Part shown: in pieces, positions 1 through 13,546 of the stretch | Layout of the letters: each line of letters begins with the position of its first letter | How positions within the stretch are numbered: the first letter of the stretch is position 1 | From: a virus | DNA length: 13,546 bases | IMG/VR virus record: IMGVR_UViG_3300045988_094367 | Strand: one strand, 5' to 3' | Translations under genes and position numbers: made by a program | The notes under the pieces: generated by a model | The model's database searches: none | Told to the model about the DNA's origin: nothing | The model's input: only the letters and a program-made list of their open reading frames with translations

Positions 1-55
1 AAATAATGGTTGCAATAAATCCAAATAACTGCTATAATGAATATATCAAATGAAA
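1..55. repeat. Left inverted terminal repeat (ITR), 55 bp
   Basis: Positions 1-55 (aaataatggttgcaataaatccaaataactgctataatgaatatatcaaatgaaa) are the exact reverse complement of 13492-13546, checked base by base. Identity breaks at 56/13491. Confidence 0.95.
10..38 (+). promoter_or_regulatory. ITR-embedded sigma-A/sigma-70-type promoter copy, reading inward on the plus strand (antisense to the tail fibre gene)
   Basis: TTGCAA (10-15), 17-nt spacer ending in TGc (30-32, extended -10), TATAAT (33-38). It is the same sequence as the right-end early promoter because it lies inside the ITR. Confidence 0.45.
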
Positions 56-70
56 CAAGGAATTGGTCAT

Positions 71-1705
71 TTAAACATCAGTTTCTGCTACTTGGTTTGT
101 TACTATTAGTACCTGTGCCCTTGGTTGCATTTCACCAATTGCAAATTTACAATTACATTTGAAATTAACATCTGTATTGCCAGTAGGACTTGAAAATGAT
201 GCACTTATGTTTATATCTCTGCTAATCAAATCATACGTACTACATAGTACTTCACCGTTGAATATGTGTCCTGATTCATAGCTTCCAGCGTTTATATAAA
301 CACGATATAGTATTGTACCATTTTCGTTTACTATATGTATTTCAGTGTTATTATCAATAGTTGCCCCACTTATAAGTTCAATATTGCACCCTATTAACTT
401 AACACTATCACGTCTTTTTATTCCATTACTTTTTATAAGAATTCCTTTACTACTTGAGTACCTACCGTTAAAATTTGATGTACTTAAATTTTCGATATAG
501 TAGTCGCCATTGTAATCATAATTTGTTTCTGCATCCGTGTTTTTCAAAAATACACTCCCACCTTTTAGGTTTGCAACTGAAATGTTTTCAATATAAACTG
601 GCACTTTGTCACTAATATATACTAAGCAGCTTTTTTCAGATTTATTATATTTAACGAAAACATTTAACATACTAAATGTTGTTATATCGTACAAACTGAT
701 TTTTTGCGATTTTGAAACATTAGCAACTCTATTTACATAATTTAATGTCCCACCATTAAGCACAAGATTTATGCTATTATCTGCATTTATTACCGTATCT
801 ATTTTTTCAACATATAAGTTGTTAATATACACACCAACACAAGAATATAGATTAAGCCCGTATTTGTGTTTTTCAAAGTCGCAGTTGTTGAAATAGATTC
901 CATAATTTTCAGAACCACCGTCACCTGTAATTCTAGCACCTGTTGACACGTTTTGTTCACCATAAAATTGGCACTCTGTATATTCAATATTATTGCACGT
1001 TCCACTTTGATTTATGCATATATTGCTGCTTTCAAACCTGCAATGATTGAACTTAGTACACCAAGCACCTCTTATAAGCACACAAGTATCAAACCCAAAC
1101 ATGTGTATATTTTCAATAAGAGAGTACCGTATTCCTGTATAAGGAGCTGTGGTTGTTCCAATAAAGTTTAATCCCATATGTTCACCTGTTGTGTCATTTA
1201 CTCTGAAATTTTTTAATATTAATTTATCAGCACTAGTATTTTCAAGTAATGTACAAAAATCAGATGAACACTCGATAATTGTGTTTTCATTACCACTTCC
1301 AATAATTGTGTTTCCACTTTTTAATTCAATAGGTTTATTTATATAGTAAATACCGCTAAATAATTCTACATATCCGAATTCGTTAATCATTTTTTGTATA
1401 TTTTTTGTATCAGTATTGCCTGTGATATCGTTACTTGGCAATACAGTTCTTGCGTGCATTTGAAGTAATATATTTAGCGTACCGTCTTTACTCATCTGGT
1501 CTAATTTTTTATTAATTTCTTCCTGCACATCCAGATTTTTAAAATAATCTTGTACATAATTTTTTAGATCGTTAACAGCATCCTGCAAGTTGTCAAAATT
1601 TTTCTGCATAGCTTTCCACTGTTCTATAATTTTGTTAAATTCATTTAAAAACCAGTCCTGATTTAATTCGTGAAAATTTGTATACGCTCCAAACTCCATG
1701 CTCAT
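71..1705 (-). CDS. Tail fibre / appendage protein with right-handed beta-helix (pectate-lyase-like) receptor-binding or depolymerase domain (phi29 gp12 position)
   Basis: 544-aa ORF, last gene of the structural block. SD AGGGGGA lies 7 nt upstream of the ATG at 1705. The N-terminus is helical (NKIIEQWKAMQKNFDNLQDAVNDLKNYV...KLDQMSKDGTL), as in Gram-positive phage fibre anchors. It is followed by NIQKMINEFGYVELFSGIYYINKPIELKSGNTIIGSG and repetitive N/G/I-rich beta-helix-like rungs. Confidence 0.7.
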   Translation of the reverse strand: MSMEFGAYTNFHELNQDWFLNEFNKIIEQWKAMQKNFDNLQDAVNDLKNYVQDYFKNLDVQEEINKKLDQMSKDGTLNILLQMHARTVLPSNDITGNTDTKNIQKMINEFGYVELFSGIYYINKPIELKSGNTIIGSGNENTIIECSSDFCTLLENTSADKLILKNFRVNDTTGEHMGLNFIGTTTAPYTGIRYSLIENIHMFGFDTCVLIRGAWCTKFNHCRFESSNICINQSGTCNNIEYTECQFYGEQNVSTGARITGDGGSENYGIYFNNCDFEKHKYGLNLYSCVGVYINNLYVEKIDTVINADNSINLVLNGGTLNYVNRVANVSKSQKISLYDITTFSMLNVFVKYNKSEKSCLVYISDKVPVYIENISVANLKGGSVFLKNTDAETNYDYNGDYYIENLSTSNFNGRYSSSKGILIKSNGIKRRDSVKLIGCNIELISGATIDNNTEIHIVNENGTILYRVYINAGSYESGHIFNGEVLCSTYDLISRDINISASFSSPTGNTDVNFKCNCKFAIGEMQPRAQVLIVTNQVAETDV

Positions 1706-1720
1706 ATCTTAATCCCCCTA

Positions 1721-2359
1721 TTAATAAACCATCAAACAAAAATTCTCAACAAAGCTCTCTGCAATGATATCATAAATATTAAACATCGCAACTTCTCTTT
1801 CACTTTGTATCATCTGCTGAGAAGTAGTAACACCAATATTTCCATGCGCTCTACCTGTCCTCTTGTGCGTCAAGTCTCGCTTGCTCGTTCCACTCTCTTT
1901 CTCCGTTGTGCTTCCTGAACCATTCGTAGTAGTATCACTATCACTGATTTCTTTTGCATGATCTGCAAGCCCAGCGTTGAAAGCAGTATTCTGCTCTGTC
2001 ACTGTTCCACTGTTCATTACTTCATTAGTAATAGTATTCTTAACATCATTGTTTCTTGAATTCGTTCCTGTCTCAGCATCCGTATCAGTCCAGTCTTCCA
2101 TACGGTCATAGTTTTCAATCGGGTTATATACCAGTAACATAGTATCATATAACTTTTTCCAGTTATATTGATGCTTCCTGCTCCACATTCCAATCCGCAT
2201 AGCAAAAAACTCAAGATTCGGATAAAGTACTTCCATTTCCCTTGACCTCAAGCATATAGTATCAATTGCAATCTGTTTATCCATCCCATCAGGAACATTA
2301 AACTCATTGAAAAGAGTATCCTTATAATTATACAGCCCTTCTACTGTCAATAGTGCCAT
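1721..2359 (-). CDS. Putative lower collar / head-tail adaptor protein (phi29 gp11 position)
   Basis: 212-aa ORF between the connector and the tail fibre. [10 protein letters not shown] lies upstream of the ATG at 2359, and the ORF overlaps the connector gene by 32 nt. Function is assigned by position only. Confidence 0.45.
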   Translation of the reverse strand: MALLTVEGLYNYKDTLFNEFNVPDGMDKQIAIDTICLRSREMEVLYPNLEFFAMRIGMWSRKHQYNWKKLYDTMLLVYNPIENYDRMEDWTDTDAETGTNSRNNDVKNTITNEVMNSGTVTEQNTAFNAGLADHAKEISDSDTTTNGSGSTTEKESGTSKRDLTHKRTGRAHGNIGVTTSQQMIQSEREVAMFNIYDIIAESFVENFCLMVY

Positions 2360-3287
2360 TCTTCACACCCCCCTTATTCTTTGAATTCGGATCATGTCTC
2401 CAGTTAACACTCACCTCAACATTAAACATTTTCCTAACATCTTCACAGCTTTTTTTCCAGCCATCGAGCCACATTTCCATTCTGGTGCTTGTCTCAACGT
2501 CATTGCTTTCTGCTTCACTGGAAATCATTCTTTCTTTCTTGTCACTTCTTGCACTGGGAATTCCGATCTCTGTGCAAAAAAGTTCTTCGAGTCTCCTGAG
2601 AGTGTCCAGAACATCACCGGCAATGTAGTTTTGCCGTAAGTTGTTCACGAAATAATCCCACGGTTCTTCCGTAGTATCTCCCCTCTGAATCCGAAGCTTT
2701 TCATCATAGAAAACTGCAAGTTCACCACGCATGACCTGATCCATTACTTTTTTAAGTGCTTCTGCACCAGCTTTGTTCCTTGCCCTGAACACATATGCAA
2801 GTTTAGAGTTCATCACATTCATGTCTAGGGATTCCATAGCGATAGCCATTTCATCCGCATACCTTCCAATCAAATCCATGATGCCGCAATAATCAGACGT
2901 ACATTTAAACAATACACACTGTTCACCGATTACGGGTTCGAGCACACCTTTAAGCAGAGGATTACTAATTACTGCTTGTGCAGGACGATAGAAAACATTG
3001 TAACCTTTAAGCGTACATCCCTGTGGAATCACACCGAATTTGTCAGTGTTAATGATCGCAACCGTCCCCCAGCAATATAGGCAATACAAAAAATAATCCT
3101 TGTCCCAATTATCCGGTACGCTCCATTTCATCACAGAAATTGCTTTCTGTAAAAGGTATCTCTGAAAGTACCAGAACAAACCAGTGTTCTTGCAATGGTT
3201 TGTACTCGGACTGATAGAACTATTGTATTGATTAATATAGTTATACATTACAGGTGCTCCTACACCAACATAATCGCATCCATACAT
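2328..3287 (-). CDS. Head-tail connector / portal (upper collar), phi29 gp10-like
   Basis: 319 aa (phi29 gp10 is about 309 aa). The C-terminal segment IGIPSARSDKKERMISSEAESNDVETS...NVEVSVNWR resembles, from memory, phi29 gp10 [28 protein letters not shown]...NVKVKFR. SD AGGAGAG lies upstream of the ATG at 3287. Confidence 0.8.
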   Translation of the reverse strand: MYGCDYVGVGAPVMYNYINQYNSSISPSTNHCKNTGLFWYFQRYLLQKAISVMKWSVPDNWDKDYFLYCLYCWGTVAIINTDKFGVIPQGCTLKGYNVFYRPAQAVISNPLLKGVLEPVIGEQCVLFKCTSDYCGIMDLIGRYADEMAIAMESLDMNVMNSKLAYVFRARNKAGAEALKKVMDQVMRGELAVFYDEKLRIQRGDTTEEPWDYFVNNLRQNYIAGDVLDTLRRLEELFCTEIGIPSARSDKKERMISSEAESNDVETSTRMEMWLDGWKKSCEDVRKMFNVEVSVNWRHDPNSKNKGGVKNGTIDSRRAV

Positions 3288-3293
3288 TATAAA

Positions 3294-4409
3294 TCACTCT
3301 CCTGTCGTAAAATATTTATACCATGCTCTAGCATATCCAGCACGCTCCTGATGTATACTAGCTGGTCTTTCATAATTAGCTTGGAATGCTAGTGCAAGAT
3401 ATCCGGCATCCTGGGTGCTGGCACTCCACTGTTTCCAACTCAACGGATAATCACCAGTACTATACCATTGGGGTTCAATTCCCCAGTTTTTAATCCCACT
3501 GCTTTGTTGGAACTCTGCAAAAATAACACTCAACTGCTTTTGACCATCATACCAATCATCGTGAGAACCATACAGGACGTCAAGAACGTGATACAAGTCT
3601 GTCGGTGGTGTCCACTGTACAAGTCCATGACCTGTTCCACCAACTTCTATCAGGTTTGGGTTGAATGTAGATTCCTGTTGAATGTTTCCGCAAAGCCCAG
3701 CTATTGAATTTACTGACCATCCTTGAGCTAAAAAGTAAGCTTTTATTGTATTCGCATTGTTGATAGCTTTAGGATTATTTCCGCACAGTTCGGCAGTTGG
3801 ATTACCAAAATATTCACTAGAACCACCAGCAATCCAGTTACCACCAGAAAATGGAAACCTGTAACAGTGAGTGTATACTAGTCCACTTTGAATTGGATAT
3901 GTGTTAATACTTACCTGATCTGCTAAAGGTCTGCCACTTTTTCCATGTGCGCCCATTGTATGACCGCCATTCTCAGTATCATGTACAATCTCCGTATGCT
4001 GATGCTGACTTGAGTTTACTACCAAAATATCACCAGTCTGGAACTCAAAAGTTGAAAAGTCGTTAATGATAATTTCTTTGAATCCAAGTTGTTTTAATGT
4101 TGATCCCATCGTATAAGTTGTAAAAGGCCATGCGCTTAAATTGATCTCAAAACCAGCATGACCTAAACCATACCATACAAATGATGAACAGTCATAATAC
4201 GTGATTCCATTAATGGTTTGTTCGTTTCTGTAATCCTGATCGTATCCAACGTTTGGATCATTACACTTTTCAATCCACCAACTCACAGCCTGAGACATTA
4301 ATCCACCAATTCCACCATAACCGCCGCTGCCCCACGGGTTCTGTCCAGCATTCGCACTTGTCATTAATGCAAGAAACAATGAAATGTTACTTGCTGGAAA
4401 ACTACGCAT
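3294..4409 (-). CDS. Two-domain peptidoglycan hydrolase: N-terminal NlpC/P60 (CHAP-like) cysteine peptidase plus C-terminal phage tail lysozyme-like domain. Likely tail-associated (phi29 gp13 role).
   Basis: Start chosen at the ATG at 4409 (MRSFPAS...) because GGAAGGTGG lies about 9 nt upstream and it overlaps the stop of the upstream gene. The track ORF extends to 4532 without an SD. The YDCSSFV Cys codon is at 4188-4190 and the HTEIV His codon at 3996-3998 (NlpC/P60-type pair). The GLCGNIQQESTFNP...GHGLVQWT Glu codon is at 3672-3674 (phage tail lysozyme-type motif). Confidence 0.75.
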   Translation of the reverse strand: MRSFPASNISLFLALMTSANAGQNPWGSGGYGGIGGLMSQAVSWWIEKCNDPNVGYDQDYRNEQTINGITYYDCSSFVWYGLGHAGFEINLSAWPFTTYTMGSTLKQLGFKEIIINDFSTFEFQTGDILVVNSSQHQHTEIVHDTENGGHTMGAHGKSGRPLADQVSINTYPIQSGLVYTHCYRFPFSGGNWIAGGSSEYFGNPTAELCGNNPKAINNANTIKAYFLAQGWSVNSIAGLCGNIQQESTFNPNLIEVGGTGHGLVQWTPPTDLYHVLDVLYGSHDDWYDGQKQLSVIFAEFQQSSGIKNWGIEPQWYSTGDYPLSWKQWSASTQDAGYLALAFQANYERPASIHQERAGYARAWYKYFTTGE

Positions 4410-5778
4410 AGTATACACCACCTTCCAAGTATTGTTTGATCTTTTCTTTTTCAGTTCTGGTTGCTCCTGATACAATGATATTTCCATTCTCAACCACATA
4501 GTATCCAGCACCGAGTTCTGACATAGTGCCATTTTTCATATATGGTCTTCCGTTGTCTGATCTGTCCTCATCAACTAATTTATAGAAAATTTCGTTGATA
4601 ACTGGTGCACTTGCAATACTAATCAGTGAACTATTCGCACCTTTTGTGTTAACATCGGGAATCGCACTCTCAACAGCATTTGCAATTCCAACCGCAGAGC
4701 CGATAAAATTTCCAGTAAAAAATGACGCAATACTTCCGATAATATCACCACCAGATTGTATCACATTTGTTCGCAAATCACTAACTTGAATGTTCACACC
4801 AACTTGTGCATACGCGGAATATAATGATATATCACCAGAGTTAACAGTTATATATCCTATTCCACTCATACAATCAACAATTTTGTTAACTGTTACGGTT
4901 GATGATGTACCAACTTTTCCCCCGTCTATCTCGAATGAACCCCACGGATTAATGATTATTCTGATGTGTCGATAGGGTGAAGAATTTAAAAAAGTTCCTC
5001 GGGATACTTGAGGATGCTGTGTTACCGGCATTGTAAAAGTTTTTCTGTAAAATGGCAGATTACTCAGTTTGTATGCATCCACTGTCACTTCCCAAAAACC
5101 GAACTTGACTGCCGTTACTTTTTTACTTCCAACATCAGCATTAAATGGAAACCACATCACACTTGTCAAATACTGGAATGGATTGAAAAGACATTTTAGT
5201 AAGCTTTCTGTGATCTGCTGACCTGAGATATTCGCCCAGTCAATTGTCGAAAAGATTTTATTGCAGAAAGAAGCAAATTTTGTGGGTGTGAATCCGTAAA
5301 AGTTAGTCAATCCATCTTCGCCAACAATACCACATACAAATGAACCTTGTGAAAGTCCATATTCACTTGCCGGAAAAGCACCATCAGTAACCAGTGTATG
5401 TGTCATATCTGGTGTTGATAATGCAGGATAGAGTGTATCCATTATATCACCGTCATAAGACGTGGACGATCTCAGGAAATACAAGTTAGTGCCTGCAATC
5501 GTATCACGGTACGATGCCAGCACATCAACAGAACAAAATGCAACCCATGTGTTATTAATATACTGCCAATCCTCTATCCAATATGATCGTTCACCAAAAT
5601 CGGGAATTGTGCAATAGTTCCAGCTAGGAACACTCCCACCATTTCTCAAAATTATCTGTGGCTTCTCAATGGTACAAGATTCATTTATGTTACAGTTAAT
5701 GGCGGTAACTGTACCGCCAACAACCGCTGTCGAATTGACTTTTTTGTCTGCTGTCTTAAAGTTTACAGTAACCGCCAT
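4402..5778 (-). CDS. Putative tail knob / distal tail tube protein (phi29 gp9 position) with a hydrophobic Gly-rich segment
   Basis: 458-aa ORF directly after the capsid gene. SD AGGGGGT lies 7 nt upstream of the ATG at 5778. The segment SGGDIIGSIASFFTGNFIGSAVGIANAVESAIP (about 4650-4760) is hydrophobic and Gly-rich. Function is assigned by gene order. Confidence 0.5.
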   Translation of the reverse strand: MAVTVNFKTADKKVNSTAVVGGTVTAINCNINESCTIEKPQIILRNGGSVPSWNYCTIPDFGERSYWIEDWQYINNTWVAFCSVDVLASYRDTIAGTNLYFLRSSTSYDGDIMDTLYPALSTPDMTHTLVTDGAFPASEYGLSQGSFVCGIVGEDGLTNFYGFTPTKFASFCNKIFSTIDWANISGQQITESLLKCLFNPFQYLTSVMWFPFNADVGSKKVTAVKFGFWEVTVDAYKLSNLPFYRKTFTMPVTQHPQVSRGTFLNSSPYRHIRIIINPWGSFEIDGGKVGTSSTVTVNKIVDCMSGIGYITVNSGDISLYSAYAQVGVNIQVSDLRTNVIQSGGDIIGSIASFFTGNFIGSAVGIANAVESAIPDVNTKGANSSLISIASAPVINEIFYKLVDEDRSDNGRPYMKNGTMSELGAGYYVVENGNIIVSGATRTEKEKIKQYLEGGVYYA

Positions 5779-5789
5779 TATAATACCCC

Positions 5790-6989
5790 CTATTCAATCA
5801 CAAATACTAGAGCATTTTCTGTCATGTCGTTCCAGTACCGATCTGTGAAATGATAGTAGATGTTCCAGTATCCACCAGCACTGTTAAATGGTGTGGTGCT
5901 GCTCCACTGTTTAATTGTAGTTAATCCCATTGCTTCCTCATCAAAAAGGACTGCAAATATATTGCTGATAACCTGTTCTTCACCCTTTTCAACTGTTCCA
6001 GCTGGTGTGAGTACGCTTGGTGTGACATTGATCTCCATTGGAGTTTCCAATGTCTGCCAGAAGTTAACTTTTTCATTGGCAGCAATCTTTAGATACTGGT
6101 CATGAAATGTATTACTTAATACGGTAGTATCCGCGGTATGTAAATCAGGACTAAACATCATGATATTCTGCATACGTAAAGGTGTATGACGTGCAATCTC
6201 TTTTCCGGTGATGTTCGCATGGAAACTGTTAGAACGCTCAGTGAAGAAATCCATGTATGTCATAATCTTCGCGCAAGCCCAACGATAAAAACTAGGGAAA
6301 TTTTCAGCTTTTCGTACATCATCTGCCGTGAGCGTTGAACCGTTCTCATCATTATACATGGTCAAAAGTTTAATCACATGTTTGCCAGTGTATCCGGTGG
6401 TTCCTTTACTGACTTCTGTCTGCCAGATGTTTTTTGCACCGATAAAGTTTGCCACGCAAGAACGTGCCATGCTTTCATGCGCCTGTTCAATCATGTCCAT
6501 TGTGTTCTGAGTGTACATAGAAACAAACTGACCGAACTCATCAGGATTACGAAAAGCCTGATCGAGCTGATCGCGAAAATAGGTTCTATGTCTCTGGAAC
6601 ACCTGACCGCCATAAAAGTTTGTCTGTAGTACTTTGCCTTTTTTGATCTTGTACATATCAACCGCTGTATCATCTGTTAAAGGCTGTCTCAGATCATCTT
6701 CCCAATCATCATCGATCATTCCAAGTTTTCGTACATGGCTGCCCCACTGCTGAGTGGTTCGTCTCAGTCCCCTAAATTTTGCAGAATATGGACGCACTGA
6801 GAAAATCGTTCGGTCAAGAACCTGAGAGATAGAATCCATGATCCTGTCATTTCCGGCAAGTAAAGCAGTCTGAGCCTGTGCTACAAAAGAACTCGTGTCT
6901 GTTGCTTTCATTGTCTCCATTCCGGTTGCCTGTTTTACAATGTCATTTAATACTGTACTGATCTGGTCAAAAGTTAATGTGTTAGCCAT
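5790..6989 (-). CDS. Major capsid protein, phi29 gp8-like (no C-terminal Ig-like extension)
   Basis: 399 aa. The C-terminal GGYWNIYYHFTDRYWNDMTENALVFV resembles, from memory, phi29 gp8 [36 protein letters not shown] is present, and a TAATG overlap couples it to the upstream scaffold-like gene. Confidence 0.8.
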   Translation of the reverse strand: MANTLTFDQISTVLNDIVKQATGMETMKATDTSSFVAQAQTALLAGNDRIMDSISQVLDRTIFSVRPYSAKFRGLRRTTQQWGSHVRKLGMIDDDWEDDLRQPLTDDTAVDMYKIKKGKVLQTNFYGGQVFQRHRTYFRDQLDQAFRNPDEFGQFVSMYTQNTMDMIEQAHESMARSCVANFIGAKNIWQTEVSKGTTGYTGKHVIKLLTMYNDENGSTLTADDVRKAENFPSFYRWACAKIMTYMDFFTERSNSFHANITGKEIARHTPLRMQNIMMFSPDLHTADTTVLSNTFHDQYLKIAANEKVNFWQTLETPMEINVTPSVLTPAGTVEKGEEQVISNIFAVLFDEEAMGLTTIKQWSSTTPFNSAGGYWNIYYHFTDRYWNDMTENALVFVIE

Positions 6990-7426
6990 TATTTATCCCC
7001 CCAATCTGTCAATCCCTCATAGTTTGGGGGATTGATTATACTTGCGATAGCATCCTCAGTGGTAACCTGTTTAGGCATCTGATTTTGCATCATGTTTACA
7101 TTGTTATTCTGTACTGACCGCGTGAGATTTTTAAGCGCATCAAGAACATCATTCTGCTGCGAATTCTGCTGTGAATTCTGGTTAATATTCTGTGGATATC
7201 CGTTTATCATCTGCTGATATGGTGGTGTCTGCATCTGCTGATATGGTGGTGTCTGCATCTGCTGATTCTGTACTGGCATCTGCTGATTCTGTACTGGCAT
7301 CTGCTGATTCTGTACTGGCATCTGCTGATTCTGTACTGGCATCTGCTGATTCTGTCCACTCATTGCAATAATATCATCTTTTGTGAATCCTGCTTGTGTT
7401 AATGTAATAATCTGTTCTATCGTCAT
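6989..7426 (-). CDS. Putative scaffolding protein with a Q/M/P-rich tandem-repeat core
   Basis: 145-aa ORF immediately upstream of, and translationally coupled to, the capsid gene (phi29 gp7 position). It contains QNQQMPV x5 and QQMQTPPY x2. SD GGAAGGA is present, with an ATGA overlap with the upstream gene. Confidence 0.5.
   Translation of the reverse strand: MTIEQIITLTQAGFTKDDIIAMSGQNQQMPVQNQQMPVQNQQMPVQNQQMPVQNQQMQTPPYQQMQTPPYQQMINGYPQNINQNSQQNSQQNDVLDALKNLTRSVQNNNVNMMQNQMPKQVTTEDAIASIINPPNYEGLTDWGDK
7208..7360. repeat. Coding tandem repeats: 2 x 24 bp (7208-7255), then 4 perfect x 21 bp (7256-7339), plus one degenerate 21-bp unit (7340-7360)
   Basis: The plus strand reads catctgctgatatggtggtgtctg twice, then catctgctgattctgtactgg four times, then catctgctgattctgtccact. 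All units are in frame within the 6989-7426 ORF. Confidence 0.95.
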
Positions 7427-7668
7427 ATCTTGTAATCCTTCCTGAGATATTTTTTATGAGAAAATCCTGTCGAAATGATTCCGTTGTGTTCGTAGGTGAC
7501 CGCATACCATTCACCGGAATAGCATCCAAGACAGATGCATTTTCCATTTTTCGGAATCTCTGCAATCACTTCACCATCCGTGTTAGGTTCTGCCCGAACC
7601 ATCAAAGGATATTGTGAGGTTTTCACAATATATACACCCCGAATATCCTTGTTATATTCGATTTTCAT
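7423..7668 (-). CDS. Stand-alone bacterial SH3 (SH3b/SH3_3) cell-wall-binding-type domain protein
   Basis: 81 aa. YIVKTSQYPLMVRAEPNTDGEVIAEIPKNGKCICLGCYSGEWYAVTYEHNGIISTGFSHKKYL fits the SH3_3 pattern (LxVR...G..v......W..V...G..G.....YL). SD AGGAGTG is present, with ATGA overlaps on both sides. Confidence 0.7.
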   Translation of the reverse strand: MKIEYNKDIRGVYIVKTSQYPLMVRAEPNTDGEVIAEIPKNGKCICLGCYSGEWYAVTYEHNGIISTGFSHKKYLRKDYKI

Positions 7669-7862
7669 TCATCATCACTCCTATTTATGTGTTCTGTCAA
7701 CTTTGTTAGAGCAACAGTATTGTTATTGAGAGCATCTGTCATTTTTGCCATTTCTTCCTTGTGTGCGTCTGTCTCTTTGAGCCATAAGTAAAAAGCTGCA
7801 ATCAGACAAGCGCAAGGTACTCCAATGTTACTAATCAGTGTTGAAATTGCGTTAACATCCAT
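7665..7862 (-). CDS. Putative holin, BhlA/UviB-like (single N-terminal TM helix plus charged helical tail)
   Basis: 65 aa. The TM-like segment ISTLISNIGVPCACLIAAFYLWL is followed by KETDAHKEEMAKM... and an acidic C-terminus. SD AAGGAGA lies 7 nt upstream of the ATG at 7862. It is the first gene after the non-coding island. Confidence 0.55.
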   Translation of the reverse strand: MDVNAISTLISNIGVPCACLIAAFYLWLKETDAHKEEMAKMTDALNNNTVALTKLTEHINRSDDE

Positions 7863-7895
7863 AGCATTTTCTCCTTATTATAAAATATTTTATTT

Positions 7896-8042
7896 GTGGC
7901 AATAAGTCACAAAGCTGTGACACCTTGTGACCTCTCGTGGATTAACTGACACAAATCCTGAGCTGTGCGAACTCATGCACACTGATCTGATACGATCCAC
8001 GCTCCCAACGTGATGCACATGTGCAGCGTTCAGTTGTCCACT
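7896..8042 (-). ncRNA. Candidate structured non-coding RNA (pRNA-like packaging RNA, or a structured 5' leader of the late operon)
   Basis: The 211-nt gap 7863-8073 has no credible ORF. By hand count, 68 of the 140 nt in 7901-8040 are G+C, against very AT-rich flanks. An 11-bp all-Watson-Crick interrupted helix (8041-8037/7937-7941 and 8035-8030/7944-7949) encloses hairpins 8029-8008 and 7983-7961. A further hairpin at 7921-7906 (GUCACA GCUU UGUGAC) is followed by UUAUU. A candidate promoter places +1 at about 8042/8041, at the base of the closing helix. Confidence 0.35.
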
Positions 8043-8048
8043 ACATAT

Positions 8049-8077
8049 ACAATAACATATTAAAAATAATTAGTCAA
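8049..8077 (-). promoter_or_regulatory. Candidate promoter for the non-coding island and/or the late operon
   Basis: On the minus strand: TTGACT (8077-8072, overlapping the ATPase TGA stop), a 17-nt spacer ending in TGt (extended -10), then TATTGT (8054-8049). The -10 matches only 4/6, so this is tentative. Confidence 0.3.
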
Positions 8078-9123
8078 TACTTGTCTTTAAAATAATTTTC
8101 AAATAATGATTTGCTTGTGATATCTTCAAATCGTATCTTATTAGACAAGTACATATCCCACAAATATACAAAGTCTCTGCGAAAAGCTTTTACATCCTTG
8201 TCCGTATTTGTGTATACCGGTGGTGTTCCTGAATTGTGGCGCGTGACATATATCATGTCTTTTCGCTTGTGCTGGTAAATTGTGACTGCATCCATTCTGC
8301 ATAATGGCAGCAGCTCTTTAATATTCATGGTTTTAATCCCCGAATAATCAGCGGAATAAAATTCATTGCCGAGTGCCATTCTGTTAAATGTGGAATTTTC
8401 ACCCGACATTTTGTACAATGCGGTCTCTTTTTTCTTCTCGGATATCGGAGAATCGAAAAGATTGAAAAGTGCAATCCCACGATCACGCATGATAGAGACG
8501 GACTGTTTTGATATATCCATACTAGATACTTTTTCCATTAAATCATTCTCGATAAACATATTACAGGATAAATTTTCTGAGTTGGAGAACATAAGAAACT
8601 GTATTGGTTCGTACCCCTCTAACTCACGATTTCGGTTCATGGTTTCGTATGCATTCTTGAATGCATATCCTGCATTTTCCACTTTTCGCTCTCGCTTTTC
8701 TGGAATAAATTCATCATAAATTCCAATTTCTACGTCTGACGCGTCGAATCCTCGCAAGTTAGCAAAAGTATTTAATGCTATGGCATAACCAAGGATTTCA
8801 CCTTTATATATTAGTTTACCATTTTCGTCTGTTTCTGTATGGTAAAATCCGGCAACATTTTTACCGATACTTTTCGGGTAAATTGACCATCCCATATCTT
8901 TATTCAGTTTTTTAAACGGTGACAATTCAGGAATTTTGATTGTATCAACCTGTGCTTGTAGTGATCTCATATAGACAAAAATCTTTTTATGCTCAATGCA
9001 GTACTTTAGTCCACCATATGTTTTCCCAGTTCCACGTCCACCCCAGATATAGTTGAATTTTTGCCCGTATCCTAAAACAGCAGGTATTGATAAATACCCG
9101 CTGTCTAAATATAAACTCTTCAT
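8074..9123 (-). CDS. DNA encapsidation (packaging) ATPase, phi29 gp16-like
   Basis: 349 aa. Walker A is GGRGTGKT (9019-9042) and Walker B-like is IGIYDEFIPEK. The layout and motifs parallel, from memory, phi29 gp16 (GARGIGKSY ... IVFDEFIREK ... RNRE ... LSN). SD GAGGAAG is present, with a TAATG overlap with the upstream gene. Confidence 0.85.
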   Translation of the reverse strand: MKSLYLDSGYLSIPAVLGYGQKFNYIWGGRGTGKTYGGLKYCIEHKKIFVYMRSLQAQVDTIKIPELSPFKKLNKDMGWSIYPKSIGKNVAGFYHTETDENGKLIYKGEILGYAIALNTFANLRGFDASDVEIGIYDEFIPEKRERKVENAGYAFKNAYETMNRNRELEGYEPIQFLMFSNSENLSCNMFIENDLMEKVSSMDISKQSVSIMRDRGIALFNLFDSPISEKKKETALYKMSGENSTFNRMALGNEFYSADYSGIKTMNIKELLPLCRMDAVTIYQHKRKDMIYVTRHNSGTPPVYTNTDKDVKAFRRDFVYLWDMYLSNKIRFEDITSKSLFENYFKDKY

Positions 9124-9554
9124 TATTTAACTTCCTCGGCCGGTTCGTCAAAACCGATTCCAAGTCTCTTAAGCGCCCTGTCTGGGGATACAAGCGCACA
9201 ATTGATAAATTCACGTCCTGACTTGCTTGTGTTATGCAACACTTCAATGAAAAAGTTTTCTGGAACTGGTTTCATTCTTTTCACCCTATCTACAATATTT
9301 GAAAAGCTATCACGGAAAGTCTTAGACTGTCCGCTATATGATTCCCCGGTGTTTGCATCCTGAATGCTGATACATTCAATCTCATGTCCGTCTTTGTCTT
9401 TAGTAAGATATTCAATCCACAAACCAACACAAATAATAGACTTGTGTGTAATGCGTTTCAGTGCCACATTTGCCGGACTTTCCAGTAAGTCATACTCATC
9501 ATATTCGTTGATTTCTCCTGATTTTTTGATAATTTTGAATTCTTTGTCTGCCAT
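9123..9554 (-). CDS. Putative single-stranded DNA-binding protein (phi29 p5-like)
   Basis: 143 aa with strong SD AAAGGAGA. The segment GESYSGQSKTFRDSFSNIVDRV...FFIEVLHNTSKSGREFINCAL resembles, from memory, phi29 p5 GSLYSAISKTVAEAASDLIDLV...FKVKVVQGTSSKGNVFFSLQL. It sits in the replication/packaging block. Confidence 0.4.
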   Translation of the reverse strand: MADKEFKIIKKSGEINEYDEYDLLESPANVALKRITHKSIICVGLWIEYLTKDKDGHEIECISIQDANTGESYSGQSKTFRDSFSNIVDRVKRMKPVPENFFIEVLHNTSKSGREFINCALVSPDRALKRLGIGFDEPAEEVK

Positions 9555-9557
9555 GGT

Positions 9558-9815
9558 TTAATTCTCCTTTTTTGATTTTGTAAATGTTGCATTATTTAAG
9601 AAATCTTCTGCATCCATTCCGTAAATTTTTGTTTCTTCTTCATTTCTTTCCCAGTCAATTACAATACCGAAATCTCTCTTTTTAATTTCCTTGTTAATCT
9701 GTTCATCTGTGAGATTTCCTATTAATGTTAATTCTTTTGTTACCTCACATTTATTAGTAACGTCATAACAAATAACATTAATTTTGTTGACTGTTAACTC
9801 TCTTGTAATTTTCAT
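9558..9815 (-). CDS. Small hypothetical protein (85 aa) of the middle operon
   Basis: The track ORF starts at a GTG at 9824. I prefer the ATG at 9815 (MKITREL...), with AGGTGAG 5 nt upstream. It is the first ORF after the consensus promoter. No recognisable motif. Confidence 0.5.
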   Translation of the reverse strand: MKITRELTVNKINVICYDVTNKCEVTKELTLIGNLTDEQINKEIKKRDFGIVIDWERNEEETKIYGMDAEDFLNNATFTKSKKEN

Positions 9816-9855
9816 TTTTCTCACCTACCTTTATAATTATATCTGTTGTAATTAT

Positions 9856-9884
9856 ATTATAGTACTAATATTAAATTCTGTCAA
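9856..9884 (-). promoter_or_regulatory. Perfect-consensus sigma-A/sigma-70 promoter (TTGACA-17-TATAAT) overlapping the DNA polymerase stop codon
   Basis: The minus strand reads cgcTTGACAgaatttaatattagtacTATAATat. The -35 is at 9884-9879, the spacer at 9878-9862 (17 nt), the -10 at 9861-9856. The polymerase stop TAA is at 9873-9871. Confidence 0.6.
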
Positions 9885-11952
9885 GCGTTTCTTTAAATTC
9901 TTTTAGTGTTCCTGCGTCTGCCAGTATTCTTCTGTATTCATCAGTAATTCCAATCGTATATGTTGACGGTTTAATCACTATGTTCTGACCAATGTAAATA
10001 GTGTGTCCGTCAATGGTATAATCTCCATACGGCACGTCATTATATACGGATTCTGTCCCACCAGCTTTTGAAAATGTGAACCCAGCTTTAAACGATGTTA
10101 TTCCCCCATGTTCTTCCAGCTCATCAGGTGCGTACTTTTTATTAACTCCGGCAATAGTAGTGTGTAGTGTTCCGTCCTCTTCACGGTATACATACTTTTT
10201 TGCCCCAAGTGTTGAAAATTCTGTATATGTCTTTTCGTACTCAAAAACACCCATGTAATGAACCTTCCCTTTTGTGTCGGTGGCAAAAGCATTATTTCTA
10301 GTACTATTTTCAATTCTCTTCTTATTATATTCTGCAAATTTATTGTCTATATCATCACCCAGCACTTTGACATATTTTACCGAATCTGTATCATCATATA
10401 AATATCTATCACCTACTATATTGATGCCCTCTTTTAACCGGTACCGCGCCCATGCAGTTACCCAAACCCCCCACTGGAAAGGTAAAAAAGCAGTTCGGTT
10501 ATATTCTGTAAGTAATGTTTCACGTGAAACATTTTCATCTACTTTAAATACTTCCTCGTCCGATTCCGTGAATATTAAAGACTGTTTTACGGGTGACTGA
10601 ACCATCATTCCATAGCCGGAATTTAATAATGCTTTCTGCAAATTATAAAAAAGTTCCTGTTCTGTGATTCCTTTTAGTTCGGTTTTGTCTATGTAGTATC
10701 TGCGGAATATGTCTTTAAGTTGTTCGGGGAGCTGTCCATACCTGCTTTCATAGCATTCAATGATCTGGAAGTCTGTCCACTTGTACTCTGCTTTCATAAT
10801 TTCATAGTCAATATCAGTGATCGTAGTTTCCAGATATTCTGATGATAATATACGTCCATTATCCAGTATTTCACACTTTACTTTTCTACATTTTGAATAT
10901 CCGAGATATGGCGCACCATAGTATTTGTCTTTTTGTTCAATTCCAGTGATCCTGCATCTAAATAGCAAAGCTTTTCCGCGTTCCAGTTTCTTTTCAATAT
11001 CGGATTCTTTCAGTGATCCTATATATACAAATTTAGTCATTGGAAAAGCATCGTTTAACACAACATCTGGATATGATGAAGACCTATCAAATGATCCAAT
11101 TCCTAGAATCTTTTTTCCATCTGCTTTTATAATAGTTCCTGAATAATATCGGTTTGCGTGCGTATCACCGCCTCGAAAAGCTTCTTCCAGCAAATCAAAA
11201 ACTCTGATATCTGGAAAAATATATTTATGATTTTTCGACCATCCAAACATAGCTTTCTTTGTCTCACGTCTGACATATCCTGTAGACGTGAGCGGAAGTG
11301 TGTACAGATTGTCATTTGCAAGAATCATTCGCTTATATATAGCTTCAAGCAAACCTATGGTATCATTTACTGAATATTGTAGTTCATATTCTGATAGTGG
11401 TGTCCAAGGATATCTCTTCTTTGAGTAATCAAAAATTTCACCTGACAGTTTAGTGTGCTTAACTTTCATTTTTTTCGTAAATGATTCAAGTCCCATATTT
11501 GTCTGCAGGTAAGAACATCGAAACTCAAATCTTGAATCCATTTCACATTTCAATATTTTCCGAGATTTAATAGCAAAAACTTCGTCCGGTGAAAATGTGT
11601 ATATTCCTCGCAAGAACTGGAATTCATATGACAGGTTATGCACAAAAATCATATAATATGCTTCATTATCATCTTTTCGCAACTGTGACATATGTAATTC
11701 AAATTCTGCCCAAGTTCTTCCAATGATTGTATCAATGTGCAAATCATCAAGAAAAAGTATTGAAAACTGCCAGATATACATAATTGACTGTTCAATCTCT
11801 GTTATTCTGGTAGTCTCAATATCAAACGCACACATACAATTTTTATATCCTTTTTTCTTTTTTGTTCCTCTATTTGATCTTGTATCATGTAAACATGGTA
11901 TATTCTGTATTCTAGTATAATCGTATGTTTCAACTGTATACAGATTTTCCAT
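9871..11952 (-). CDS. Family B DNA polymerase, protein-primed type (phi29 gp2-like)
   Basis: 693 aa. Motifs in canonical order: Exo I FDIETT, Exo II HNLSYEF, Exo III YSVNDTIGL, motif A FDRSSSYPDV (Dx2SLYP-type), motif B KALLNSGYG (Kx3NSxYG), motif C YDDTDSVKY (YxDTDS), and KxY in GAKKYVY. SD GGGGGAAG lies upstream of the ATG at 11952. Confidence 0.92.
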   Translation of the reverse strand: MENLYTVETYDYTRIQNIPCLHDTRSNRGTKKKKGYKNCMCAFDIETTRITEIEQSIMYIWQFSILFLDDLHIDTIIGRTWAEFELHMSQLRKDDNEAYYMIFVHNLSYEFQFLRGIYTFSPDEVFAIKSRKILKCEMDSRFEFRCSYLQTNMGLESFTKKMKVKHTKLSGEIFDYSKKRYPWTPLSEYELQYSVNDTIGLLEAIYKRMILANDNLYTLPLTSTGYVRRETKKAMFGWSKNHKYIFPDIRVFDLLEEAFRGGDTHANRYYSGTIIKADGKKILGIGSFDRSSSYPDVVLNDAFPMTKFVYIGSLKESDIEKKLERGKALLFRCRITGIEQKDKYYGAPYLGYSKCRKVKCEILDNGRILSSEYLETTITDIDYEIMKAEYKWTDFQIIECYESRYGQLPEQLKDIFRRYYIDKTELKGITEQELFYNLQKALLNSGYGMMVQSPVKQSLIFTESDEEVFKVDENVSRETLLTEYNRTAFLPFQWGVWVTAWARYRLKEGINIVGDRYLYDDTDSVKYVKVLGDDIDNKFAEYNKKRIENSTRNNAFATDTKGKVHYMGVFEYEKTYTEFSTLGAKKYVYREEDGTLHTTIAGVNKKYAPDELEEHGGITSFKAGFTFSKAGGTESVYNDVPYGDYTIDGHTIYIGQNIVIKPSTYTIGITDEYRRILADAGTLKEFKETLDRI

Positions 11953-11955
11953 GTC

Positions 11956-12597
11956 TTACTTCCCCCGTCTTTTCCTTTTTGCCACTTTTCTTTTCTGTCG
12001 TTTTGCTTTATCTCTCTTGTTGATGCTGGATTTCAGTTTTGTAATATTTCGTGATCCAGTTTTCAAAAATTCATGATATAGTTCAATCAATTTTTGATTA
12101 CTCAGGTTTTCACCCTCAGAATATAATTCTACTGCGAAATCGGAATCATAAATACGGTCTGACGCAAAATCGCGAACCTGTTCCATGAATTTGCCAAAAT
12201 TTAATAAATCTTCATGAGATTTTAAACCAACACCGAACACATCATTTATGTGTTTAATATGTTCTTTCTCTCGTTTCTTCATTCCTGAGACTGTTATGTC
12301 ACTGGATACTATAGCTGCCAGTTCGCTTAATAAATGATGTAATTCATAATTACTTTCAATCTGCCTTATTGGTTTATACCTGCTAATCGGACGTTCTTTT
12401 ACAAGTCCAATATCTGAGTATTCACTTGCGATTAATCTTTCATATCTTTTACGATAAATTGACCGTAAACGCGAATATTCCTGTCTGACTTCTTTTACAT
12501 CCCATGTAAGTTCCAACGCGAGCGGTGTATAATCTGCCCGCGCTTTTTTAAGTCCTAGTGGACGACTGCGTTTTTTACTGATTGATCGTTCTGCCAT
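11956..12597 (-). CDS. Candidate terminal protein (replication primer protein)
   Basis: 213-aa ORF immediately upstream of the protein-primed polymerase, 3 nt from it (the phi29 gp3 position). It has a basic N-terminus (MAERSISKKRSRPLGLKKAR), an ELYSEGENLSN motif resembling, from memory, phi29 TP EFDSEGNTVEN around priming Ser232, and a polybasic tail KRDKAKRQKRKVAKRKRRGK. Confidence 0.55.
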   Translation of the reverse strand: MAERSISKKRSRPLGLKKARADYTPLALELTWDVKEVRQEYSRLRSIYRKRYERLIASEYSDIGLVKERPISRYKPIRQIESNYELHHLLSELAAIVSSDITVSGMKKREKEHIKHINDVFGVGLKSHEDLLNFGKFMEQVRDFASDRIYDSDFAVELYSEGENLSNQKLIELYHEFLKTGSRNITKLKSSINKRDKAKRQKRKVAKRKRRGK

Positions 12598-12826
12598 AAT
12601 CTACTGTTTCACCGTCCTTTACAAGATGAAAATGTATCGGTCTAAAGTTCATACCATTTTCTACAATGTATTGCTGTACAATTGACATTGCAATTATGCC
12701 GGTATAAGCTTCAACATAAACATAATTACATTTCCCTTCACAATCTTTTTTCAATATATTCTGAGTGTTCAGTGGTTTTATAAATACTCTATACCATGAT
12801 TTTTTAGTGTTCATCGGTCTTGCCAT
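12575..12826 (-). CDS. Small early hypothetical protein (83 aa)
   Basis: The track ORF begins at 12847. I prefer the ATG at 12826 (MARPMNTKK...) because GGGGTGA lies about 9 nt upstream. It overlaps both neighbours by 23 nt. No motif recognised. Confidence 0.5.
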   Translation of the reverse strand: MARPMNTKKSWYRVFIKPLNTQNILKKDCEGKCNYVYVEAYTGIIAMSIVQQYIVENGMNFRPIHFHLVKDGETVDYGRTINQ

Positions 12827-13016
12827 TGTTATATTCACCCCATTCATTTACACATTCTATTAAATCATCAAAACTGGTTACCATTGACCACTGGAATTTA
12901 GGTATACATCCAAAACAGTCAATGAACTTTTTGCACTCTGACGCATAATCGCATTTTGAACACTCGAATGCAACAGCGTTGCACTCGAATGTTATTTCAA
13001 AAAATGATACTGCCAC
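12804..13016 (-). CDS. Small Cys-rich early protein, possible zinc-ribbon (two CxxC pairs)
   Basis: 70 aa with a GTG start at 13016 and a GGGGGG run 9 nt upstream. It has seven Cys (C12, C19, C22, C28, C34, C37, C55), including C19-x2-C22 and C34-x2-C37. Confidence 0.5.
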   Translation of the reverse strand: MAVSFFEITFECNAVAFECSKCDYASECKKFIDCFGCIPKFQWSMVTSFDDLIECVNEWGEYNNGKTDEH

Positions 13017-13080
13017 TCCATATTACCCCCCTAACGTAAATAATATATCATCAACAATTTCTGTATTTCCCAGTATATAA

Positions 13081-13278
13081 TCATCTACGTATATACCACA
13101 TATCAGTTACGCAAACTAATATCAAAATATCTGAATAATCTAAATATAATACATACCTTTTCCCCTGATACACACACGTATCAATCATTTTTGTATACTT
13201 TGATAATAGTTCAAAATTCCATACCCCTTTTGCATTGTTAGTTCTCCTCTTTAAATTTATATAATTGGTATTCATCAT
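13081..13278 (-). CDS. Small early protein, paralogue of 13238-13477. The start is uncertain and the gene may be frameshifted or a pseudogene.
   Basis: GVWNFELLSKYTKMIDTCVYQGKRYVLY..ILILVCVTDMWY aligns with GNWTFEQLEKHYYLIDTITYKGKKYAIY..QHIFVCITDKWY of the upstream gene. The ATG ATG at 13278/13275 has no SD and overlaps the upstream gene by 41 nt. The well-placed ATG at 13235, 8 nt after GAGGAG, is one base out of frame. Confidence 0.4.
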   Translation of the reverse strand: MMNTNYINLKRRTNNAKGVWNFELLSKYTKMIDTCVYQGKRYVLYLDYSDILILVCVTDMWYIRR

Positions 13279-13477
13279 GCAAGTGTGTTAATGTGTACCA
13301 TGCAAATTCAAATGTGTATGTATACCATTTATCCGTAATACATACAAATATGTGCTGATAATCGTCACCATATAGATTTGACTCATAAATTGCATATTTT
13401 TTCCCTTTATATGTAATTGTGTCAATTAAATAGTAATGTTTTTCAAGTTGTTCAAATGTCCAGTTCCCTTGTTCCAT
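13238..13477 (-). CDS. First early gene: small hypothetical protein (79 aa)
   Basis: The track ORF begins at the ATG at 13510, which lies inside the ITR and the -10 box. I prefer the ATG at 13477 (MEQGNWTFEQ...), with GAGAGG (13486-13491) 8 nt upstream, downstream of the predicted transcription start. Confidence 0.6.
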   Translation of the reverse strand: MEQGNWTFEQLEKHYYLIDTITYKGKKYAIYESNLYGDDYQHIFVCITDKWYTYTFEFAWYTLTHLHDEYQLYKFKEEN

Positions 13478-13491
13478 TTCTGATACCTCTC

Positions 13492-13546
13492 TTTCATTTG
13501 ATATATTCATTATAGCAGTTATTTGGATTTATTGCAACCATTATTT
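13492..13546. repeat. Right inverted terminal repeat (ITR), 55 bp
   Basis: Exact reverse complement of positions 1-55. Confidence 0.95.
13509..13537 (-). promoter_or_regulatory. Early promoter embedded in the right ITR
   Basis: On the minus strand: TTGCAA (13537-13532), a 17-nt spacer ending in TGc, then TATAAT (13514-13509). It reads into the first early gene, with a predicted +1 near 13502, SD at 13486-13491 and ATG at 13477. Confidence 0.6.

What the first reader, a model, noticed from the sequence alone, without database searches (positions are those of the whole stretch)
7863..8077. GC-enriched, ORF-free, highly self-complementary island after the packaging ATPase gene: candidate pRNA-like RNA
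This is the only sizeable non-coding gap in an otherwise gap-free genome.

**Composition.** By hand count, 68 of the 140 nt in 7901-8040 are G+C. The flanks are far lower: 4/30 in 8041-8070 and 9/40 in 7861-7900.

**Fold on the transcribed (minus) strand.**
- 5'-GUGGA-C-AACUGA (8041-8030) pairs with UCAGUU-AA-UCCAC (7949-7937), giving 11 Watson-Crick pairs.
- This helix closes a domain of about 105 nt containing two hairpins.
- Hairpin 8029-8008 has its apex in the palindrome UGCACAUGUGCA.
- Hairpin 7983-7961 has the stem GUGC/GCAC.
- Both apices expose the self-complementary CAUG.
- Alternative pairings exist: GUGGAU 8000-7995 with AUCCAC 7942-7937, and GAUC/GAUC. These hint at a junction or pseudoknot.
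- A 3' hairpin at 7921-7906 follows.

**Promoter.** A candidate promoter (TTGACT-17-TGtTATTGT, 8077-8049) would start transcription at the first base of the closing helix.

**Comparison with phi29.** The phi29 packaging motor needs a 174-nt pRNA. Its 5' and 3' ends pair, its loops make intermolecular contacts, and it bridges the connector and the gp16 ATPase. To my knowledge pRNA has been demonstrated only in the Bacillus phi29 group. A divergent pRNA next to the ATPase gene of this distant miniature relative would be new.

**Alternatives.** It could be a structured 5' leader or processing site of the late operon, or an operator (GTCACA-N4-TGTGAC).
Basis: partly seen in the sequence, partly recalled or inferred. 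Interest (0 to 1): 0.85.

Follow-up and report, generated by a model that had tools for sequence, protein, structure and literature searches.

The report
Packaging-RNA-like gene in gut phage
A tiny phi29-like phage from the human gut carries, just after its DNA-packaging ATPase gene, a conserved folded RNA of about 107 nt built on the same plan as the phi29 "prohead RNA", a motor part so far reported only in Bacillus phages.

Summary
The gap 7863-8073 is real and is the only large non-coding stretch in a complete 13,546-bp phi29-like genome with a 55-bp terminal repeat. On the gene-sense (minus) strand it holds a conserved sigma70-type promoter (8077-8049), a 107-nt structured RNA (8042-7936) and a second hairpin (7932-7905).

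The two local hairpins are not. Those bases instead form a long-range helix and a bulge-to-loop pairing.

The resulting plan is: 5'/3' helix, three-way junction, C helix, 5'-side bulge, E hairpin(s), and a D hairpin whose loop is complementary to the bulge. This is the plan of phi29 pRNA. It recurs next to gp16-type ATPase genes in at least ten divergent lineages, including the cultured Amedibacillus phage AD70P2. The bulge:loop pairing covaries fully (4-8 bp).

A descriptor written for this plan beats 1000 shuffles in 13 of 14 lineages (one shuffle in the other). It also picks the authentic pRNA as top hit in phi29.

The Rfam pRNA model does not match, the A helix is short, and the portal lacks phi29's basic N-terminus. 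No function has been tested. A late-operon leader role remains a live rival.

The parts
8049..8077 (-). Sigma70-type promoter: -35 TTGACT (8077-8072, overlapping the ATPase TGA stop), 17-nt spacer, TG-extended -10 TATTGT (8054-8049). The predicted start lies 7-8 nt downstream, at the base of helix P1.
   Evidence: It is conserved in all relatives and closer to consensus there (TTGACT-17-TGcTATAAT, 11/12). TTGACA-type sites precede the RNA in distant lineages.
7936..8042 (-). Core structured RNA (107 nt), pRNA-like domain.
   Evidence: The covariance model R1 matches at 95 bits. Of 38 pairs, 95.5% of cells are paired and 18 pairs change on both sides, against 8.1 +/- 1.4 in shuffles and 5 or fewer in slid controls. 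Blueprint energy is -27.5 kcal/mol, reached by 0 of 1000 shuffles and by no fold of the reverse complement.
8030..8041 (-). P1 (A-helix equivalent), 5' strand GUGGA-C-AACUGA.
   Evidence: It pairs with 7949-7937. Relatives have AAAGA-C-AAGUGU / RCACUU-AA-UCUUU and AAAAG-C-AAGUAA / UUACUU-AA-CUUUU.
7937..7949 (-). P1 3' strand UCAGUU-AA-UCCAC.
8020..8024 (-). C helix 5' strand (i) GCACA; pairs with 7981-7977.
   Evidence: RNAalifold predicts it independently. All cells are paired. L008 has GCAUA:UAUGC and L079 has GUACA:UGUAC.
7977..7981 (-). C helix 3' strand (j) UGUGC.
8015..8019 (-). Bulge segment k (right-hand-loop equivalent) UGUGC, directly 3' of the C helix 5' strand. It is complementary to the D-loop segment 7968-7964.
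   Evidence: Compensatory variants: UGUGC:GCACA (window), GUACA:UGUAC (L001 and clade 2), GGGUAA:UUACCC (L079).
7998..8012 (-). E hairpin 1: CACG-UUGGGAG-CGUG.
   Evidence: All cells are paired. L045 has the compensatory CAUG...CAUG.
7984..7997 (-). E hairpin 2: GAUC-GUAUCA-GAUC. This extra hairpin is absent from the compact lineages.
   Evidence: All 5 pairs change on both sides in relatives (GGACA/UGUCC, GAAUC/GAUUC, CCGG/CCGG).
7959..7975 (-). D hairpin: stem UGAG/CUCA, loop UUCGCACAG. The loop contains l = GCACA (7968-7964), the left-hand-loop equivalent.
   Evidence: RNAalifold predicts the stem. Pair 74:82 alternates U-A, U-G and C-G.
7905..7932 (-). Second domain: hairpin with a 9-bp stem (GUCACAAGG / CUUUGUGAC) and a conserved loop UGUCACAGC. 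It is terminator-like in relatives; here the U tract is weak (CUUAUUGCC).
   Evidence: Stem compensation is seen in L001, L006 and clade 2. The loop GUGUCAMAGC is kept in three clades. Clade 2 follows it with UUUUGUUU. The simple terminator scan finds nothing here in the window.
7871..7876 (-). Shine-Dalgarno AAGGAG of the first late gene (65-aa holin-like ORF 7665-7862).
8074..9123 (-). Packaging ATPase gene of the phi29 gp16 type, directly upstream of the RNA.
   Evidence: Pfam Podovirus_Gp16 at 1.5e-08. PHROG terminase. A profile of 11 relatives hits phi29 gp16 (7JQQ) over the N- and C-terminal domains at E=4e-28.

Best explanation
The gap encodes a discrete structured RNA on the gene-sense strand, transcribed from its own sigma70-type promoter that overlaps the ATPase stop codon.

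**Fold (shown by covariation).** The 5' and 3' ends pair (P1) and close a three-way junction.
- One arm is a 5-bp C helix. It is followed by a 5'-side bulge and one or two E hairpins.
- The other arm is a D hairpin. Its loop is complementary to the bulge.
- A second hairpin domain follows the core.

**Proposed function (inferred).** This RNA is the counterpart of phi29 prohead RNA. The P1 helix would dock the gp16-type ATPase for DNA packaging.

**Link to late genes (inferred).** In this genome the terminator-like hairpin has a weak U tract and no separate late promoter is evident. The same promoter therefore probably also feeds the late operon by read-through.

**Status of each step.**
- Shown: promoter conservation, fold, covariation, recurrence beside gp16-type ATPase genes, and equivalence of the plan with authentic pRNA.
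- Inferred: intermolecular pairing, prohead binding and a role in packaging.
For: **1. The phage is phi29-like.**
- It encodes a gp16-type ATPase, a phi29-type SSB, a p6-like protein, a phi29-type capsid protein and an upper-collar connector.
- It has a 55-bp inverted terminal repeat.

**2. The fold is supported.**
- Window family, A3 with 49 distinct sequences: 95.5% of cells paired; 18 of 38 pairs changed on both sides, against 8.1 in shuffles and 5 or fewer in slid controls.
- RNAalifold independently gives P1, the long-range C helix, E and D.
- G-U pairs (14:97, 36:42, 74:82) fit only the minus strand.

**3. The plan recurs** after the ATPase gene in lineages whose ATPases share only 26-40% identity with the window's. 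These include L079, L081 (AD70P2), L083, L084, L085, L086, L087 and L088.

**4. Bulge:loop covariation in the L086 family.** All 8 pairs are 100% paired and 6 of 8 change on both sides: AAAAGGAA:UUCCUUUU, AACAAGAG:CUCUUGUU, AAGUUAAG:CUUAACUU, AACAUAGA:UCUAUGUU, AACUUAGA:UCUAAGUU, AAGCAAAG:CUUUGCUU.
- Other lineages: AAUCA:UGAUU changes to AACCA:UGGUU (L084 family); GGGUAA:UUACCC; GUCG:CGAC; UGUGC:GCACA; AUCC:GGAU.

**5. Same element order as Rfam Phage_pRNA**, including a bulge on the 5' side only and an E stem that runs straight into C' (CS lines).

**6. The descriptor is specific.**
- In 14 lineages, 0 or 1 of 1000 dinucleotide shuffles reach the real energy.
- It is found in 79/79, 80/80 and 16/16 loci of three families.
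- Applied to phi29 bases 1-1500, the same descriptor, relaxed to allow a 1-nt bulge in the C helix, gives the authentic pRNA core (222-300) with AACC:GGUU as top hit (-23.7 kcal/mol against -8.9 for the next).

**7. Signs of a stand-alone RNA gene.**
- The predicted transcription start is at the base of P1 in all lineages.
- Clade 2 has a canonical hairpin + UUUUGUUU after the RNA, and a terminator that ends the ATPase operon inside the RNA promoter.
- In several lineages P1 is followed directly by a U run.
- L087 has a tRNA gene right after the RNA.

**8. Conservation pattern.** Junction sequences are not conserved between lineages; only the helices and the E loop C(G/A)GAA are. This fits a scaffold RNA better than a ligand pocket.
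Against: - Rfam Phage_pRNA (RF00044) gives no match at E<=10 in the window, in the 181-nt region alone, or in 12 relatives. It scores 145 bits on phi29.
- Model R2, built from the compact family, does not find phi29 pRNA. It gives only weak, though correctly placed, hits in other lineages (E 0.014-1.6).
- The A helix is 7-12 bp, against about 25 bp in phi29.
- The portal N-termini of the window phage and of AD70P2 lack the basic RKR cluster that binds pRNA in phi29 (the role of RKR is from my own knowledge).
- The bulge:loop pairing could equally be an intramolecular H-type pseudoknot. Sequence cannot tell.
- The RNA always sits at the early/late boundary. In the window its promoter is the only intergenic promoter-like site ahead of the late genes, so a cis-acting leader role is plausible.
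- Some related lineages (L245-L251, L082) show only a terminator hairpin after the ATPase gene.
- There are no expression data.
Confidence: 0.55

Rival explanations
1. The RNA is a cis-acting 5' leader of the late (lysis and structural) operon. A pseudoknotted three-way-junction RNA just after a strong promoter, followed by a terminator-like hairpin, would set the timing or level of late transcription. It could act as a riboswitch, as a target of a phage antiterminator, as a put-like RNA that modifies RNA polymerase, or as a processing or stability element. The bulge:loop pairing would be intramolecular.
For: - The RNA lies between the ATPase gene and the first late gene in every lineage where it was found after the ATPase gene.
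- In the window, P(8077-8049) is the only intergenic promoter-like site upstream of genes 7862-71.
- A hairpin follows the RNA and is a canonical terminator in clade 2.
- An H-type pseudoknot with a 1-2-nt first loop is geometrically possible (inference).
Against: - No known riboswitch or leader family matches.
- Junction nucleotides are not conserved between lineages, unlike ligand pockets.
- No conserved terminator/antiterminator alternative was seen (hand inspection only).
- Clades 2 and 3 carry extra palindromes and a conserved TGTGCTAATA after the terminator, suggesting a separate late promoter there.
- L087 has a tRNA gene between the RNA and the next ORF.
- The D stem covaries, as expected for a presented loop.
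- The plan matches pRNA element by element.
Confidence: 0.22
2. The RNA is a stand-alone trans-acting phage small RNA with a function other than packaging, for example control of host or phage mRNAs, a decoy for a host defence or RNA-binding protein, or a replication cofactor. It would share a three-way-junction fold with pRNA only by convergence.
For: - It has its own consensus-like promoter and terminator-like ends.
- Its shape is strongly conserved while its sequence is free to vary.
- The Rfam pRNA model does not match.
- The portal lacks the phi29 RNA-binding N-terminus.
Against: - The RNA is tightly linked to gp16-type ATPase genes in many divergent lineages.
- The specific pRNA plan, including the covarying bulge:D-loop pairing, has no known role in antisense or decoy RNAs.
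- There is no long conserved single-stranded seed; the E loop C(G/A)GAA is the only conserved motif.
Confidence: 0.13
3. The region is a DNA-level element (an operator such as GTCACA-N4-TGTGAC, a replication or packaging site) or a chance G+C-rich spacer with no RNA function.
For: - It contains palindromic DNA (UGCACAUGUGCA, GTCACA..TGTGAC).
- The MFE z-score is only about -2 on both strands.
Against: - Helices are kept through compensatory changes and G-U pairs that work on one strand only.
- The reverse complement gives no blueprint in 11 of 14 lineages.
- The palindromes themselves are not conserved, while the long-range pairings are.
- The plan recurs in unrelated sequence in ten lineages.
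Confidence: 0.03

Closest known systems
phi29 prohead/packaging RNA (pRNA; Rfam RF00044 Phage_pRNA) of Bacillus phages (phi29, PZA, B103, M2/Nf, SF5, GA-1, DLc1 group)
   Same: - It is encoded by a phi29-like, protein-primed podophage with a gp16-type ATPase.
- It has its own strong promoter, with transcription starting at the base of a helix formed by the 5' and 3' ends.
- It forms a three-way junction with the same order of elements: A, C, 5'-side bulge, E hairpin, C', D hairpin, A'.
- The bulge and D loop are complementary and covary.
- Sequence varies freely while shape is conserved.
- An extra 3' domain follows the core.
- It lies at the end of the early/replication gene block in the same orientation.
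   Different: - There is no match to the Rfam model.
- The core is 70-107 nt instead of about 117 nt.
- The A helix is 7-12 bp instead of about 25 bp.
- The loop pairing is 4-8 bp instead of 2-4 bp.
- The window family has two E hairpins.
- The gene lies directly after (possibly before, in CI461P1) the ATPase gene and ahead of the late genes, not at a genome end.
- The portal lacks the basic N-terminal RKR.
- The hosts are gut Firmicutes (Amedibacillus for the cultured relative), not Bacillus.
- Function is untested.
Riboswitch aptamers with a three-way junction and distal loop-loop or loop-junction pairing (purine, THF-I), followed by an intrinsic terminator
   Same: - The RNA sits just downstream of a promoter and upstream of genes.
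- A P1 helix closes a three-way junction.
- It has a covarying tertiary pairing.
- A terminator-like hairpin follows.
   Different: - No Rfam riboswitch matches.
- No conserved junction or pocket nucleotides exist across lineages.
- No evident antiterminator was seen.
- The tertiary pairing is long (up to 8 bp) and varies freely in sequence.
HK022 put RNAs (cis-acting antitermination RNAs just downstream of phage promoters)
   Same: It is a structured RNA immediately after a phage promoter, ahead of a terminator and of later genes.
   Different: put consists of two simple stem-loops. It has no 5'/3' closing helix and no loop-loop pairing, it comes from a lambdoid phage, and it shows no sequence or model similarity to this RNA.

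Membership tests
phi29-type prohead RNA (pRNA) | Encoded by a phi29-like phage with a gp16-type packaging ATPase and a protein-primed linear genome | tested here: met
   Pfam Gp16, Phi29_MCP, SSB and p6 hits. The ATPase profile hits 7JQQ gp16 at E=4e-28. The genome has a 55-bp inverted terminal repeat.
phi29-type prohead RNA (pRNA) | Match to the Rfam RF00044 covariance model (gathering score 100 bits) | tested here: not met
   No hit at E<=10 in the window, in 7880-8060 alone, or in 12 related loci. Positive control: phi29 scores 145 bits.
phi29-type prohead RNA (pRNA) | The 5' and 3' ends pair (A helix) and close a three-way junction with a C/E arm and a D hairpin | tested here: met
   window family; L086 family. 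The CS lines show the same order.
phi29-type prohead RNA (pRNA) | Right-hand loop (5'-side bulge of the C/E arm) complementary to the left-hand (D) loop, with covariation | tested here: met
   L086 family: 8 pairs, 100% paired, 6 with double changes. Window family: 3 of 6 pairs with double changes. At least 12 distinct complementary pairs across lineages.
phi29-type prohead RNA (pRNA) | The loop-loop pairing is intermolecular and builds a ring of RNAs | not testable with these tools
This needs two-mutant complementation or native gels.
phi29-type prohead RNA (pRNA) | Binds the prohead at the portal vertex and is required for DNA packaging | not testable with these tools
   No experimental data are available. 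The portal N-termini lack phi29's basic RKR cluster, so any contact would differ.
phi29-type prohead RNA (pRNA) | Long A helix (about 25 bp with bulges) that carries the ATPase | tested here: not met
   P1 is 11 pairs with a 1x2 internal loop in the window and 7 bp in the L086 family.
phi29-type prohead RNA (pRNA) | Separate transcription unit giving a discrete small RNA (own promoter and terminator) | tested here: inconclusive
   The promoter is conserved. A canonical terminator follows the RNA in clade 2, and U runs follow P1 in several lineages. In the window the U tract is weak and the scan finds no terminator.
Transcription-terminating riboswitch or regulatory leader | Conserved ligand-pocket or junction nucleotides across distant members | tested here: not met
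   Junction sequences differ completely between lineages. Only the E loop C(G/A)GAA recurs.
Transcription-terminating riboswitch or regulatory leader | Mutually exclusive terminator/antiterminator pairing that involves the P1 3' strand | tested here: inconclusive
   Hand inspection of the window and clade 2 found no conserved alternative pairing. No dedicated computation was run.
Transcription-terminating riboswitch or regulatory leader | Lies in the 5' untranslated region of the genes it would control | tested here: met
   The RNA sits between P(8077-8049) and the first late gene at 7862.

The most novel reading that the evidence does not exclude
Prohead RNA is not a peculiarity of Bacillus phages. 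A miniaturised family (core about 70-110 nt) would be a standard motor part of many phi29-like phages of human-gut Firmicutes. It would be encoded next to the gp16-type ATPase gene, form rings through 4-8-bp bulge:D-loop pairs, and dock on portals that lack the phi29 RKR motif. That would make an RNA-bridged packaging motor ancestral to, or at least widespread in, this phage lineage.
Probability: 0.5. Interest if true: 0.9.

Novelty: new variant of a known kind. Interest (0 to 1): 0.8.

Why it matters
- **Current state of knowledge.** pRNA is the only known RNA that is an integral part of a viral DNA-packaging motor. A 2016 review, a 2024 review and a 2025 database-wide Infernal search still place it only in phi29 and related Bacillus phages.
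- **Evolution of the motor.** A second, very divergent set of such RNAs in gut phages would show whether the RNA bridge is ancestral to phi29-like motors.
- **Minimal design.** These RNAs would show what a working pRNA minimally needs: a 7-bp A helix, a 70-nt core, and no RKR on the portal.
- **Test of ring models.** They would give dozens of natural right/left loop pairs for testing how the rings assemble.
- **RNA nanotechnology.** They would add new compact three-way-junction and kissing modules.
- **Direct testability.** A cultured relative (Amedibacillus phage AD70P2) makes the question experimentally accessible.
- **Value even if the RNA is a leader.** It would still be an undescribed, widespread, pseudoknotted RNA class at the early/late switch of the smallest tailed phages.

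Tried and rejected
1. **Rfam.** I scanned the whole window at E<=10, the 181-nt region alone, and 12 related loci. There was no pRNA, riboswitch or ribozyme hit. Only chance-level hits appeared (RAGATH-22 at E=2, UPD-PK2 at E=8).
2. **Exact 28-mer search of IMG/VR.** No hit, because even 99%-identical ATPase relatives differ in the RNA.
3. **Model R1** (window family) finds only the window, L001-L080 and nothing in distant lineages.
4. **Model R2** (L086 family) gives only weak but correctly placed hits elsewhere: L083 E=0.014, L089 E=0.06, L081 E=0.42, L237 E=0.64, and partial hits in L088-type loci. It does not find phi29 pRNA. Sequence-level homology to pRNA is therefore not shown.
6. **Operator reading of GTCACA-N4-TGTGAC** is rejected. 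Its stem compensates as RNA in another register.
7. **Hammerhead-like core.** I looked for one by eye (CUGANGA/GAAA); it is absent.
8. **Cultured Clostridium innocuum phages** CI461P1 and CI130P2 have only 34 nt after the ATPase gene. A candidate lies between the polymerase and ATPase genes behind a TTTACA-17-TGcTATAAT promoter. It is weak: -16 kcal/mol, 4 of 1000 shuffles as good, and coding regions give similar scores. I do not count it.
9. **Lineages L245-L251 and L082.** No RNA of this plan was found in the sequence held.
10. **My strict descriptor misses some true copies.** It misses copies with 3-bp or bulged C helices or 3-bp k:l (L083, L084, L087, half of the L084 family). It also gives chance hits down to about -19 kcal/mol in coding DNA.
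11. **Not used.** I did not run the protein-database, structure-prediction, metagenome or genome scans. They would not have decided between the rivals.
Full report
**Context**

The window is a complete linear genome of 13,546 bp. Its first 55 nt are the exact reverse complement of its last 55 nt. All genes lie on the minus strand.

It is a phi29-like podophage:
- The ORF 8074-9123 matches Pfam Podovirus_Gp16 and PHROG terminase.
- 9123-9554 matches the phi29 SSB, and 9558-9824 matches p6.
- 5790-6989 matches the phi29 major capsid protein.
- 2328-3287 is an upper-collar connector.
- A profile of 11 related ATPases hits phi29 gp16 (PDB 7JQQ) over both domains at E=4e-28.

The nearest public records are unannotated human-faecal contigs (MT837693, 96.6% identical). 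Cultured relatives are, at about 32% ATPase identity, Amedibacillus phages AD70P2 and AD70P3.

**The observation**

The 211-nt gap 7863-8073 is the only gap above 64 nt and has no ORF above 42 aa.

Folding energy alone is unremarkable: z = -2.1 on the minus strand and -2.2 on the plus strand. The case therefore rests on comparative evidence.

**Relatives and the fold of the window RNA**

A scan of IMG/VR with the ATPase gave 80 loci. They fall into three groups:
- clade 1: the window plus L001-L008, with a 211-nt gap;
- clade 2: L009-L078, with gaps of 263-283 nt;
- L079 and L080.

The first 134 nt of the gap are about 75% conserved between clades.

A covariance model of the core (R1) finds one copy per locus, at window 8042-7936. 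On the model-fitted alignment (49 distinct sequences) I counted my proposed structure:
- 95.5% of cells are paired, against 89.3% in shuffles.
- 18 of 38 pairs changed on both sides, against 8.1 +/- 1.4 in shuffles and 0-5 when partners are slid by 1-3 columns.
- The covariation score is 0.199, against 0.081.

RNAalifold on the plain MAFFT alignment independently predicts four elements:
- the closing helix;
- a long-range helix, 8024-8020 with 7981-7977;
- the hairpin CACG-UUGGGAG-CGUG;
- a hairpin with stem GAG/CUC (UGAG/CUCA in my structure).

Those are broken in L008 (GCAUA...UAUGC), in L001, L004, L006 and clade 2 (UGUACA...GUACA), and in L079 (GGGUAA...UUACCC). All of these keep the two crossing pairings i:j and k:l.

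Several pairs are G-U in many sequences, which works only on the minus strand.

**The plan of the RNA**

On the minus strand, 5' to 3':
- P1 5' strand: 8041-8030
- C helix 5' strand: 8024-8020
- bulge segment k: 8019-8015
- E hairpins: 8012-7998 and 7997-7984
- C helix 3' strand: 7981-7977
- D hairpin: 7975-7959, whose loop holds l (7968-7964), complementary to k
- a 9-nt joiner
- P1 3' strand: 7949-7937

A second hairpin (7932-7905) follows. Its stem covaries and its loop GUGUCAMAGC is conserved in all three clades.

**The same plan in distant lineages**

Lineages whose ATPases share 26-40% identity with the window's also have a TTGAC-type promoter at or after the ATPase stop. It is followed by an RNA of the same plan built from unrelated sequence. 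These lineages are MT836263, MT836115, MT836155, MT835901, MT836587, MT838040 and AD70P2.

The L086 family (80 IMG/VR loci, ATPase identity 59-99%) has a compact version of about 70 nt. Counted on alignment A2:
- 93% of cells are paired, against 73% in shuffles.
- 18 of 28 pairs have double changes.
- The score is 0.543, against 0.18 in shuffles and 0.137 or less when slid.
- The 8-bp bulge:loop helix is paired in every sequence, and 6 of its 8 pairs change on both sides.

The complementary variants are AAAAGGAA:UUCCUUUU, AACAAGAG:CUCUUGUU, AAGUUAAG:CUUAACUU, AACAUAGA:UCUAUGUU, AACUUAGA:UCUAAGUU and AAGCAAAG:CUUUGCUU.

In the L084 family, AAUCA:UGAUU changes to AACCA:UGGUU. Other lineages use GUCG:CGAC, UGUGC:GCACA and AUCC:GGAU.

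The only recurrent sequence motif is the E loop C(G/A)GAA.

**Comparison with authentic pRNA**

The Rfam Phage_pRNA model hits phi29 at 145 bits. Its consensus structure line reads:
- A helix;
- C helix;
- a 9-nt bulge on the 5' side only;
- E hairpin, running straight into the C helix 3' strand;
- UUU;
- D hairpin;
- A helix 3' strand.

The structure line of my model R2 has the same elements in the same order, including the 9-nt one-sided bulge.

I wrote a descriptor for this plan and ranked matches by nearest-neighbour energy. The descriptor requires:
- P1 of at least 5 bp;
- a C helix of at least 4 bp;
- a bulge of 4-12 nt;
- one or two E hairpins;
- a D hairpin;
- at least 4 Watson-Crick pairs between bulge and D loop.

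Results:
- In 13 lineages none of 1000 dinucleotide shuffles of the RNA reached the real energy; in the fourteenth, one did.
- The reverse complement gave no match in 11 of 14 lineages.
- At -20 kcal/mol or better, the descriptor finds the RNA in 79/79 window-family, 80/80 L086-family, 16/16 L088-family and 38/80 L084-family loci.
- Applied to the first 1,500 nt of phi29, with a 1-nt bulge allowed in the C helix, its top hit is the authentic pRNA core (222-300) with the known AACC:GGUU pairing. That hit scores -23.7 kcal/mol, against -8.9 for the next.

The architectural equivalence is therefore objective, not a recollection.

**What does not fit pRNA**

- RF00044 gives no hit at E<=10 in the window, in 7880-8060 alone, or in 12 related loci.
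- R2 does not find phi29 pRNA. It links the gut lineages to each other only weakly, though the hits are correctly placed.
- The A helix is 7-12 bp.
- The portal N-termini of the window phage and of AD70P2 are not basic. In phi29 an N-terminal RKR cluster binds pRNA (my own knowledge).
- Whether k:l forms within one molecule (an H-type pseudoknot is sterically conceivable) or between molecules cannot be read from sequence. The same ambiguity existed for phi29 until genetic complementation settled it (my own knowledge).

**Stand-alone gene or leader?**

For a stand-alone gene:
- The predicted transcription start is at the base of P1 in all lineages.
- In clade 2 a terminator-like hairpin with a T run ends the ATPase operon inside the RNA's promoter.
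- In clade 2 the RNA is followed by a canonical hairpin + UUUUGUUU, then by two TTTCACGTGAAA palindromes and TGTGCTAATAT. L079 shares TTGTGCTAATA. This suggests a separate, regulated late promoter.
- In several lineages P1 is followed directly by a U run.
- MT836587 has a tRNA gene right after the RNA.

For a leader:
- The window clade lacks the 55 nt that carry the palindromes.
- Its hairpin has a weak U tract, and the scan calls no terminator there.
- The only intergenic promoter-like sites on the coding strand are at the terminal repeat, at 9884-9856 and at 8077-8049.

In this genome, therefore, the RNA promoter very probably also drives the late genes. The two roles are not exclusive.

**Literature**

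- A 2016 review states that phi29 and its relatives are the only phages known to need an RNA for packaging (PMC5066667).
- A 2024 review of phi29-like phages, which includes Guelinviridae and the Amedibacillus phages, calls pRNA a feature unique to phi29 and related Bacillus phages (PMC11476376).
- A 2025 Infernal search of virus databases found 12 new pRNAs in searches seeded with the Bacillus-phage pRNAs phi29, GA1 and DLc1; the new ones named in the text are Bacillus cereus-group phages (PMC12670572).
- Searches of the held library for pRNA together with Guelinviridae, Picovirinae, gut or covariation found no report of such an RNA outside Bacillus phages.

**Verdict**

- A real, conserved, pseudoknot- or kissing-capable three-way-junction RNA: about 0.97.
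- It has the pRNA plan: about 0.85-0.9.
- It works as a packaging RNA: about 0.55.
- Main rival: a late-operon leader, about 0.2.

I file it as a new variant of a known kind, of high interest, and directly testable in the cultured phage AD70P2.

Noticed in passing
window 1-55 and 13492-13546: There is a perfect 55-bp inverted terminal repeat (AAATAATGGTTGCAATAAATCC...), so the window is a complete linear genome. Each repeat carries a promoter-like site TTGCAA-17-TGcTATAAT (10-38 on +, 13537-13509 on -). The left copy points into the antisense of the tail genes.
   Followed up: partly
window 9856-9884 (-): A perfect 12/12 sigma70 consensus (TTGACA-17-TATAAT) lies in the 46-nt gap between the 693-aa ORF (presumed DNA polymerase, no family hit) and the p6-like gene. 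It is probably the promoter of the p6-SSB-ATPase block.
   Followed up: no
window about 12930-12990 (-), within 12888-13014: A near-perfect hairpin of 14-15 bp, CAUUCGAGUGCAACGCUGUUGCAUUCGAGUG, lies inside or near the weak GTG-ORF 12804-13016. It is the only other place in the genome where my descriptor scores well (-26.4), and only because of this stem. Rfam gives a chance HLE hit there. Its function is unknown.
   Followed up: partly
L010 about 4245-4314 (clade-2 relatives L009-L078); L079 about 4250-4290: After the RNA terminator the relatives carry two copies of the palindrome TTTCACGTGAAA, then TGTGCTAATAT, just before the holin SD. L079 keeps a similar palindrome and TTGTGCTAATA. This looks like an activator- or repressor-controlled late promoter. 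The window clade has lost this 55-nt block.
   Followed up: partly
L010 4036-4069: A terminator-like hairpin AAGGACAAGT-ATTG-ACTTGTCCTT plus a T run spans the ATPase stop codon. It is interleaved with the -35 and spacer of the RNA promoter. The window has no equivalent hairpin.
   Followed up: no
L087 (MT836587.1) 3839-3911: A tRNA gene (65 bits) lies directly downstream of that phage's copy of the structured RNA, in the same gap after the ATPase gene.
   Followed up: no
L268 and L270 (Clostridium phages CI461P1, CI130P2) 1286-1434: In these cultured C. innocuum-group phages the 150-nt gap lies before the ATPase gene (after the DNA polymerase gene). It holds TTTACA-17-TGcTATAAT and a weak candidate of the same RNA plan (k:l ACCA:UGGU). 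It is not statistically convincing.
   Followed up: partly
L245-L251 and L082: Some related lineages (ATPase about 40% identical to L084 or to the window) have only a simple terminator hairpin after the ATPase gene. No RNA of this plan was found in the sequence held.
   Followed up: partly
window 4402-4532: The 412-aa ORF (lysin or tail-associated domains) and the 458-aa ORF overlap by 131 nt. This is unusually long for this otherwise tightly packed genome, so one start codon may be miscalled.
   Followed up: no
L219 (L084 family), upstream of its RNA: There is a tandem duplication of the promoter region (TATATTGACAAATTATTCAAATAA twice) ahead of the RNA.
   Followed up: no
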